Shown: positions 1 to 64,000 of the stretch, piece after piece
Position numbering within the stretch: the stretch's first letter is position 1
How the letters are laid out: every line of letters starts with the position of its first letter
From: an uncultured Eubacteriales bacterium
GTDB taxonomy: Bacteria > Acidobacteriota > Aminicenantia > Aminicenantales > Aminicenantaceae
Direction of reading: 5' to 3'
DNA: 64,000 nucleotides
Assembly (NCBI GenBank): GCA_964645765.1
Contig: CAZYBE010000006.1
Coordinates: 18,175 to 82,174 of the forward strand
Made by a program: the position numbers and the translations under genes
Notes under the pieces: model-generated
Databases searched by the model: none
What the model saw: the letters and a program-made list of their open reading frames with translations, nothing else
Told to the model about the DNA's origin: nothing

Positions 1-326
1 TCTTCATCGCTCCTTCGCTTTCTCAAGCCGCCTACCGCAATGTCTGCATTTTTGCCGAGGGAGAGGTCGACCGCTCTCCCACAGGCACTGGAGTCAGCGG
101 CCTGCTGGCCATCCTTCATGCTCGAGGCAAGGCGGCTCCTAAACAGCCGATTATCGTTGAAAGCATCATCGGCAGCAGCTTCACCGGACGCATCGATGAG
201 GCCACAACTTTCGGCCCCTACCAAGCTATCATCCCTGAAATCGAGGGCTCAGCTTATATCACCGGCCGCCATGAATTCTTGATCGATCCTGAGGACCCCC
301 TGCGGCATGGATTTATCCTGCGCTAA
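1..326 (+). CDS. Proline racemase / hydroxyproline epimerase family protein, C-terminal fragment (5' end lies outside the window). The motif DRSPTGTG has Thr at the second catalytic position, as in trans-3-hydroxy-L-proline dehydratase-type members.
   Basis: Codon phase 3 translates to ...FAEGEVDRSPTGTGVSGLLAILHARG...IEGSAYITGRHEFLIDPEDPLRHGFILR*, the typical C-terminus of the proline racemase superfamily. Stop codon at 324-326. Confidence 0.7.
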   Translation, partial: FIAPSLSQAAYRNVCIFAEGEVDRSPTGTGVSGLLAILHARGKAAPKQPIIVESIIGSSFTGRIDEATTFGPYQAIIPEIEGSAYITGRHEFLIDPEDPLRHGFILR

Positions 327-379
327 AATAATAATAAAAAAAGTGGTAATCTGGGATAGCTGTGAAAATTTCTCCCCTT

Positions 380-1366
380 CTAAAACTGGATAATTTTTCT
401 TAAAGCCTGGATATCTCGCTTCAACCTTGATTCGCAGACTTCAGGCCATCTCTCTCGCTCCTCAATAAATAACTTGCCGCCTTGGGCAAGCTCTCTTACA
501 CGTTGAGCCAGGCGGATAAGCGAGACAAATTCCTCAAGGGTTAAATCAGGAAACTCGGAAAGAAAATGGCTTTCAAAGATGGGGAGAAAAAAGCTTCCGC
601 CATGGTCCTCGATTGAGAGATGAACTTCCCATGGGAGAGATGATAATCTTTCAACTATCTGCCTGAAGTCGATAATGCCTTTTCCAATCTCTGCCGGGAA
701 GGAGACCAGCCCTTCCTGAGTCAGAAGGAGCGCTCCATCCTTGATATGGGTGCTGACCACCCAGGGAAGAATTCTTTCTGTTGCCCGCAGAGGTTCTTCG
801 AGCATGGTCAAGAGGTTCATGGTATCCAGACAGATACCGAGATAATCACCGGGCTCTGTATCGCATTGCTCGAAAAGCCTGAGAAGCTCATGGGTTGTAA
901 ACTCAAAGTGAGTTTCGATTGCCAGGATGACGTTGTGGTCTTTAAGCATATTGCGCTGCGAACGAAGGCTTCCTGCCGTCTCATGGAGAAGAGTCTCTGT
1001 CGAAGGACTCTCAGGCCTCCAGCGCATCAGGCCTCCGGAGCATGACCTTACCACCCTTGTCCCTAAAATTGCAGCTTCTTCGGCTGCTCTGCGGTTGACT
1101 TCAAAAATATCCTTCTTCTCCCAGGTATTGGTATCAAAAGGAATGTGCTCTCCCCCGCCCCATTCAAGATAAAAGTTGCGAGAGGAAGCGTATTGGGCAA
1201 GGTCTTTGAGATAGGCAGCATCGACCTTTTTTCTTTCTTCAGAGCTCAATCCTGAAAAATAGACTCCTTCGGCACCATTTTTTTCAGCCCATTTTAAAAT
1301 TTCGAGAGGAGAGAGATTCAAAGGCTGAAGACCGTAATTATCAATGCCTATTCGTAAGACTTTCAT
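380..1366 (-). CDS. Sugar phosphate isomerase/epimerase (xylose isomerase-like TIM barrel) family protein
   Basis: 328 aa ORF. Overall similarity and the spacing of conserved metal-ligand Glu/His/Asp residues match TIM-barrel sugar isomerases/epimerases. Confidence 0.6.
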   Translation of the reverse strand: MKVLRIGIDNYGLQPLNLSPLEILKWAEKNGAEGVYFSGLSSEERKKVDAAYLKDLAQYASSRNFYLEWGGGEHIPFDTNTWEKKDIFEVNRRAAEEAAILGTRVVRSCSGGLMRWRPESPSTETLLHETAGSLRSQRNMLKDHNVILAIETHFEFTTHELLRLFEQCDTEPGDYLGICLDTMNLLTMLEEPLRATERILPWVVSTHIKDGALLLTQEGLVSFPAEIGKGIIDFRQIVERLSSLPWEVHLSIEDHGGSFFLPIFESHFLSEFPDLTLEEFVSLIRLAQRVRELAQGGKLFIEERERWPEVCESRLKRDIQALRKIIQF

Positions 1367-1531
1367 GGCAAGCCTTTTTAATAAATTTATCTTGCGAGCA
1401 ATTTCAGGTTAGATTTCTGCTGATAACTTGTCAAGGGAAAGAGAGGATAGCATCCTATATTGCCTGATAATCATGAAATTGAAGCAAGGGGATTCTGTCA
1501 CGAAATTTGCGATACTTATGGTTGAAATTTT

Positions 1532-2026
1532 TTAGAGCTTAAGGTATCGAACGCTGTTCCCAGCCCAGGACAGAAATTTTTCAAAATCCGAGTAAGCCAT
1601 CTCCACAGTTGCGGTGTTGACATTGGGATGAAAGTTGATTCGATCTGAATTTCCTAAATCCTGGTCAATTATAACCCTAACCTCTTTTTTGCTGTCATTG
1701 ATCAGACCGAAAGGAGAAACTGAACCAGCTTTCAGGCCAAGATAGCGGTTGAGCCTGTCTTCAGAAGCAAAGCTCAGCCTGTCTTCCCCGAGTCGACCTT
1801 CGAGTTCCTTGAGCCCGGCTCTTTTCGTGTGTTCGATAATAACAAGGTAGTGGCGGTTACCCTTTTTGTTGCGCAGAAAGAGATTCTTGCAATGGGCTCC
1901 TCTTATTCCCTGCCAGTAGCGCTCGGCTTCTTCGACTGTGAAGACGGGCGGATGCTCATGCCGGATATAAGAAATATCGAGCTTTTTTAGAATTTCGTAG
2001 ACTTTCTGTTCATTCTCTGAATGCAT
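1532..2026 (-). CDS. YbaK/ProX-type aminoacyl-tRNA deacylase (prolyl-tRNA synthetase-associated editing domain protein)
   Basis: 164 aa, matches YbaK/ProX editing-domain family (GSVSPFGL, HPNVN segments). Confidence 0.55.
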   Translation of the reverse strand: MHSENEQKVYEILKKLDISYIRHEHPPVFTVEEAERYWQGIRGAHCKNLFLRNKKGNRHYLVIIEHTKRAGLKELEGRLGEDRLSFASEDRLNRYLGLKAGSVSPFGLINDSKKEVRVIIDQDLGNSDRINFHPNVNTATVEMAYSDFEKFLSWAGNSVRYLKL

Positions 2027-2134
2027 TGGCCTTTTCTCCGTTTCATAAAGCCTATCAAAAAATCTGCATCAAAATTGATTTTGGGAAAAATATCGTTTTG
2101 CAGAAGCGGATTTGAATCCACTCAGTGATAAACT

Positions 2135-2884
2135 TTAGATTTTAGCAAAATTCTCTTGAGCAAAATCCCAGTTTATTAGATGGTCGACAAAGGCAGCGAT
2201 GTAATCTTTGCGTCGATTCTGATAATCAAGGTAATAGGCATGTTCCCAGACATCTATTGTGAGCAAAGGAATCTGGGCCTTGGTCAGAGGATTATCGGCG
2301 TTAGCTGTCTTAGCGATTTTGAGCGAATCGCCTTCCACAACCAGCCAGACCCAGCCGCTGCCAAACAAAGTCGCTGCAGCTTCTATGAATTCCTTCTTGA
2401 AGTTATCGAAGCTGGTGAATGAGGCAGCTATTTTATCCGCCAATTTTTTTCCAGGAGAGCCGCCTCCGCCGGCTTTCATGCTTTTCCAGTAGAAGGTGTG
2501 ATTCCATGTCTGGGCGGCATTGTTAAAGACCGAGGCTTTGCTGCTATCACCTGCTGTCACTTTAATCATATCTTCGAGAGAGAGCTTTGCAAATTCTGTG
2601 TTCTGGACGAGCTTGTTGATGTTGTCTATGTAGGCTTGATGATGCTTGCCATAATGGAAGCCAATGGTCTTGGTTGAGATGTAAGGTTCAAGGCCGTTCT
2701 CGGCATAAGGCAGAGGAGGCAGCTTAAAAATAGATGGAATCTGCTCCTGGCTTAAATGAATGGCCGGAGATGCATTCAGACGGGATTTGAGAGCAAGAAA
2801 TTCGCCGGACAAAAAAGCCGAGCCACACAGAGCTCCTTTAAAAAATTGACGGCGGCTGAGGAGAGATATCCTTTCTTCTTTCAT
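2135..2884 (-). CDS. Fe/Mn-type superoxide dismutase with an N-terminal twin-arginine (Tat) signal peptide
   Basis: FHYGKHHQAY, WNHTFYW and DVWEHAYYLDYQNRR motifs of Fe/Mn SOD. N-terminus carries SRRQFFKGALCGSAFL, a Tat signal. Confidence 0.85.
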   Translation of the reverse strand: MKEERISLLSRRQFFKGALCGSAFLSGEFLALKSRLNASPAIHLSQEQIPSIFKLPPLPYAENGLEPYISTKTIGFHYGKHHQAYIDNINKLVQNTEFAKLSLEDMIKVTAGDSSKASVFNNAAQTWNHTFYWKSMKAGGGGSPGKKLADKIAASFTSFDNFKKEFIEAAATLFGSGWVWLVVEGDSLKIAKTANADNPLTKAQIPLLTIDVWEHAYYLDYQNRRKDYIAAFVDHLINWDFAQENFAKI

Positions 2885-3049
2885 TTTTTTTCTCCTTAGA
2901 TCAATTAAGTTTCTTTTTATTTTTCAGTTACCAAAGCTGAATTTTCACTCAAGGATTATGACGAAAAAAAGGGGGATATGCAACTTCTCTGTTCTTTTAT
3001 TGACTTTATTTTGAATCCACTGTAAAAACAGAGAACTAGAGGAAGGATC

Positions 3050-5155
3050 GTGCACATTTGGGGCCTTCACATCCTGGATATCGCCATCGTCTTTCTCTAT
3101 ATCTTAATCATCTTGTGGATGGGAAAACTCGCTGCGCAAAAAACAAGCGATTCGAGCGATTTTTATCTGGCCGGACGCAAATTGGGCAAATTCTACCAGT
3201 TCTTTCTCAACTTTGGCTGCTCAACCAACGCCGACCAGGCTGTGGCCGTTTCGCGTGAAATCTACCGCCAGGGAATCGGCGGCATGTGGATTCAATACCT
3301 TGTCCTCTTCTTGACTCCTTTCTACTGGTTCAGCACCTATTTCTTCCGCCGTGTGCGGCTGACAACCATTGGGGACTTCTTCACAGAGCGTTTTAGAAGC
3401 AAGTCTCTTGGGGCAAGTTTTGCTGTTTTTATCCTGCTGGTGTCTCTCCTTGGGGTGGGAATCAGCTATATGGTCGCAGCTAAGACAATGGTGGCCATGA
3501 CTCCTAAGCCTATCGAGAAATGCACACCTGAGGAACGCTTGAGCATCGAGCAATTCGAAGAGTACCAGGGACTCAAGTCAAGATTGGATCAAGGCTTGAG
3601 CCAGCAGGAAAAGACACGATACGAAGAGCTGAATGAAAAAAACAAGAAGGGCGAGCTTCATTCCTTCGTTTCCTACACCAACCCTCTCCTTTTCTACCTT
3701 ATCTTCTCGGTCATCGTCAGCATCTATACGATGATGGGAGGCTTTCGCGCTGCCGCCCTTACTGACACTGTCCAGGGGTTTCTGATCGTCATCTTTTCTG
3801 TTCTCCTCATCCCTTTGGGACTGAGCAAAATCGGCGGCTTTTCCGGACTCCATGCCTCTGTGGCTGACTATATGTTTGAATTATTCGGCTCGGTGACAAT
3901 CGGAGAATATGCCTGGTATACAATCGTGGCCATGGTTCTCTCCAACCTGGCCTCGATCATCGCAGTTGCTCCAGGCATGCAGACAGCCGGCTCGGCCAAG
4001 GACGAAATGACAGCCCGCTTTGGCATGATAACCGGGATGTTCTTCAAAAGATTCCTGATGATTTTCTGGGCTCTGGCAGGGCTGCTGGCCATAGGGCTCT
4101 ATGCCGGAAGGCTCCACGACCCGGATTTAATCTGGGGATTCATGACAAAAGACCTGCTCTTTCCTGGAGGGATTGGCTTGATGCTCGTCGGAATATTCGC
4201 AGCCAACATGTCCACACAGAGTGCAAGCGCTGTTTCCTATTCTGCGCTCTTTATAAAAAACCTTTATCAACCGCTCAAACCGAACAAGCCTGAAATGCAT
4301 TATTTGCTCATCGGCCGAATTGCGATAGCCGCCATGCTGTTGGCTGGAATAGGAATTGCGCTCTTCATCAACAATCTCCTGGTATTATTCCAGTACGCGA
4401 TCTCCATCCCGGCAATCTTCGGCGCCTCTATTTGGCTGGGGTTTGTCTGGCGGAGGCTGACAAAACCTGCTGTCTTCATCCAGGTTATCATCTGTTTAAT
4501 CATCTACGCTGTCATTCCCAATCTCTTTCAAACTCTCAGCTGGACAAAATATCATCAAGCCTTCTTACTGGAGACCAGAGCCAGAACAGTGACCATCACC
4601 ACCAAGGCCCTTACCGAGGACGTAAAGGAAGGAAGGGCAGAGCGCGTCGGCCAGCCTATTAAAAAACAGCACATTGTCGAGCCTGCGGGTGTCTTCTTCG
4701 AAAAGGTTGCGCGAACGAACCCCTCTGACCCTGCTTCGCCCAAGATAGGATTGGGAAGATTCCATGCTGAGATCTGGGTGTTGAGCTGGTTTAGAATCGA
4801 TTTCTCAAAATTCTCAAAGTCTCAGCTTGTTGCGACCCGCTTTCTATTCGATGCGGCTTTCCCCTTTCTTCTCCTCTTCATCTTATCTTTCGTGACTAAA
4901 TCCGTTCCCAAACCCTACCTGGATAGATTCTTTGCCAGGATGCACACCCCTGTTCAGAAAACAGAAGAAGAAGAGAGAAAGGCTCTTGAAGAATCTTATA
5001 GAAATCCGGGAAGGTTCGAAAAAGACAAGCTCTTCCCAGGCTCGAACTGGGAGATTCTCAAGCCGACAAGAATGGATTTCCTGGGATTTGGAGGAAGCTG
5101 GCTGCTGGTAGGTGTAATAATTTTATTGCTCTGGCTGATGGTTTCTATAAAATAA
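3050..5155 (+). CDS. Sodium:solute symporter (SSS) family transporter with an inserted charged loop and a C-terminal extension
   Basis: 701 aa multi-TM protein with SSS-family N-terminus (SDFYLAGRKLG). Probable GTG start at 3050 preceded by GGAAGGA. A ~120-aa hydrophilic insertion starts around residue 150. Confidence 0.65.
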   Translation: MHIWGLHILDIAIVFLYILIILWMGKLAAQKTSDSSDFYLAGRKLGKFYQFFLNFGCSTNADQAVAVSREIYRQGIGGMWIQYLVLFLTPFYWFSTYFFRRVRLTTIGDFFTERFRSKSLGASFAVFILLVSLLGVGISYMVAAKTMVAMTPKPIEKCTPEERLSIEQFEEYQGLKSRLDQGLSQQEKTRYEELNEKNKKGELHSFVSYTNPLLFYLIFSVIVSIYTMMGGFRAAALTDTVQGFLIVIFSVLLIPLGLSKIGGFSGLHASVADYMFELFGSVTIGEYAWYTIVAMVLSNLASIIAVAPGMQTAGSAKDEMTARFGMITGMFFKRFLMIFWALAGLLAIGLYAGRLHDPDLIWGFMTKDLLFPGGIGLMLVGIFAANMSTQSASAVSYSALFIKNLYQPLKPNKPEMHYLLIGRIAIAAMLLAGIGIALFINNLLVLFQYAISIPAIFGASIWLGFVWRRLTKPAVFIQVIICLIIYAVIPNLFQTLSWTKYHQAFLLETRARTVTITTKALTEDVKEGRAERVGQPIKKQHIVEPAGVFFEKVARTNPSDPASPKIGLGRFHAEIWVLSWFRIDFSKFSKSQLVATRFLFDAAFPFLLLFILSFVTKSVPKPYLDRFFARMHTPVQKTEEEERKALEESYRNPGRFEKDKLFPGSNWEILKPTRMDFLGFGGSWLLVGVIILLLWLMVSIK

Positions 5156-5273
5156 GTTGTAAGAAATGCAAGGCTCAGCATAAATTTATTGGAATTAAAT
5201 TTTAAATTAAGGTTTTATTTCATATCTTTGACCTTGTTGTTCATCTAATGAACCAAGGCAAAGGAGGCGGCTT

Positions 5274-6203
5274 ATGAGCAAAACAAGAAGTATTCTTGGC
5301 TGGATAGCCATCGGCTTTAGTGTTGTCATCTCTTCTTTTTGGGCCTATTGGGGGATAGGCGAAAGTTTTCATGAAGGCTGGCACATGGGTACCCTTTGGA
5401 ATAATATCGGCGGGGTGTTTGCTTATCTTATTCCGATGTTTTTAACAATTGCAATTTCGGTCTATGCCCTGATATCGCCTATAGGAGGAGGGCTGATCTA
5501 TTTCGCATTTGGAATTATCTTCAGTATTTTTGTTGTCGCCACCTGGAGCTCCCGTTGGACTAACGTTTGGGTTGCTCTTACCTGGTTTCCAGTGACAGTT
5601 TTGCTCATCATCATCGGCATATTCTACTGGGTTGGAAGGCCAAGGCCGAAGAAGTTTATATATGGGCCGGCAATAGGAATTCCTCTGCTCATCGTAATTG
5701 GTTTTGGCATAGAGCCAGTCATTCGGGTCGCTGGCCGTGTCGATGACGGAATTCGGGACGCACGTCTGGTTGAGGGAAATGGAGTGCGCTTGGTCTGGGC
5801 GCCTGCGGGGCCGGGCTGGCCGAAACACAGCGTTAACTGGGAAAAAGCAAAGCAAATCTGTCTTTATCTTTCTGAGGACGGCAAGACATTGATGAAGGCG
5901 CCGCAAAACATCTGGCGTCTTCCCACTGTGGAAGAAGCAGTCAGGTCGATGGCCAGGCATGGACGCAACTGCGGCGGAGAGTGGGACCCCAAGAAAGAGC
6001 GAGCAAGGTATAAAATCAAGCCTGACAAAGAATCGCCTCTCTGGGATACAACCTCCATGATTATCTATTGGTGGACTTCAACCGAGAAAGATGAGAACAC
6101 AGTCTACGCGATTGTCTATAACGGAGTAGTTTTTTCTGTGGCAAAAGATTTCCAGATAGGGAGCCGCTCCTTCCGGGCTGTTAAAGAAGCTCCTATCAAA
6201 TAA
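5274..6203 (+). CDS. Membrane protein (4-5 TM helices) with a C-terminal DUF1566 (Lcl-type) domain
   Basis: RBS AAGGAGG. Hydrophobic N-terminal half; C-terminus carries WRLPTVEEAV...YWWTSTEKDENTVYAIVYNGVVFSV...FRAVKE, which resembles DUF1566. Confidence 0.5.
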   Translation: MSKTRSILGWIAIGFSVVISSFWAYWGIGESFHEGWHMGTLWNNIGGVFAYLIPMFLTIAISVYALISPIGGGLIYFAFGIIFSIFVVATWSSRWTNVWVALTWFPVTVLLIIIGIFYWVGRPRPKKFIYGPAIGIPLLIVIGFGIEPVIRVAGRVDDGIRDARLVEGNGVRLVWAPAGPGWPKHSVNWEKAKQICLYLSEDGKTLMKAPQNIWRLPTVEEAVRSMARHGRNCGGEWDPKKERARYKIKPDKESPLWDTTSMIIYWWTSTEKDENTVYAIVYNGVVFSVAKDFQIGSRSFRAVKEAPIK

Positions 6204-6249
6204 GTTAACTTCTGATTTAAACAGACAGGATTTAAAATAAAAATATGGA

Positions 6250-7416
6250 TTAGTAAATGCACCTTCGGGCTTCATCGGCATAGGCTCTGATTAACTCGAG
6301 ATCGGCGTCAAAGAAATGGTCTGAGGGAGCTAAAATATATCCGCCTCCCTCCCCTGCTTCCTCAAAGCATCTTCTGACTTCTTTTCTTGTCTCTTCTGGC
6401 TTGCAGCCTTTGAAATAATGAAACTGGTCAAAGCCGCCGATCATGCACACCCTATGCCCGATTCTTTTCTTGGCTTCCTTCAGGTTGGCATCTCCACCCA
6501 TGGCCGATGGGGTAAAAGTTTCCATCGCATCCGGATTCATGTCCGCGATTCTCTCTAAAAAAGGCATCATCCCGCCGCAGGTGTGATAGACGACCCTCTG
6601 CCCGGCTTTGTGAGCGAGTGTAATCAATTCTGAGTCATAGGGAGCGACAAATTCATCGAATATTTTAGGAGAGATGACTGTCGAGGAGGCATCGCCGCCG
6701 CCGTGTTCGATGAGGTCAAATTTGGCGCCTTCTGTTGAGGAAACAAAAACTTTTTTCCTTTCCATCAAAATCTTCAAGAATTTATGCACCCAAATAGGGT
6801 CATAAAAAGTCTCCATGATCAGCTTCTCGATTCCGTATAAAACTGCTGCATCCTGCCAGCAGCCAGGCTGGCCGTAGACATCAAAGCCGGGAATGGAGCC
6901 GCGGACCAATCCCCTTTCGCCGAATTCCTCAACCTGGCGATTGACCTCATCAACATCACAGAGAGGAACCGGAGCGAACTCGGCAAAGGTGTCTATATCT
7001 GATTTTTCTTTAATCATTCGCTCTGTGACCCAGGTCGTGTGCTCATCGCTCTGCAAGACTATGGACAGTGTCTTTCTGGGAGTTTCAAAAAAGTAGCGGA
7101 TTGTCTTGTATCTTGGGTTGGATATATTCTCTGTTCTAGTCCGCCACTTATCAGACCAGATGCGCGGGGCCTGCAAAAACTCCAGTTCTTTTTGTTCCGG
7201 GTCAAAATAATGGCCCTGCGAAGTATCGGGCTTATGGGCAACGACCCAGTTAATCTGGTCTAAGCCGAAATAATCAAAAAACTCCTGGCAGGAAATCCCA
7301 TTCATGTAGGTTTTGAGGAAAGAGGGCATGACATGATGGGTGGTCACAGGAAGACGGTCAGGAATTTCTCTTTTCAGAGCTATCAAAAAGCGTTTTTTTG
7401 AGCTTAACTGTTGCAT
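6250..7416 (-). CDS. Uroporphyrinogen decarboxylase (URO-D) family protein, MtaA/CmuA-like corrinoid methyltransferase (MT2) type
   Basis: 388 aa. C-terminal GGGYILAPSDHFFDADLEL plus N-terminal PDRLPV are typical of URO-D/MtaA family. Confidence 0.65.
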   Translation of the reverse strand: MQQLSSKKRFLIALKREIPDRLPVTTHHVMPSFLKTYMNGISCQEFFDYFGLDQINWVVAHKPDTSQGHYFDPEQKELEFLQAPRIWSDKWRTRTENISNPRYKTIRYFFETPRKTLSIVLQSDEHTTWVTERMIKEKSDIDTFAEFAPVPLCDVDEVNRQVEEFGERGLVRGSIPGFDVYGQPGCWQDAAVLYGIEKLIMETFYDPIWVHKFLKILMERKKVFVSSTEGAKFDLIEHGGGDASSTVISPKIFDEFVAPYDSELITLAHKAGQRVVYHTCGGMMPFLERIADMNPDAMETFTPSAMGGDANLKEAKKRIGHRVCMIGGFDQFHYFKGCKPEETRKEVRRCFEEAGEGGGYILAPSDHFFDADLELIRAYADEARRCIY

Positions 7417-7490
7417 TCTCTTAAAGGAATTTGCTGCTTTTGACTCGCTGGGGCAAAAGCAGCAGTTTTCGAAGCATTCAACCTTAGCCT

Positions 7491-8480
7491 TTACTCAGAT
7501 ATATATTTTAAGGCGTGCTTTCTGACGGTTAACCCATTCTCAGACCTGGAATAAAGATTATTCTTGCTGTCGATGTGAATGGTGTGGGAGCTTTCAGGCA
7601 AGGTGAACGTTAAGAGGTGCTGGCCGTCGCTTCTTAAGACGTAAACGTCGCGGTTTCTATTCTCGGATAAATCACCGCCGAGGACAAAAAGGTTCCCGTA
7701 TGTATCCAAAGCGATTGCCTTGTAGACAGTTTCCTGAGGATATTCACTCAATGTGGCCTTTGTTCCTTTAATTTTTTTTGTCCTGACTTCTCTGTTTCCC
7801 AATAAGCTTTTAACCCAGAGCAGATTTCCATTTCTATCTAATTTTTCAATCTTATCTTTCCAACAATAGGCGATGAGAAGGTTATTGCTCCTATCAATTT
7901 TAAAATTAATCATATTCATCATAGTGAAATTTTTTGAGGTTTCATAGACAATCTTTCCCTTCTCATTTCCCGCGGAATCATAGAGGTAGATGCAAAAATT
8001 GAAATCCCCGTCCTCAGAGCGATCTCGCACCAGAGTCGAGACAGCAATTTGATTACCTGAAGTGATATTTAGATCGGTCACTGTGAAGCGGATAGGAATC
8101 TTAGAGTTGAATTTTAAATCTTCGTCAAAAATGCTTATTCCAGGCCTGTAACTTTCTGTGACATAGAGCCTATCATTGAAGTATTTTATTAAGCTCGGCT
8201 CATTGAAATCTTCTGGCCCTTTTCCGTTTCTTCTTGTCCTTTTCATGAGCTCGCCAATTTTATTGAACTTTTTTATTGAATCTCCTTTAAGGTCAGTTAA
8301 ATAAATATTATCTTCACTGTCAGTGGTCACTCCAACGTTCTGGTACATCACCCCGCCTTCGATTTCATCGATAACAAGAATTTCATCCAAGACAATTCTC
8401 ATCAGCTGCTCTTGAGCGGGCAAAAAAGCCAATAAAGAGAAAGAAAAAATCGCTGCTGATATTAGCTTTAAAGATTTCAT
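7491..8480 (-). CDS. Secreted 6-bladed beta-propeller family protein (paralog of 20890..22023)
   Basis: Signal peptide MKSLKLISAAIFSFSLLAF. Repeated DxxGNIYVxD-like blades (DSEDNIYLTD, DTYGNLFVLG). Confidence 0.55.
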   Translation of the reverse strand: MKSLKLISAAIFSFSLLAFLPAQEQLMRIVLDEILVIDEIEGGVMYQNVGVTTDSEDNIYLTDLKGDSIKKFNKIGELMKRTRRNGKGPEDFNEPSLIKYFNDRLYVTESYRPGISIFDEDLKFNSKIPIRFTVTDLNITSGNQIAVSTLVRDRSEDGDFNFCIYLYDSAGNEKGKIVYETSKNFTMMNMINFKIDRSNNLLIAYCWKDKIEKLDRNGNLLWVKSLLGNREVRTKKIKGTKATLSEYPQETVYKAIALDTYGNLFVLGGDLSENRNRDVYVLRSDGQHLLTFTLPESSHTIHIDSKNNLYSRSENGLTVRKHALKYISE

Positions 8481-8506
8481 CCCTTACTCCTCGACAATCT
8501 TCTCGC

Positions 8507-9151
8507 TCATGCCGCTATTTGGCCCAGCGTCCAGAGAAGGAGCGAGAGAGACAGAGCGACGCTGCAGGCCCACCGGGGATGACGCTGAATAAAACTCTCG
8601 CTGTTCATGCCAATCATTTGGCCGAGGCGAAAGAATAAAAAAGATAGAATGGCTGCCAAGCTTCCATTGATAAAGACGTGGTCAAGGACCTTTAGCAGCC
8701 CCGCTTCGATCCAGTATGGATAGCGGATGATATAGGTCACGAAGAGGGCGAAGAGAGTATGTCCTCCATAAACACCAGCCATCAAGGCCCCAAGCGTTCG
8801 CGAAGAGAACCGGCGCTCATCCTTCCGCAGAAGTGAAAAAGCAAGGTCAAAAGCGATGGCAAGGAAAATAATGCCGTAGATATGGCAGAAAAACGGGGCT
8901 GCGCTCACCAGCTTATAAGCGGCGCCGATGATGCCAACTGCGGTCGAAGAGCCAGGTCTGTTGAGCACTCCTCTTGCTACGACCAGGATAAAGATTGCCC
9001 AAACTGAAAGATAGACAGAGGCACGGGGAACATTTGCATTATAGAGAGCTCCTCCAATAAAGACTTCGCTCATCCCCCAAAGAGAACCAAAGGCCACCAG
9101 CCACGTCAATTGTCTCGTGCTGGTTATTTTTATTCTTCTAAGAGCAATCAT
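8507..9151 (-). CDS. Hypothetical integral membrane protein (5-6 TM; possibly an ECF-type S-component-like transporter subunit)
   Basis: 214 aa, strongly hydrophobic. Lies 26 bp upstream of the propeller gene in the same orientation, so probably co-transcribed. Confidence 0.35.
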   Translation of the reverse strand: MIALRRIKITSTRQLTWLVAFGSLWGMSEVFIGGALYNANVPRASVYLSVWAIFILVVARGVLNRPGSSTAVGIIGAAYKLVSAAPFFCHIYGIIFLAIAFDLAFSLLRKDERRFSSRTLGALMAGVYGGHTLFALFVTYIIRYPYWIEAGLLKVLDHVFINGSLAAILSFLFFRLGQMIGMNSESFIQRHPRWACSVALSLSLLLWTLGQIAA

Positions 9152-9269
9152 TTAGCCTCCATCATAAAACAAATCGGGCATTGATTTAAAGAAAAATATT
9201 CAATCGGTGCTTCTTGTCTTGGAAGTGATGATTTAGTATGCTTACACTATCTCCAAGAGCTAAAAGAAG

Positions 9270-11108
9270 ATGAGTCATCCCGCCTATTACGGCTATTATG
9301 GAAGGATTCTAGAGGTAGACCTTTCTAGAAATCAGATTCAAATTAAACCTCTTGAGCCGATAACGATTGAAAACTATCTGGGCGGAAGAGGGATTGCAAC
9401 CAGAATCTTTTATGATGAAATCGACCCCAAGTGCGAGCCCCTCGGCGAAGACAACGTCATCGTCATCGCTACTTCTCCTCTTGTCGGAACGCGGGCACCG
9501 ACCGCCTGCCGTGGGCATCTGGTCTTCAAGTCTCCGCTCACCGGATTGATCGGAAGCTCAAACTGCGGTGGCTCCTGGGCAAATTTCTTCAAGTCCGCAG
9601 GCTTCGATGTGCTGGTGATCAAAGGAAAATCTGTGCAGCCAGTATTTATTGATATTTCTCCAGATGAAGTTAAAATTAAACAGGCCGATCATCTCTGGGG
9701 GCTTGATGTCCTTCAAACAACAGAAAAATTGAGCGCAGAGAGCAAGCCAGGCAGCCGGCCGCGAATCCTCTGCATCGGTCCTGCCGGCGAGAAGCTTGTT
9801 CTGATTTCATCAGTCATGAACGAGAATAGAGCATTTGGCCGCTCAGGCATTGGCGCGGTCTTCGGCAGCAAAAACCTCAAAGCAATCAGAGTTTCCGGAA
9901 AAGAAAAAATCGCAATCCAAGACCCTGAGAGGTTTCAATCCGGCATGGAACAGGCGCTCTATCTGATGAAGGCAGCTCCTATTACCAAACGCCTATTTCG
10001 GGAACTCGGCACCTCTGGCTTGCTCAAGCTGATCGATGTCATGGATATGCTTCCCCACCGAAACTTTCAGGATAATATTCATAAGCCTGAAGACCTGGAC
10101 AAGATATCTGGCGAGACCCTGCGTAAAAAAATCCTTGAGCGGGCAGCAGGATGTTTTGGATGTCCAATTGCCTGCGCACGCTTAACCCGGGTCGCTGATA
10201 AAAAAGGTGAGGGACCGGAATACGAGACTATCGTCATGACCGGGCTTGATTGCAGCATTTACGACCTTGAAGCTGTCGCCTTGGCCAACTACCGCTTGAA
10301 CGAGCTTGGAATCGACACCATCAGCTTTGGCGGCACTCTTGCCTGCGCCATGGAGCTCTTTGAAAGAGGATATATAAGCAAGAAAGATACAGATGGGGTT
10401 GAGCTCTGCTTTGGAAATTCCGCTGCCCTCACAGAAATGGCTGAAGCCACTGCTTTCCGGAAAGGCATCGGGGACAAGCTTGCCCTAGGCTCCTACCGGC
10501 TTGCGAGTTTTTTCAAGCATCCCGAGTATTCGATGACAGTCAAGAAGCTTGAGATTCCTGCCTATGACCCGCGCGCCTCGTTCACTCAGGCTTTAGGCTA
10601 TATGACATCGCCAACCGGAGCCTGCCACCTGCGAGGTGGCTATGCGGTCTCGCTTGCCTTTTTCGGCGGGACAAAAGAAATTCCCCGCTTCAGCCTGCTT
10701 CAATCCCCAATCGCCATCAAGAACATGCAGAACCTGGGCATCATCCAGGACAGCCTCGGCATCTGCCGCTTCACCGGGTTTGCCTTCTCCACAGACCCTT
10801 GGTCAAGGATGGTGAGCGCGACAACCGGGATGGATTTTTCAACAACAAGGCTGGAGGAGATAGCCGACAGAGTTGCCACGCTGGAAAGGGTCTTCAACCT
10901 TGAGGCGGGTTTGAACTCTGACGATGACTCTCTGCCCGAGCGCTTCTCATGCGAGGCAATTACGGTCAAGGGAAAAGAAAGGCTCATTCCAAGAGAGGCA
11001 ATGGAAAGGATGAGGCGCGATTATTACCGGGCGCGGGGCTGGGATCAAGAAGGGAGGCCAAAGCAAGGCCTTCTCAAGGCGCTTGAAGTTGATGGAAGGA
11101 AAAAATGA
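9270..11108 (+). CDS. aor: Aldehyde:ferredoxin oxidoreductase (tungsten/molybdopterin AOR family)
   Basis: N-terminal AOR domain (YGYYGRILEVDLS..., KSPLTGLIGSSNCGGSWANFF..GFDVLVIKGKS) and a C-terminal CxxCxxxC cluster motif (GCFGCPIACAR). Confidence 0.85.
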   Translation: MSHPAYYGYYGRILEVDLSRNQIQIKPLEPITIENYLGGRGIATRIFYDEIDPKCEPLGEDNVIVIATSPLVGTRAPTACRGHLVFKSPLTGLIGSSNCGGSWANFFKSAGFDVLVIKGKSVQPVFIDISPDEVKIKQADHLWGLDVLQTTEKLSAESKPGSRPRILCIGPAGEKLVLISSVMNENRAFGRSGIGAVFGSKNLKAIRVSGKEKIAIQDPERFQSGMEQALYLMKAAPITKRLFRELGTSGLLKLIDVMDMLPHRNFQDNIHKPEDLDKISGETLRKKILERAAGCFGCPIACARLTRVADKKGEGPEYETIVMTGLDCSIYDLEAVALANYRLNELGIDTISFGGTLACAMELFERGYISKKDTDGVELCFGNSAALTEMAEATAFRKGIGDKLALGSYRLASFFKHPEYSMTVKKLEIPAYDPRASFTQALGYMTSPTGACHLRGGYAVSLAFFGGTKEIPRFSLLQSPIAIKNMQNLGIIQDSLGICRFTGFAFSTDPWSRMVSATTGMDFSTTRLEEIADRVATLERVFNLEAGLNSDDDSLPERFSCEAITVKGKERLIPREAMERMRRDYYRARGWDQEGRPKQGLLKALEVDGRKK

Positions 11109-12427
11109 GCGGAGAAAAATGGAAGGCGAGTGAAGAGTTGATTCGCATGTTTCAAGCTGTGGGTCGCGCTTCGCTCCTGTTAGACCTCCAGGACAGCCAC
11201 AGCGGAAACATGGCCATCCTCTGGAAGGATGAAAAAGGCGAGGATAAAATCGTCATCACTTCAACAGGTTCCCAGAAAGGCGACCTTGAGCCGGACCAGA
11301 TTTGTTTTCTCTCCGCTTCTGAGACGGATTATGGCTATTACAAGGCATCATCCGAGACAGATATTCATGCCCGGATTCTGGCCATCAAAGGCGTAAGGGC
11401 TTCCATGCATGTCCATAGCAAAGACCTGACCATAGCAACTCTTGACGATGAACAAAAGCCCAATCAGCCGCAGCCTTTTGTGCCCATCGACCCCCTAGGA
11501 TTTTATCATCTTGGAGGGCTTGTTCCTGTGGACTGGTTCGAGGTTCCGAGCGGCTCTCCTGAAATGACGAAAACTATTCCCGAAAGGCTTGCCAAACACC
11601 CGGCAACTGCGATTCAAGGGCATGGCGTGTTCACTAAAGGCCGGAGCCTCAAGGAAGCGTTCTTTTTAGCCGGCATCGCCAACAATTCTGGCTACATCGT
11701 CCGTCTGGTACAAAAGCTTGGTATCGACCTCAGTGGATTGAGGAATAAGATTCAGCCTAGCCCTGATTCTTTTTTTTCTTTCCATCCAGCCGAATACACG
11801 ATTGATGACGATGAAGTCTGTGATTTTCCCCATGAAGAGGAGATTGTTAAAGAATTTTTCAAGACAGGGGCCAGAATCTTTGAATCCCGTCTCTCTCCTT
11901 TTCATACAGGAAGCGTGTCGGTCCGCGGCGTGAAGACCATTCTTTATGCGCCAAAAGCAGCGATGCCACGGGAAATTGGCGGGCCGCTTCATGAGCTCTC
12001 TCTTTCTCCAGAAAATTCTGAATCGCCAGAACTGGCGATTCATAAGAAGATTTATGCTGAGAGCAACTTCCAGACTATTATCCACTGTTATCTCCCTGAG
12101 GCTGAAGCCATCTCTCTTTTCATTAATCCTGCCGAAAGCAAGCCATCCGCTCGGATTGTGCCCATAGATGCCGAGGGAAGCTTTCTTTATTTAGTGGTTC
12201 CGATTCTGCTGCCAAAATTTGATTTTAAAGAATTCCTTAAGCTGCTCCATGATTACAAGGTGGTGATTGTCAGGGGAGGCGGAGTCTGGGGGGTTGGAAC
12301 CCAATCGCTTTCCGAGGTTCTCCATCATCCCTCATCACTTCGAGAAATCTGCCTTTACAGAATCGGCGCTTTGGAGAGAGGGCTCGACCTTAAAAAGATG
12401 GAACCAAAGAAAGCGAAAAGGTGGTAA
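11105..12427 (+). CDS. Tandem class II aldolase/adducin-domain protein. The N-terminal domain keeps all metal ligands; the C-terminal copy is degenerate.
   Basis: Start overlaps the aor stop (ATGA). Domain 1 carries SGNMAI...ITSTGS, E(TDIH), MHVHS and QGHG, matching FucA/RhaD-type motifs. Domain 2 has GSVSVRG but IIHCY in place of HxH. Confidence 0.6.
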   Translation: MSGEKWKASEELIRMFQAVGRASLLLDLQDSHSGNMAILWKDEKGEDKIVITSTGSQKGDLEPDQICFLSASETDYGYYKASSETDIHARILAIKGVRASMHVHSKDLTIATLDDEQKPNQPQPFVPIDPLGFYHLGGLVPVDWFEVPSGSPEMTKTIPERLAKHPATAIQGHGVFTKGRSLKEAFFLAGIANNSGYIVRLVQKLGIDLSGLRNKIQPSPDSFFSFHPAEYTIDDDEVCDFPHEEEIVKEFFKTGARIFESRLSPFHTGSVSVRGVKTILYAPKAAMPREIGGPLHELSLSPENSESPELAIHKKIYAESNFQTIIHCYLPEAEAISLFINPAESKPSARIVPIDAEGSFLYLVVPILLPKFDFKEFLKLLHDYKVVIVRGGGVWGVGTQSLSEVLHHPSSLREICLYRIGALERGLDLKKMEPKKAKRW

Positions 12428-12446
12428 ATAAAAAGGAGGAAATTAA

Positions 12447-12923
12447 ATGGCGAAGGTGCTTGTTTGCTATTATTCACGGACTGGGAATACGGAGGAGATG
12501 GCGGAAAAAATAGCCGAAGTCATGAAAGGAGAAGGGTTGGATGTTGACCTGGCAAAGGTGGAAGACACGAAAGTTGACGAGCTCCTCAACTATGACTGTC
12601 TGATTTTCGGCTCGCCGACATATTACGGCTCCATGGCCTGGCCAATGAAAAAGCTTCTGGATGAAAGCGTGAAATTCCATGGAAGGCTGAAGGGAAAAAT
12701 CGGCGGTGCTTTCTCTTCTTCAGCCAATGTCGGCGGCGGTAATGAGACAACAATCCTGAGTATCCTGAAGGCTCTTATCATCCACGGAATGATTGTCCAG
12801 GGAGAGCCGAGCGGGGATCACTACGGCCCGGTCTCTATAGGAACGCCAGATAAAAGGGCTCTAAAAAATTGCGAACGCTATGCCAAAAATCTATCAGCTT
12901 TGGTAAAAAAATTATTTTTATGA
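12447..12923 (+). CDS. Flavodoxin family protein (WrbA/flavodoxin-like FMN protein)
   Basis: 158 aa. VLVCYYSRTGNTEEMAE FMN-binding loop and LIFGSPTYYG motif. RBS AAGGAGG. Confidence 0.65.
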   Translation: MAKVLVCYYSRTGNTEEMAEKIAEVMKGEGLDVDLAKVEDTKVDELLNYDCLIFGSPTYYGSMAWPMKKLLDESVKFHGRLKGKIGGAFSSSANVGGGNETTILSILKALIIHGMIVQGEPSGDHYGPVSIGTPDKRALKNCERYAKNLSALVKKLFL

Positions 12924-13052
12924 AAAAGTTAAAAAAAAGAGTAAGGGTTATTTTAGAATTTCTTTTTTGGCCTCAGGCCATTTTTCTTACTTCTCTAATC
13001 AATTGGCATACGCTGACACATTGTTAGAGCAGAGAAAAAAGCGAACTTTTTA

Positions 13053-13715
13053 TTAGGTAGCGTTCAGATAATCCAGGGCGCCCTGAGGGTCAGGATAATA
13101 AGCGTCTGCCCCGATTCTGTCCGCGAAATCCTGGGTTACAGGCGCGCCTCCGATGATGACCTTTACCTCTGGAGTTTTTGCTTTAATTTCCCTGGTGATG
13201 CTTTCCATGCTGACCATGGTCGTGGTCAGAAGAGCGCTGAGTCCGACGGCAAGAGGCTTATGCGCCTCGACGGCCTGGATGAATTTATCTGCCGAAACAT
13301 CAACACCAAGGTCGATAACCTCCCAGCCGCCTCCTTCGAAAAACATGGCCACGATTTTTTTCCCGATGTCGTGCAAATCTCCGGTGACTGTTCCCATCAC
13401 AATCTTGCCTTTGTGCTTGACTTCGCCCGATTGAAAATAAGGCTTCAGATGCTTCATGGCTGAGGTGAGCGACCTGGCAGACATCAAGACATCCGGAAGG
13501 TAGACTTCGCCGTCACGGAATCTCTCCCCGACCGTCTGCATTCCGGCAATCAGCCCTTTGGCCAGAATCTCAGAAGCAGGGATTCTTGACTCCAGGGCTT
13601 TCTTTGTCAGCTCATCAGCGCCATCCTGACCCTTCATATCAGGAGGATGGGGAGAGTTGGCATCGACCTTCCCCCTTTCCACACACAGAGCAATTCTTTC
13701 AATAATTTCTTTCAT
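13053..13715 (-). CDS. Corrinoid (cobalamin-binding) protein of methyltransferase systems (MtaC/MtbC-like)
   Basis: N-terminal helical cap domain plus B12-binding Rossmann domain with the DxHxxG signature (GDLHDIGKK) and GGAPVT. Confidence 0.75.
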   Translation of the reverse strand: MKEIIERIALCVERGKVDANSPHPPDMKGQDGADELTKKALESRIPASEILAKGLIAGMQTVGERFRDGEVYLPDVLMSARSLTSAMKHLKPYFQSGEVKHKGKIVMGTVTGDLHDIGKKIVAMFFEGGGWEVIDLGVDVSADKFIQAVEAHKPLAVGLSALLTTTMVSMESITREIKAKTPEVKVIIGGAPVTQDFADRIGADAYYPDPQGALDYLNAT

Positions 13716-13824
13716 TTCTTCACTCGATTCATTTCATTATTTTAGCTTCTCTGTTTAAGAAGAGAATAAGCAGAGGAAATTATACTTACTTCGCCCGATG
13801 ATGTGAACAAAAAAATAGCTCATT

Positions 13825-13859
13825 TGACTTTGAACCATTTTTTATTCCATAATAGCCCT
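13825..13859 (+). promoter_or_regulatory. Sigma70-like promoter (TTGACT-N17-CATAAT) upstream of small ORF 13882..14094
   Basis: ttgactttgaaccattttttattccataat, followed by RBS AAGGAGAGG and ATG at 13882. Confidence 0.35.
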
Positions 13860-13881
13860 AGAATTTTCAAGGAGAGGTTCG

Positions 13882-14094
13882 ATGCGTATGGAGTTTAAAA
13901 AAATCGTTAACCAGATAAAAAAACTTCAGCTCGAAGAAAAAGAAGAAATTAAAACTCTCATAGAAAAATATATTATTGAGGAAAGACGGGGAGAAATCCA
14001 GGACAACTATAAAAAAAGCAAAAAAGAAGCGAAAAAAGGCAAATTGGGTTTTTCGAGTGATATCGCCGAACTGAAGAAGTTTATTGATAGATAA
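13882..14094 (+). CDS. Small Lys/Glu-rich hypothetical protein (70 aa, predicted helical/coiled-coil)
   Basis: ORF has a good RBS and a promoter-like sequence upstream. Its 3' end overlaps the convergent rhamnosidase stop by 14 bp. No family recognised. Confidence 0.35.
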   Translation: MRMEFKKIVNQIKKLQLEEKEEIKTLIEKYIIEERRGEIQDNYKKSKKEAKKGKLGFSSDIAELKKFIDR

Positions 14095-16792
14095 ATTTAG
14101 CACTATTAAATTTATAATATCCGCTCCCTGTTTTGAAAACGAGGTATTTTCCTTTTCGGCCAAAGAACGAAACGTCTGATTTGCCTTTTTTTTTCAGAAT
14201 TCCCTTTTCCCAAAGAATCTTCCTGTTTTCTCTGACGACACAGTCTTCGCTCAAAACAGGAATATATATTTCCCCCTCGCTTCCCACAGGGATGAGAGCA
14301 ATCAATTCAAATGAATTTTTCTTTTTCTGCCACGATAGGCGAGCCTCTCCCCTAACTGTCTTCACTGTTGCTGTGGCATAATCGAGCCCATCGAGGACCG
14401 GAGGTCTTATGCGAACTCTCTTCCATCCTGGAGCAAGGCTCGATATTCCTGCAATCACCCTATAGAACCAGGCATCGAGGCTTCCGAGCATGATATGGTT
14501 GTGGGAATTCATGCCGCCGCCTGTTATCTTCTCCCATCTTTCCCAGAGCGTTGTCGCTCCCTCTTCAACCATGTACCCCCAGCCTGGATAGCTTCGCTGA
14601 TTGACAATCCTGTAGGCGACATCGCCATAGCCATTATCGGTGAGAACATCAAGAATGTATCTTGTTCCGAGGATTCCTGTGTCAAGATGATAATCCTGTT
14701 CCTGCGTGATGCTGTGGACAAGGCTCTGCAAAACTTTTTCCTTCTTCTCTTTTGGCACCATATCAAGATAAAGAGGAAGAATGTTGGAGGTTTGACTCAG
14801 GCTTCTCTCGACCGGGCTCATTCGCTGGGCTTTATAATGGTCGTCTTCTAGAAAATTTTTATTGAACGCCTCTTTGATCTTTTCAGCAAGCTTCAAGAAT
14901 CGCTGGTCATCATTCTTTTTTCCAAGAATCTTTGAAATTCTAGCCAGCAAGAGCACATCATGATAATAATACCAGCTCGAGGTCAGCTCCACAGGAGTCC
15001 TCTTGGGGACAACGCTACCTGGAGGGCACCAGTCACCATACTTTCCAAGTTTCTTCAATATGTTTCCTTCGGCATTTGCTCTAAGAAACTCGATATATTT
15101 TTTCAATGAAGAGTAATGTTCCTCGAGAATCCTTCTGTCTCCGTAAAAATTAAATACAAGCCAGGCGAGTGTGATGTAGGCGCTTCCCCACGCTGGGTCA
15201 GCAGGATACAACCGGCCAAGGTAAAGAGGAACTGTGTCGGGCAAACTTCCGTCCTCTTTCTGGGCAAGCTGGATGTCCTTCAGAAATTTTGTGTAGAAGG
15301 CAGCCATATCGAAATTGAAAGCAGCTTCTTCTGCTGAAAGATGGGCGTCGCCGAGCCAGCCCTGTCTTTCATCCCTTTGAGAACAGTCAGTCGGAATGCT
15401 CATCAGGTTTGAAAGCTGTCCCCAGACGATATTGTGGTGAATCTTGTTGAGAAGCTCGTTGGAGCAGAAGAAATCGCCGGCATTCTCCACATCCGTATTC
15501 ACGACACAGCCTTGGACATTCTCCAATGTGGGAACTCCTGGAAATCCTGAGACTTCAATATAACGGAAACCGTGATAAGTGAACCTTGGCTCATAAACCT
15601 CCAGGCCATCGCCTTTCAGGATATAGACATCGGTTGCCTCGGCATTCTGGTTTGGAGCTGTGTTCAGCGTCCCGTCTTCATGGACAAGCTCGGCATGCCT
15701 TAAGCGCACCTCTATTCCTCTAGGCCCGCTAACAGAGAGCCTTGTCCATCCGGCAAAATTTTGTCCAAAGTCGTAGATGTAAATGCCCGGGCTCGGGCTG
15801 TAAAGTCTCTTCGCCTTAAGCCTCTTTGTTACCCGAACGGGCTGAATCATTTGAGAATATAGCACTGGGCCCCTGACGACGGCTGCTCTATGCCATTTAG
15901 AATCATCAAAACCAGGCTTATCCCAGCCTGGCTGCTCGAGCCTGGCATCATACCTTTCTCCAAAGTAGAGGCCATCCTTGTTCAGCGCTCCATAGGAAAG
16001 CTTCCATCTCTCATCAGAAACGATTGTCTCTTTATTGCCGTTCTTGTAGTCGATCATGATTTGAAGGATTAGTCTTGGATGACCATAGCCGTAGTTTTTT
16101 ATATGCCTGCCATTTCCCAAGAGCACACCAATTGCATTTTTTCTCTTTATTTGACTGGTTATATCGTATGTCGAATAAAGAGCGATTTTTTTGTAATCTG
16201 TCTGCGCCGGGTCAAGGACGCGGTCTCCTATTTTGTTGCCATTGAGGTGCAGCTCATAAAAACCAAGGCCGCAGACATAGGCTCTTGCTTTTTGCACTTT
16301 TTCCTTCGCCCCGAACTCTTTTCTCAAATAAAGAGTCTGGCTGTGAACGTATTTCCCCATGTATTTTCCTTGAAAAACTGTTCCTCTTGAGCTGAACTCC
16401 TTACAGCCTTTCTTGCTGACCCACTCGGCCTTCCAGTCGCTCTTATTGAGAAGCCCCATCTCGAAAAATGCTGTCTCGCTGAAAGGACTTGCACTCCTAT
16501 CCTTATCCCACCATCTGACTCGCCAGAAGTATTGTCTGAAGCTTTTGAGCGGCTTTCCCGAATAAGCCGCATTGAATGTCTGCTCGGATTCGACCTTGCC
16601 GCTGTCCCATTGGTCTCTGATTCCGTTCAGGGCAAGCTCGAAGTCCGAAGAGACGATGATTTGATAGAATTTTTGACGCTGTCCCCTGCTCTTGTGTTCT
16701 ACAATCCAGGAGAATCGAGGCCTGAGCCTATCAATACCTAAAGGATTTCTCAGATACTCACATCTTAAATCCCTCGGCGCTGCTATTTTCAT
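14081..16792 (-). CDS. Alpha-L-rhamnosidase (GH78)
   Basis: Canonical GH78 N-terminus LRCEYLRNPLGID...PRFSW, then (alpha/alpha)6 catalytic region. 903 aa. Confidence 0.85.
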   Translation of the reverse strand: MKIAAPRDLRCEYLRNPLGIDRLRPRFSWIVEHKSRGQRQKFYQIIVSSDFELALNGIRDQWDSGKVESEQTFNAAYSGKPLKSFRQYFWRVRWWDKDRSASPFSETAFFEMGLLNKSDWKAEWVSKKGCKEFSSRGTVFQGKYMGKYVHSQTLYLRKEFGAKEKVQKARAYVCGLGFYELHLNGNKIGDRVLDPAQTDYKKIALYSTYDITSQIKRKNAIGVLLGNGRHIKNYGYGHPRLILQIMIDYKNGNKETIVSDERWKLSYGALNKDGLYFGERYDARLEQPGWDKPGFDDSKWHRAAVVRGPVLYSQMIQPVRVTKRLKAKRLYSPSPGIYIYDFGQNFAGWTRLSVSGPRGIEVRLRHAELVHEDGTLNTAPNQNAEATDVYILKGDGLEVYEPRFTYHGFRYIEVSGFPGVPTLENVQGCVVNTDVENAGDFFCSNELLNKIHHNIVWGQLSNLMSIPTDCSQRDERQGWLGDAHLSAEEAAFNFDMAAFYTKFLKDIQLAQKEDGSLPDTVPLYLGRLYPADPAWGSAYITLAWLVFNFYGDRRILEEHYSSLKKYIEFLRANAEGNILKKLGKYGDWCPPGSVVPKRTPVELTSSWYYYHDVLLLARISKILGKKNDDQRFLKLAEKIKEAFNKNFLEDDHYKAQRMSPVERSLSQTSNILPLYLDMVPKEKKEKVLQSLVHSITQEQDYHLDTGILGTRYILDVLTDNGYGDVAYRIVNQRSYPGWGYMVEEGATTLWERWEKITGGGMNSHNHIMLGSLDAWFYRVIAGISSLAPGWKRVRIRPPVLDGLDYATATVKTVRGEARLSWQKKKNSFELIALIPVGSEGEIYIPVLSEDCVVRENRKILWEKGILKKKGKSDVSFFGRKGKYLVFKTGSGYYKFNSAKFIYQ

Positions 16793-16914
16793 TTTACGAT
16801 TAAATTTATTCTCTACTTTTGATTCGCTGGCGCAAAAGCGCCGTTTCTTTGAAACACCAGGCCTGACTCATAATGTGGTTTTGCATCACGGAAAAAAATG
16901 CTAATTCTCTCAAT

Positions 16915-18186
16915 TCACCTGCGCTTGGAAGTCACCTCGGCTTCGTAGCGTTTGATTTCCTCAATCCAGACATCGCCTGGAGGAACATCATTCTTTAAAC
17001 AGTAGAAATCCCAGACTGTACCAAAAGGCATGGTCTTTGCTTCCTCCATGAGCGCCAGGCGGGAAAAGAAATCGCCTCTGTCCTCAGATTCTTTGAGCCT
17101 CGGCCGAGGCTCAAGTAGAGCCAGCAGAAGCCCCTTTAAAACAGCTCGCGCTCCGATAACCCAGGCTCCAATACGATTGAGGCTGGCATCAAAAAAGTCA
17201 AGGGCAATATGGACACGTCCCAGCACACCGCCTCTGACAATCTCTTCGCAGACTGTCTTCAGCTCATCATTGAGGATGACAACATGGTCGCTGTCCCATC
17301 TGACACCTCGGCTGAAGTGAAGAAGCAGATCTGAAGAAAACTGTAGAATTGCTGAGATCTTATCTGCGACAGATTCTGTCGGATGAAAGTGCCCAAGGTC
17401 AAGGCAAAGCATGATGTTTTTTGAAATAACATAGCCCATGTAAAACTCGTGGGAGCCGACAACATAGGACTCGCTTCCGATGCCGAAGAGCTTGCTCTCC
17501 ACAGAATCCTTCATTTCTTTGGGGCTGTATTCCATCTCAAAAATCTTATCCAATGACTCTCTGAGAAGAGCCCGGTGCGTCCAGCGGTCGAACGGCGCAT
17601 CTTTTGAGCCGTCAGGTATCCAGAGGTTATGGATGCAGGGACTTTGCAGCTTCTGTCCCATAAAAGCACTTATGGCGCGGCAGCGGCGGACATGCTCAAT
17701 CCAGAATTCGCGAATTTTTTTGTCCCTGCTACTCAGAGTAAAACCCGAATCTGCTTTGGGATGGGAGAAACAGGTGGCGTTAAAGTCAAGCTTGAGGTTT
17801 TCAGACTTCGCCCATTCGACCCAGCCTTTAAAATGCTCAGGGCCAATCTGGTCTCTATCGACAGGCTTAGCTCCGAATTCACCGTAAATCGCATGGAGGT
17901 TCAGGCGGTGACGGCCTGGAATCAAGGAGTAGGCTTTGTTTAAATCCAGGCGCAGCTCGTCGATGGTCCTTGCTCTTCCCGGATAGTTGCCTGTGACCTG
18001 AAGTCCTCCGCCTTCAAGCCGGGCCCCTGGCTTTTCAAAACCCCTGACATCATCTCCCTGCCAGCAGTGGATTGAGAGAGAAATGCTTTCCAATGTTTTT
18101 ATGGCTTTATCCGCGTCTACTCCCAGCTTGGAGTAGAGCTCATTTGCCATTTTATATGCATCTTCAATTTCTTTTATGTTGTTCAA
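16915..18186 (-). CDS. rhaA: L-rhamnose isomerase
   Basis: 423 aa with HCWQGDDV and other RhaA-specific segments. Confidence 0.9.
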   Translation of the reverse strand: MNNIKEIEDAYKMANELYSKLGVDADKAIKTLESISLSIHCWQGDDVRGFEKPGARLEGGGLQVTGNYPGRARTIDELRLDLNKAYSLIPGRHRLNLHAIYGEFGAKPVDRDQIGPEHFKGWVEWAKSENLKLDFNATCFSHPKADSGFTLSSRDKKIREFWIEHVRRCRAISAFMGQKLQSPCIHNLWIPDGSKDAPFDRWTHRALLRESLDKIFEMEYSPKEMKDSVESKLFGIGSESYVVGSHEFYMGYVISKNIMLCLDLGHFHPTESVADKISAILQFSSDLLLHFSRGVRWDSDHVVILNDELKTVCEEIVRGGVLGRVHIALDFFDASLNRIGAWVIGARAVLKGLLLALLEPRPRLKESEDRGDFFSRLALMEEAKTMPFGTVWDFYCLKNDVPPGDVWIEEIKRYEAEVTSKRR

Positions 18187-18204
18187 ATCGCCTCCTTGAT
18201 GAAA

Positions 18205-19710
18205 TTAAATGAGATTTTGAAATTCTTTGAAACGCTCATAAGCTGAATCCCATTCTTTGCTCTGCTGGGGCTCGTATCGCTCAAGCTCAAAAGACTGGCT
18301 GATGACTTTGCGCACCTCAGAGTGCGAAGAAAAATATCCCAGAGCGAGCGCCTGGACCATTATATTCCCGATGGCCGTGGCCTCAACCGGCCCGGCGATG
18401 ACCGGAAGGCCAGTGGCATTGGCAGTGAACTGGTTGAGAAGTCGGTTCTTCGCTCCTCCACCGATAACATGGATGCGACGAATGGGATGGGGATATACTT
18501 TTCTCAGCTGGTCGAGCGTATGACGATATTTCAAGGCAAGGCTTTCCAGGATGCAGCGGACAAACTCCGCTGAAGAATCAGGCGCCTTCTGTTTAGTTTT
18601 TTGGCAGAATTGACGGATAGCTTCAGGCATATCCGGCGGATTCAAAAATCCTCGCCAGTCAGGCTCGACGAGCGACCTGAAAGGCGATGCAGAGGCCGCC
18701 ATCTCTGTCAGCTCATCATAGCTTAAGAGCCTTTCCTTGGCCCATGCCCGACGGCACTCCTGGAGAAGCCAGAAGCCTGTGATGTTTTTCAAGAAGCGGA
18801 AAGTTCCGCCTACCCCGCCCTCGTTGGTGAAATTCAGCTCGAGCGCCTGCTCATTGATGACCGGCTCTTTTGTCTCCACTCCCATCAGAGACCATGTGCC
18901 GGAGCTGATGTAAGCCCAGTCTTCTCCCTCAGCAGGAACTGCGCCTACTGCAGAGCCCGTGTCATGGGAAGCGACAGCGATGACCGGAATATCTCCTATT
19001 CCGGTTTCCTGTGAGGTAGATTTATCCAAGCGGCCGATGACTGTTCCAGGCAAGACAATCTTCTGCATGATGGACTTTGAAACGCCAAGGCAAGCAAAAA
19101 GCTCGTCGTCCCAATTTTTTTTTCGGGGATTGTAGAGCTGGGAAGTTGTGGCATAGGTGAATTCGGTTTTCTTCTCTTTCGTGAAAAGATAATTGAATGT
19201 ATCCGGCATGAAGAGGAGGTCGCTGGCCGTTTCGAGAAGAGGTGAATCATCCCTCTTCATCGAAAAGAGCTGAAAAAGAGAGTTGAACTGCAAGAATTGT
19301 ATTCCAGTCAACTCGTAGACGCGATGGCGAGGAATTTTCTTGAAAAATTCTTCCATCGCTCCTTCGGTGCGCGAGTCGCGGTAGGCATAAGGCAGGCCGA
19401 GCAATGAGCCATCGCGCGTAAGAAGAGCGAAGTCCACTCCCCAGGTGTCAAAGGCGACGCTCTGCGGCCTGGCGCCTGCCTCCGAGGCACAGACTTTTAT
19501 TCCCTTCTTCACTTCCTCGAAAATACGGTAGATGTTCCAATGCCAGTGCCCGAGGATGAAGACCATGCCGTTGGCGAAACGATTCAGCTCTTTAATTTTT
19601 AATCGCCGTTTATCAAGCCAGCCGAGCATGGCTCTGCCGCTATCAGCGCCTATATCAAAGGCAAGAAAAGAAGGAGCATCAATGGTTTTTCTTTTTTTAT
19701 TATTCGCCAA
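18205..19710 (-). CDS. rhaB: Rhamnulokinase (FGGY carbohydrate kinase)
   Basis: FGGY kinase N-terminus (LAFDIGADSGRAMLG), immediately upstream of rhaA in the same orientation. Confidence 0.8.
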   Translation of the reverse strand: MANNKKRKTIDAPSFLAFDIGADSGRAMLGWLDKRRLKIKELNRFANGMVFILGHWHWNIYRIFEEVKKGIKVCASEAGARPQSVAFDTWGVDFALLTRDGSLLGLPYAYRDSRTEGAMEEFFKKIPRHRVYELTGIQFLQFNSLFQLFSMKRDDSPLLETASDLLFMPDTFNYLFTKEKKTEFTYATTSQLYNPRKKNWDDELFACLGVSKSIMQKIVLPGTVIGRLDKSTSQETGIGDIPVIAVASHDTGSAVGAVPAEGEDWAYISSGTWSLMGVETKEPVINEQALELNFTNEGGVGGTFRFLKNITGFWLLQECRRAWAKERLLSYDELTEMAASASPFRSLVEPDWRGFLNPPDMPEAIRQFCQKTKQKAPDSSAEFVRCILESLALKYRHTLDQLRKVYPHPIRRIHVIGGGAKNRLLNQFTANATGLPVIAGPVEATAIGNIMVQALALGYFSSHSEVRKVISQSFELERYEPQQSKEWDSAYERFKEFQNLI

Positions 19711-19814
19711 TATTCCGCCCTCTTCTCAATGCAGAATTCCAATTATCACACTGAAAGAGCTCTGTCAATTTCAATCTATTGTGTGCTATAAAAGAACAAA
19801 GTGCATTAGCTGAT

Positions 19815-20876
19815 ATGCGCAAGGAAACCATGACTCCGCGTGAAAGATGGCTGGCTGTTTTAAAGCGCCAGAAGCCGGACCGCGTTCCCATGGATTATTG
19901 GGCAACGGATGAGGCGACTGAAAGATTGATGAAGCATCTCGGCTGCAGGAGCAAGAGAAAGATGCTCGAAAAGCTTCATGTCGATTTTTTGGTCAAGGTT
20001 GAACCAAGCTACAAAGGGCCTAAGATTCCTGATGAGCACGATGTTTTTGGCTGTGGATACAAAAAAATGAATTATGGCAGCGGAGTTTATGATGAATGTG
20101 TTGCCCATCCTCTGGCTCAATTCAATTCAACCGAAGATATCGAGAGAAATTACACCTGGCCAAATCCGGACTGGTACGATTACAGCGAAATCAAGAAGCA
20201 GGTCAAAGGAAACGAGATGTACCCTATCCGCGCCGGCAACTATGAGCCTTTCCTCATCTACAAGAAACTTCGCGGAGATGAGAAAGCCTACATGGACTTG
20301 ATGACAAATCCAGAAATGGTCCGTTACTGCCTGGACAAGCTCTTTTATTTAGCTCACGAAGACCTTGAGCGCATACTCGAACAGATTCCCGGCAAGGTGA
20401 TGGTCTCTTATGTCGCCGAAGACATGGGCGGCCAGAACGACCTTTTGTTCTCTCCTGCCCAGATTCAGGAGTTCTTCATTCCCGGCATGAAAAAAATGGT
20501 CGATATTGTCCATCAGGCAGGGGCTTTTGCTTTTCACCACAATGACGGCAGCATCCGCAGAATCCTGCCCAGTCTGGTCGAAACCGGAATCGACATCCTG
20601 AACCCAATCCAGTGGCGCTGCAGAGGAATGGACAGAGAAGAGCTCAAAACAGAATTCGGCCATAGAGTCATTTTTCATGGAGCCATGGATAACCAGCAAA
20701 CTCTTCCTTTCGGCACAGTCGATGAAGTAAAGAAGGAGGTTTTGGACAATCTTCGTATTCTGGGAAAGGGCGGCGGCTACATCCTTAGCCCTTGCCATAA
20801 CATTCAGGCGATAACTCCGGCTGAGAATGTCGTAGCCATGTATGAAACTTGTTATGAACACGGATGGAGAGAATAA
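19815..20876 (+). CDS. URO-D family protein, MtaA/CmuA-like (second paralog). Alternative starts at 19779 or 19830.
   Basis: KPDRVPMDYWA N-terminus and GGGYILSPCHNIQ C-terminus. Diverges from rhaB. Confidence 0.65.
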   Translation: MRKETMTPRERWLAVLKRQKPDRVPMDYWATDEATERLMKHLGCRSKRKMLEKLHVDFLVKVEPSYKGPKIPDEHDVFGCGYKKMNYGSGVYDECVAHPLAQFNSTEDIERNYTWPNPDWYDYSEIKKQVKGNEMYPIRAGNYEPFLIYKKLRGDEKAYMDLMTNPEMVRYCLDKLFYLAHEDLERILEQIPGKVMVSYVAEDMGGQNDLLFSPAQIQEFFIPGMKKMVDIVHQAGAFAFHHNDGSIRRILPSLVETGIDILNPIQWRCRGMDREELKTEFGHRVIFHGAMDNQQTLPFGTVDEVKKEVLDNLRILGKGGGYILSPCHNIQAITPAENVVAMYETCYEHGWRE

Positions 20877-20889
20877 AACAGGAGAAGAA

Positions 20890-22023
20890 ATGAAAAAGAT
20901 AGCGATTTTGATTGTGGCTTTGACTTTTTTCCCCTTCTGCATATCGAAACAGAACAAGGTGGAAAAGACCATGGAAGATGGAGTCGAAGTCGTCATTAAC
21001 CATCTCGATCCTTATAAAATCAAAGGTCAACCTGCCAATTTGATACTCGAAAAAGAATTTTCTATTGATACAGAGAAAGACGGTATCGTGAAGACCGGGC
21101 TGGGACAATTGCATACTTTTGACCTTGACTCTGAAGGAAACATTTATCTGATGGATGCCAAACCTCAACAAAACATTATCTTCAAATTCGACAAAAACGG
21201 AGGCTTTGTCAGTTCTCTCGTCCGAAAAGGTCAGGGTCCTGGCGAGTCCCAATTTCCTTTCTATTTTCAAATAAGCAGCCTTGATGAATTTGTCCTGATG
21301 GATCACGGCAAGGAAAAGCTTTTAATCCTCGGCAAAGATGGAAGCCCAAACAGAGAAATTCCAATAGAGCCATTGAGTTACAGATTCAAACCTCTTGCCA
21401 ACGGAAAATTTTTATTTCTGGAGATACAGTTTGAGCCTCCGAGCACTGACATCACGCTCTTATCTTTATGCAGCCCTGACCTCAAAGAAGAGAAAGAAAT
21501 CGAAAAGATGAAAACTCCCAATGCCTTCACCGGAAAACAAGCCAAGGCAACTCCTTATATGTTTGTCTGGAATCATTCAGGCAGACACATCTATGCTGCC
21601 AGTGAAGAGAGAGGCTATGAAATCTCAGTCTTTGATTTAGAGGGAAATTTAAAGAGAAAAATAAGGAAAGATTATAAGCCTGTGGAGGTTTCCGAAGAAT
21701 TCAAAAAATACGTGTCAGACGCTGCTCCTGAAAACGTCAAGAAAAATCTCTATTTCCCCAGACACATGTCTCCCCTCCAATATCTTTTTGCTGATGATGA
21801 AGACAATCTTTTTGCAATGACCTATGAGACAGGAAAAATGGCCAACGAGTATATCTATGACATATTTAATGCCGAAGGCGCATTCATCGGACGAATGAGC
21901 TTGGATAATTATTCAGATTTCAGGCCCCTGGAGGCAAAGGCCGAGAAAAAACGCCTTTATAGTATGAGAGAAAAAGAAAGCAGCTATAAAGAGCTTGTGG
22001 TTTATAAAATGAGATGGAAATGA
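20890..22023 (+). CDS. 6-bladed beta-propeller family lipoprotein (paralog of 7491..8480)
   Basis: RBS AGGAGAAG. Lipoprotein-like signal MKKIAILIVALTFFPFCIS. Blades DSEGNIYLMD and similar; clear similarity to 7491..8480. Confidence 0.55.
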   Translation: MKKIAILIVALTFFPFCISKQNKVEKTMEDGVEVVINHLDPYKIKGQPANLILEKEFSIDTEKDGIVKTGLGQLHTFDLDSEGNIYLMDAKPQQNIIFKFDKNGGFVSSLVRKGQGPGESQFPFYFQISSLDEFVLMDHGKEKLLILGKDGSPNREIPIEPLSYRFKPLANGKFLFLEIQFEPPSTDITLLSLCSPDLKEEKEIEKMKTPNAFTGKQAKATPYMFVWNHSGRHIYAASEERGYEISVFDLEGNLKRKIRKDYKPVEVSEEFKKYVSDAAPENVKKNLYFPRHMSPLQYLFADDEDNLFAMTYETGKMANEYIYDIFNAEGAFIGRMSLDNYSDFRPLEAKAEKKRLYSMREKESSYKELVVYKMRWK

Positions 22024-22092
22024 GGAGTTATTCTGCAGAAGGATCCGCACGAAAAAATATTATCTTTATAACTTCTCTGATATAATAATTTC

Positions 22093-22320
22093 ATGAAAAT
22101 TTCTAAATCAGAAGCCAAAGCATTCAAGAACCGATGGGAAAGAGTGAACGCTGCCCAGCGCCATGAGCTGAGACAGACTTCTCTCTTAAAAAAGATTCTC
22201 CATCTTGCCGCTCTCATGGCATCGGTGAAAGCCATGCGGTGGGATAAAGCCCTCTCTAAAGAAGTGACTTCGGTGAGGAATCGCTGGAAACGTCTCAGGA
22301 AGGCTTATCATGCCGAATAA
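22093..22320 (+). CDS. Small hypothetical protein (75 aa), putative partner (antitoxin-like) of the downstream nucleotidyltransferase; homolog of 40451..40666
   Basis: Overlaps the downstream gene by 11 bp. Shares an ERxxxA...LLxxxLH segment and a basic C-terminal R[KR]x[YS]H motif with the ORF at 40451..40666. Confidence 0.3.
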   Translation: MKISKSEAKAFKNRWERVNAAQRHELRQTSLLKKILHLAALMASVKAMRWDKALSKEVTSVRNRWKRLRKAYHAE

Positions 22321-22897
22321 AATTTCCGTTCCTTTCTTATCAGCTCTGAAGGAACTTGCCTCGTGGCTGAGGTCTACCCATGTTCCGGGCATGGTCATAG
22401 GAGGCGTTGCAGCTTCTCTGCTGGGAAGACCAAGGATTACGCAGGATATCGATGTTATTGTCTGGATTGATTTTAATAAATGGAAAGATTTTCTTAAGGC
22501 CGGTAAAAATCATGGTTTTAGTCCGAGAATTAAAAATTCCCTTGAGTTCGCACGAAAAAATAGAGTTTTTCTCCTTCGCCATAGTCCCAGCAGAATTGAC
22601 ATTGACATTTCCCTCGGAGCCCTTCCATTCGAAGAGGAAGCCATCCGGAGAGCAGTGGCAAAGAGAATCAAAGGAATTCGGATTTATTTACCGACTCCAG
22701 AAGATTTGATCATCATGAAAGCCGTTGCCCATCGCCCACGGGACCTTGCTGATATTGAATCAATCTTGGATGCCCATCCAGACCTGGACTTGAAAAGAGT
22801 GCGGCGCTGGGTGAGGGAATTCGCTAGATCTCTTGAAATGCCAGAAATTCTTGATGATTTAGAGAAAATAACACACCATCCTAAGAAGAGATTGTAA
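22310..22897 (+). CDS. Pol-beta superfamily nucleotidyltransferase-fold protein (AbiEii-like toxin-type minimal NTase)
   Basis: hG[GS]x9-13DhDh signature IGGVAASLLGRPRITQDIDV, downstream acidic RIDIDISLG, and PEDLIIMK...RDLADIESIL. 195 aa. Paralog at 39898..40494. Confidence 0.5.
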   Translation: MPNKISVPFLSALKELASWLRSTHVPGMVIGGVAASLLGRPRITQDIDVIVWIDFNKWKDFLKAGKNHGFSPRIKNSLEFARKNRVFLLRHSPSRIDIDISLGALPFEEEAIRRAVAKRIKGIRIYLPTPEDLIIMKAVAHRPRDLADIESILDAHPDLDLKRVRRWVREFARSLEMPEILDDLEKITHHPKKRL

Positions 22898-23035
22898 TAA
22901 TTTCTAATGACATTTTAGAGGAAAGCTTTAAAAGATTACTTTTATACTTTGAAGCTCTATGTTCATATTTAATCCTAGAAAGAGCGCCAGCAAAAGATTG
23001 ACCTGAGCTTCCTTATCTCTTATAATTCCCTGCAA

Positions 23036-24328
23036 ATGAAGTGGGTTTATATTGAGGACATCGCTGATTACAAGGACCAGGAGGTTGAACTTCGGGGATG
23101 GGTCTATAACAAGCGCTCGAGCGGAAAAGTCCGCTTCCTTCTTATCAGGGATGGGACAGGAATCCTGCAGGCAACAATCTTCGGCGAAGAAAAGGAGCAT
23201 CCCCTCTTCCAGAAGTTCGATGCTCTGACTCAAGAATCCTCGATCATAGTCCGCGGCAAAGTCAGAGAGGACAAGCGAGCTCCTGGGGGCTTTGAGTTAA
23301 GCATCGAAGATATCGAAATCATTCAGGTCGCCAAAGACTATCCCATCACGCCCAAAGAGCACAGCACACCCTTCTTGATGGAGCACCGCCATCTCTGGCT
23401 TCGCTCCCAGAAGCAGCACGCCATTCTCCAGGTCAGGGCCGAAGTCGTCAAGGCCATCCGCGATTTCTTTGACGGCAGGGGCTTCAGGCTCATGGATACC
23501 CCGATTCTGACTCCAAGCGCCTGCGAAGGGACCACGACCCTTTTTGAGACAGAGTATTTTGACCAGAAAGCCTATCTCAGCCAGAGCGGCCAGCTATACA
23601 ACGAAGCCACAGCCATGGCTTTCGGCAAGGTCTACTGCTTTGGGCCGACCTTCAGGGCAGAAAGGTCGAAGACGAGGAAGCATCTGATCGAATTCTGGAT
23701 GGCCGAACCTGAAGTCGCTTTTGCCACTCTCGCTGACATGGTTGAGTTGGGACAGGACCTTATTGTCTACATCGTCGAGCGCGTTTTGGAAAAAAGAAAG
23801 AGAGAGCTTGAAGTCCTGGAAAGAGACACAAAGCCTCTTGAGCGGGTGAAAAAGCCTTTTCCCTGCCTGACTTACGACGAGGCTTACAAGAAGCTCAAGG
23901 AAAAAGGCTCGAAGATGGATTGGGGTGATGACTTTGGCGCCCATGAAGAAACGCTAATGTCGGAAATCTACGATATTCCTGTCTGCATAACTCACTTTCC
24001 GGCTAAAATCAAAGCTTTCTACATGCAGCCCGATGAAAAGCGCCCGGATTTAGTCCTTGGGGTTGACATTCTCGCCTCCGAAGCATACGGCGAGCTCATA
24101 GGCGGCGGCCAGCGCATCCACGACTTAGAGCTTCTTGAAAAAAAGATCAAAGAATTCAACCTTCCCCGCGAGGCTTACCAGTGGTACCTGGATTTGAGAA
24201 GATACGGCTCTGTCCCACACGCAGGGTTCGGGCTGGGCATTGAAAGGACCGTTGCCTGGATTTGTAAGATAAAGCATATCAGAGAAACCATTCCCTTCCC
24301 CCGCCTCCTCTACCGCATCTATCCTTGA
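23036..24328 (+). CDS. asnS: Asparagine--tRNA ligase (class II, AsnRS type; archaeal-type AspRS not fully excluded)
   Basis: 430 aa. N-terminal OB anticodon domain; class II motifs [24 protein letters not shown] and GELIGGGQR...GFGLGIER. Confidence 0.75.
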
Positions 24329-24339
24329 AAGCAAGCATC

Positions 24340-24530
24340 TCCAAAACCGTGATGCATAGCCTATAAAGGAGGTGAGGGTTGAGGGTGAGGAGGCCCCTAT
24401 AAGGCCTGAGCGGGCATGGTTTCTCTCCCAAGGAGAGAAGAGCGAAGGCCGAATGGGAGCTGATTTTCCTCGCTGGGGAAAATCAGCGTGCGACGAATCC
24501 TCAATCCTCACCTCCCTCACGGAAATTGAG
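24340..24530. repeat. Highly structured intergenic element A. It has a long imperfect terminal inverted repeat (aggaggtgagggttgagggtgagg ... cctcaatcctcacctccctcac) and internal hairpins, and contains the ctgagcgggcatggtttctct box shared with other loci.
   Basis: Inverted repeats read directly. Shared 21-mer also at 59118-59138 and, reverse-complemented with one mismatch, around 33590. Confidence 0.45.
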
Positions 24531-24607
24531 ATACTCAGTCCTTGATTTTTCCTGCATTATCATCAACTGCTGTCTCCATGTTATGTGGCTCAGAAAATGA
24601 CCAATCT

Positions 24608-24773
24608 GGAATGGCTTAAGCGACCATTGAAGGTTTAGCCTTCCCTTGCCGTGCTTCGAGGGGACCCAGCTCTGCTGGGCGGCGAGGATGTCTGAGCGAA
24701 GCGAGTTCCGCAGCCGCCGAGAAGCGCGGCAAGGGAACGGCGTTAAAAACCTGAATGGGAGCGAAGCCATTCC
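24608..24773 (+). ncRNA. Candidate structured non-coding RNA / structured repeat, copy 1 (strand uncertain)
   Basis: 166 nt between asnS and rimO. 10-bp terminal stem ggaatggctt/aagccattcc, internal hairpin cccagc-tct-gctggg, and a 48-nt core identical to copy 2 at 47864..48032. Stems covary between the copies. Confidence 0.45.
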
Positions 24774-24822
24774 GGATTGGCTTCCTTTAGCTGTTTACTA
24801 ATGAGCCGTAACAATTTACAAT

Positions 24823-26151
24823 TTGATTCTGATGAATAAAGTCGCTCTGATCAGCTTTGGCTGTGCCAAAAACCTTGTTGACAGCGAAGTCATGCTCGGC
24901 CTCCTGGACAAGGCTGGCTATACCTTTGTCTCTGACCCAAAGGAAGCTGACACCGTCATTCTCAACACCTGCGGCTTCATCGAGCCAGCCAAAGAGGAAG
25001 CCCGTAATGCTTTAAACCAGGCAGTTGCTCTCAAACGAAAGTCTAAGGAAAAGAGAGTCATCGCTGTCGGCTGTTATGTCGAAAGATACAAGAGTCTTTT
25101 GGCTGCAGAATACCCTGAAATCGACACCTGGATTGGGGTCAACGATTTCGACAAGATTGTCCAAGCCATAGAGGGAAAACCATTTGTAAAATCAGAAACT
25201 TGCTTCCTTTATGACCACACCTTTCCCCGCCTCATCCAGACTCCTCCATCATGGGCTTATGTCAAGATATCCGAAGGCTGCTCCCACCAGTGCTCCTTCT
25301 GCGCCATTCCCCTCATTAAGGGACCTTACCGCTCGCGGCCGATCGCTTCCATCCTCCAGGAGGTTGAAGAGCTTTGTTCCCGTGGAGTCAAGGAAATCAA
25401 CCTTGTCTCCCAGGATACAACCTATTTCGGCCGCGACCTTGGTCTCGAGGATGGATTGACCTCTCTCCTCAGCCAGCTCCTTTCCATTCCAAAACTCGAA
25501 TGGGTCCGCATTCTCTACGGATATCCCGATGAAATAAGCTACTCGCTTCTTGAAATCATGAAGGAGAAAAGAATCTGCTCTTATCTTGACATTCCCTTCC
25601 AGCATTCCCATCCCAAAATCATAAAGACAATGAAGAGGGGAATGGACGGCGAGCGGGCGCTCGAGCTCGTCCAGAAAATTAGAGAAAAACTTCCTGATGT
25701 TGCGCTCCGGACATCTCTTGTTGTCGGGTTTCCGGGCGAGGGAAAAGAGGAATTCGATGACCTGGAAAGCTTTGTTTGGTGCGCAAGATTCGACCATCTC
25801 GGCGTCTTCTGCTATTCAAGAGAAGAAGGAACAGACTGTTTCGCTCTCGGTGACCCTGCTAAAGAGAGCATCAAGAAAAAAAGAAAGGATAGAATAATGG
25901 AGCTCCAGATGGTCATTTCCAAGGAAAACAACAAGAAATATTTTAAAAAGAGAATCGATGTCTTGATTGAAGGAGTTCTGAAAGAGAATCCCAAGATGCT
26001 GGTCGGCCGTGGCCCGTTTCAAGCTCCTGAGGTGGATGGCGTGATATTAATCGATGCCACTCGAAAAGCGTCAGAAGCCGTCAACACCATCCAGAAAGTT
26101 GAAATCAAAGGCTGGGATGTATATGATTTATACGGAAAATTGGGTACATGA
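24823..26151 (+). CDS. rimO: Ribosomal protein S12 methylthiotransferase RimO (radical SAM MTTase)
   Basis: MTTase N-domain (ALISFGCAKN), radical SAM CSHQCSFC, TRAM C-terminus. 442 aa. Confidence 0.8.
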   Translation: MILMNKVALISFGCAKNLVDSEVMLGLLDKAGYTFVSDPKEADTVILNTCGFIEPAKEEARNALNQAVALKRKSKEKRVIAVGCYVERYKSLLAAEYPEIDTWIGVNDFDKIVQAIEGKPFVKSETCFLYDHTFPRLIQTPPSWAYVKISEGCSHQCSFCAIPLIKGPYRSRPIASILQEVEELCSRGVKEINLVSQDTTYFGRDLGLEDGLTSLLSQLLSIPKLEWVRILYGYPDEISYSLLEIMKEKRICSYLDIPFQHSHPKIIKTMKRGMDGERALELVQKIREKLPDVALRTSLVVGFPGEGKEEFDDLESFVWCARFDHLGVFCYSREEGTDCFALGDPAKESIKKKRKDRIMELQMVISKENNKKYFKKRIDVLIEGVLKENPKMLVGRGPFQAPEVDGVILIDATRKASEAVNTIQKVEIKGWDVYDLYGKLGT

Positions 26152-26603
26152 AGTTCCTATCAAAAACGGTTGCAACCTTTCTCGGAGTCGGCTATGTCCC
26201 GCTCGCTCCTGGGACTGCGACAAGCGCGATTATCGTCTTGCTCTATAAGCTCTGCCTCCATAAGCTCAGCTGGCCCCTGTATCTCCTCATCGTCTTTGTC
26301 CTTTTCTTTATAGGGGTATTCGCCTCCACCAAATATTCATCAGAGCTGAATGATAAAGACCCCCGAATAATCACTATAGACGAGGCCGTGGGGCAGCTGC
26401 TTGTTCTTTTCCGAATGAAAGAAGCCTGGCTTTTGCTCCTGGCGAGTTTTCTGCTCTTTCGTCTCTTTGATGTTATAAAAATCTACCCGATAAAAAAAGT
26501 TGAAGACCTTCCCAAAGGATGGGGAATCATGCTCGATGACATCGTCGCTGCGGTCTATGCCGGAATCATTATTTATCTTTATTTACTAATACGAGGGCAA
26601 TAA
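26148..26603 (+). CDS. pgpA: Phosphatidylglycerophosphatase A
   Basis: GVGYVPLAPGTATS motif, 151 aa membrane protein. Start overlaps the rimO stop. Confidence 0.75.
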   Translation: MKFLSKTVATFLGVGYVPLAPGTATSAIIVLLYKLCLHKLSWPLYLLIVFVLFFIGVFASTKYSSELNDKDPRIITIDEAVGQLLVLFRMKEAWLLLLASFLLFRLFDVIKIYPIKKVEDLPKGWGIMLDDIVAAVYAGIIIYLYLLIRGQ

Positions 26604-26608
26604 TTAAA

Positions 26609-27901
26609 ATGTCTTTTAACGAAATGAGCAGCGCAAAGAGGCTTACAATCGAGATCATGGCCGTAGGCTCAGAGCTCCTTACCCCCCACTATCAGGATAC
26701 AAATTCCCTCTACCTGACAGAACGCTTGAATGAGCTCGGGATGGAGGTTTCTTATAAAACGATTGTCAGCGATAACTGGGATGAGCTTCTCCTCTGTATC
26801 AACCAAGCTTTCGCAAGGGCAAATCTGATTATCGCTATCGGCGGCTTGGGGCCGACAAGAGATGACCGAACCCGAGAAGCCTTCGCTTCAGCTTTGACAC
26901 GGAAGCTTATTTTTAAAGAGGAGCTTCTGCGGAAAATCGAGGACAGGTTTAAGCGAAGAGGACTTTCGATGCCCGCAGTGAACAAGAAGCAGGCCTATAT
27001 CATCGACGGCGCAGAAGCTTTGGAGAACAGAAACGGCACAGCCCCTGGCCTCTGGCTCGACACAGGAAGGAATAAAATCGTCCTTCTGCCCGGGCCCCCT
27101 TCTGAGCTCAAGCCCATGTTTGATTCCTCGGTGTGGCCTCGCCTCCAAAAATTCAGGGCAGGCTATGCAGTCCGCAAGGTCTTGAAAATCACCGGCCTGA
27201 CAGAATCGGTGGTGGAAACTCTCATCTCAGATATCTATCCTAAAGATTCTGACCTGAATGTCACCACCCTCGCCTATCCAGGCCTGATAGAACTTCATGT
27301 CGCAGCTCATTCCAGAGTGAGTCAGCGCCAGGCAGAGGCAAAAGTAAAAAATCTAGCAAAAAAATTTCTGGCGAGACTCAAAGAAAATGTCTTTTCTGAG
27401 ACTGGCGAGGAGCTTGAAGAAGTTGTGGGAAAGCTCCTGAGAAACAAGAAAAAAACCCTGGCCGTGGCCGAGTCCTGCACTGGCGGCTTCCTCGGCCACC
27501 GCATCACCAATGTCCCAGGGAGCTCAGATTATTTTCTGATGAGCGTTGTGGCCTACAGCAATGAAGCGAAAATGAACATGCTCGGAGTTCCCTCGGACTT
27601 GCTCAAGAAACACGGCGCAGTCAGCTCTCAAGTTGCCAAAGCCATGGCTGAAGGTGTCAGAGAAAAAGCCCGGTCAAGGTTTAGCCTGGCTGTAACCGGA
27701 ATAGCAGGCCCGACGGGCGGAACTCCAGAAAAGCCGGTAGGACTGGTCTACATTGGTCTGGCTTGGGATAAGGGTTTAGAAGTATCAAAAAATCTTTTTT
27801 TAGGGAAAAGGGAGGCTATAAAATTCCAGTCCAGTCAAAAAGCCCTGAATATGCTGCGCTGCCATCTTCTCAGAAATCGCAAAAAAAGAAAAGGAGCCTG
27901 A
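26609..27901 (+). CDS. cinA: CinA family protein (MoCF-like N-domain plus C-terminal NMN amidohydrolase domain)
   Basis: IMAVGSELLT N-terminus, AESCTGG motif in the C-domain. 430 aa. Confidence 0.8.
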   Translation: MSFNEMSSAKRLTIEIMAVGSELLTPHYQDTNSLYLTERLNELGMEVSYKTIVSDNWDELLLCINQAFARANLIIAIGGLGPTRDDRTREAFASALTRKLIFKEELLRKIEDRFKRRGLSMPAVNKKQAYIIDGAEALENRNGTAPGLWLDTGRNKIVLLPGPPSELKPMFDSSVWPRLQKFRAGYAVRKVLKITGLTESVVETLISDIYPKDSDLNVTTLAYPGLIELHVAAHSRVSQRQAEAKVKNLAKKFLARLKENVFSETGEELEEVVGKLLRNKKKTLAVAESCTGGFLGHRITNVPGSSDYFLMSVVAYSNEAKMNMLGVPSDLLKKHGAVSSQVAKAMAEGVREKARSRFSLAVTGIAGPTGGTPEKPVGLVYIGLAWDKGLEVSKNLFLGKREAIKFQSSQKALNMLRCHLLRNRKKRKGA

Positions 27902-27902
27902 T

Positions 27903-28460
27903 TTGAGAACATTCATCGCCATTGACCTTGACCCTGAGATAAAGAAGACTCTCATTCAACTCATCAAAGAGCTGGATATAGGAAATAGGAGCATAAAGTG
28001 GGTCACTGAGCAGGGAATGCATCTCACTCTGAAATTCCTGGGTGAAATCGGCAGAGAGAAAATTGCGGGCATAGAAGATGTCCTAAGAAGAATCTCGGAA
28101 AAATACAATCCTTTCTTCCTGAAATTCAAAGGAACCGGCTATTTCCCTCCTGGCAAGAAAGCTCCGAGGGTCCTCTGGGTTGGCATCGAGGAGGAGGAGT
28201 CTCTCGAAACACTTCAACGCGAGCTTGAAGCAGAGCTTGAAAAACTGGGTTTTCCAAAAGAGGAACGAAGATTTCACCCCCATCTGACGCTGGGAAGAGT
28301 CAAAGACCCATCAGGTCTCGGACAAACGCTTTCTCTGCTTGAAAAATGCAAGGACCAAACTTTCGGGGAAATGAAAGTGGAGAAAATCACTTTCCTCGAG
28401 AGCACTCTCCGTCCGACTGGCGCTGAATATTCCATTCTTTCTGAATTCAGACTTCGATGA
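27903..28460 (+). CDS. thpR: RNA 2',3'-cyclic phosphodiesterase (2H phosphoesterase, LigT/ThpR)
   Basis: Two HxT/SxT motifs (HLTLKFLG, HLTLGRV). 185 aa. Confidence 0.75.
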   Translation: MRTFIAIDLDPEIKKTLIQLIKELDIGNRSIKWVTEQGMHLTLKFLGEIGREKIAGIEDVLRRISEKYNPFFLKFKGTGYFPPGKKAPRVLWVGIEEEESLETLQRELEAELEKLGFPKEERRFHPHLTLGRVKDPSGLGQTLSLLEKCKDQTFGEMKVEKITFLESTLRPTGAEYSILSEFRLR

Positions 28461-29044
28461 AAATACCTTTTGCCGTCTTATCTTATCTTTTCGGTTCAAT
28501 CCCATCCGGCTATATCATCTTTTATCTCAGCGAAAAAAAGGATATCAGAAACTTCGGCAGTCAGGCAACAGGAGCGACAAATGTCCTCCGCCTTAAAGGA
28601 TGGAAATTTGCTATCCCAATCCTTGCCATGGATTTTCTCAAGGGATTTCTTCCCGCCTTCTTGGCTTTGAAAATCTTCGAAGACAGAACATTTGCTCTTA
28701 TCTGCGCCTTCTTAGCTGTTTTAGGCCACTGTTTCCCGGTCTATATCAGATTTAAAGGAGGGAAAGGGATAGCAACGGCCTTCGGCGCCTACTCGATCCT
28801 GGCTTTTAAGCCTTTCCTCTTCACAGTGGCCATTTTTGCTGCTGCGACCGTAACCAGCCGCTATGTTTCCCTTGGCTCTCTTCTGGCTGCTTTGAGCTAT
28901 CCTCTCTTTATCCTTCTCTTTAACAAGGAAATCGAGATTGCCTGCATGGCTTTTGCCCTTTTCATTCTAATTGCCTTCATGCACCGGGATAACATAAAAA
29001 GGCTTGTCAAAGGCAAGGAAAGGAAATTAGGGGAAAAAATATGA
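28457..29044 (+). CDS. plsY: Glycerol-3-phosphate acyltransferase PlsY (canonical copy)
   Basis: GSQATGATNVLR, GGKGIAT and HRDNIKRL motifs. Immediately upstream of gpsA. Confidence 0.85.
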   Translation: MKIPFAVLSYLFGSIPSGYIIFYLSEKKDIRNFGSQATGATNVLRLKGWKFAIPILAMDFLKGFLPAFLALKIFEDRTFALICAFLAVLGHCFPVYIRFKGGKGIATAFGAYSILAFKPFLFTVAIFAAATVTSRYVSLGSLLAALSYPLFILLFNKEIEIACMAFALFILIAFMHRDNIKRLVKGKERKLGEKI

Positions 29045-30066
29045 TGAAAGCCGCTGTCATCGGTGGTGGAACCTGGGGAAGCGCCTTTGCCCTTCACCTT
29101 GGCCGGCTGAAGATCAAAGCTCAGCTCTGGATAAGAGAGCAAGATGTCTATGAAGGAGCGCTGCGCTATAAAGAAAACATGACTTTTCTGCCCGGACATA
29201 TCTTTCCTCCTGACGTCTCTTTTTTTAATGACCTGAAAGATGCAGTCGCCTCATCCCAGATTGTTTTTATTGCTGTTCCCTCCAAATTCTGCCGCCGGGT
29301 TTATGAGCAGCTCGCTCCCCATCTTTCCTCGGACCAGATCATCGTTAGCCTGACAAAAGGGATTGAAGAGGGGTCTCTAAAAAGGATGAGCGAGGTGATG
29401 AGAGAGGTCTTCACACCTTTCTTCAAGCCGCGGATAGCCGTCCTCTCTGGGCCAAGCTTTGCCAAGGAAGTTGCGGAATGCCATCCCACTGTGGTCGTTC
29501 TGGCTTCAAAAAACCAGAAGCTGGCTAAAAAAGTTCAGCAGCTTATCTCCTGCCTCACCTTCCGCACCTACACTTCAGATGATATAATCGGAGTCGAGCT
29601 TGCAGGAGCTGTGAAGAATGTTATTGCCATTGCTGCTGGAATATCAGATTCTCTTGAGTTCGGCAGCAATTCGATTGCAGCTTTGGTGACAAGGGGGATA
29701 GCGGAAATGACAAGATTGGGAGTCAAGTTAGGGGCGAGGATGGAGACCTTCGCCGGTCTGGCTGGCATCGGAGACCTTGTCCTCACCTGCACCGGAAAAT
29801 TGAGCCGGAACCATCATGTCGGCTACGAGCTGGGAATAGGAAAATCTCTAAACGAGATAGTCTCGGCGATGAAAATGATAGCCGAGGGAATCACCACGAC
29901 TCTCTCTGTGCACCAGCTGGCAAGAAGAGAGAAGGTGGAAATGCCTATCTGCGAACAGGTTTATCAGGTGCTCCACAAGAATAAGCCGCCAAAGGCAGCC
30001 CTTCAAGACCTTATGGCCAGAAAACTTAAAAGCGAGTTTAGGCAAAAAAAGGAGAAGAAAAAATGA
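29041..30066 (+). CDS. gpsA: NAD(P)H-dependent glycerol-3-phosphate dehydrogenase
   Basis: AVIGGGTWGSAFA Rossmann motif, then full-length GpsA similarity. Confidence 0.9.
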   Translation: MMKAAVIGGGTWGSAFALHLGRLKIKAQLWIREQDVYEGALRYKENMTFLPGHIFPPDVSFFNDLKDAVASSQIVFIAVPSKFCRRVYEQLAPHLSSDQIIVSLTKGIEEGSLKRMSEVMREVFTPFFKPRIAVLSGPSFAKEVAECHPTVVVLASKNQKLAKKVQQLISCLTFRTYTSDDIIGVELAGAVKNVIAIAAGISDSLEFGSNSIAALVTRGIAEMTRLGVKLGARMETFAGLAGIGDLVLTCTGKLSRNHHVGYELGIGKSLNEIVSAMKMIAEGITTTLSVHQLARREKVEMPICEQVYQVLHKNKPPKAALQDLMARKLKSEFRQKKEKKK

Positions 30067-30827
30067 AGCCAAAATTCATTTTCATTTTATTTATCTCTTT
30101 GAATATGATTCTTTGTGCATCGCCACAGAAAAAAATCGAGAAGGCGAGGACGAAAGACCCTCAATACCAGTACAACATGGGCCTATTCTATCTCAACAGC
30201 GGAAATGTCGATGAAGCGATTAAATACCTTAACACCGCCCTTTCTCTCAATCCCCGCTATGATGTTGCTCTGTACTCTCTTGGTCTGGCCTACTCGATGA
30301 AAGGAAACGTTGAGGAAGCCATAAAAAAATATCAGGCCTGCCTGAAGATCAATCCAAATTTAGCCGATGCCCACAACCTTCTCGGAACAGCCTACGAGGA
30401 GAGGGGTCTTCTTGATAAAGCTGAGCAGGAGTTCAGGATAGCGATCGCAGATACAAACTATAGATCGAAGGAGCTCTCCTACTATAATCTGGCAAAATTA
30501 TACATAGCAAAAAATAAGCCTGACGAAGCCTTGTTGTATGCTGATAAATCCATCGAAATAAAAAATAACTTTCCCATGGGTTATAACCTGAAGGGAATGA
30601 TATTAGAAAAATTGTCGAGATACAAAGAGGCGATTGAGAGCTACGAGAAAGCTCTTGTTTATCTTGCCAAAGATAAAGATGTCGATATTAGCTACAACCT
30701 CGCGGTTGCTTATTTCAAAAACGATGAGCTCAGCAAAGCCAAAGCGATTTTCATGAGTATTTACCCCCGCGTCACGGACATTGAGATGAAGAAGAAAATT
30801 GACGAATATTTGAAGATGATTAAATAA
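30063..30827 (+). CDS. Tetratricopeptide-repeat lipoprotein
   Basis: Signal/lipobox ILCAS followed by about six TPR units. Confidence 0.55.
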   Translation: MKPKFIFILFISLNMILCASPQKKIEKARTKDPQYQYNMGLFYLNSGNVDEAIKYLNTALSLNPRYDVALYSLGLAYSMKGNVEEAIKKYQACLKINPNLADAHNLLGTAYEERGLLDKAEQEFRIAIADTNYRSKELSYYNLAKLYIAKNKPDEALLYADKSIEIKNNFPMGYNLKGMILEKLSRYKEAIESYEKALVYLAKDKDVDISYNLAVAYFKNDELSKAKAIFMSIYPRVTDIEMKKKIDEYLKMIK

Positions 30828-30831
30828 TCTT

Positions 30832-32088
30832 TTATGTTCCTTCCTGCCAACTCGAAAGATACTTTCTCTGCTCTGACGTTAGGCGGTTTATTCTTACCCC
30901 AAGGCTTCTCAACTTCATGCGGGCAACTTCTCTATCTATTTTAGCCGGAACAGGGTAGACCTTCTTCTGCAGAGTTAGCCCTTTTTTATATAGGTATAAA
31001 ACACAGAGCGCCTGATTCGAAAAGCTCATGTCCATCACTGTGGCCGGATGCCCTTCAGCCGCGGCAAGGTTGACGAGCCGTCCCTCAGCTAGAAGACAGA
31101 TCTTTCTTCCATTCTCTAAAGTGTATTCTTCGACAAAATCCCTTATAAGCCTCTTACTCTTGGCAATCTGCCCCAAAGCCTGGATGTCAACCTCGACATT
31201 GAAGTGGCCGGAGTTGGCCACGATGGCGCCGTCTTTCATCCTCAAGAAATGATTGAGGGTGATAACACCTTTATTCCCGGTGGTTGTGACAAAGACATCG
31301 CCAATCTTTGCCGCTTCCGCGAAAGGCATCACTTGAAAGCCGTCCATAAAAGCTTCCAGGGCCCGCAGAGGGTTGACCTCGCAGATAATGACTTTGGCTC
31401 CAGCGCCGGAGGCTCTCATGGCAATTCCCCGGCCGCACCAGCCGTAGCCAGCGATAACAAAATTTAATCCGGCCAGAAGAATATTCGTCGCCCGAAGAAT
31501 CCCGTCGATCGTGCTCTGTCCCGTTCCATAGCGGTTGTCAAAAAGATGCTTGGTGTCGGCGTCATTGACGGCGATAATCGGGTAATGGAGGACTTTATTC
31601 TTGGCCATGCTCCTGAGTCGAACGACACCTGTCGTTGTCTCTTCGGTGCCGCCGATGACATTGACCAGAAGGTCTTTCTTTTGCGAGTGCAGGGTCGAGA
31701 CAAGGTCAGCTCCATCGTCCATTGTGATTTGGGGTTTATGGTCGAGGGCTTGATTGATATGCCGGTAATAGGTGTTGTTATCCTCTCCCTTTATGGCAAA
31801 AACAGGAATGTCATGATACTTCACCAGGGCAGCCGCGACCTCATCCTGGGTGCTCAAGGGGTTGGAGGCAGTCAAAGCTATCTCCGCTCCTCCCTGCCTC
31901 AAGACTCTCATCAGGTTTCCCGTTTCGCTGGTCACGTGCAGACAGGCAGAGAGCCTTGCTCCCATGAGAGGCTTTTCCTTGGCAAACCTCTCCTTTATCG
32001 AATTAAGGACAGGCATGTATTTTGCGGCCCATTCCATTTTGAGTTTTCCCTTCTCGGCCAGCGATAGATTTTTTACGTCATATTCCAT
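30832..32088 (-). CDS. ahcY: Adenosylhomocysteinase
   Basis: 418 aa with SAH hydrolase N-terminus ([21 protein letters not shown]) and NAD domain GYGWCGRG. Confidence 0.9.
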
Positions 32089-32118
32089 GCCTTTCTCCTC
32101 TTCTATTTTTCGCCGCTC

Positions 32119-33285
32119 TTATAACCCTGCCTCTCTCCTCAACGCTTCGACTTTATCGAGCTTTTCCCAGGTGAACTCTTCTTCATTGCGGCCAAAATGT
32201 CCGTAGCAGGCTGTCTTTCTATAGATCGGGCGAAGCAAATTCAAGTTCTTAATCATTCCTTTTGGAGTAAGGTCGAAATGGGCAAGCATCAATTCTTTCA
32301 TTTTATCCTTCGAGACCTTTGAAGTTCCGAAAGAGTTGACCATGATTGAGACTGGATGGGCGACCCCAATGGCATAAGCAATCTGGACTTCCAATTTATC
32401 AGCAAAGCCGGCGGCAACCATGTTCTTAGCTATGTAGCGGGACATATAAGAGGCCGAGCGGTCGACTTTGGAAGGGTCTTTTCCTGAAAAACAGCCGCCT
32501 CCATGGTGGCCGATTCCACCATAAGTATCGACAATAATCTTGCGTCCAGTCACTCCTGTATCGGCCAAAGGGCCTCCTTGCTCAAAACGGCCTGTTTCAT
32601 TGATATAAATTTTTGTATTCTTATCAAGCAATTGAGGAGGGATGACCTCCCTTATGACCAGGCGCTTGATGTCTTCTCTTAAATCATTCATCTTGATACT
32701 CTGGTCATGCTGGGCAGCGATGACAATGGACTCAGCCCTTATGGGCCTGTCCCCTTCATATTCGAGCGTAACCTGCGACTTTCCATCAGGCCTCAAATAG
32801 TTCAAAATTTTTTCTCTGCGAACCCGGTTTAGCCTTCTCACCAATTTATGAGCAAGCATGATTGGCATCGGCATGAGCTCTTCTGTCTCTCGGCAAGCAT
32901 AGCCGAACATCACGCCCTGGTCTCCTGCTCCCTGTTCACGGTCCGCTGTCTCATCGACACCCAGGGCTATATCAGGAGACTGTTCATGGATGGAAGAGAT
33001 CACACAGCATGTCTGATAGTCAAAACCATAATCAGCTCTTATGTATCCGATATCCCTGACCGTTTCTCTGACGACTTTCTGAAATTCACAATAGCCTTGA
33101 CTTGTTATCTCTCCAGCAATAAAAACAAGGCCTGTGGTTGCCAAAGTCTCACAAGCCACGCGGCTTCTTGGGTCCTGGCGGATGAGATCATCCAGGATGG
33201 CGTCCGAAATCTGGTCGCAAATCTTATCCGGATGGCCTTCTGATACTGATTCGGATGTGAATAAATATCTTTCTGCTTTGCTCAC
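32119..33285 (-). CDS. metK: S-adenosylmethionine synthetase. GTG start at 33285 preceded by GAGGAGG; the longer ATG ORF to 33360 is unlikely.
   Basis: [26 protein letters not shown] and [17 protein letters not shown](S)Y motifs. Confidence 0.9.
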
Positions 33286-33439
33286 CTCTAACCTCCTCAA
33301 ACCTATAGGACCTTCAAGATGAATAGCAGAAAAATTAGCACAAATGCCGTCGGTTTTCAATTAATTTCTTATTCCATAAACATATTTTTTGATAATAATG
33401 AATTATCTAGGCTTTTTTGAAAAATACCTGGACAATAAA

Positions 33440-33700
33440 GTTTCTTATTTATCCCGGGCGAAGGCTAAGTGGTTCGAAAACCGTTTGAATGGCTCCGGCT
33501 AAGTAGCTCGAAAACACGCAGGCTTTGCCCCAGCGAGGCAAAGCCTGCTCGGTTTCAGGCTTCGCTCTCCTCGACCGGAGGTCGAGGAACCATGCCCGCT
33601 CAGCCTTCAAACGGTTTTCGAGCTACTTAGCCTCTGCCAGATGGATCAAAAGCCTGCGTGTTTTCGAACCACTTAGCCTGAGCCCCAATTTGAATTTACA
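33440..33700. repeat. Composite palindromic intergenic repeat element. A 19-bp unit (ggctaagtRgYtcgaaaac) occurs twice direct and twice inverted, with internal hairpins and the ggctgagcgggcatggtt box.
   Basis: Read directly: ggctaagtggttcgaaaac (33463) and ggctaagtagctcgaaaac (33497), with reverse complements at about 33613 and 33661. Hairpin cctcgacc-gga-ggtcgagg. Confidence 0.5.
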
Positions 33701-33740
33701 TTCATTTTTGTGTTATTTTTAAAACCGGCCCGAATAAGCA

Positions 33741-35081
33741 ATGAGTAGAAGCTTTGAATCAATAAAAAAGACTTCAATCCTCACCCTGTCCTTTTTTCTC
33801 CTCGGTATGAATTTCCATGCTTCATCTCAAGAAAAGAAGCTTTCTTTTCCTATCACCCAATTCGAATTAAAAAACGGGCTCCAGGTTATTCTTGTCGAAG
33901 ATTATTCCTTGCCTCTTGTCTCAATTGTCGTTGGCTATGATGTCGGTTCAATCAATGAGCCGCCAGGAAAGACCGGTCTGGCCTATCTGCTCCAGAATAT
34001 GATGTTCCAGGGCTCGGAGAATGTCGGCCGGATGCAGCACGTCAGGCTTATCGACAAGGTCGGAGGAATATTGAATGCAACCACAACTGAAGACAAGACA
34101 ATTTTCTACCAGACTGTGCCATCCAACCAACTGGCAAGAGTTCTTTGGCTTGAAGCGGACAGGATGAATTCTCTTGATATCAATCCTCTTAATATTGAAC
34201 AAGTCAGGGAGGCTCTCATTGAAGAGAACCGGCACCAGAGAGAAGCCAATTCTTATTTTGAGAGCCTCTTAGCCTTCGATAAACTTCTTTACCCTGACCC
34301 CGCCTTCAGCCACCCGATTATCGGCTACGAAGCCGATATAAGGAACCTCACAGTTGAGGACATTAAAAATTTCCACCAGACTTTTTACACGACCAATAAT
34401 GCCGTGCTGGCTATAGCCGGAAATATTGATAAACGCAAAACAGAAATAGAAATCCGAAAATATTTTGAAACCATTCCAAGAGGAAAAGACATCTCTCCTC
34501 CAGAGTCAAAACCCTTAGAAAAAAAAGCAGTCATCAAGACATTCGAAGATTCAATGGTTTCATCACCAGGCTTTTATCTCGGCTACGCAATTGCATCTCC
34601 CTTGAGCGATGACTTTTACCCTCTGACAATTCTCGAATATATTCTTCTCCGGGGCAAAACATCTCGCCTTTATAAAAGACTGATAGAAAGAGAACGAATT
34701 GCCTTCAGCCTCAGCGGGGGTATAGAAAAAAGAAAGAACTTGGCTCGCTTCAAAATATTTGTCATTAACAACAATTGGATGATGGCCGAGGTATGTCAAA
34801 AAGCCTTATTCTCAGAATTCAATAAAATCAGAATTGACCCGATTTCTGAAGAGGAACTGCTAAAATCCAAGAATCTCTTCAAGATGGATTACCTCCGTCA
34901 ATTCGAGACTTCCTTGAGCAAAGCTTTATCCGTCGCCGAGACTTTTCTCGAAAAGAAGAGAGTCGATGACCCGTCGGATGAGTTGGAAAAATATTTGTCT
35001 GTGAGTCCTTATATCATCATGAGAGCTGCCAAAAGATATTTTACCGAAGACAGCATCATACTCAATGTCAAAATAAAATAA
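33741..35081 (+). CDS. Secreted M16 (pitrilysin) family peptidase-like protein lacking the HxxEH zinc motif
   Basis: Signal peptide. M16 N-domain with GLAYLLQNMMFQGSE in place of GxAHFLEHMxFKG. Confidence 0.65.
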   Translation: MSRSFESIKKTSILTLSFFLLGMNFHASSQEKKLSFPITQFELKNGLQVILVEDYSLPLVSIVVGYDVGSINEPPGKTGLAYLLQNMMFQGSENVGRMQHVRLIDKVGGILNATTTEDKTIFYQTVPSNQLARVLWLEADRMNSLDINPLNIEQVREALIEENRHQREANSYFESLLAFDKLLYPDPAFSHPIIGYEADIRNLTVEDIKNFHQTFYTTNNAVLAIAGNIDKRKTEIEIRKYFETIPRGKDISPPESKPLEKKAVIKTFEDSMVSSPGFYLGYAIASPLSDDFYPLTILEYILLRGKTSRLYKRLIERERIAFSLSGGIEKRKNLARFKIFVINNNWMMAEVCQKALFSEFNKIRIDPISEEELLKSKNLFKMDYLRQFETSLSKALSVAETFLEKKRVDDPSDELEKYLSVSPYIIMRAAKRYFTEDSIILNVKIK

Positions 35082-36544
35082 TGAAAAGAAAAAACTGGCC
35101 AACGTTACTCCTTTTTCTCTTATTGAGTTTTTTTGCCTGGAATTCCCTGCTCCTTTCTCAAGAAAGATTCAGGAAAACACCTCCCTATCCTGAGCCCCTC
35201 GTAGAGCTGAAGCTTCCAGAAGTGGACTCCGCCTCCCTCTCCAACGGCTTGGTCCTGTCCGTTATCCATAGGGAGAATATCCCAATCATCAATCTCAGGA
35301 TGATCATCTTTGCCGGAGAGAGCTCTTCTCCAGAAAAGCTTCCTGGCGTAGCCACTCTCACAGCCAGGATGCTCAGCCTTGGAGCGTCAGAACTTTCTTC
35401 TTATGAGATTGAGGAAAAAATTGAGTCCATGGGCGGAAATTTCTCGGCTTCTGTTTATGATGATTATTCCGTCTTTGATTTTACTTTTTTAGAAGAATAT
35501 CTGGACGATGCGATTGAACTCCTGAGCCGGATGCTCCTCTACCCGGCATTCAAGAAGATAGAAATCGAGAATTTAAAAAGGTCTATGAAGTATGAGCTCC
35601 TGAGCAAGAAGAACGACCCTGAATTTCTTGCCAGGCGCCAAATCCACGGCTTGCTGTTCAAGGACCATCTCTATAAAAAAAGCATTTATAACGAGGATGT
35701 CATAATAAACGTAAGCCAAAGGGACATTATTGCTTTTTATGAAAAGCACTACAGGCCAAATAATTCTCATATTATTTTAGCTGGAAACCTCAACCTGCCT
35801 GCTGCCTCACGAGTGGTCAGCCGCCATCTCAGCATCTGGCTAAAAAGGGAGGTGAACCATCCTTTTTTGCAGCCTCCTAATCCCAGTGACAGGAAAAGAA
35901 TATGCGTTGTCAACCTCCCTCGCGCCAAAGATGTCACAATCTATATAGGAAATGCTCTCTCCATGCTTGGGGCAAGCGGAGATATTTTTCCATTCATAAT
36001 CCTGAATCAAGTCTTGGGTGGAACCACGACCAACCGCCTTATCATGAATCTCAGGGAGTCTAAAGGATACGCCTACTGGGCCTTCAGCGAGATCGAATTC
36101 TTTCGAAACTTCATTGTTTTCCTCATCAAAATAAAGGTCAGGCCTGAAGCGACCTACAAATCCATAGAAGAAGTTCTCAACGAGCTTAAAATTATCACTG
36201 ATGGGGAAATTCCCAGCTTCGATATTGAACAGGCCAAATCCTGCTTGATCGGAAATTTTCCGCTGCAAATAGAGGCCTTTCATAGTGTTTCGACCAAGGT
36301 CTCTGAGTCCAGAATTTTCAATCTGGAGGAGGAGCTCTGGAGCAAATATTATGAAAACATCATGCTCGTCAACTCCCAGAAAGTTTTTGAAACAGCAAGG
36401 AGATATGCGCTTTTGACTCCGGTTGTGGTCATAGTCGGAGACCAAAAAAATATTATTGACTATATTACTTCATTTGAAGAGATAGAATTCTATGATAGCC
36501 GAGGAATTCTGCAGCAAACCAACAAAAAAGGAGAAATCAAGTGA
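35081..36544 (+). CDS. Secreted M16 family peptidase-like protein (second subunit), also lacking HxxEH
   Basis: Signal peptide. M16 fold with GVATLTARMLSLGAS at the motif position. Overlaps the upstream M16 gene by 1 bp. Confidence 0.65.
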   Translation: MKRKNWPTLLLFLLLSFFAWNSLLLSQERFRKTPPYPEPLVELKLPEVDSASLSNGLVLSVIHRENIPIINLRMIIFAGESSSPEKLPGVATLTARMLSLGASELSSYEIEEKIESMGGNFSASVYDDYSVFDFTFLEEYLDDAIELLSRMLLYPAFKKIEIENLKRSMKYELLSKKNDPEFLARRQIHGLLFKDHLYKKSIYNEDVIINVSQRDIIAFYEKHYRPNNSHIILAGNLNLPAASRVVSRHLSIWLKREVNHPFLQPPNPSDRKRICVVNLPRAKDVTIYIGNALSMLGASGDIFPFIILNQVLGGTTTNRLIMNLRESKGYAYWAFSEIEFFRNFIVFLIKIKVRPEATYKSIEEVLNELKIITDGEIPSFDIEQAKSCLIGNFPLQIEAFHSVSTKVSESRIFNLEEELWSKYYENIMLVNSQKVFETARRYALLTPVVVIVGDQKNIIDYITSFEEIEFYDSRGILQQTNKKGEIK

Positions 36545-38211
36545 AGATCGTTGAATGCGTCCCCAATTTCAGCGAAGGGCGAGACAGGGAAATCATAAAT
36601 TCCATCGCCAAAGAAATCGAGTCCACATCAGAAGTGAAGCTCCTCGATGTCGACCCTGGAGAGTCGACCAACAGGACTGTTGTCACTTTTATCGGCACAC
36701 CCCAAGGGGTGAAGGAGGCAGCGTTCAAGGCGATCAAAAAAGCGGCTGAGCTGATCGATATGAGGAAGCACAAAGGAGCTCATGGTCGAATCGGAGCCAC
36801 AGATGTCTGCCCCTTTGTTCCTGTCTCAGGTGTAACCATGGAGGACTGTGTCAAGCTTGCCCATGAGCTGGGAGAAAAAGTCTCCAGAGAGCTGGGAATT
36901 CCTGTCTTCCTCTACGAAGAAGCTGCCCAGAAGCCAGAAAGAAAGAATCTTGCCAATATCCGCAAGGGGGAATATGAAGGCTTGCCGGAAAAATTGAAAG
37001 ACCCTGAATGGGCTCCTGACTATGGTCAGCCGGTTTTTAACCCAAAGTCGGGTGCGACCGTGATTGGGGCCAGAGAATTCCTAATCGCCTATAACATCAA
37101 CCTGAACACCAGGGACCAGAAGCTCGCCCATGAAATTGCCCTCAGCCTGAGGGAAATGGGACGGGCAAAAAAAGATAAAGACGGAAACATAATCAGAGAC
37201 GCTGAAGGAAAAGCAATTATGGCCCCAGGCAAATTCAAGGAAGTGAAGGCCGTGGGATGGTATATCGAGGACTACGGAATCGCTCAAATTTCGATAAACT
37301 TCATTAACTACAAGATAACGCCTCCCCATCTTGTCTTCGATGAGGCTGTAAGAGAAGCAGAAAAGCTTGGATTAAGGGTCACTGGAAGTGAGCTGGTCGG
37401 TTTGATTCCCAAGGAAGCCATGCTCATAGCTGGAAGGTATTACCTCGAGAAACAAGGAAAAAGTCCGGGAGTCCCTGAAGAAGAGCTGATAAAAGTCGCA
37501 GTCGCATCCCTGGGCTTGAACGATGTTGCTCCCTTCGACCCCCAGAAGAAAATTATAGAATACCAGTTCAAGGAAGATGAGAGCTCCTTGCTGCGGCTCA
37601 ACTTGAGGGAATTCGCCAACGAACTATCTCTGGATTCTCCTACACCAGGAGGAGGAAGCACGGCCGCCCTTTTTGGAGCTCTATCCGCTTCTCTATCTTC
37701 CATGGTCTCCAATCTTACTATCGGGAAAAAAGGCTACGAAAAAGTTGAGAAGGATATGAAGAAAAATGCGGTCAATGCCCAGCTTTTAAAGGACGAACTC
37801 CTGAGAGCGGTTGATGCCGATACAAAAGCTTTCAACAAAGTCATGACAGCCTACAAGCTGCCCAAGGCAACAGGAGAGCAAGAGAAAGAAAGGGCCCGCG
37901 CAGTGGAAGAAGCTTTGAAAGAGGCGACTTTGGTTCCCCTCTCTGTGCTCGAGAAAAGTGTTGAGGCCTTAAAGCTGGCGAAGGTGGCTGCTCTAAAAGG
38001 AAATAAAAATTCATTGAGCGACGCTGGAGTGGCAGCCCTTGCAGCCCAGGCTGCAGCACAAGGCGCTTATTATAACATCAAGATAAACCTTCCGAATATC
38101 CAGGACAAGCCGTTCAAGGCAAGAATACAGAGGAAAGCTATTTCCCTATGCGAAAAATCCGCAAAGTCAGGCAATGAGCTGAAAAAAATTATGGAAAAAG
38201 AATTGAAATAA
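36541..38211 (+). CDS. ftcD: Bifunctional glutamate formimidoyltransferase / formimidoyl-THF cyclodeaminase (FTCD)
   Basis: N-terminus MKIVECVPNFSEGRD (FT domain) and C-terminal cyclodeaminase domain with TPGGGSTAALFGALSASL. Confidence 0.8.
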   Translation: MKIVECVPNFSEGRDREIINSIAKEIESTSEVKLLDVDPGESTNRTVVTFIGTPQGVKEAAFKAIKKAAELIDMRKHKGAHGRIGATDVCPFVPVSGVTMEDCVKLAHELGEKVSRELGIPVFLYEEAAQKPERKNLANIRKGEYEGLPEKLKDPEWAPDYGQPVFNPKSGATVIGAREFLIAYNINLNTRDQKLAHEIALSLREMGRAKKDKDGNIIRDAEGKAIMAPGKFKEVKAVGWYIEDYGIAQISINFINYKITPPHLVFDEAVREAEKLGLRVTGSELVGLIPKEAMLIAGRYYLEKQGKSPGVPEEELIKVAVASLGLNDVAPFDPQKKIIEYQFKEDESSLLRLNLREFANELSLDSPTPGGGSTAALFGALSASLSSMVSNLTIGKKGYEKVEKDMKKNAVNAQLLKDELLRAVDADTKAFNKVMTAYKLPKATGEQEKERARAVEEALKEATLVPLSVLEKSVEALKLAKVAALKGNKNSLSDAGVAALAAQAAAQGAYYNIKINLPNIQDKPFKARIQRKAISLCEKSAKSGNELKKIMEKELK

Positions 38212-38212
38212 A

Positions 38213-38734
38213 TTGAAGAATTTATTGATCACTGGCCCTCCCCGCTGCGGAAAAACAACTTTGATCATGAGGCTGAGCCAGGACCCTTCTCTTTCTGATA
38301 AAATCGGAGGCTTCATCACCGAGGAATTCATGGAAAAAGGACAAAGGGTGGGCTTCAAGATCATCGCTCTTCCTGGCAAAGAAGAGGGCCTTCTCGCTCG
38401 CAAGAGCTATCCTTCGCCCCATCGTGTGGGAAAATATGGAGTGAACATCCAAGACCTTGAAAAAATCGGATGTTCTTCCCTGGAGGCTGCATTGCATTCA
38501 GGAAAATTTATCGTGGTCGATGAAATCGGCAAGATGGAACTTTTCTCAGAAAAATTCAGGACTGTTCTTTATCAGGCGCTTGAGGCTCCTCAAAAAATGT
38601 TAGCCACGATTATGGAAACAAAGAACCAATTCGCTGACAGGATTAAGAAGAGAAAAGATGTAAGAGTTATTCTTCTCAACCGAGACAATTTCGACCGAGT
38701 CTACCCTGAGGTTCGAGAATGGTTTAAAATGTGA
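38213..38734 (+). CDS. THEP1-type nucleoside-triphosphatase (P-loop NTPase)
   Basis: Walker A ITGPPRCGKTTL. About 173 aa, typical of the family. Confidence 0.65.
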   Translation: MKNLLITGPPRCGKTTLIMRLSQDPSLSDKIGGFITEEFMEKGQRVGFKIIALPGKEEGLLARKSYPSPHRVGKYGVNIQDLEKIGCSSLEAALHSGKFIVVDEIGKMELFSEKFRTVLYQALEAPQKMLATIMETKNQFADRIKKRKDVRVILLNRDNFDRVYPEVREWFKM

Positions 38735-39264
38735 TGAGAGGAGAAGAAATGAAGGCTCTTCTTGTGATTGACATGCTAAAAGACTTTCTCAATAAGGATG
38801 GCGCTCTGTATTGTGGCGATGAATCAAGGAAAATCATTCCCTTTGTCAAAGAAAAGATTGAAGAGTTCCATAAAGAGAGTGACCTGGTTGTTTTCATCTG
38901 CGATTCCCACGACCCCGATGACTTAGAATTCAAGATGTTTCCCAGGCATTGCGTTGCTGGCACAGAAGGAGCTGAGATCATCGACGAGCTTCCGGTTGGG
39001 AAAAAGGATGTTGTTGTCAAGAAGACCCGCTACAGCGCTTTCTACAAGACAAAGCTGGATAAAATTCTGAAGAAAAGGAAGGTCAGCGAAGTCTATATGG
39101 TCGGTGTCTGCACCTCAATCTGCGTCATGGACACTGTTGGAGACCTCCGAAACAGGGACTATCCAGTCTTTGTTTATAAAAACGGAGTGGCAGATTTCGA
39201 CCGGAAAGCCCATCAATTCTCCCTAGAGAGGATGGAGAAAACCTACGGTGCGAAAATAATCTAG
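38731..39264 (+). CDS. Isochorismatase-family cysteine hydrolase (nicotinamidase-like)
   Basis: ALLVIDMLKDF (catalytic Asp), K, and VGVCTSICV (Cys nucleophile). Confidence 0.7.
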   Translation: MMRGEEMKALLVIDMLKDFLNKDGALYCGDESRKIIPFVKEKIEEFHKESDLVVFICDSHDPDDLEFKMFPRHCVAGTEGAEIIDELPVGKKDVVVKKTRYSAFYKTKLDKILKKRKVSEVYMVGVCTSICVMDTVGDLRNRDYPVFVYKNGVADFDRKAHQFSLERMEKTYGAKII

Positions 39265-39351
39265 AAGGTCCTATCCAGAATGGCCTTGCTCCCATTCAGG
39301 TTTTTAACGCCGTTCTTTTTTTTGTGGATTTAAAATTTTTCCTGAAAGGAG

Positions 39352-39888
39352 TTGGACATGAAAGAGCAAACAATAAGGGGAAAAAAAATCAAGCTTATCG
39401 AGGGCAACATTGCTCTTCTCGACGTTGAGGCAGTGGTCAATGCTGCCAACAAAAATTTAATCCTTGGAGGGGGCGTTGCCGGAGCCATAAAGAGATATGG
39501 CGGCCCTTCCATCCAGGAGGAGTGCAATAAAATCGGGCCGATCAAGACAGGCGAAGCGGTCATAACGGGCGCAGGCGACCTCAAGGCTAAGTACGTCATC
39601 CACGCCGTTGGCCCTGTCGCCGGAGAAGGACAAGAAGAAGAAAAGTTACGCAGCGCAACTCTCGCGAGCCTTAAGATAGCCAAAGAAAGAACTATAAAAA
39701 ACATTGCTTTTCCTGCCATCAGCACCGGCATCTTTGGCTTCCCTATCGAGAAGTGCAGCGAGATCATGCTCAAGGCAGCAGCGGACTTTCTGGATAAAAA
39801 TGATTACCCCAAAGAAGTCATTTTTTGTCTTTTTGGAGAAGAAGCTTATTTTGTCTTCGAAAAGGCTCTGGAAAAATTGACCGGATAA
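39352..39888 (+). CDS. Macro domain protein (O-acetyl-ADP-ribose deacetylase / ADP-ribose binding)
   Basis: VVNAANKNLILGGGVAGAI and HAVGPV motifs. Confidence 0.8.
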   Translation: MDMKEQTIRGKKIKLIEGNIALLDVEAVVNAANKNLILGGGVAGAIKRYGGPSIQEECNKIGPIKTGEAVITGAGDLKAKYVIHAVGPVAGEGQEEEKLRSATLASLKIAKERTIKNIAFPAISTGIFGFPIEKCSEIMLKAAADFLDKNDYPKEVIFCLFGEEAYFVFEKALEKLTG

Positions 39889-39897
39889 AATTTCCTT

Positions 39898-40494
39898 TTA
39901 TCCCTCAGATATTCTTTTTTGAACAGCTTGCCAGATGTCTTCTAATCCTAATCTTTTTGCCCACAGAGAAATATAGTTATAATCTATCATTTCTTTTGAA
40001 ATTTTTAGAATTCCTGTGATATCGCGGAGATGTTTTTCTGAACCGCCTTCTCTATAATATTCCATTTTTTTAATAATCACATCTTCGGGAGAAGCAAAAT
40101 TGGCTTCCGCATCTTCCAGCGCTTTGATTCTTTTTATTCGGTTAAATTGACTCTTGTCAAAATCGTCCATTTTGCTGATGATGACATCTATTTTTAGTCC
40201 TGAAGCAGGGTGAATAATATTGAATGAATGTTTGAGGAGAATGGCTTTCTTTATCATATCTTCATCCAGATAAAAATCTTCCTTAGGAAAATATTTTATT
40301 AACGCCTTGATATGTTCCTCCTTGATATCTGCTACAATATCAATGTCAATTGTTAGCCTTGGCTCGCCATAGGCGATACTGGCAATAGCGCCGGTAATCA
40401 GATAGGGAAATTTTAAACTCTCAAAACAGCGGATGACCAGGCGGAGGAGCTCAGACTGTTCCATGAGACATTCTCCTTGCAGTTTCTCTTTCAA
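39898..40494 (-). CDS. Pol-beta superfamily nucleotidyltransferase-fold protein (paralog of 22310..22897)
   Basis: ITGAIASIAYGEPRLTIDIDIV, LKIDVIISK and PEDVIIKK...HLRDITGIL. Collinear with the first copy. Confidence 0.5.
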   Translation of the reverse strand: MKEKLQGECLMEQSELLRLVIRCFESLKFPYLITGAIASIAYGEPRLTIDIDIVADIKEEHIKALIKYFPKEDFYLDEDMIKKAILLKHSFNIIHPASGLKIDVIISKMDDFDKSQFNRIKRIKALEDAEANFASPEDVIIKKMEYYREGGSEKHLRDITGILKISKEMIDYNYISLWAKRLGLEDIWQAVQKRISEG

Positions 40495-40666
40495 TTTTTT
40501 TTTCTGACCAATCAGGATGCAAAGAGTGAAGGCTATTCGAGAGCAAAATTATTGTCGAGCGCCACAGGCCAAAGGCGATGCGCAGGCGCTCAAGAGGGGT
40601 CTTGTTTTTATAGATTACGACCATAACATCATCGACCGCTTCGACATGAAAAAACTTATTCTCCAT
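40451..40666 (-). CDS. Small hypothetical protein (71 aa), putative partner of NTase 39898..40494
   Basis: Overlaps the NTase start by 44 bp. Shares segments with the ORF at 22093..22320. Confidence 0.25.
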   Translation of the reverse strand: MENKFFHVEAVDDVMVVIYKNKTPLERLRIAFGLWRSTIILLSNSLHSLHPDWSEKKIERETARRMSHGTV

Positions 40667-40722
40667 TATTGCCTTTTTTTGCTTTATAGCATAGCAAGAA
40701 AATCAGGTCAAATAAGACTCTC

Positions 40723-41532
40723 TCAAAGAAATTTCTTTCCTCTCTTGAGAAGAAAAAAGAGTCCAAAAAAGAGGAAAGAGAGAATGACAATAGTTCCAGA
40801 AGCGGGAAAGTCCAGATAAAAGGCTAAAAGAAGACCGCCAAGAACAGAAACAAGAGCAGTGAGGGAAGAAAGAATAATAGCCTGCTTGAAATTGGATGCA
40901 AGTTGAAGGCCAGCAGCAGCCGGGATAACGACCAGGGCTGAAACCATAAGAATTCCGACCACTTTCATCCCCAGGACAATAGTCACAGCTGTAAGCACAG
41001 TTAACAGAACGTCAAGGCGATTGACCCTAATTCCTGAAGCCTTGGCTGCTTCCCGGTCAAAAGTCAGGTACATGAATTGGCGATAGTTTAGAATCACAAT
41101 CATGACGACCACCGCAGCCAAGCCGATGGAAAGATAGACTTCTGAGATATCTATGGAGAGGATATCTCCGAAAAGATAGCTGAGGAGGTCCACGTTGAAG
41201 CCATGAGCAAGGGTCACCAACAAAATTCCAACAGCAAAGCCGGCACTGCTGAATATGGCGATAGCCGTATCGCCGTAGAGTCCGGCTTTCTCCTTGACCT
41301 TCATGATTCCCAACGCGGCCAATGCAGCGATGGCAAGAGCCATGGCCAGAGGAACAACTTTAAGAAAAAAGCCCAGGGCAATCCCGGCAAAGGTGATGTG
41401 CGCCAACCCGTGGCCGATCATGGCATCCCGCCTTAAGATGATGAACACGCCTAAAAGAGCACAAGCTAAAGCGACAAAGACTCCGGCAAGGAGCGCACGC
41501 TGCAGGAATCCATATCTAAGAAGAGCTTCCAT
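40723..41532 (-). CDS. znuB: Metal (Zn/Mn) ABC transporter permease
   Basis: 269 aa, ZnuB/MntB-type 8-TM permease. Confidence 0.8.
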   Translation of the reverse strand: MEALLRYGFLQRALLAGVFVALACALLGVFIILRRDAMIGHGLAHITFAGIALGFFLKVVPLAMALAIAALAALGIMKVKEKAGLYGDTAIAIFSSAGFAVGILLVTLAHGFNVDLLSYLFGDILSIDISEVYLSIGLAAVVVMIVILNYRQFMYLTFDREAAKASGIRVNRLDVLLTVLTAVTIVLGMKVVGILMVSALVVIPAAAGLQLASNFKQAIILSSLTALVSVLGGLLLAFYLDFPASGTIVILSFLFFGLFFLLKRGKKFL

Positions 41533-41538
41533 TTTTTA

Positions 41539-42306
41539 TCAATGGTGATGGGAGATGAGGTGGTTTCCTCCGGCAAGCATTTCTTTGAAGGCCGCAGAGC
41601 GGCAAAATTCAGCGTGAGTGCCGTGATAGACCAACCTCTGGTTGATGCAGGCGACTTTGTTCACATGGCGGTTTACAACTCCGATATCGTGGGTGATAAG
41701 AACAATGGTGATGACTTCTTTTTTATTCAAATTATCGAGCATGTCATAGAAATGCTCTTGAGTCTCAGCATCCACGCCAGTTGTCGGCTCATCAAGGAAA
41801 AGAAGATGAGGCTCGCTGACGATGGCTCTGGCAATAAAAACTCGCTGCTGTTGTCCTCCTGAAAGATTCCCGATGCGCCAGCTTTTGAAATGTTCCATGC
41901 CGACATTCTCCAATGCTTTCCTTATGGAAAGCTCTTCCTCTCGCTTTGTCAGCCTTAGAAATTTTCCGCTGGAAAGAAGCCCCATGGCCACGACTTCTTT
42001 GACTGATACTGGAAAGAAAGGGTCAAAATGAGTCGCCTTCTGAGGGACATAGCCTATTTTTTGCCAGGCATTAAACTCCTCGACAGGCTTTTCCAAAATT
42101 TGAACTTCCCCGGTTGAGGGCTTCAGAAGTCCTAGGATGATTTTGATCAGGGTTGTTTTCCCAGAGCCGTTGGGGCCAATGATGGCCAAAAAATCACCCT
42201 GCTGGATGTGGAAGGAAACATCTTTTAGGACCTGGACGGAGCCGTAGCTGAAGGAGACATTCCTGAGGGTGATCAAGGTTCTGTGTTCAGCGGCAGTTGA
42301 GTCCAT
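41539..42306 (-). CDS. znuC: Metal ABC transporter ATP-binding protein
   Basis: Walker A GPNGSGKTT, signature LSGGQQQR, Walker B LLFLDEP. Confidence 0.85.
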   Translation of the reverse strand: MDSTAAEHRTLITLRNVSFSYGSVQVLKDVSFHIQQGDFLAIIGPNGSGKTTLIKIILGLLKPSTGEVQILEKPVEEFNAWQKIGYVPQKATHFDPFFPVSVKEVVAMGLLSSGKFLRLTKREEELSIRKALENVGMEHFKSWRIGNLSGGQQQRVFIARAIVSEPHLLFLDEPTTGVDAETQEHFYDMLDNLNKKEVITIVLITHDIGVVNRHVNKVACINQRLVYHGTHAEFCRSAAFKEMLAGGNHLISHHH

Positions 42307-43228
42307 TTTTTAAATTCTCCAGATTCTTTTCCATTATATCAAAAAATGTCTTCCCCGACTTCAACTCGGCCTTAGTCAGATTTTCTCCAGGATTCAAGAC
42401 AAGGGTCCTGGCCCCAAGTTCCTCAGCCAGAGCCTTTGCTAATTTATTGCCGATTTGAATCTCAAAAAAAATGACCTTTATCTCAAGCTTTCTTGCCGTT
42501 TCCACAGCTTCAGCCATCATCTTCGGTGTAGGTCCGGAATCCGGGTTCAATCCATAGAGAGAAACCTGATGAAGGTCGTAGCGTCTCGCCAGGTAACCAA
42601 AAGCGGAATGCCCGCCGACAATAAAAGTCCTGTGAAGACAATTTCTTAAGCCTTCCCTGAACTTCTGTTCAAGGCTCTGAAGCTTTTCTTTATAGACCAA
42701 AGCATTCTTTTTAAAAATTGACGAATTTTTTGGTTCTATCTCAGAAAGGATCTCGGCAATCCTTTCGACAATCACCTGGTCGTGCTCAAAATCCAGCCAG
42801 ACATGCGGGTCTGGAATCATTTGCTCATGCTCATGATGAGGGCCTCGAGCTTCGCTTTCGAGAAGAGAAATTCCCTGGCTTGCCTCAAGAACTTTAAGCT
42901 GCGGATTCTTGATAATCTTCAGAAAATCCTTGAGCCATGGCTCCATGTTTAAGCCGATAAAAATAAAGAGGCGAGCCGAAGAGAGTCTGATGATATCACT
43001 CGGCCTGGGCTGCCAAGTATGAGCCTCAGCGCCAGGAGGAAGAAGAAGACTGACCTCTCCCCTTTCCCCTGAAACAGCTCGAGCAAACTCCATCAAAGGG
43101 AAAACGCTGGCGACAATCTTAATCTTTTCAGAATCGTTCCAATTTCGCTGGGGAAAGCTCAAAAGGCTAAAAACTAAAAGAATGAAAAGAAAAAACAGAA
43201 ACAACTTTTTTATCAACATCTTAGGCAT
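42287..43228 (-). CDS. znuA: Metal ABC transporter substrate-binding protein (ZnuA/TroA cluster 9) with a His-rich loop
   Basis: Signal peptide, cluster-9 SBP fold, GPHHEHEQ loop. Overlaps the znuC start. Confidence 0.75.
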   Translation of the reverse strand: MPKMLIKKLFLFFLFILLVFSLLSFPQRNWNDSEKIKIVASVFPLMEFARAVSGERGEVSLLLPPGAEAHTWQPRPSDIIRLSSARLFIFIGLNMEPWLKDFLKIIKNPQLKVLEASQGISLLESEARGPHHEHEQMIPDPHVWLDFEHDQVIVERIAEILSEIEPKNSSIFKKNALVYKEKLQSLEQKFREGLRNCLHRTFIVGGHSAFGYLARRYDLHQVSLYGLNPDSGPTPKMMAEAVETARKLEIKVIFFEIQIGNKLAKALAEELGARTLVLNPGENLTKAELKSGKTFFDIMEKNLENLKNGLNCR

Positions 43229-43306
43229 CTTATTTCCTTAAACGAGGGAGGTCATGGATCAGGCCGGGTGTTTAGAAAACGCCCAGCCTGATCCTATTCA
43301 TATGTA

Positions 43307-44431
43307 TTACTCTACAGGATAGAGCCTCTCCTTCCACTCGAACTTTTTCTTGAAAAGCGAAAGACGAAAAGAATTAAGGAGAATGGCGAGGGCAAAAACG
43401 ACTGTCAAAGGGTGGAGCTGCCCATAGACGACATTGACTCTAAACCTCATGGATAAAACCAATTTAATAAGAGCGATGGTCATCACCTGGAAGAGAGGCA
43501 ATGTCAGCGATTGGTGTGATTCTAAAGCTGCCCAGAGGGAAAGATAGGGATAGATGAACAAATAATAACAGCCAAAAAGAATTAGCGCCAGGTAATGAGG
43601 CGCCTTTCCTATAGCTTCATAAGAATTCTTGGAAAATCCAGTCCAGACTTCTTTAAAGCAGGAGTAAAACCTGACATCCATGAACTGAGTTCCATCCAGT
43701 ATAGAAATTTTTCCTTTGTTTTCCTTAACTTTTTTTGCCATGGCGAGGTCATCAACAATCTCAGCCTTAATTGCCTCATAGCCTCCCCAGGAAAAAAAGA
43801 AATTCCTCTCGATGAAGAGAAATGGCCCCATGCCAAATGAGAGCCTTGAATCCTTGGAGAAATTAATCAGCTTGAAAGGAAGAAGAGCGACAAAGACAAA
43901 ATGGATGATAGGGAAATAGAGCTTTTCCGCCCAGGTCTTGGTGATAAAACTCGGAATGCAGCTGACAAAAACTGATTTCCTTTTTCTGGCCACGGCCAGA
44001 GCCGTCGAAACGGATTGCGGCTGATGGATTGTATCGGCATCGGTGAAAAGAAACCAATCACCTCGGGCAGCAAGCGAAAGCTGATGGCAGGCCCAGTTCT
44101 TTCCATTCCATCCGGCCGGAAGCTCCTTGCCTTTGATGGCTCTCAGCTTCTGATGATGTCTGGAGAGGTCCTTCACAATCTCATATGTTCTGTCAGTTGA
44201 GTTATCATCAAGAACGATGATTTCAAGCCTGGGGTAATCAGATTGAAGAAGTGAGGTCAGACAGTTTTCAATTTTTTCTTCCTCGTTCCGGGCCGGAATG
44301 AGGACAGAGATAAGGGGCAAGGGCGATTCAAGCTTTATGTATTCCTGCGAGCGAAGAATCTTAAGATTCTGGAGCAGGTTGAGGAGAATGAGAAAGAGGC
44401 AAATTAAAATTAGCGCCTGTATGAATTGCAT
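43307..44431 (-). CDS. Family 2 glycosyltransferase (membrane-anchored)
   Basis: ISVLIPARNEE...VLDDNSTD GT-A motifs. Additional TM helices. Confidence 0.7.
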   Translation of the reverse strand: MQFIQALILICLFLILLNLLQNLKILRSQEYIKLESPLPLISVLIPARNEEEKIENCLTSLLQSDYPRLEIIVLDDNSTDRTYEIVKDLSRHHQKLRAIKGKELPAGWNGKNWACHQLSLAARGDWFLFTDADTIHQPQSVSTALAVARKRKSVFVSCIPSFITKTWAEKLYFPIIHFVFVALLPFKLINFSKDSRLSFGMGPFLFIERNFFFSWGGYEAIKAEIVDDLAMAKKVKENKGKISILDGTQFMDVRFYSCFKEVWTGFSKNSYEAIGKAPHYLALILFGCYYLFIYPYLSLWAALESHQSLTLPLFQVMTIALIKLVLSMRFRVNVVYGQLHPLTVVFALAILLNSFRLSLFKKKFEWKERLYPVE

Positions 44432-44437
44432 CGAAGC

Positions 44438-45028
44438 TCACCAGCCTGATAGCTGTTTTATTCTCCTCATATAAGGCTCATCGATGAGCCTTTTGATACC
44501 GAGCAAAAAGAGAAAGGAAAGTAAGAGCAATAGCTCCGGCCAAGGCTTCTTCAGGACAGCCCACCAGAGGATGGGAATGCTTGCCATGCCAACGCCAATG
44601 GCAAGGTGAAATCTTCGCAAAAGAAGATAAAGAGCTGCGATCAAAAGACCGGAAATAACGATGATAAGAGGCTGCATGGCCAGAAGAAAGCCCATAGCAG
44701 ACGCCGCACCCTTTCCTCCTCTTCCTTTCAAAAAAATTGGAAACGCATGACCCAGAACAACAAAAAACCCGCAAAGCCAGATATACCAAGGCGAAAGCCC
44801 GAGGAGGAACCCGAGCCAATAGGCCAAGAATCCCTTAGAAACATCCAATAGCCCGGCTATGACTCCATACTTCTTCCCGACAACGTGCCAGACATTCCTG
44901 CCGCCGACATTACCCTCGCCCACAACGCGAATGTCAACGCCTTTGGCCATCCTGGCAACGATATAAGAAAAAGGAATCGAACCTAAAAAATAAGAGAGAA
45001 TACAGCCCAAAATAACTTTTACGGCCAT
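44438..45028 (-). CDS. Divergent PlsY-family (DUF205) acyltransferase paralog, co-transcribed with the GT2 gene
   Basis: GEGNVGGRNV and GGKGAAS counterparts of the PlsY motifs. 6-bp gap to the downstream GT2 gene. Confidence 0.6.
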   Translation of the reverse strand: MAVKVILGCILSYFLGSIPFSYIVARMAKGVDIRVVGEGNVGGRNVWHVVGKKYGVIAGLLDVSKGFLAYWLGFLLGLSPWYIWLCGFFVVLGHAFPIFLKGRGGKGAASAMGFLLAMQPLIIVISGLLIAALYLLLRRFHLAIGVGMASIPILWWAVLKKPWPELLLLLSFLFLLGIKRLIDEPYMRRIKQLSGW

Positions 45029-45119
45029 TTTTTCGTTATTTTTTCTTTATTACATAATCATATAGATGTCAACAAAAAAAACAAAGTTAAACTTAAGTTA
45101 TTGTATTTAAAAAAGAAAC

Positions 45120-45180
45120 AATTTTTCTAAGCTAGGCGAAGGCAGAGTGGCGAGAAGGCCGTTTGAAGGCTGAGCTATTT
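45120..45180. repeat. Short copy of the intergenic repeat family (ggcgaaggc ... ccgtttgaaggctgagc)
   Basis: Shares ccgtttgaaggctgagc with the reverse complement of the 33.5-kb element. Confidence 0.35.
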
Positions 45181-47758
45181 AAAATTGGATAACGACCTCT
45201 TTCCTTGAATAATCTCCCTCTTTGCCTTCAAATTTTATTTTAATCTTCTTCTCCAAACCTTGCTGCCGGATAACTTCGGCCTCCTTGAGCGAGACTAAGG
45301 AGCGGGGTGTGATAAGGTTCAGAATATAATCCTTCCCTCCCAACGCTTCAACCATAATCCGGAGTTGCTCATCGCTGAAGGTCGCTCGAATCACCTTCAG
45401 GCCAGAAGTCCGCTCCCCGATTTGAGGGAAATTCACAGGGGAGTCAATAAAAATACCCTTCTCGGTTATGACTTCCACCAGCGTCTTCGCTTTTATCTCA
45501 AGCTCTAACGCCAAGCAGACTTCGCCGCTTTTGTCTTCAAGACTGAAATTTCTTGCCTCTCCATTAACCTTCACCTCCTTCACCCGAGTTCCGTAACCCA
45601 ATGAGGGGGAAAAGAGGAGACGATAGGAAACTCCAACCTCAGCTTTAGGCTCGATTTGCAGGACAAGCCTAGCCTCAGAGCGCTGGAGGAGAAAATCAAA
45701 AATCTCATTTCCTATCCGAAAATTTCTGACACTGCATTCATCCCACCTTCCAGGAAGATTCGGCTTGAATTCAATCTCTCTTTTTAGAGCGCTTCCTCTT
45801 AATCCTAAAAGCCCTCTGACTGAGCAAGTGATGACCGGCGAAGAAGAGAAAATTTGATGAGGGACAGCTTCTTCGAGAGGCTTGAAAAACTCACCTGAGA
45901 AAAGCTCTGGGCAAAAACCCAAGGCGTTTATAAAAGTATTATAAGCCAAGCTCATAAGATGTGAAAACCCTGAGAAAGAGCGGCCATAATTATATTCTGC
46001 GACACAGACATATCCGGTGAGGAAAGGCCAGACCGAGCCGTAATTATAATTCAATGGGTCATAGTAAGTGCTCTTCGGCGAAAGAGACCTTACTCCCCAG
46101 TCTGTGCTCATCTCAGAGGAGGCAAAGAGGTCAAGGATGTCATCTGCCCTCTCCTGAGGAAACTGCCTGAAAAAAAGAGGCACTGAAGGCCAAACTGTTG
46201 TTTCCATTAGAGGCTTATCCTCTATGGTCACGGCATGGGCATATCGGCGCTCTTCCTCCACCCAGAATTTCTCGCGGACCGCTTGAATAGCCTTGTCAAA
46301 GGTCTTTTTTGCTTCCTGGGAAAGGGCTTTTTCCCCCATGAGCTGGGCAAGCTCTGAAAAGACATGATGCGCCTCGGCTGACAGGGCAGCCAGATATATA
46401 TCCGATTTTGTGCTTTTCAGAAAGGCCCCCAACTCCAGAGCTGCCAATCCAGCTGCAGTGTTTTCCATGAGGCCATCACCGTCTTTATCAGAAGAAAGAA
46501 CGTATTGGTACGCTTTTTTGAGCGACGTCCAGCTTTCTCTGATAAAGCTCAAATCCCCGGACCAATTGAGGTAATCACCCAAAGAAACAATATAGTAAGG
46601 AGTTGTATCCGCATGGTAAAAACCGTAAGGATAATCCTCAAACCAACGGATAAAGCCTGCCCCCTGAGATAGCTCGTGCATGACTTTCCCATCCTGCCGC
46701 TGGTTCGACCTGATAAAAGCCAATGCCTGCCGGGCGACATCAAACGAGCCGTAGCTGGTAATAGCCCAGGAATTGAAAAAAGCATCGCCTCCAAAAAACC
46801 AGTCAAAGCCCGGCCTCTCGCTCCTCCCGGAAAGGCCGTAGCCGGCCACCAGTCCGCATCCCAGTTGAGGATTGCAGACAAATGCCTCATCCACAGCTAC
46901 TTTGGCCCACTCGAAAGCTTGGTTCAATTTCTCATCCGGTGTCCGAAGGGAAAAATTCTCTTTTGCCAGCTTTTCAAAATGCTCGAACTTCTCGAGGTAA
47001 AGCTCCTTGAAATTTTTTCCAAGCCGAGAATAGAGCTCATCAGCCTTTGACCTACCTTCGTGGCTCGCGACGAAAAATATTGGATAAAATGTCCGCTTCG
47101 AGCCTTCAGGAGTAACCTTGATTTTTATCTTCATCTCTCCCTCTGGAAGGGCATGGGCTGGGCCTGCGGAAAATCTTTCACCTGCCGGACTCCCGACAAG
47201 AGCGACATTCTTTCTTGTCCCCTCTGAAAGAACAAAATATTTCTTCTCATCGTCCCAATAGCTATACTGGCCGCCTAAGCCTGCCGGCCACATGGGCTTC
47301 AGGTCAGGAGTAAAGCCGGCCACAACTGAGATGGGCTTGATGGTCTCGGCTGAAATGAGAATGACTGCCCCTGATTCCTTTAAAGGAGCAAAGAAAATTT
47401 CCTCTGCGGTGAAAGAGGAATGGGTGTAGCGAAGGATTGTTTGATGGGGATAAACATCAATCTTGGTTGCCAGTTGACTCCCCTCAATGATTTCATTCTC
47501 CTCTTCTGGGAAAAAATAAAGCTGAAAGTTATGAAGCACCTTGTAAGGGTAAATCCAGATTTCCAGATTTCCGCTTTCTGTTCCCAGGATGGCACTTTTC
47601 TGACCCACGCAGTCGAAATAAGCCCTGGGCTGAACAGCTCGTTCCAAATGAAGCTCTGAGCCCTGAAGTGGAAATTTTTCAATATAGGCTTGATCATTGC
47701 CTGAAGAAAAAATGGAGAGCAAGCAAAGAATTAATAAAAACAAGAAAATCCTTTTCAT
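45179..47758 (-). CDS. Secreted six-hairpin (alpha/alpha)6 glycoside hydrolase (GDE_C / GH63 / GH15-related)
   Basis: Start at MKRIFLFLLIL (RBS AAGGAGGG) is preferred over the longer ORF. Central region GFDWFFGGDAFFNSWAITSYG and DKDGDGLMEN are typical of six-hairpin glycosidases. Confidence 0.45.
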   Translation of the reverse strand: MKRIFLFLLILCLLSIFSSGNDQAYIEKFPLQGSELHLERAVQPRAYFDCVGQKSAILGTESGNLEIWIYPYKVLHNFQLYFFPEEENEIIEGSQLATKIDVYPHQTILRYTHSSFTAEEIFFAPLKESGAVILISAETIKPISVVAGFTPDLKPMWPAGLGGQYSYWDDEKKYFVLSEGTRKNVALVGSPAGERFSAGPAHALPEGEMKIKIKVTPEGSKRTFYPIFFVASHEGRSKADELYSRLGKNFKELYLEKFEHFEKLAKENFSLRTPDEKLNQAFEWAKVAVDEAFVCNPQLGCGLVAGYGLSGRSERPGFDWFFGGDAFFNSWAITSYGSFDVARQALAFIRSNQRQDGKVMHELSQGAGFIRWFEDYPYGFYHADTTPYYIVSLGDYLNWSGDLSFIRESWTSLKKAYQYVLSSDKDGDGLMENTAAGLAALELGAFLKSTKSDIYLAALSAEAHHVFSELAQLMGEKALSQEAKKTFDKAIQAVREKFWVEEERRYAHAVTIEDKPLMETTVWPSVPLFFRQFPQERADDILDLFASSEMSTDWGVRSLSPKSTYYDPLNYNYGSVWPFLTGYVCVAEYNYGRSFSGFSHLMSLAYNTFINALGFCPELFSGEFFKPLEEAVPHQIFSSSPVITCSVRGLLGLRGSALKREIEFKPNLPGRWDECSVRNFRIGNEIFDFLLQRSEARLVLQIEPKAEVGVSYRLLFSPSLGYGTRVKEVKVNGEARNFSLEDKSGEVCLALELEIKAKTLVEVITEKGIFIDSPVNFPQIGERTSGLKVIRATFSDEQLRIMVEALGGKDYILNLITPRSLVSLKEAEVIRQQGLEKKIKIKFEGKEGDYSRKEVVIQF

Positions 47759-47863
47759 CCTTTTCCCTCCTTGTTCAGGAAATGGGCTTAGGCCTATGCT
47801 CATTTATAATCCAGTGCAGGATGATTTTTCAATAATTAAAAATCCTTCATTTGAAAATTTTTT

Positions 47864-48032
47864 GGGAAATAGCCGCAGCGACCATTGAAGATTTAGCCTT
47901 CGACATTCGCTCTTCGAGGGAACCCGACGAAGTCGGGCGGCGAGGATGTCTGAGCGAAGCGAGTTCCGCAGCCGCCGAGAAGAGCGAATGGAGAATGGCG
48001 TTAAAAATCTGATTGGAGCGAGGCTATTTCCC
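47864..48032 (+). ncRNA. Candidate structured non-coding RNA / structured repeat, copy 2
   Basis: 11-bp terminal stem gggaaatagcc/ggctatttccc, hairpin cccgac-gaa-gtcggg, and the same 48-nt core as copy 1. Confidence 0.45.
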
Positions 48033-48125
48033 AAAAATAATATTTTTTCCTTGAATCATTGAGTTTTTTATGTCAATATCTTGCCTCATTTTAAATTAAT
48101 TCTCTTCTTCATCGGAGGCTGAACA

Positions 48126-49583
48126 ATGTCATCAGTATTTCAACAATTAAAGCCATCCCACCTCTGGAAACATTTCGAACAGATTCTCAAAATCCCTCAT
48201 TGCTCGGGCAATGAAAAAGCTTTGGGCGATTATATTGTCTCCACGGCCGAGCGTCTGAATTTGAGCTGCAAAAGAGATAAGGTCGGGAATGTCGTCGTCG
48301 CAAAAAAGGCGACACCCGGACATGAGAAGGCCGAACCTGTCATTCTCCAAGGACATATGGACATGGTCTGTGAAAAAAATTCCGAAGTTGTCCATGACTT
48401 CAACCAAGACGCCATAAAAGCCGAAATCAAAGGCGAATGGGCTCAGGCTAAAGGGACAACCCTTGGCTCTGACAATGGAATTGGCCTGGCCGCTTCTTTA
48501 GCAGCCATGGAAGACAAGAGTCTTGTCCACGGACCTCTGGAATTTTTGTTCACAGTGGACGAAGAAACAGGACTTACCGGTGCGAACAAGATAGAATCCG
48601 GCTTTCTTAAAGCGAAAAAACTTCTCAACCTGGACAGCGAAGATGAGGGAGCTTTCACCATCGGCTGTGCTGGTGGAGCTGACTCAGAAATCAGCTTCCC
48701 TTTGAAGAGGAAGACACGAAGCAGCCAAGAGCTCTATGGGCTTAAGATCCATGGCCTGAGGGGCGGACATTCGGGGCTTGATATCAATCAAGGCCGTGCC
48801 AACGCTATAAAATTGCTGGCGCGCATGCTCTGGCAAGCTTTGAAGAAATTTTCATTTGAATTGGTTCGAATGGAAGGAGGAAATAAAAGGAACGCCATCC
48901 CGAGGGAAGCATGGGCTGATTTGCTCTTAGAGCCGAACCAGATTCAAGACCTTTCCATCTTTCTCCGAAAAGCATTTGAAAAGATACAATTCGAATACAA
49001 GGCTGTGGAAAAGGAGGCCAAATTTTCTTTCGAAAAGTCAGACGGGGAAAAAGAAGGCCCTTTGACTCCAGAATCTCAGGCAAATCTCGTCAACCTCCTC
49101 TTCAGCCTTCCCCATGGAGTCATCGCTATGCACCCTGAGATAAAAGAGCTTGTGGAAACATCTACAAACCTGGCCATCATCCATACCTTTCAAGACCATG
49201 CCCAGATCATCTGCAGCAGCCGGAGTTCAGTCGCTTCATCTCTGGAAGCCACCAGGAATGCTATCACTGCCCTCTGTGAGCTTGGCAAAGCAAAAGTCAC
49301 TCAGCCTGAAGGATATCCTGGCTGGACGCCAAACCTCCACTCCCCTCTTCTCAAAACTTTGAAAGAAGTCTACAAAAAGACTTTTCAAAAGGAGCCGGAA
49401 GTCGTAGCTGTCCACGCCGGCTTAGAATGTGGAATCATAGGAGAAAAATTTCCCGGGATGGATATGATTTCTTTTGGCCCGACCATCGAGCATCCTCATT
49501 CTCCAGAGGAAAGAGTCCATGTTGGCTCTGTGGAAAAATTCTGGAAATTCCTGACCGCAGTTCTCTCTGAGTTGGCTACGTAG
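48126..49583 (+). CDS. pepD: Aminoacyl-histidine (Xaa-His) dipeptidase, M20C family
   Basis: HCSGNEKALGDYI and ILQGHMDMV metal-ligand motifs. 485 aa. Confidence 0.85.
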   Translation: MSSVFQQLKPSHLWKHFEQILKIPHCSGNEKALGDYIVSTAERLNLSCKRDKVGNVVVAKKATPGHEKAEPVILQGHMDMVCEKNSEVVHDFNQDAIKAEIKGEWAQAKGTTLGSDNGIGLAASLAAMEDKSLVHGPLEFLFTVDEETGLTGANKIESGFLKAKKLLNLDSEDEGAFTIGCAGGADSEISFPLKRKTRSSQELYGLKIHGLRGGHSGLDINQGRANAIKLLARMLWQALKKFSFELVRMEGGNKRNAIPREAWADLLLEPNQIQDLSIFLRKAFEKIQFEYKAVEKEAKFSFEKSDGEKEGPLTPESQANLVNLLFSLPHGVIAMHPEIKELVETSTNLAIIHTFQDHAQIICSSRSSVASSLEATRNAITALCELGKAKVTQPEGYPGWTPNLHSPLLKTLKEVYKKTFQKEPEVVAVHAGLECGIIGEKFPGMDMISFGPTIEHPHSPEERVHVGSVEKFWKFLTAVLSELAT

Positions 49584-49628
49584 GGAAGAGTTTTCAAACT
49601 CTAAAAAATTTAAATCCAAAAAAAAATC

Positions 49629-50198
49629 TTATTTTTTCAGCGCTTTAACGCCCCAGAGAGTCAGGGGAGGCGAGAAATATGACTCCATTCCCACAGTTCC
49701 TTCGGGAGTCAGCCGAATGCTTGCTTGTTCGTAGATTCTTCCCTTTCCCTCTCCCTTGTCGTTGATATCGAGCTCAATGACCATGAAGGGAAATCTGGCA
49801 TCTACCCTCTGCTGGGCCTCTACATCCCAGCTTTGCCTTGGGGTAAAGAGCAAAATTTTCCTTCCTTTGTCCGTCGGGATGCTGTGCGCGGCGTGAATGA
49901 CGATTTTCACACCGCGGCCGCCAATAGGTCTGAAAATCCCCTTATTCATCGCATTGAAGACGCTCATGAATGATTCATAACCTTCTTTGGAGAAGACTTC
50001 CTTTAAACGCGAGATTTCCTCGGCACTGGTGTAGCTGTCGATCGAAATCTCGAATTTCGTCGCCACTCCTGCTTTCGGTCCAGATTGCATGAGGAGCCTG
50101 GCTTCAAATTTCTCCTCGCACCAGATGACGGTGCTCAAACCCAGGCAGGCGGCCAGGACTATAAACACCAGGCGAATTTTCATCCTGCGTCTTTTCAT
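49629..50198 (-). CDS. Secreted hypothetical protein consisting only of the about 170-aa N-domain shared with the downstream outer-membrane protein
   Basis: Signal peptide. About 70% identity to the N-domain of 50292..51668; high nucleotide identity indicates recent duplication. Confidence 0.45.
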   Translation of the reverse strand: MKRRRMKIRLVFIVLAACLGLSTVIWCEEKFEARLLMQSGPKAGVATKFEISIDSYTSAEEISRLKEVFSKEGYESFMSVFNAMNKGIFRPIGGRGVKIVIHAAHSIPTDKGRKILLFTPRQSWDVEAQQRVDARFPFMVIELDINDKGEGKGRIYEQASIRLTPEGTVGMESYFSPPLTLWGVKALKK

Positions 50199-50291
50199 TT
50201 CGCACTCCTTTATAATGTCAATATCAGCGTGACTTTGAGAAGTCAGAAAATGCCGCCTTAAATATAGTCATGCGCGACATACGCTGCTCAT

Positions 50292-51668
50292 TCAGAATTT
50301 GAACCTCAAACCGGCCCAGATGCTAAGATTCCGCAAATCGAGCACGGCTTTGCGAGCACCGGCTGGTTCGTTTTCCAGAATAGCCAGCCTCGGCTGAGGC
50401 TCGCTTTCGAGGTAATAGAGCGCTCCTTCCCTTTTATAACCCACCACCACAGGATATCTCTGGAACGACTCCGAACCTTCGAACCCGTCGAGGCGGGCAT
50501 AGCGGCCCTGGGCCTCGATGAACAACGACACCTTAGGGTTCAGAGCTAATTCAAACACACCTCCGCCGTGAACGCCAAACCCCTGTCCTTTGGCGCTCTG
50601 ACCGAAGTCCTCTCTTTCATCCCCCATAAGGAGATTCAGGCTGAGCTTATAGTCTGCCTGATAGAGCCCGACCCCTCCATGGAGATAAAATGAAACCAGC
50701 CTGCCCAGCAGCAGCCAGTATGAAATCCCAAGTCTAACATGAATCGTCTGTAAATTGGGTGCGCTATTAAGATTGAAAAGCATACCAGGATTTTCATAGA
50801 AAACCAGAAGGTTCTCGGCATTCGCCCTCCCGGCACCGACCCCGAGGCTGACGCCGATTCGAGGCGTGACCTTATAGATGAGGTCGGCCGCAATCTCTAA
50901 TCCAGAGCTGAGAGACTGGGTCCGCTTATCGTCGATAGTGAGACCCTGAGCGGCAATGTCCTCGGCCCTCGCTTCGAATTCGCCTTGGCTTCCCCGCTTG
51001 AAATCTCCGCAGTCAAAGAAGCTCCCTCCGCCCGAGAGCTTCAAGCTGAGCCCGATGCCGCGGAATTTGCCTGTATCCTTTTCTCCAACATCCGGTTTCG
51101 GCTCGGCCAGCGCTCTAACCCCCCAGAGAGCCAGGGGAGGCGCGTTATACAAATCCATTCCTACAGTTCCTTCACCGGTCAAGGTGATGCTCACTTGTTC
51201 ATAGATTTTTCCCTTTCCCTTCCCTTTATGGCCAATGTCGAGCTCAATGAGCATGAAGGGAAATCTCCAATCTATTATCCGGGGAGCAGCCGCATCCCAG
51301 CTTTGACTTGGAGTAAAGAGCAGTATTTTCCTTCCTTTATCCGTCGGGATGCTGTGCGCGGCATGGATGACGATATTCACACCGAGGCCGCCGATAGGCT
51401 TAAAAATCCCCTTATTCATCCCACGGAAGGCGCTCATGAATGATTCATAGCCTCCTTGGGAGAAAACCTCCTTAAGCTGCGAGATTTCCTCGGCACTGGT
51501 GTAGCTCTCGATCGAAATCTCGAACTTCGTCGCCAGGCCTCCACTCGTTTCGAGTTCGGTGAGGAGTCTGGCTTCGAATTTTTCCTTGGCCAAAAGGAGA
51601 TTGCTCAAACCCAGGCAGGCGGCTACGGCCATGAAGCTCAAGCAACTTTTCATCATCCATCTTCTCAT
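50292..51668 (-). CDS. Outer-membrane beta-barrel protein with an N-terminal domain of unknown function (paralog of 49629..50198)
   Basis: Signal peptide, N-domain, Gly-rich linker, alternating-hydrophobic beta strands and terminal aromatic (GLRFKF). Confidence 0.5.
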   Translation of the reverse strand: MRRWMMKSCLSFMAVAACLGLSNLLLAKEKFEARLLTELETSGGLATKFEISIESYTSAEEISQLKEVFSQGGYESFMSAFRGMNKGIFKPIGGLGVNIVIHAAHSIPTDKGRKILLFTPSQSWDAAAPRIIDWRFPFMLIELDIGHKGKGKGKIYEQVSITLTGEGTVGMDLYNAPPLALWGVRALAEPKPDVGEKDTGKFRGIGLSLKLSGGGSFFDCGDFKRGSQGEFEARAEDIAAQGLTIDDKRTQSLSSGLEIAADLIYKVTPRIGVSLGVGAGRANAENLLVFYENPGMLFNLNSAPNLQTIHVRLGISYWLLLGRLVSFYLHGGVGLYQADYKLSLNLLMGDEREDFGQSAKGQGFGVHGGGVFELALNPKVSLFIEAQGRYARLDGFEGSESFQRYPVVVGYKREGALYYLESEPQPRLAILENEPAGARKAVLDLRNLSIWAGLRFKF

Positions 51669-51961
51669 TTCATCTCCTATCTAGACAAGAAATCTGAAAT
51701 TGAGGTTTTTGCAGAAAACCAAAGAAGCCTTGGCTATTGAGCAAGCCGTAATTTTCGACTGCGCTTTTTTGAGCAATTTTGCCGTCCCTCTATTAAAAAA
51801 TTGTAAATCATTACAAGTGGGGATGTCAATTGAAACAAGCGACGAACAGATAACGCGGGAGAAAAGCTCAAAGTCTACAATACATCTATTTGAAATCATG
51901 GCCTGAAAATTATATTATAAAAAATATAAACCTGTGGAGTAATTATGGAGGGAGGAAGACC

Positions 51962-52762
51962 ATGAAAAACAGAATGTTGCTTCTTCTGACCTTCGCTTTC
52001 TCTTTTATCCTTCTAGCGGCCGATTGGAGCTTCGGCCAGAGAGACTTCAACATGGCGGAGAGGAAGCTCGTCGATAAGTTTAAAATGGCTGATGCCAAAT
52101 TCCAGAAAGGCAAAGGGCTCTTCGTCAAGGAAAAATACGAGAAGGCTGAAATGGAGCTGAGAGCCTGCCTGGAAATCATGCCCGAACACGCCGATGCACT
52201 TTTTTTCCTTTCCCAGATTGATTACAAGAAAGGTGACTTTGAACAGGCTTTAGCCGATATCGAAAAAGCTAAAAGCAATTATGAATTTATCGGCCGATTG
52301 TATACCTTTACCCACCAGGAGCGCCTCGAGGCTCTTAGGGACGAGAAATTTAAGCTGGAAAACGATGTGATGAACCTTCAGACTGCGTTGAGCCGAATCA
52401 CCAGCCAAGAGGAGAGACAAAAGGTGCAAATGTCGATTGATAGAGTGAAAAATGATATTTCGGCCATAAACTTGCGCCTCAATGAGCCCATACCTCCTGT
52501 GCTTAAAACCCCGGCTGAATATTATTATTTTCACGGGAATATATTCTTCAAGTTGAAAAAATTCGAGGAGGCTCATGACCAGTATCTGGAAGCTATAAAG
52601 ATTGAGCCCAAACATGCCTCCGCTTACAATAACCTGATTAACCTGTACTATATGACCAAAAATTATGAACAGGCCCTCAAGTTTATCGACCAGGCAGAAG
52701 CCTCTGGCGTCAAGTTCAACCCCGAACTCAAAAAGGCCGTGCTCAAGGCCTTGGGGAAATAG
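51962..52762 (+). CDS. Secreted TPR-repeat protein
   Basis: Signal peptide MKNRMLLLLTFAFSFILLAA, then TPR units and a coiled coil. Confidence 0.5.
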   Translation: MKNRMLLLLTFAFSFILLAADWSFGQRDFNMAERKLVDKFKMADAKFQKGKGLFVKEKYEKAEMELRACLEIMPEHADALFFLSQIDYKKGDFEQALADIEKAKSNYEFIGRLYTFTHQERLEALRDEKFKLENDVMNLQTALSRITSQEERQKVQMSIDRVKNDISAINLRLNEPIPPVLKTPAEYYYFHGNIFFKLKKFEEAHDQYLEAIKIEPKHASAYNNLINLYYMTKNYEQALKFIDQAEASGVKFNPELKKAVLKALGK

Positions 52763-52828
52763 GGCATTCGGCTTCGACAAGAAACGAAGCTTCTTGAAGA
52801 ATAAAAGCGCTTCTTCTATAATGAAATA

Positions 52829-54904
52829 GTGAACAAAAAACGCTTTCTAATATTTATTCTTTTCTTTTCACTTTTTTTGACCTTCGCTCTCCTCGTCCCG
52901 GCACAGACAAAAAAATCACCCAAAGACCTCGCACCCAAGTACAGGAAATGGCTGCAAGAGGAAGTCGCCTACATCATCACGCCTAAAGAGAAAGCCGTCT
53001 TCCTGCAACTGGAAACAGATAAAGAAAGAGAAACCTTCATCGGAGCCTTCTGGAAAATACGCGACCCTGACCAAGGCACGCCGGAAAACGAATTTATGAA
53101 GGAACATTACCGCCGCATCAACTTCGCCAACCAGTACTTTGGAAAGGACTCGCCCGGCGAAGGCTGGCGAAGCGCTATGGGCAGGATTTATATCATTTTA
53201 GGGGAGCCCAACACTATCGACAGGTTTGAGAATCTTTCTGAAATCTACCCGACTATCATCTGGTATTATACCGGCAAGGCGGAATACGGTCTTCCCAATT
53301 CTTTCAGTGTCGTCTTCTTCAAAAGATCGGGCATCGGCGAATACGAACTTTACAGCCCAATCAAAGACCAGCCGCAGAGTCTCCTCATTCATTATAAAGG
53401 CGATATGACCGATTATCTCTCTGCCTATGAAGAGCTCCTCACTATCGAGCCTGCGGTCGCCCAAGTTTCTCTTTCCCTCATTCCTGGGGAGACTGCCCTT
53501 ACACCCCAACCTTCGATTGCTTCCGAAATCCTGGTCGCTAATAAAATCCCATCCGCTCCGCACCAGAAGGTGAAAGATGCCTACGCAGAAAAGCTTCTCA
53601 AGTACAAAGACTTCGTTGAGGTGGAGTACACGGCCAACTATATCGACAATGATTCTGAGGTGAGAATAATCCGGGATAATTCAGGCATGTCCTTTGTCCA
53701 CTATCTTATCGAGCCTGCGAAACTCACCTTTGAGAAAGTCGGCAACACATTCCGCTCCAACCTCGAGGTTAGCGGCAAAATTGCCGACCTCGGGGGGAAT
53801 GCAGTTTATCAGTATCAAAGAACAATTCCCTTCGAATTTGATAAGGAACAATTAGATAATATAAGAGCCAAGCTCTTCAGTTTCCAGGACATGTTTCCTC
53901 TCATCGAAGGAAATTATAAGTTCAATGTCCTCATAAAAAACACGGTCTCTAAAGAATTTACCTCCATAGAGAAAGACCTCTCTATCCCGCCTCCTTCCTC
54001 TCTTCAGATCAGCCCCCTCCTCCTGGCCAACAGAATTGTCAGGAATTCAGAATACACAGGAAAAAACAAGCCCTTCCTGATTGGAGACATCCAGCTTGTG
54101 CCGTCGCCGAGAAATGACTTCTCGAAAACAGACAAGCTCTATCTCTATTTCCAAATCCACGGTTTGCCGGACGACCTTCGAGAAAGAGGCACGTTAGAAT
54201 ACTCGATTCTCAAAGATGGAAATAGGGTTCATGGCCTGGTCAAGAACATAAAAGATTACCCAGACCAAGAAAATTTCTTTGAGGAATTTTCTCTGGCCGA
54301 CCTCATGGCTGCCTATTATAAAATAAAAGTTTCCGTGCTCGACGCGGAAGCGAAGGAAATCCTTTTCGAGCAGTCCGATTTTTTCATCTCCCACCTGCCT
54401 AATCTTCCGAGGCCTTGGGTTCTTTCCATCCCCCAGCCTTCTTCAGAAGACCCGTTTTACGACAACATCCTGGGAAACCAGCTTTTGAGCAAAAAAGACT
54501 TGGCCCAGGCCACGCGTCTTCTCGGCGACGCTTATCATAAAGCCCCGAATTCGAAAAAATTTGCTCTTGATTTCTGCCGTGCCCTCTTCCTCAACAAGAA
54601 CTACCAGAAGGTGAAAGAGGTGGCCTCTCCTTTCCTCAAAAACGAGGAGGAGAAGTACGAATTTTTGTCCATCATCGGTCAAGCCTCACAAGCCTTGGGA
54701 GAGCTCGCTGAGGCCATCGCCTATTATAAAGAGTATCTGGCTCATTACGGGGCATCTCTCTACATTCTCAATTCCATAGGTGACTGCTATTACCGTCTGG
54801 GCGATATCGAACAGGCCCTCATCGCCTACGAAAAGTCGCTGGAGATAAATCCCAAACAGGAAAAAATCAGAAAAATCGTTGACACCCTGAAGGCAAAAAA
54901 ATGA
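52829..54904 (+). CDS. GWxTD-domain protein with C-terminal TPR repeats
   Basis: Signal peptide. GEGWRSAMGRIYIILGEP matches the GWxTD(RG) domain signature loosely. N-domain paralogous to 54901..55803. Confidence 0.5.
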   Translation: MNKKRFLIFILFFSLFLTFALLVPAQTKKSPKDLAPKYRKWLQEEVAYIITPKEKAVFLQLETDKERETFIGAFWKIRDPDQGTPENEFMKEHYRRINFANQYFGKDSPGEGWRSAMGRIYIILGEPNTIDRFENLSEIYPTIIWYYTGKAEYGLPNSFSVVFFKRSGIGEYELYSPIKDQPQSLLIHYKGDMTDYLSAYEELLTIEPAVAQVSLSLIPGETALTPQPSIASEILVANKIPSAPHQKVKDAYAEKLLKYKDFVEVEYTANYIDNDSEVRIIRDNSGMSFVHYLIEPAKLTFEKVGNTFRSNLEVSGKIADLGGNAVYQYQRTIPFEFDKEQLDNIRAKLFSFQDMFPLIEGNYKFNVLIKNTVSKEFTSIEKDLSIPPPSSLQISPLLLANRIVRNSEYTGKNKPFLIGDIQLVPSPRNDFSKTDKLYLYFQIHGLPDDLRERGTLEYSILKDGNRVHGLVKNIKDYPDQENFFEEFSLADLMAAYYKIKVSVLDAEAKEILFEQSDFFISHLPNLPRPWVLSIPQPSSEDPFYDNILGNQLLSKKDLAQATRLLGDAYHKAPNSKKFALDFCRALFLNKNYQKVKEVASPFLKNEEEKYEFLSIIGQASQALGELAEAIAYYKEYLAHYGASLYILNSIGDCYYRLGDIEQALIAYEKSLEINPKQEKIRKIVDTLKAKK

Positions 54905-55803
54905 GAAAAGAATTAGGACTCCTGTTGCTATCCCTGACCCTGCTTTATGCCTGTTCCTCGGCTCAACTGGAAAAAAATCTAAACTCAGAAGAAAAAGAAT
55001 TTCTTTCCTATGTCCGCTACATCATTACCAGAGAAGAGCGAAAAGCCTTTCTTCGGCTTCCTCCCTCCGAAAGGAAAGCCTTCATCGAGGAATTCTGGAA
55101 GAGGAGAGACCCCAACCCTGAAACAGAAGTGAATGAGTACAAGGGCGAATTTTTCAAACGTATCGAAGAGGCCAAACATCTCTTCGGAGGGACTTCTGGC
55201 TGGCTTCAAGACCGGGGAAGAATTTATGTTCTTTTCGGGCCGCCCCATCAAAGGGAAGTTTACCCCCGGGGCATCGGCTTTTACGACCCGCCGTCGGAAA
55301 TCTGGTATTACGGTTTTTATCGCCTCATTTTCATCGACTACGGCTGGAATGGGAATTACCAGTTAGAGCCCCAGAGCGCGCAGCTCATCGCACAAATCAA
55401 CATCGCTCAGATAGGATTAAGGCCTAGAGTCGAGACAAAAAAAGAGAGAGCTTTATTCGACTTCGACCTCCAAATCCAAGAAAGCGCTGAACAGAAGCAC
55501 CTATGCCAGATTAAAGTCTCCTACAGAAACATCTGGCTCTCTGCCGAAGGGGATAATTTTCAAACAACCTTAGAAGTCGCTCTTACAGTTTTTGATTCCA
55601 AGGAAAAAAAAGTTTGGGAAGAAAAAATAAGCTATCCCATTTCTTTGAGTAAAGAAGACCTCAAGGGTTTGGCGGACAAAGATTATCTTATTGAAATCCA
55701 GCTCCCTCTTCGACCAGGAGCCTATCAATTGGAAGCTGTCGTAAAAAACATGACCGACGAAAGCCGTGCGACGAGAAAAATCAAATTGACCATTATTCCA
55801 TAA
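54901..55803 (+). CDS. GWxTD-domain lipoprotein
   Basis: Lipobox LLYAC. SGWLQDRGRIYVLFGPP. Confidence 0.55.
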   Translation: MRKELGLLLLSLTLLYACSSAQLEKNLNSEEKEFLSYVRYIITREERKAFLRLPPSERKAFIEEFWKRRDPNPETEVNEYKGEFFKRIEEAKHLFGGTSGWLQDRGRIYVLFGPPHQREVYPRGIGFYDPPSEIWYYGFYRLIFIDYGWNGNYQLEPQSAQLIAQINIAQIGLRPRVETKKERALFDFDLQIQESAEQKHLCQIKVSYRNIWLSAEGDNFQTTLEVALTVFDSKEKKVWEEKISYPISLSKEDLKGLADKDYLIEIQLPLRPGAYQLEAVVKNMTDESRATRKIKLTIIP

Positions 55804-55807
55804 CAGA

Positions 55808-56797
55808 TTGGAGGTCAGGATGAGGAAAAAAAGATTATGGACCTTTGTGGCTGTGGTTTTTTCTCTTCTTCTCTTTTTTCATGAAGGGGATGCCCAAGCA
55901 GGAAGAGGAAAAGCGCGGCTCGGCGGAATAGTCATCGATGAAGCCAGAAATCCCATCGCCTCTGCCAAAGTTGTTCTTCAATTCATGCAAGACCAGTCTG
56001 TCCAAAAGGAAACGACTACCAATAAAAACGGGGAATGGGCTTTCCTGGGCCTGGGTTCGGGAAACTGGCGCATCACAACAACAGCCCAGGGTTACCAGCC
56101 TCTCTCCAAGAATGTTGTGGTGAGTCAGATTGATATAAATCCCAAAGTGGTTTTGGTCATGAAGAAGCTGGAGTCGTTGGAAGCTTCTACTATCAAAGAC
56201 GCGGACTCACTGGTTTTCATCGATAGAGCCACTCAGCTCTTTAACGAAAAAAACTACGATGAGGCCCTGACGGTTCTTCAGCAATTCCTGGAAAAGAATC
56301 CTAATGCCTATCAGGCCCATATCCTCGTCGGCGACTGCTATAGAGAGAAAGGGGATTTGGATAAGGCTATCGAAGTCTATAACAGAGCCATTGAAGAGGC
56401 CAAGAAGGACGAAAAAATGGGCAAGGAGATCACCGCCAAGGCACTGGCCGCGATCGGCAATTGTTACTTTAAAAAGGGGGACTTTGAGACGGCCCAGTCC
56501 TTCTTCAAGCAATCCATCGATACCTATCCTGAAAACGAAGCTCTGGCCTATAATGTCGGCGAAATCTATTTTTCCAGCCAGAAGCTCGACGAAGCCATCC
56601 AGTACTTCACCATCGCCACCAAGATCAAGCCCGACTGGCCGCCCCCCTACTACAAACTGGGGCTGGTGAACCTGAACAAGGCCGACTATGAAAAGGCCAA
56701 GGAGCATCTCAAAAAATTCCTCGAACTCGAGCCGGACTCAGAGCTCGCCGCCCAGGTGAAAAATATTCTTGCCTATCTGGAAAAGATAAAAAAGTGA
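55808..56797 (+). CDS. Secreted carboxypeptidase-regulatory-like domain plus TPR-repeat protein
   Basis: Signal peptide. Ig-like transthyretin-type domain (GGIVIDEARNPIASAKVVL), then TPR units. Confidence 0.5.
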   Translation: MEVRMRKKRLWTFVAVVFSLLLFFHEGDAQAGRGKARLGGIVIDEARNPIASAKVVLQFMQDQSVQKETTTNKNGEWAFLGLGSGNWRITTTAQGYQPLSKNVVVSQIDINPKVVLVMKKLESLEASTIKDADSLVFIDRATQLFNEKNYDEALTVLQQFLEKNPNAYQAHILVGDCYREKGDLDKAIEVYNRAIEEAKKDEKMGKEITAKALAAIGNCYFKKGDFETAQSFFKQSIDTYPENEALAYNVGEIYFSSQKLDEAIQYFTIATKIKPDWPPPYYKLGLVNLNKADYEKAKEHLKKFLELEPDSELAAQVKNILAYLEKIKK

Positions 56798-56811
56798 GGC
56801 CGGGAAGGAAT

Positions 56812-59043
56812 TTATTTCTGTCTTAAGAATTTCTCTAAATTGACAAGTTCCTGCCGCGCTGAAGTGATGCGTGATTCGTCCTCGCCTTCGGTGTTCTCGA
56901 GATAAAGCTTCAGATAATTAACCGCTTCTTGAATCTTTCCCACATTTTTGAAGGCAACGGCCAGGTTGTAGTAGCCCAGCGGTGTCGGATGGAGGCTCAC
57001 CGCCTTTTTCAGGCTGTCGATGGAATCGCTTATTTTCCCCGCATAGCCGTAAGCAATCCCCAAATCTTGCCATATTTCGTAATCATCGGGATAATCACTG
57101 ACGAGGATTTTGAAAACATCGATAGCTTCTTTAATTTTCCCTGATGTGGCCAGGTTCATGGCGTAGTTCTTGCGTAAAAATTTATTTTCCGGCTCAACGG
57201 CCAGAGCTTTTTCGAAATAGCCCCGGGCTTCCTCCTTCTGACCCATGAAATTGAGACTCCAGGCTGAGGCCAAGAGGGCATCAAATGAGCGGGGGTTAAC
57301 CTCCAAAACAGCCTGCATCGCCTCCAGAGCCTTTTTCAATCTTCCCACCACCATATATGTATGACCCAGCCGAGTAAGGAGAATCTCGGATTTTGGGATT
57401 TTTTCTACCCCCTGCTGGAGAGTGCTGATGGCGTCCTCAAACTTGCCCATTTTGGCTTGCATAAGGGCTAGATTGACGTAGCTCACCGAGGTCTCAGGCC
57501 GTAAAGAAAGGATTTTTTCATAAATCTTGGCTGCTTCGGCAAAATTGGATTCAAGGTCGAATGTCTCCGCCTGCTGGATCAGGCGCAGCTCTCCGAGTCT
57601 ATCTTTAGGGTCGGGAAGCGGCCCGCTGGGAACGTTCTCCGAATAACTTATATAGCCCAAAGACCTCAGCTTTTCTCTCTCTTCGGCTGTCATCTCCCTC
57701 TTTGCCGATTGCAGGAGGGAGGAATTTCTGGCGACCGTCTCTTCAAGCTTCGCCCTCTTCTCTTGCCCTATTTTTTTCTCTTCATCGATGACGTTTCTCA
57801 TCTCCTCTGGGTCTTTTTTCAGGTTATACAACTCTTCCTTCGGTGCCCGGATGTATTTCCAGTCGCCGCCGACCAGGCCGACAAGCTCCGACCAGCCGTA
57901 ATTCTCCCTCGGGAAATACGTTTCGATGTACGAGTCGAGGTCCTCTTTTTTCTTTCCCGCTATATAAGGCAAGAGGCTTAAGCCCTGAATGTCTTTACTT
58001 GCCGCGACATCGAGCATATCCAGAACAGTTGGCATGAGGTCGATGAGCCTCACCCTCGGCTTGACAGTCAAGCCCTGGGGAAGGTGATTCTCAGCATAGA
58101 AGACCAAAGGGACTTTCATCGTCCCCTGGTAGAGAAAAATACCGTGGCCGGCCTCCACTTTCTCGCCGAAAGCCTCGCCATGGTCTCCGGCCAGGATGAG
58201 GAAGGTGTTGGCGAGCAAATTTTTCTCTCGGAGTTTATCGACCACCTTCCCGACATAATCATCCATGTAGGAGATTTCTCCGTCATAGGGATTATCGGCA
58301 AATTCTTCTTTGTAGGGCGAAGGGGGTTCATAGGGAAGATGAGGGTCATAAAAATGAACCCAGCAGAAAAATTGTCCGGCGTGGTTTTTATCAAACCAGC
58401 GGGAAAAAGCCTCGAAGACCTTGTCTGCCTTTCTTTCCGAGTTCAAGGCCTTAAAGGCCTGGCCTTCGGCGAACCTGTCGTCGTAGACATCAAAGCCCTG
58501 GTCGAGCCCGAACCGGGAATCAACGGTGAACGAGCCGACAAAAGCCGCTGTCGCGAAACCCTTTCCCTTCAAGACTTCGGCCAGGGTGGTGATTTCTGGA
58601 CGAAGAGCATAGGAGCCGTTGTTGTGAACCTGGTGATAGATGGGGTAAGTCCCGGTTAAGATCGAGCAGTGTGAAGGAGTGGTCAGGGGGACCTGGCAGT
58701 AAACATTCAAAAAGCGGACGCCTTTTGAAGCTAAGGAATCTAAACGCGGGGTTTTCGCCTTTTGGTATCCATAGCAGCCAAGCCTGTCTGCCCTGGTCGT
58801 ATCCAGGGTGATGAGCAGGACATTCAAGCGGCTGTCTTTCCTGACTTTGCTCGGAAGGAGAAAAAGGCGAACAACAAAAAGCAAGGCGATTAAAAGAAGT
58901 AAAATAAAGGAAAGAACAAGATATAGCTTTACCTTTTTTGGCTTTTGCTGTCGAGGTTCTTCTGTGGATGGTTGCGGTGCGGGTGGCCGGATGACGCTTT
59001 CTTGAGCCTTCTTTCTTTTTTTCTTTCTCCTCTTCTTGGCCAT
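56812..59043 (-). CDS. Membrane-anchored sulfatase-like (alkaline phosphatase superfamily) hydrolase/transferase with C-terminal TPR repeats. The active-site motif is TTPSH, not C/SxPxR.
   Basis: Polybasic N-terminus then TM. NVLLITLDTTRADRLGCYG...LTTPSHCSILTG. Five or more TPR units at the C-terminus. Confidence 0.6.
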   Translation of the reverse strand: MAKKRRKKKRKKAQESVIRPPAPQPSTEEPRQQKPKKVKLYLVLSFILLLLIALLFVVRLFLLPSKVRKDSRLNVLLITLDTTRADRLGCYGYQKAKTPRLDSLASKGVRFLNVYCQVPLTTPSHCSILTGTYPIYHQVHNNGSYALRPEITTLAEVLKGKGFATAAFVGSFTVDSRFGLDQGFDVYDDRFAEGQAFKALNSERKADKVFEAFSRWFDKNHAGQFFCWVHFYDPHLPYEPPSPYKEEFADNPYDGEISYMDDYVGKVVDKLREKNLLANTFLILAGDHGEAFGEKVEAGHGIFLYQGTMKVPLVFYAENHLPQGLTVKPRVRLIDLMPTVLDMLDVAASKDIQGLSLLPYIAGKKKEDLDSYIETYFPRENYGWSELVGLVGGDWKYIRAPKEELYNLKKDPEEMRNVIDEEKKIGQEKRAKLEETVARNSSLLQSAKREMTAEEREKLRSLGYISYSENVPSGPLPDPKDRLGELRLIQQAETFDLESNFAEAAKIYEKILSLRPETSVSYVNLALMQAKMGKFEDAISTLQQGVEKIPKSEILLTRLGHTYMVVGRLKKALEAMQAVLEVNPRSFDALLASAWSLNFMGQKEEARGYFEKALAVEPENKFLRKNYAMNLATSGKIKEAIDVFKILVSDYPDDYEIWQDLGIAYGYAGKISDSIDSLKKAVSLHPTPLGYYNLAVAFKNVGKIQEAVNYLKLYLENTEGEDESRITSARQELVNLEKFLRQK

Positions 59044-59076
59044 GAGCTTAAAATTTACCTTAATGACCTTCAGGAG

Positions 59077-59140
59077 TCAAACGCTAATACGAGCGGTGAG
59101 TGGTGAAGGCCGGTATGAGGGCTGAGCGGGCATGGTTTCT
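59077..59140. repeat. Copy of the intergenic repeat family (gaaggccgg ... ctgagcgggcatggtttctct)
   Basis: 21-mer identical to 24407-24427. Confidence 0.4.
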
Positions 59141-59146
59141 CTGCGC

Positions 59147-59185
59147 AAAAAAAAACCCGCCTCCCCACTCGGGGGAGGCGGGTTT
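59147..59185 (-). terminator. Rho-independent terminator for the TonB-dependent receptor gene (perfect 11-bp GC stem; T9 tract on the minus strand)
   Basis: aaaaaaaaacccgcctcccc-actc-ggggaggcggg. On the minus strand the stem is followed by TTTTTTTTT. Confidence 0.65.
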
Positions 59186-59210
59186 GAGCTTCGACTTATC
59201 TGCGAGGAAC

Positions 59211-62200
59211 TTAGAAGGTGATCTTGGCTCCGAACCTGACCGAGATTGCGCCGTAGAAACCCGTTTTCATCAGCCACCTCGGATCCTGGACATAATTCCA
59301 TTGTCCACCAGTTATATCCCAGTTTTTGGAAAGGATCGTATCTTCGTCAACACTCAGCGCGTACAGGTTTCGGACTTCGTAAAGTCTGTTTGCTGTTTTG
59401 ACGTTGAAGACGTTGTCGACATTGACGTTGAAGTTGATCGTGTATTTATCCCCTACTCTCAAGTTGTATTCGGCATAAGCGTTCATGAACCACATGAAAG
59501 GCGTCCGCATCTTTTTCAGGGTGTCGCCTGATTCAGCTTCTCTGATATAGCCTCTGTTGAAGGGATACCAGTATGTCCCGAGAGGCGACCAGGTTTCGGT
59601 CACCGGAGTACCGCTCATCGCCTGAACAAGAGTGCCGACCGTAAGGTGGAAGGGGAAGGTGTAGGCGCCGTAGAATTTGAACTGGTGGGGCCTATCGGTC
59701 ATCAGAGGTCCGTCAATTAGTTCAAGATTCTTGGTATAAGCCATGGCCCAGTTGTCAAACATTCTCTCCACATAAGGGCTGACTCGGCCGTACTCATCAG
59801 CAGCTGCCAGACCGGAGCAGTTGCCGGTAAGACTGCTCAAGGTGTAAGAGAACCCTGCCAGCCAGTTGTTGCTCAGCCTCTTGTCAACGGAGAGGTTGAC
59901 CGCCCAATACTCGCGTTTTGCCTTAGGTGTCTCTGGATAGGCGGGGTCCATCTTGCCTTCAGGTTCATGGAGAGAATAGCCAAAGCCAGGGTTACATTCG
60001 TAGTATTGCTCTCCGAGCAAGGGCACGATGACGCCCACGTCTTCAATCATATAGCGGAGGTGCTTCTGAACAAAACGAGCGGTAAAAGCAAGGTTTTCCA
60101 TCAAGCTTTTCTCTACACCCAGACTAAATTCCCGCTGGCTAACGGGATGCAGGTCAGGGTCTGTGCTATCAAAAGAGGGATACCGCCAGTCAAAAACAAT
60201 CGGGTAAGTAACCGTCCCTACTGGCGCGGGATAAGTTATTACTTTCCCCACTCCTGGGAAGTTGTTGCCTACTCCAATTGTCGCCCAATCTAAACTGTCC
60301 AGTGGGTAGTAGGCGCTCTTCCATTTCATCCCGGCATAGGAGTGGATAGCCATGTAGGTCTTGATGACGTCATAATAGAGGCCGTAGGTTCCAAAGATTT
60401 TTAAGCTGGCATCGCCAAACATGTCATAGACGAACCCGAATCTGGGGGCAAGTTTATCACCCCACTTGAATTCGATGGCTTTAAAACCTGAAGGAATAGA
60501 AGGATCCTTAGAGTAGGGGGGGACATATTCTGATTCTGCTCGAACACCAAGGTTCACGGTCAGCTTGTTAGCAATCGTCCAGCTGTCCTGGATATAGACT
60601 GCCCATCGGTCGTTATAAACTTTCCAGGACTCGCCAAAAGAATCAGTGACTGGGCTTCCACGGACTTCGTAATAGCCGTATGTTCCCACCATGCCGTAAT
60701 CATATCCACCGAGGACGAGCGGTCGGCCCCAGTTCATGAAAACTTCAGGGTATTGCTTATTGACGGCGCTCTCAGCGTCTCCTCCCTGCCGTACCCATTG
60801 GACTCCGGCTCTCCAGGCGTGCTCTCCGTAAAAATTAAGATAATAGGTGAAATCGGCGCCGGCGTGGTTCTTGTACTGTATATATTTTTCTGTTTCATAG
60901 ATCCTGGGACTGGTCTGCCAGCCCCTGATCCTATAGCGTGAGTCGGTTGTGGCAACGTAAGCTGAATTTGAGTATGCAAAATTCTGGCGGGTCGCAGTAG
61001 CTACAACCTGCTGATTTGTGGTGTTGGAATAGAATCTGCCTCCGCGGAGGTTGACCATGAAGTTATTCCCGAAAGTGAAATCAGCAAAGCCCTGGGCAGT
61101 ATAGTTGGGATAGTCGAAACCGTATTTTTCGTAAATATCAGTGGGACTACCTGTGCCGTCTCGAGCCGGAAGATTTCCCCTGTATTTGCTGAAATTGTTG
61201 ACATAAGAAGCGCCTACCCGCACGAAATTGAAAGGCTGCGCGGTTATCTTGGCCTGCCAGTTGTACTCCCAGTCATCCCGTTCGTTTCTTCCATATACTG
61301 GGGGGGTAGTTAAATATGTAACAGTTCTTGTGGTGGGTGTATACACGGGGAGCACTGTAGCGAAGAACCACACTCTGTCTTTGATTAAATACCCGCTCAG
61401 GTTAAAACCAGCTTCAATCCTGTCCCTTGTGTCCTTTCCATACATGTCCTGGTAATTGACATATTCAGCTTCAGTAATAATTAAGGGATTCAGCCGTAGA
61501 GTGTCTCTTTCTTTTCCTGTCAGTCTCGACCCCTCATAATAGCCGATGAGTTCGCCGGTAAATGCATTTCCTCCCTGTCTGGTGACAACAGTGATCACGC
61601 CTCCTATGGCGCCGCCAAATTCGGCCGGATAGCCGCTGGCCACGACCTTGACTTCATCGACGAATTCGAAGGCAGCGCTCTGACCGCGGACACCGGTCTG
61701 AAGCCTGGTAATGTCAGTTCCGTCCATGTAGAACATATTCTCAGCACCAGAAGCACCGTCAACGGACAGCCCGCCAAGCCAGGGCTCTGAGTTCACACCA
61801 GGAACAGCACTCACCAGGGTGTCAAAATTTCTTCCCCTGGGTAGAATCATAAACATCTCCTTGGTCAGGGTCATGCCTTTGGTCGTGCTCTTGACGTCGA
61901 TGAGCGGTGACTGGCCGACTACCGTCACTTCCTCTTCTATGGCACCCATCTGCATTTTAATGTCAATTCTAAGGGTTTCCTCGACGTGGACGATGATATT
62001 TTCCCGGATGTAGGGCCTGAATCCCTGAAGATTGAAGGTGATTTTGTATTCGCCCGGCGTAAGGTTAAACAGGCGGTAAAGGCCGCTTGCATCTGTAACC
62101 GTCGCCGCCTTACCAATCAACTTCGGGCTTGTGGCCTCTATGGAAACACCGGGAAGAGGAGTGCCTTCTTCATCGGTGACAGTTCCGTAAATTTTTCCGG

Positions 62201-62273
62201 TCGGAATCTGGGCGGAGAGAAAGACGCAGACGAAGAACAGGCCAAGCAAGGATAGGATGATTCTTTTAAACAT
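59211..62273 (-). CDS. TonB-dependent outer-membrane receptor with N-terminal carboxypeptidase-regulatory-like domain
   Basis: Start at MFKRIILSLLG (RBS AGGAGG, 7-nt spacer). CarbopepD_reg segment GTVTDEEGTPLPGVSIE, plug then barrel, C-terminal F. Confidence 0.7.
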   Translation of the reverse strand: MFKRIILSLLGLFFVCVFLSAQIPTGKIYGTVTDEEGTPLPGVSIEATSPKLIGKAATVTDASGLYRLFNLTPGEYKITFNLQGFRPYIRENIIVHVEETLRIDIKMQMGAIEEEVTVVGQSPLIDVKSTTKGMTLTKEMFMILPRGRNFDTLVSAVPGVNSEPWLGGLSVDGASGAENMFYMDGTDITRLQTGVRGQSAAFEFVDEVKVVASGYPAEFGGAIGGVITVVTRQGGNAFTGELIGYYEGSRLTGKERDTLRLNPLIITEAEYVNYQDMYGKDTRDRIEAGFNLSGYLIKDRVWFFATVLPVYTPTTRTVTYLTTPPVYGRNERDDWEYNWQAKITAQPFNFVRVGASYVNNFSKYRGNLPARDGTGSPTDIYEKYGFDYPNYTAQGFADFTFGNNFMVNLRGGRFYSNTTNQQVVATATRQNFAYSNSAYVATTDSRYRIRGWQTSPRIYETEKYIQYKNHAGADFTYYLNFYGEHAWRAGVQWVRQGGDAESAVNKQYPEVFMNWGRPLVLGGYDYGMVGTYGYYEVRGSPVTDSFGESWKVYNDRWAVYIQDSWTIANKLTVNLGVRAESEYVPPYSKDPSIPSGFKAIEFKWGDKLAPRFGFVYDMFGDASLKIFGTYGLYYDVIKTYMAIHSYAGMKWKSAYYPLDSLDWATIGVGNNFPGVGKVITYPAPVGTVTYPIVFDWRYPSFDSTDPDLHPVSQREFSLGVEKSLMENLAFTARFVQKHLRYMIEDVGVIVPLLGEQYYECNPGFGYSLHEPEGKMDPAYPETPKAKREYWAVNLSVDKRLSNNWLAGFSYTLSSLTGNCSGLAAADEYGRVSPYVERMFDNWAMAYTKNLELIDGPLMTDRPHQFKFYGAYTFPFHLTVGTLVQAMSGTPVTETWSPLGTYWYPFNRGYIREAESGDTLKKMRTPFMWFMNAYAEYNLRVGDKYTINFNVNVDNVFNVKTANRLYEVRNLYALSVDEDTILSKNWDITGGQWNYVQDPRWLMKTGFYGAISVRFGAKITF

Positions 62274-62379
62274 CCAGTTTTCCTCCTTTTTTTCTTTCAC
62301 GCTTTTAAAGCGATTTCCCGATTGATAGTCATCTCTATCAGACACTCTTTTTTGAGCGCTGATTGAGATAACTCCACCC

Positions 62380-62404
62380 TATGGAGCAATAGAATTGCTC
62401 CATA
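62380..62404. promoter_or_regulatory. Perfect 11-3-11 palindrome TATGGAGCAAT-AGA-ATTGCTCCATA about 107 bp upstream of the TonB receptor start (candidate operator)
   Basis: Read directly. No U-tract on either side, so not an intrinsic terminator. Confidence 0.3.
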
Positions 62405-62736
62405 ACCTATGCTCCTTCTTACTGCTGGCTTAGAATTATCACCTCCTATACAGAAAAATTTATTTTTATCCATATTAATACTTCTTTTTATCTCATGCAA
62501 AAATTGTGCCAATAAATTTTAAATTTATTTTTATTATTTTCAGTAAGTTAAGTTTTCGACCGGGTATTGATTATCCAATTTTTTGAATTCGATTCAAAAG
62601 AATGGATTGTCTTTGACTCTTTCGTCATTTTCCTTGTCTCCTCTTTTTTTATTTTTTGTCAATAGAGCGGTGGTAGATCAGACCATATTAAATTTAAATG
62701 ATTCTCTTCCAAATTAAAATAATGGACAGGATGCTA

Positions 62737-63258
62737 TTACTTTAGCCTTTTGAGAAGCGCCTGCCAGCGAAGGATGTGGCCGAATTCATCAGCCTGATTC
62801 TTCTCGATTATCTTACGGGTTTCGTCATCCCACTCAATCTCTTTCAAAAGATTTTGGTAATGGCGGACAGCCTTCTCCTCAGTCCAGATGCCTGTCTTGA
62901 GCACAGCCTTTCGGCCCATAAATCTTGAAAAGAAGCCCAGGCCAAATCCAACAAGCCAGTAAAGAAACCTATGAATGCTCGGATGAAAACCGTATTCATA
63001 AAGCTTGACCTGAAAATCCTGGAGATGCATCATCTCGTTGCCCATAGCTATGATGAGCTGCAGGTCGTGCTCAGTCGCTTTTTTAGAAATCTGGAACTTG
63101 TAGATATTGACTGCCATTGTCTCCAGAGTGTGAAAGGTCTGCAAGCCCTTCTTAATGTTTTTTAGCTTTTTCTCGGACATTCCCTGCCCTCTGAATTTAA
63201 AGTCTTCGACAACCATTCTCGGCCGCACGATAGAAATATCAAAATCCTTCTTTGCCAT
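62737..63258 (-). CDS. Ferritin-like di-iron protein, COQ7 (demethoxyubiquinone hydroxylase) family-like
   Basis: Two ExxH motifs (GNEMMH, ADEFGH) in a four-helix-bundle-length protein of 173 aa. Confidence 0.45.
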   Translation of the reverse strand: MAKKDFDISIVRPRMVVEDFKFRGQGMSEKKLKNIKKGLQTFHTLETMAVNIYKFQISKKATEHDLQLIIAMGNEMMHLQDFQVKLYEYGFHPSIHRFLYWLVGFGLGFFSRFMGRKAVLKTGIWTEEKAVRHYQNLLKEIEWDDETRKIIEKNQADEFGHILRWQALLKRLK

Positions 63259-63279
63259 GACGAGCCTCCCTCATGGGCT

Positions 63280-63468
63280 TTAAAAGATATGGCCAAAATT
63301 GAAGTAGATCCCTTCTCCTTCGCGGCTTAGGCCCATATCAAACCTAACAACAAAGTTTCGCAGATAATACCTCAATCCCCAGCCGACATCAACAGCAATC
63401 TTATCCAGCCTCGCTCGTGACAGGGAGGGCCAGACTCGGCCTGCGTCCAGGAAAACATTTCCCCCCAA
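63280..63468 (-). pseudogene. Remnant of an Omp85/BamA-type outer-membrane barrel C-terminus (62-aa orphan fragment)
   Basis: Ends GEGIYFNFGHIF*, like surface antigen D15 C-termini. No upstream barrel or POTRA region; flanked by a repeat element. Confidence 0.3.
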
Positions 63469-63529
63469 TTTCTTCCAGAGAGGAAAGCGGACTGTTCTCT
63501 TTTTTCATTACAACTCACGAACCTGCTCA

Positions 63530-63600
63530 TTGACAATAGCGAAGGCTTAGTGCTTAGAAAACCGTTTTCAAAGCACTAAGCCTGAGCTTTGGTGTAGACC
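63530..63600. repeat. Copy of the intergenic palindromic repeat family (gcgaaggcttagtgcttagaaaaccgttttcaaagcactaagcc)
   Basis: Palindrome cttagtgctt...aagcactaag around gaaaaccgttttc. Overlaps the stop codon of the radical SAM gene. Confidence 0.4.
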
Positions 63601-64000
63601 TTTTTTTGGGCATGGTCTCGCTGGAAGATGGATAATTTAAGAAGGATGAAAGACAGCAAGAAAGGCTGAAATGCTTTCCTCAGAAGGCCGCCTTCAGCCG
63701 ACATGGCGGTGATGAATCTCCACCACCTTTTCAGGATGTTTTTCCAGGAATAGAAATGCTTATTTACCCTGCGAAATGCTTCGAAAACTTCTTCAGAAGA
63801 AACTCTTTTGGGCTTAAAGACAAGATGGTCGCCTTCATAGTGGGAGAGGTTTCTATCAAAAATCCGTCCCTCTTCATCCACCTTTTTATGGAATGGTGTT
63901 CCTGGAATTGGAATAGAAATGGAGGTCAGGATTGAGCTCGGGTCGATCTCGTCAATTTTCTCCGGCAGGCTCTGATAATAGGCCTGAGTGTCCTCATCAA
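63576..64000 (-). CDS. B12-binding radical SAM protein, C-terminal (DUF4070-like) portion. Gene continues beyond the window.
   Basis: Continuous frame from the window end: ...AYYQSLPEKIDEIDPSSILTSISIPIPGTPFHKKVDEEGRIFDRNLSHYEGDHLVFKP... Confidence 0.5.
   Translation of the reverse strand, partial: DEDTQAYYQSLPEKIDEIDPSSILTSISIPIPGTPFHKKVDEEGRIFDRNLSHYEGDHLVFKPKRVSSEEVFEAFRRVNKHFYSWKNILKRWWRFITAMSAEGGLLRKAFQPFLLSFILLKLSIFQRDHAQKKVYTKAQA

Follow-up and report, generated by a model that had tools for sequence, protein, structure and literature searches.

The window (the whole stretch of DNA analysed here, 64 kb in length) contains a spacer from which metK and the M16-FTCD operon are divergently transcribed, and this spacer is occupied by a 230-bp composite palindrome. 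A 19-mer, GGCTAAGTRGYTCGAAAAC, occurs there four times as an exact match, at 33463-33481 and 33497-33515 on the plus strand and at 33614-33632 and 33660-33678 on the minus strand, where chance predicts 0.05 matches and none of 100 shuffles reached the observed count. These copies had been noted correctly in the preliminary description, as had the swapping of partner boxes between the arms, CGTTTGAA (33482-33489) with TTCAAACG (33606-33613) and ACGCAGGCTTT (33516-33526) with AAAGCCTGCGT (33649-33659). Also present are the hairpin cctcgacc-gga-ggtcgagg (33569-33587) and, on the minus strand, the ggctgagcgggcatggtt box (33588-33605), both of them part of the core of a repeat family. The other perfect hairpin that had been claimed, aagcctg...caggctt, is a pairing without comparative support; the hairpin conserved instead is aggctttgcc-ccagcga-ggcaaagcct (33520-33546), the P3 helix of the family. 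The 19-mers are not evenly arranged, as had been stated, their start-to-start distances being 34, 117 and 46 nt. The distance of 40 nt given to the M16 start codon (33741) is right from the end coordinate used at that time, but from the end of the element at 33685 it is 56 nt.

Each of the four 19-mers is an arm of a closing stem (P1), and the stems belong to two copies, one nested in the other, of an interspersed element of ~146 nt: an outer copy X and an inner copy Y (Table 1). Covariance model R1 gives no full-span outer hit for X in the window; outer arms equivalent to X in L233, L238, L061 and L066 are recognised by R1 as a P1 helix with a large insert. The bases flanking X at positions -1/+1 and -2/+2 (G-C, G-C) lengthen the stem. 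The layout at its 5' end, GCGAAGG-arm-CCGTTTGAA, is found in dozens of family copies, and its 3' end agrees with the family 3' end, ...GCGT-arm-CCUGAGC. Y, which forms the first row of alignment A1, matches R1 over model positions 1-146 of 146 (156.6 bits, E 4.7e-39). Another genome has the X-Y junction AGATGGACC as well, at an unrelated locus, in the L061 composite. L233 and L238 show a spacer of about the same length at the place of this junction, its homology being uncertain.

All four genomes examined have retained an intact copy in the metK-M16 spacer. The orthologous spacer of L235 carries one simple intact plus-strand copy at the same position (168.9 bits), with two arms only, and in L233 and L238 the form is nested, the minus-strand inner copies scoring ~160 bits and the plus-strand outer arms 43-47 bits. 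The outer arms of L238 are decayed, with 5 mismatches in 19. The inner copies of L233 and L238 differ from Y, and the inner arms of L233, a relative with 95% identity to the window, are wholly different; at the Y position a different subfamily member has been swapped in between genomes that are 95% identical in M16. The outer copy X is old, as related genomes carry it at the same point between metK and M16, and its core has been replaced by the younger, perfectly paired Y.

Promoter-like sites lie on both sides of the element. One was found on the metK side, where region shuffles gave a mean of 0.8, i.e. chance level; if this site is real, the element lies outside the metK transcript. The candidate M16 promoter is inferred from 8 of 12 consensus matches, below the threshold of the scan, and the flank that holds it is conserved in L233, L235 and L238.

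Table 1. Copies of the repeat family, their parts, and promoter-like sites in the window
Feature	Position	Strand	Remarks
metK promoter-like site TTCAAA-18-TATTAT	33392..33421	-	between element and metK; consensus match only
Outer copy X	33455..33686	+ (sense strand)	disrupted; ends alone left, core replaced by inner copy Y
X 5' end	33457..33489	+	terminal motif GGCGAAG, P1 5' arm 33463-33481, J1 box CGTTTGAA 33482-33489
X 3' end	33649..33685	+	last 7 nt of P3 3' arm and GCGT (33649-33659), P1 3' arm 33660-33678, TGAGCCC
10-nt spacer AGATGGATCA	33639..33648		between Y 5' end and X remnant
Inner copy Y	33492..33637	- (sense strand)	complete; P1, P2, P3 and every conserved core box
Y P1 5' arm (third 19-mer)	33614..33632	-	in sense direction preceded by GCAGAGG and followed by J1 CGUUUGAA (plus-strand 33606-33613)
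Y invariant core box GGCUGAGCGGGCAUGGUU	33588..33605	-	GGCU pairs with AGCC of second box; GA/GA as tandem sheared G-A
Y P2 hairpin CCUCGACC-UCC-GGUCGAGG	33569..33587	-	helix 8
Y second invariant core box AGAGCGAAGCC	33558..33568	-	from family alignment
Y P3 hairpin	33519..33547	-	conserved 7-nt loop UCGCUGG, plus-strand 33530-33536
Y P1 3' arm (second 19-mer)	33497..33515	-	19 of 19 positions complementary to 33614-33632
Candidate M16 promoter TTGAAT-18-TGtTATTTT	33690..33719	+	few nt past X 3' end; read from sequence
Second full copy	24364..24520	+	subfamily with different P1 sequence (GGUGAGGGUUGAGGG...); 106.1 bits (R1)
P1-only minimal copy	63539..63587	+	arms joined GAAAAC-C-GTTTTC, core deleted; 40.2 bits, 98 model positions skipped
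5' fragment	45135..45175	+	ends exactly at internal GGCTGAGC
5' fragment	59096..59142	+	extends through GGCUGAGCGGGCAUGGUUUCUCU box
Degenerate copy	7390..7488	+	P3 and 3' arm kept; 21.8 bits, E 0.001

Fold of the unit and its sense strand

The unit is a three-way junction of ~146 nt, built from a long closing helix P1, a near-invariant core and the hairpins P2 and P3. The nearly invariant parts are GGCUGAGCGGGCAYGGUU, AGAGCGAAGCC and the loop UCGCUGG, the columns of the core box GGCUGAGCGGGCAUGGUU are invariant in alignment A1, and the three helices covary strongly. RNAalifold returned 39 pairs, 26 of them with compensatory changes. When 98 distinct copies were considered, 94.1% of the cells were paired, as opposed to 39-50% with the partners slid, and compensatory change on both sides was found in 35 of the 39 pairs. 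The covariation score of 0.456 compares with 0.06-0.09 and was reached in none of 500 shuffles, and the top mutual-information pairs are mostly pairs of the model. At the level of single helices, compensatory changes affect 11 of 11 pairs at the P1 arm positions (helix 2, 98 copies), 5 of 5 in P2 (helix 8, with 98.5% of cells paired) and 6 of 6 in P3 (helix 9), the loop columns of which are nearly invariant. The GGCU/AGCC helix also covaries (A-U 63 versus G-C 21; G-C 82 versus C-G 11), and the family core includes a conserved U-G pair.

G-U and U-G combinations outnumber A-C and C-A by 212 to 42, and this excess argues that one strand folds. Pairing from arm to arm spans 98-178 nt while single arms are without self-complementarity, and the complementary termini of ~25 nt amount to terminal inverted repeats. 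The bases just outside the arms (-1/+1) covary as an extension of the stem and are not direct repeats. A d(GCGAAGC) mini-hairpin was considered and discarded, since the motif GCGAAGG goes with a partner changed to GCCUGAGC (11 cases), which indicates that it is the long-range pairing that is conserved.

Mutual information gave weak hints only that J1 might touch the P2-P3 linker, as in a pseudoknot. In many copies P1 is followed by a (C)UUU(U/C) tail. A scan tool flagged P3 + GUGUUUUCGA / GUGUUUUC on Y as terminator-like, and high-GC copies are devoid of the U run. An intrinsic terminator would be expected behind genes that run in its own direction, and only 31 of 81 copies follow such a gene. 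A small open reading frame on the antisense strand (GGAGAGGAACC-ATG/GTG start, then MPAQP...) was judged non-coding by inspection: its downstream part is the covarying P1 arm, and both the length of J1 and the stops are variable.

Distribution, insertion and nesting

The repeat family is a high-copy, non-coding and gene-less element of the intergenic DNA of Aminicenantes genomes. A core-pattern scan of metagenomes yielded at least 120 loci. In a scan with the 19-mer, six Aminicenantes-type MAGs accounted for at least 27 loci, against a background of roughly 84 chance hits. Copies are uniform in length, 61 of 63 delimited ones falling in the 140-149 nt bin, and the core is conserved even though the G+C content of the element ranges from 42% to 78% across hosts. 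Many copies are truncated, reduced to P1, nested or decayed, and the long copies L131, L133, L223 and L224 have an extra non-coding domain of ~150 nt in the P3 loop. Most family copies are located in Aminicenantes. Others possibly reside in MAGs that bear the labels of different phyla (Omnitrophica WOR_2 and others), and the family may extend beyond one phylum, as judged from copies beside genes assigned to Omnitrophica-, Bdellovibrionota- or Actinobacteria-labelled MAGs.

Covariance model R1 did not match any of ~70 unrelated genome loci, and a plasmid search for the family was negative. A single IMG/VR pattern hit, which would have indicated carriage by phage, was dropped when the covariance model did not confirm it. 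Rfam 15 gave no hit at gathering score over the 64-kb window or on five other element loci, and scans at E<=10 of the element and five other loci returned noise; the best sub-threshold match was Dictyoglomi-1 with 16 bits against a gathering score of 150, and the models IS605-orfB and HEARO did not match the element. We found no published report of this repeat family in the literature. When 1,246 ORFs from 135 loci were clustered all against all, no protein family recurred beside the copies, and no functional theme was found among neighbouring genes; in these 135 loci there was neither a Y1-transposase-like family recurring among the neighbours nor a RAYT gene near copies. In ~1.6 Mb of loci we saw no element of greater length that shares these ends and has an ORF or transposase, and no mobilising enzyme or autonomous partner was identified.

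The window contains at least seven family copies or fragments, and the core box GGCUGAGCGGGCAUGGUU occurs three times in it against 0.09 expected. The five of Table 1 that lie outside the metK-M16 spacer had escaped the preliminary description. The GAAAAC-C-GTTTTC junction of the P1-only copy is also present in L079 and L040. All six non-nested copies of the window are on the plus strand, which we treat as chance.

The element inserts into intergenic DNA without target-site duplication. The second full copy of the window has a counterpart in L245 and none at the orthologous site of L242: the tRNA-synthetase-rimO spacer is empty in L242, holds the element in L245 and holds the element together with another repeat in the window. 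Comparison of the empty site (L242) with the filled ones (L245, window) places the insertion between ...GCCTA and CTGTTTAC..., where neither repeated bases nor a target-site duplication are seen; insertion is inferred here from genomes with flanking proteins that are 89-95% identical. A fixed 5' target was not found, only a weak (C)TAG/TAA tendency of bases that pair with the 3' flank. A (C)TTTCA-like 3' flank and GCTNAGC are candidate target preferences.

Nesting obeys a fixed rule. The inner copy is antisense to the outer one in 8 of 8 composites, and the 5' part of the outer copy stops right after J1. The element thus repeatedly inserts in antisense orientation at a fixed point of an existing copy, namely after J1, at the near-palindromic GGCTSAGC.

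GC skew on the sense strand is positive at 53 loci and negative at 53. The gene upstream runs in the same direction as the copy in 31 of 81 cases and against it in the other 50; for the gene downstream the corresponding figures are 46 and 33. Tandem gene contexts are unbiased (11 sense versus 15 antisense). The absence of a GC-skew bias and the weakness of the gene-orientation bias leave a replication- or transcription-linked mechanism without support. Promoter-like sites were found 6-17 nt downstream of the sense 3' end in 9 of 51 copies, against none of 51 for any of the three control flanks, an enrichment that pure selfish spread does not explain; a conserved promoter within 60 nt upstream was found in 0 of 51. 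Truncation asymmetry, regarded as a test of reverse transcription, gave 5' and 3' fragments alike, with variable end points.

Nature of the element and alternative readings

The hypothesis that best accommodates these observations, to which we assign a probability of about 80%, is that the 230-bp composite palindrome consists of two copies of one repeat family in opposite orientation, one inside the other, and that the family is a non-autonomous mobile element. Because only the sense strand shows G-U-tolerant, compensated pairing, spread may proceed through a folded single-stranded intermediate of that strand. The unpaired core would then be held constant through recognition by a trans-acting enzyme encoded elsewhere. 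Such an intermediate could be either single-stranded DNA, handled by an HUH or tyrosine-type enzyme, or RNA, by reverse transcription of a transcript with hairpin and U-tail; we lean slightly towards single-stranded DNA. The family is noteworthy for a defined three-way-junction fold that comparative data support to an unusual degree, for its clear strand asymmetry, for a core that is near-invariant over very different host G+C and for its insertion without duplication and self-nesting by a fixed rule, and it is without an Rfam entry. Elements of this kind are handles for finding the mobilising enzyme, which is possibly a new single-stranded DNA transposase, recombinase or reverse transcriptase, in a phylum that to our knowledge has no cultured model.

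One may speculate further that the family is a class of small, mobile, structured nucleic acid not recognised before, with the invariant unpaired core as its functional heart, ribozyme-like or enzyme-docking, and we regard this proposal as rather unlikely. In one version it would be a bacterial SINE-like retroelement, copied from a transcript with hairpin and U-tail, and integration would be site- and orientation-specific at GCTNAGC-type motifs, those of its own relatives included.

The conservation of the core exceeds that usual for selfish MITEs and could reflect a host function. A module that works for the host, either a small RNA gene present in many copies or an insulator or terminator that was domesticated upstream of promoters, is in accordance with the deeply conserved unpaired core including the U-G pair, with the P1 hairpin followed by a (C)UUU(U/C) tail, with the promoter-like sites downstream (9/51 versus 0/153 in the combined control flanks) and with the intact copy at the metK-M16 spacer in four genomes, a retention that could be due to selection. 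We nevertheless consider it unlikely, as copies are without a conserved upstream promoter (0/51), many are truncated, reduced to P1, nested or decayed, presence varies between close relatives, orientation in tandem contexts is unbiased (11 versus 15), and the inner copy has been swapped between genomes 95% identical in M16.

REP, BIME and REPIN sequences of enterobacteria and Pseudomonas are short palindromic units moved on single-stranded DNA by RAYT, an IS200/IS605-like Y1 transposase. The unit is a self-folding imperfect palindrome of 20-40 nt with a GTAG-type tetranucleotide at the 5' foot of the hairpin and a cognate RAYT gene. The likeness proposed in the preliminary description holds in so far as the present family is a dispersed, high-copy, extragenic palindrome which forms clusters of alternating orientation, is lineage-specific and leaves no target duplication; strand-specific folding is a further parallel to repeats presumed to act as folded single strands, and the arms contain GTAG/GTGG. 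Membership does not follow, and we find it improbable that the family is a true REPIN. The unit is a 146-nt three-way junction with a conserved unpaired interior and not a 20-40-nt hairpin, and its single arms do not fold on themselves. GTAG/GTGG is confined to one subfamily, these columns varying across alignments A1 and A2, and the combination of conserved interior and variable arms is the reverse of that in REPINs. No RAYT gene was seen near the copies of the 135 loci, though it must be noted that RAYT is normally single-copy and elsewhere in the genome.

Two other systems resemble the element in their single-strand behaviour. The IS200/IS605-derived PATEs and solo omega-RNA or right-end remnants share the lack of target duplication, a strand-specific single-strand structure, non-autonomy and dependence on an enzyme in trans. 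In PATEs each end has its own subterminal hairpin, and insertion takes place on the 3' side of a fixed tetra- or pentanucleotide, whereas here both ends pair together over ~25 bp and no fixed 5' target was found. Integron attC sites are also imperfect palindromes of similar size, conserved in structure over arm sequence and recombined in a strand-specific manner as folded single strands. They are organised in arrays of same-orientation cassettes beside ORFs and carry R and L boxes (GTTRRRY); the present copies instead stand singly, in either orientation, at dispersed and unrelated places between genes, and their 90-nt interior is conserved.

Still less credible is an origin as a classical MITE from an insertion sequence with a DDE transposase, in which the 19-25-bp arms would be terminal inverted repeats. 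Inverted repeats of ~25 bp, a size of ~150 bp, high copy number and intergenic location would fit such an origin, but the filled and empty sites differ without a target-site duplication, the bases outside the arms covary as stem extension, and subfamilies of one and the same genome have different arms around a constant interior. Furthermore, the G-U bias signifies single-strand folding, for which a double-stranded cut-and-paste substrate has no need, and the ~1.6 Mb of loci contain no longer ORF-bearing element with the same ends. ERIC/IRU, Correia (CREE), RUP and BOX elements are comparable as RNA-foldable, intergenic imperfect palindromes of ~100-160 bp which are conserved between species and form size variants by indels at fixed points. 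They generally have TA or other target duplications and DDE-type ends. The element described here differs from them by the absence of a duplication, by much stronger covariation, by strand asymmetry, by orientation-specific self-nesting and by its Aminicenantes hosts. A resemblance of the arm to the inverted repeat of the Tn3 family (..GTGGAACGAAAAC..) was dismissed as coincidence, the arm not being conserved in the family and a 5-bp duplication being absent.

The weakest alternative, the operator array put forward in the preliminary description, in which the 19-mers bind a dimeric transcription factor co-regulating divergent metK and M16-FTCD promoters, is scarcely tenable: the element does lie between divergently transcribed genes, with four copies of the motif and with a copy retained in four related genomes, but the 19-mer is not palindromic, the arms recur in intergenic DNA at many unrelated places (in one Aminicenantes MAG the 19-mer is on at least 14 contigs, a dispersal that the description itself had named as speaking against it), the arm sequence changes freely across the family with complementarity kept, and at the orthologous spacers the arms are reduced to two (L235), mismatched at 5 of 19 positions in the outer pair (L238) or wholly different in the inner pair (L233). 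Operator sites are conserved in sequence through being read by a protein, are usually internally palindromic and are limited to the promoters of a regulon; a constraint on complementarity alone is the opposite of this and argues against operators.

The metK-M16 palindrome is accordingly a piece of repeat DNA rather than a switch that regulates metK or the M16-FTCD operon. Most likely it has no dedicated regulatory role, and, situated between the candidate divergent promoters and outside both transcripts, it acts at most as a spacer or insulator. Both annotation and assembly of Aminicenantes MAGs need masking or modelling of these elements. The repeat nature of the palindrome explains the assembly breaks at this place, and a Logan contig breaks inside the element.

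The metK-M16 block and its repeat family

The spacer between metK (minus strand) and the plus-strand M16 peptidase/M16/FTCD operon is A+T-rich (G+C 0.22-0.39) around a block of G+C 0.56-0.61, which the preliminary description read as four evenly spaced 19-bp units, either an operator array or a REP/BIME-like element. The four copies are borne out as exact matches, where window shuffles predict 0.05, and since the flanking boxes are swapped between the arms as described, they form two interleaved long inverted repeats. The spacing is uneven, and the conserved pairing is another one than the proposed aagcctg...caggctt hairpin. Folding of the 241-nt block yields, on either strand, a nested rod tipped by a three-way junction (z = -10.6 and -11.0). 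Its interior is a complete minus-strand copy of a repeat, and the other two 19-mers with their boxes are both ends of a second, plus-strand copy in which the inner part, beginning at GGCUGAGC and taking in most of hairpin P3, is missing. The palindromic block is real, but what it contains is two copies of a structured interspersed repeat, one nested in the other, and not an operator array, and the locus itself is ordinary.

Positions of the repeats and associated features (window coordinates unless a fetched locus, L-number, is named)
Feature	Position	Strand	Remarks
Outer copy	33455-33686	+	ends only
Inner copy	33492-33637	-	complete; model R1, 156.6 bits
19-mer GGCTAAGTRGYTCGAAAAC, exact	33463-33481, 33497-33515	+	
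19-mer GGCTAAGTRGYTCGAAAAC, exact	33614-33632, 33660-33678	-	
19-mer, weaker (n = 2)	63544, 63564		
Interleaved inverted repeats	33457-33489 with 33606-33638; 33491-33526 with 33649-33684		
Candidate metK promoter	33421 to 33392	-	outside element
Candidate M16 promoter, weaker	33690-33719		outside element
Sequences tied to the block	63539-63587, 45135-45175, 24391-24426, 59107-59142		window-wide repeat finding
Full copy	24364-24520		class-II tRNA synthetase-rimO spacer; then F2
P1-only copies	63539-63587; L079 3894-3932; L040 5599-5647		
Second repeat family, F2 (~175 nt)	24600-24790, 47868-48030, 39270-39315		
Third repeat (~190 nt)	L244 1885-2070; L245 2070-2260		pgpA-cinA
pgpA-cinA spacer	26604-26608		5 nt
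Octamer GAGCGAAG in different repeat families	24440, 24694, 24759, 33560, 47952		
300-nt direct repeat	49638-49937, 51108-51407		80% identical, 1470 nt apart
ORFs containing or adjoining it	49629-50198, 50292-51668	-	
G+C-rich hairpin (AAAAAAAAACCCGCCTCCCCACTCGGGGGAGGCGGGTTT)	59145-59190		flanked by A and T runs

The preliminary description had overlooked related sequences at other places in the window. The genome-wide search for the 19-mer that had been proposed, run as a degenerate scan of one genome per species (about 550 chance matches expected, by estimate), gave mostly lone chance matches within genes of unrelated organisms, together with at least 27 loci in six MAGs where the motif sits within the same larger element. 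Among the matches listed these are CSMAG_935 (14 contigs) and RS_12_32 (2), both Candidatus Aminicenantes, and the "uncultured Eubacteriales" CAZGMN (4), CAZJXZ (3), CAZJYC (3) and CAZSPM (1). Read side by side, the sense strand of the unit runs 5' GCGAAGG, P1 arm (the closing stem, formed by the 19-mers), CCGU (junction box J1), GGCUGAGCGGGCAYGGUU, P2 hairpin, AGAGCGAAGCC, and continues UGNAWCCGAGC, P3 hairpin with loop UCGCUGG, GCGU, P1 arm', CCUGAGC 3'. A core pattern independent of the arms (GAGCGGGCAYGG N15-32 AGCGAAGSC) recovered at least 120 loci in the metagenome collection. The 140-149 nt bin holds 61 of the 63 copies delimited by end motifs, and G+C ranges from 0.42 to 0.78.

A long variant (L131, L133, L223, L224 and a truncated form in L079) carries a conserved, G+C-rich structured domain of about 150 extra nucleotides (…UGAUUUGUGGCUUGCCACAAAUC…GGUCGCAGGGCGUAAGCCCGAGAAGGGGAGGCAGGGAGC…) in the P3 loop; this domain contains no ORF, is non-coding and has no Rfam match.

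The family was absent from the plasmid collection searched, the single pattern match in IMG/VR was not confirmed by the covariance model, no family in Rfam 15 matched, and text searches of the literature for the core strings and for Aminicenantes repeats returned nothing relevant. These structured interspersed repeats form a new family, one absent from the catalogues searchable here and of moderate interest for its strong structural support, deep core conservation and self-nesting rule as well as for that absence.

A fold maintained on one strand

RNAalifold applied to a plain MAFFT alignment of 41 non-redundant copies (A1) gave 39 pairs, of which 26 show compensatory changes. The covariance model built on this alignment, R1, found 101 matches in 100 metagenome loci (A2) and none in about 70 unrelated genome loci (~550 kb in total). 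Over the 98 distinct rows of A2, standard pairs fill 94.1% of cells, against 39-50% when the 3' partner is slid by 1-3 columns, and in 35 of the 39 pairs both partners change. The covariation score, 0.456, compares with 0.06-0.09 in the slid controls; no shuffle reached the observed values, and the column pairs with the highest mutual information are mostly those of the model. A2 was fitted to R1 and so favours the fold, but the MAFFT-only A1 agrees.

G-U and U-G cells outnumber A-C and C-A cells by 212 to 42, or 141 to 42 once one conserved U-G pair is removed, so that only one strand maintains the structure; for the inner copy this is the minus strand of the window. The motif pair GCGAAGSC/GSCUGAGC, consisting of two G-C pairs, a tandem G-A/A-G and then a helix, occurs twice per unit, once at the ends and once at the foot of the P2 domain, and its partner strands change together (AGCC to AGGC with GGCU to GCCU).

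Nesting, insertion and decay

Sequence comparison of the orthologous spacers settles the arrangement as a minus-strand inner copy within a plus-strand outer one. L235 (M16 84% identical to that of the window) holds one simple intact plus-strand copy in the same flanking sequences (168.9 bits), the arms of which show two compensated changes relative to the outer arms of the window. L233 (M16 95%) and L238 (72%) are nested with the same outer ends, and their inner copies belong to a different subfamily (inner ~160 bits, minus; outer 43-47 bits, plus). The inner copy of the window and its 10-nt spacer also find their match in a composite of another genome, at an unrelated locus (L061), so that composites are either copied as units or subject to gene conversion between copies via shared outer arms.

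Nested pairs with unrelated arm sequences occur in other lineages (L207, L166, L135, L066). In all eight composites inner and outer copies lie antisense to each other, the 5' part of the outer copy stops directly after J1 at 0-3 nt from the inner 3' end, and its 3' part has a variable cut point inside P3, with a spacer, likewise variable, after it. At the fixed junction the usual J1-GGCTGAGC becomes J1-GGCTSAGGC, the complement of the terminal GCCTGAGCC of the inner copy. The near-palindrome GCTNAGC is common to both junction sequences, and from this we infer that it may be the place of strand joining or switching.

The rimO spacer documents an insertion: L245 (RimO 93% identical) has the first element only, and in L242 (89%) the spacer is 74 nt with neither repeat. 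Alignment places the insertion point between ...GCCTA and CTGTTTAC..., where no base is duplicated, and the inserted unit exceeds R1 by a few paired bases (5' UAAAGGAG... and ...CUUUUG 3'). Over 58 distinct sites the 3' flank consensus is CTTTC, and the flank listing, read by eye, shows complementary -1/+1 bases at most of them.

Several forms are signs of a decaying repeat. The minimal P1-only copies have different arms but one and the same deletion junction, GAAAAC-C-GTTTTC; they can be explained by slippage between the GUUU of J1 and that of the 3' arm, and the sharing of the deletion point by three genomes suggests that such slippage across the base of the three-way junction is recurrent. 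Fragments, both 5' and 3', have variable end points, and one copy (L219) combines arms from two subfamilies. The public Logan contig ERR4334734_698933 (L001), which carries the identical M16 gene, stops within the element at a point 86 nt 5' of the M16 start codon, as is typical of repeat-broken assembly.

Hosts, propagation and neighbouring repeats

The window itself belongs to Aminicenantes, since its M16 and RimO proteins have homologues of that name. CAZJYC has the same Aminicenantes metK-M16-FTCD synteny (M16 72% identical), so the "uncultured Eubacteriales bacterium" labels of the four MAGs are probably wrong. Within these four MAGs the element lies in loci L014, L040, L056, L061, L062, L079, L080, L087, L089, L107, L108 and L238. 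Among neighbouring proteins, one beside a high-GC copy is 100% identical to an Aminicenantes MAG protein, and those in L118 and L231 fall in clusters named Aminicenantes or Acidobacteriota. That in L122 exactly matches a protein of an Omnitrophica WOR_2 MAG, and those in L232 and L153 cluster at 90% with proteins from MAGs that bear the labels Bdellovibrionota and Actinobacteria. These identities indicate a mainly Aminicenantes family that may have members in other phyla, the labels of MAGs being less than fully reliable.

No protein family recurs beside the copies in the 135 loci compared, which thus show no gene in cis. Propagation may proceed via a folded single strand of sense polarity, which an enzyme encoded elsewhere would recognise by its invariant unpaired nucleotides, with GCTNAGC-type motifs as putative joining sites. 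An ssDNA intermediate is consistent with the lack of target duplication and with composites that seem to spread whole, irrespective of how their interior is oriented. RNA is likewise consistent, as the element has tandem G-A motifs, a conserved U-G pair and a U-rich 3' tail that moves along with it.

The main rival explanation for the core conservation is a host function, for example as an insulator upstream of promoters. At a threshold of at least 9 of 12 matches, 9 of 51 copies have a sigma-70-like promoter that begins 6-17 nt past their sense 3' end, against none in the other three flank/orientation controls. Copies lie most commonly in divergent intergenic regions; their orientation is weakly related to neighbouring genes and unrelated to GC skew (53:53). 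The metK promoter-like site matches the consensus no better than region shuffles; if both candidate sites in the spacer are promoters, the element is transcribed with neither metK nor M16.

Other repeats accompany the family. F2, whose long ends TTTTGGGAAATAGCC...GGCTATTTCCCAAAA are complementary and whose interior contains CTGAGCGAAGCGAG, often lies directly 3' of the element (window 24600, CSMAG_935 and several metagenome loci, ...GAGC CTTTCTTCAATGGTCGC...). The third, palindromic repeat has ends GTCATTGCGA...TCGCAATGAC and contains GAGGAGCGAAGCGACG; relatives carrying it have a 93% identical RimO, and the short pgpA-cinA spacer makes the window an empty site for it. The octamer occurs 13 times in the window against 3.7 expected, which suggests a signature common to several Aminicenantes repeats. 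In L195, L178 and L209, short hairpin repeats AAATGGGGnCAGGCCCCATTT, another small repeat type of those genomes, replace the P3 half of the element. The 300-nt direct repeat probably represents paralogous genes. The G+C-rich hairpin, directly after the 59096-59142 fragment and between two minus-strand genes, looks like a bidirectional terminator.

Follow-up and report, generated by a model that had tools for sequence, protein, structure and literature searches.

A structured intergenic repeat upstream of pepD is most probably a relic of a MITE family abundant in Candidatus Aminicenantes

The repeated element located between the divergent glycosidase and pepD genes of the window (the whole 64-kb stretch of DNA analysed here) is most probably the structure-conserved core found inside members of a MITE family abundant in Candidatus Aminicenantes, and the copy at this locus (copy 2) would then be a relic of that family. 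We commit to the reading that copy 2 has no gene-specific role at the pepD/glycosidase locus.

Copy 2 occupies 169 bases (positions 47864-48032, plus strand), and the core of copy 1 spans positions ~24601-24780 of the same strand. The two are 82% identical across ~155 nt and share a 48-nt centre without any difference (GGGCGGCGAGGATGTCTGAGCGAAGCGAGTTCCGCAGCCGCCGAGAAG). Differences in the arms are two-sided and preserve pairing, such that copy 2 carries CATTCGCTCTTC/GAAGAGCGAATG at positions where copy 1 carries CTTGCCGTGCTTC/GAAGCGCGGCAAG. Copy 2 folds at -80.9 kcal/mol compared to -52.7 +/- 4.2 kcal/mol for dinucleotide shuffles (z=-6.8), its reverse strand folds at -70.8 kcal/mol, and the base of the hairpin falls exactly on 47864-48032. 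A profile HMM built from 83 family members matches exactly three places in the window:

47856-48038, plus strand: copy 2 (E=3e-60)
24599-24783, plus strand: copy 1 (E=1e-54)
39266-39316, minus strand: third copy, truncated (E=2e-9)

Alignment, HMM and fold relative to shuffles thus agree that, as a sequence-only reading of this DNA had proposed, copies 1 and 2 are real copies of one structured element. The third copy retains just the 3' ~50 nt of the core. In a related locus (L341), a full copy apparently occupies the same site, and its right flank (...TCTAAATTATTTTCG) is similar to window sequence overlapping the end of the gene at 38731-39264.

The same reading had identified the genes flanking copy 2 correctly, as judged by Pfam domains and by the relatives of pepD. 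The pepD gene (48126-49583, ATG at 48126) encodes dipeptidase D with a Peptidase_M20 domain; its best named relatives are from Candidatus Aminicenantes, and an exact-protein look-up returned no exact match on record for this PepD. The glycosidase gene (45179-47803, minus strand) has Pfam matches to MGH1-like GH / GH116. The spacing previously given to pepD is approximately borne out, in that copy 2 ends 93 nt before the ATG at 48126. A spacing of 106 nt to the glycosidase is obtained only with an internal ATG at 47758, and it becomes 60 nt with the start of the 874-aa open reading frame at 47803; this 874-aa length is the one called in the relative L120.

A family-specific 25-mer scan of metagenomes yielded at least 120 loci, and from the metagenome loci listed together with four genome loci we extracted 83 distinct full-length copies, whose cores are 169-185 nt long. 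The RNAalifold consensus of these 83 copies predicts a three-way junction within a long imperfect hairpin, composed of an outer stem, an asymmetric internal loop, a second long stem, a side hairpin and an apical hairpin. The following features are assigned in copy 2:

47864-47874, plus strand: 5' half of the outer stem (GGGAAATAGCC), which pairs with GGCTATTTCCC at 48022-48032
47892-47898, plus strand: TTTAGCC side of the internal loop, with its partner GGCGTTAAAAA at 47997-48007
47923-47937, plus strand: side hairpin P2 (CCCGAC-GAA-GTCGGG), a 6-bp stem and triloop, from fold and covariation
47938-47974, plus strand: apical hairpin (CGGC..GGA[...]TCC..GCCG), from fold and covariation
47948-47967, plus strand: apical 20-mer (GTCTGAGCGAAGCGAGTTCC), with the mini-hairpin GC-GAA-GC flanked by GA/GA

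Compensatory substitutions maintain the ~170-nt core as this three-way-junction hairpin. Among the 83 copies, 27 of the 54 pairs carry compensatory double changes, including 12 of 13 pairs in the outer stem (helix 1) and four of five in P2 (helix 6), and the closing pair of the apical loop (columns 117-138) is UA in 39, GC in 35 and CG in seven copies. Paired cells make up 96.3% of the total compared to 86.3% in column shuffles, a value that none of 500 shuffles reached, and the figure falls to 35-49% when the partners are slid by 1-3 columns. Changes on both sides of a pair are present in 489 cells versus 159 in shuffles. The columns of the asymmetric internal loop are nearly invariant across the family alignment, and the same GTTAARAA/TTTAG loop is also found, in either orientation, in hairpin repeats of other phyla. 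Two copies (L259 and L246) carry a different, longer hairpin in place of P2.

It is the strand with GTCTGAGCGAAGCGAGTT whose folding is favoured by selection. In each of the 83 copies this strand has the more stable fold (mean -83.3 versus -70.8 kcal/mol), and there are 175 G-U cells compared to 53 A-C cells, the latter corresponding to G-U on the opposite strand. Because the fold is both covarying and strand-specific, we conclude that selection acts on the core as a single strand. Both hairpin tips of the core are C-GNA-G triloops, a type of loop more characteristic of stable DNA hairpins than of RNA, and GCGAAGC is a classic hyper-stable DNA mini-hairpin. A search of the window with Rfam 15 gave no matches at gathering thresholds and only noise at E<=10.

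When the flanks are extended, most copies prove to be embedded in a larger palindrome whose ends are defined. A full element measures ~245-270 nt and is bounded by terminal inverted repeats (TIRs) of ~23 nt, which are of three types:

TIR type a: GGTTCTCTTCCATTTTGTGTGGG
TIR type b: GGnAAGCATCTCCAAATCCGTGAT
TIR type c: GGCTTTGTCCCAAAGTGACGTGAT

Full copies are flanked by 8-bp, AT-rich direct target-site duplications (TSDs), for example GTTATAAC (L260), AATAAATC (L269), TATTAAAG (L297), AATAAGAT (L353), AATTAATT (L273) and ATGGCTTG (L251). The spacing of TIR pairs is always ~245-270 nt. The type of shell tracks the core subfamily, with an outer stem TTCGGGGATGGAT accompanying type a and GGTTTTGGGAAATAGC accompanying type b, and the same core is found in three TIR shells and shell-less. 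Of 78 copies with enough flanking sequence, 34 have both TIRs at five or fewer mismatches, 17 have one and 27 have neither. Nested and chimeric copies are also present, and hairpin repeats are inserted in other hairpin repeats. The family is less than ~600 bp in unit length, non-coding, multi-copy and dispersed, with TIRs, a TSD of fixed length and insertion polymorphism, and these are the characteristics by which MITEs are recognized.

Aligned to full type-a relatives, copy 1 retains eroded MITE arms and extends over 24572-24814 (plus strand), with remnants GTCTCCATGTTATGTGGCT on the left and GAGCCGTAACAA on the right (plus strand, from the alignment and a listing of the flanks). The eroded right arm ends only ~20 nt upstream of the rimO ATG at 24834 (MNKVALIS...), which, reading the sequence, we take to be probably the true start; the mechanical open reading frame begins at TTG 24823. 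Directly upstream of copy 1 is a second MITE, whose core is structured but different:

~24331-24537: second MITE
24333: its left end, AAGCATCTCCAAAACCGTGAT (TIR b, one mismatch)
24517-24535: its right end, TCACGGAAATTGAGATACT
Between the ends: its core, GGAGGTGAGGGTTGAGG...GGCCTGAGCGGGCATGGTT...CCTCAATCCTCACCTCC

Together, copy 1 and this second MITE fill most of the ~505-nt spacer before rimO, and the MITE family fills much of the intergenic space in this uncultivated Aminicenantes lineage.

A second repeat family, made up of nested palindromes (GGCGAAGGCTAAGTGGTTCGAAAAC..., GGCTGAGCGGGCATGGTTTCTC), is also present in the window, at the following sites:

33456-33685: main site of the second family
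63533-63593, 45135-45175, 59107-59142 and 24391-24426: further sites

One second-family motif, GGCTGAGCGGGCATGGTTCC (33584-33603, minus strand), agrees with the apical 20-mer at 13 of 20 positions. In six metagenome copies of the first family (L256, L307, L345, L265, L306 and L270), a segment of similar size replaces approximately positions 28-54 of the left arm; in L256, the only one of the six that was read, the insert is a second-family unit. In addition, the same MITE family is present on three MAG contigs (L001, L020 and L028) from GTDB genomes titled 'uncultured Eubacteriales bacterium', which suggests either that a bin is mislabelled or chimeric or that the family has a broader host range.

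The length of the TSD, the GG tips and a loose resemblance of the TIRs lead us to infer that full members would be mobilised in trans by the DDE transposase of some IS family with 8-bp TSDs, putatively IS6- or ISL3-like. The likeness to ISL3 concerns ends that we take to be of the form GGCTCTT.... For IS6 elements, an inverted-repeat pattern GG..cTGTt..caaa and 8-bp direct repeats are described, and two IS6-derived MITEs of 227 and 336 bp are on record (PMC7986276). The Aminicenantes family resembles IS6/IS26- or ISL3-derived MITEs in its 8-bp direct repeats, its GG tips and its TIRs (~15-24 nt in such MITEs). When the ends are checked against the IS6 pattern (PMC7986276), the direct repeats and GG tips are present, but the cTGTt/caaa part is matched, loosely, only by TIR c (GGCTTTGTCCCAAAG...), and TIRs a and b fit poorly. 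Unlike MITEs with an identified parent of this kind, the family yielded no transposase gene flanked by such TIRs, either in ~1 Mb of related loci, in which there are no TIR pairs 0.8-3 kb apart, or in viral contigs, where TIR scans gave chance matches only.

Several bacterial MITEs that form hairpins are well known, including Correia (Neisseria), ERIC/IRU (enterobacteria), RUP/BOX (pneumococcus), Bcr1 (Bacillus cereus) and Nezha (cyanobacteria). These are 100-300 nt, non-coding, high-copy, intergenic elements with TIRs and TSDs that form a long imperfect palindrome, and Correia and ERIC hairpins have been shown to act as RNA. In its general features, the Aminicenantes family is like them in size, in having TIRs and TSDs, in polymorphism between strains and in the presence of truncated and nested copies. 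It differs from them in its apparently unrelated sequence, in its 8-bp AT-rich TSD (TA in Correia), in its ~170-nt three-way junction with compensatory changes and strand asymmetry, in the occurrence of its core in three shells or none, and in having an apical 20-mer that is common to unrelated hairpin repeats of other phyla. A literature search by sequence strings and keywords found no description of the element or of its apical motif. As far as we have checked, therefore, a MITE is a known kind of element, but this family, its covarying three-way-junction core and the pan-phylum apical motif are undescribed.

The site upstream of pepD was compared among relatives of the window. By alignment to full type-b elements, copy 2 consists of the core only, and has no arms, no TIRs and no recognisable TSD. 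An orthologue at the same site in another metagenome (L309) is likewise core-only. The closest relatives (L120 and L121, with pepD 94% identical) retain only the last ~30-40 nt of the element, two others (L122 and L123, 88% identical) have an empty site with a 198-nt spacer, and L124 has another upstream gene and lacks the element. A ~90-nt block directly upstream of the pepD ATG (CTTGAATCATTGAG.TTTTTATGTCA.TAT...GGAGGCT) is common to all five, and copy 2 sits just upstream of this block. As a result, copy 2 lies outside the conserved control region of pepD and is unlikely to be within the pepD 5'UTR; to judge from these relatives, the element is dispensable for pepD. Copy 2 would have lost, or never had, its arms and TIRs, and since it lacks them it is most likely an immobile relic between the two divergent genes. 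Both of the closest relatives carry a full copy elsewhere, between pepD and a gene with a GWxTD domain (L120 5465-5632 and L121 1923-2090, both minus strand). The window has no copy downstream of pepD, and ~3.2 kb of extra genes separate its pepD and GWxTD genes.

Fifty-two family copies have neighbours that can be called. Eighteen of these lie between divergent genes, 19 between tandem genes with the element antisense, 11 between tandem genes with the element sense, and four between convergent genes, such that 29 of the 52 copies have a co-oriented downstream gene and 23 have none. AT-rich, promoter-side spacers are therefore preferred, consistent with the AT-rich TSDs. Scanned for sigma-70-type consensus sequences, neither copy 2 nor a full element gave a promoter-like site, and no terminator-like site was found on the sense strand of either. 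The reverse complement of the 3' module does give a weak terminator-like match, with a 6-bp stem and T5, in copy 1, in L269 and in the remnant at 39278-39297.

The remnant at 39266-39316, when read on the plus strand, begins 2 nt past the stop of an isochorismatase-family gene (38731-39264), and the segment 39262-39330 (plus strand) contains a hairpin resembling a terminator, GAATGGCCTTGCTCCCATTC, with AGGTTTTTAA and a T8 run after it. Roughly the same 3' segment (positions ~130-169) survives in at least four independent remnants at different loci, and 3' remnants of this type could have been reused as terminators. Nevertheless, we do not favour a terminator role for the remnant, because the consensus match is weak and the fold is no better than that of shuffles (z=-0.47).

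The tip of the core has a distribution far beyond that of the family. Exact matches to the apical 20-mer are present in more than 119 genome stretches from many phyla, compared to about one that we estimate would be expected by chance in 596 Gb. The matches listed include Nitrospirales (several per genome), Marinobacter, Methylotenera, Thauera, Ralstonia, Pseudoxanthomonas, Sphingobacterium, Barnesiella/Phocaeicola, Lachnospiraceae, Mogibacterium, Desulfobacterales, Spirochaetota and Saccharibacteria. The 20-mer is situated at the tips of otherwise unrelated long hairpins in at least seven phyla. For 125 instances among the matches listed, it is enclosed by at least 8 bp in 98% and by at least 15 bp in 92%, compared to 50% and 26%, respectively, for positions drawn at random from those loci. 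Stems that enclose it in different lineages are unrelated and form 85 flank clusters among the matches listed. Only the three triloop bases (GAA, GCA, GGA, GTA, AAA, TAA...) and one C/T position vary within the 20-mer; the consensus of the apical module is GCGAGGAYTGTCTGAGC-NNA-GCGAGTTCCGCAGC, and the hairpin-apex motif can also be written GTYTGAGCNNAGCGAGTT.

The apical module is hosted by MITE cores in Aminicenantes and by composite repeats in other groups (Nitrospirota, Beta- and Gammaproteobacteria, Bacteroidota, Bacillota, Desulfobacterota, Spirochaetota and Saccharibacteria). In many lineages, the apex hairpin is one module of a ~230-300-nt, non-palindromic, multi-copy composite repeat without inverted termini, in which a conserved T-rich run and a hairpin with a pyrimidine arm and a purine arm (for example CCTTTCTTTGCTTACTTTCTTTGG-CAAGA-CAAAGAAAGT in Ralstonia) come after it on the same strand. 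Copies in the window have no T-rich second module. One such composite repeat, also represented by many of the loci L002-L185, is:

L365 1455-1640: composite repeat on the 302.9-kb megaplasmid of Ralstonia pseudosolanacearum GMI1000

Composite repeats often add a small hairpin that ends in ...GACGAAAC. A triple helix formed by the T-rich second module is unsupported, given that mirror repeats score better than direct repeats in seven cases and worse in eight, with nine ties. On three Nitrospirales MAG chromosomes (L013, plus strand, 1996; L022, minus strand; L035, plus strand, 1329), some copies, but not others, have the 3' arm of their second module (CAAAAG^GAACCTCG) interrupted by short apex-like inserts of 25-80 nt (GCCTGTCCTGAGCGTAGCGGAG..., AGCCTGTCCTGAGCAGAGCGAAG). 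The GAGCG.AGCG motif appears to be spreading as a very small unit.

Around the 119 apex loci listed, no shared neighbour family (transposase, RT, RAYT or Y1) was found; the neighbours are housekeeping genes, and an rve-type IS occurs in only four loci, all from Nitrospirales. Rfam searches of 18 apex loci from other phyla returned only tRNAs and generic hairpin (miRNA-family) noise. The element itself is absent from collections of plasmids, phages and E. coli genomes, in which matches to a 36-nt apex consensus were limited to Ralstonia megaplasmids (3-5 copies each) and a coding segment of hsdM (E. coli). An apex 18-mer was also encountered in frame (NSLRSN) in a phage replication protein, which we rejected as a chance or coding match unrelated to this class of hairpins, and some degenerate 18-mer matches in viral contigs are likewise coding or chance.

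It is a tentative idea, and one that we would not favour at present, that the apical module is an undescribed pan-bacterial functional unit that caps unrelated hairpin stems. If true, there would be either a universal host factor that binds RNA or single-stranded DNA (ssDNA), or a tiny, horizontally spreading module that seeds hairpins. A 20-nt hairpin tip recognized by a conserved protein or RNA partner would represent a new and very widespread nucleic-acid signal.

One point that counts against the MITE-core reading is that cut-and-paste transposition by a DDE enzyme does not obviously require an internal fold that covaries and is strand-specific, and thus the core must have some further role beyond what this reading explains. 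We propose that it would act as a single strand, either as read-through RNA or as ssDNA, without gene-specific regulation. The foremost alternative to the MITE-core interpretation, although one we consider rather improbable, holds that the family is a set of sRNA genes or a read-through RNA module (an RNase III/E target or a stabiliser) that rides in MITE shells, with the fold and the apical loop being the functional part that binds a host factor. The strong covariation, the excess of G-U over A-C and the better folding of one strand in 83 of 83 copies would all be expected of such an RNA, as would an apical motif that is identical across phyla and a core that recurs in three TIR shells and shell-less. 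However, the sigma-70-type scan gave no promoter-like site in copy 2 or a full element, the sole terminator-like match in an element is on the opposite strand, their orientation is unbiased (11 tandem copies are sense versus 19 antisense, and 29 of 52 have a co-oriented downstream gene), and the C-GNA-G triloop tips are more like those of DNA. The sequence-only reading had argued against a metabolite riboswitch and in favour of either a small RNA or a mobile structured repeat, and it is the mobile part of this proposal that is upheld, by TIRs, 8-bp TSDs, presence/absence between relatives, and truncated and nested copies.

Somewhat less probable still is that the core is an ssDNA hairpin element of the REP/REPIN-RAYT or IS200/IS605-derived type, moved by an HUH/Y1 enzyme encoded elsewhere, and inserting without target duplication and sometimes into other MITEs. 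Core-only copies at several independent loci stop exactly at the base of the hairpin and have no TIR or TSD, hairpin repeats are nested inside hairpin repeats, and classic examples of stable ssDNA structure include GNA triloops and the GCGAAGC mini-hairpin. One strand is favoured, and the element strand is locally C-rich in 37 of 61 cases (Wilcoxon p=0.017), but this GC-skew signal is weak and confounded by gene orientation, and we discarded a replication-strand bias on the same grounds. Furthermore, copies without TIRs may equally be eroded MITEs, as copy 1 visibly is, and no Y1, RAYT or shared protein family is found near the 119 apex loci listed. The element is like REP/REPIN sequences in that these are extragenic palindromes arranged in mosaics, and some enterobacterial REPs have similar loops (…TAAGCGaAGCGC…; Table 1, PMC2817692). 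In contrast to REPs, it lacks the defining GTAG/GTGG tetranucleotide at its 5' end and its other end, it measures 170-270 nt rather than 20-40 nt, full copies have TIRs and TSDs, and there is no RAYT near the apex loci listed. On the MITE-core reading, core-only copies, the 27 of 78 copies with neither TIR and the insertions of hairpins into hairpins suggest that there may be, now or formerly, a second, TIR-independent route by which the core moves.

A cis-regulatory leader or riboswitch for pepD, rimO or the glycosidase is highly improbable even though copies lie on the sense strand in the 5' intergenic regions of pepD and rimO, because such a function needs a sense bias that the family does not have (23 of 52 copies have no co-oriented downstream gene), the element is missing upstream of pepD in close relatives and is positioned upstream of the conserved promoter/5'UTR block, and it has no Rfam match. 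The suggestion that the element could act in cis on pepD or the glycosidase is not supported: it is absent or reduced to a stub in close pepD orthologues, it lies upstream of the block conserved before pepD in all the relatives, and its orientation relative to flanking genes is unbiased across the family. The earlier argument against a metabolite riboswitch agrees with this absence from close pepD orthologues and with the lack of a conserved sense position. With the pepD/rimO regulator lead dropped, annotation pipelines should mask this repeat and not call it as an RNA gene.

Finally, the region downstream of pepD contains a 300-nt direct repeat with 80% identity between its two units:

49638-49937 and 51108-51407: units of the direct repeat, inside two minus-strand open reading frames (49629-50198 and 50292-51668)

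In the relative L122, a COQ7-like gene is found at the matching position after pepD. The direct repeat in the window is probably a duplicated domain or a paralogue.
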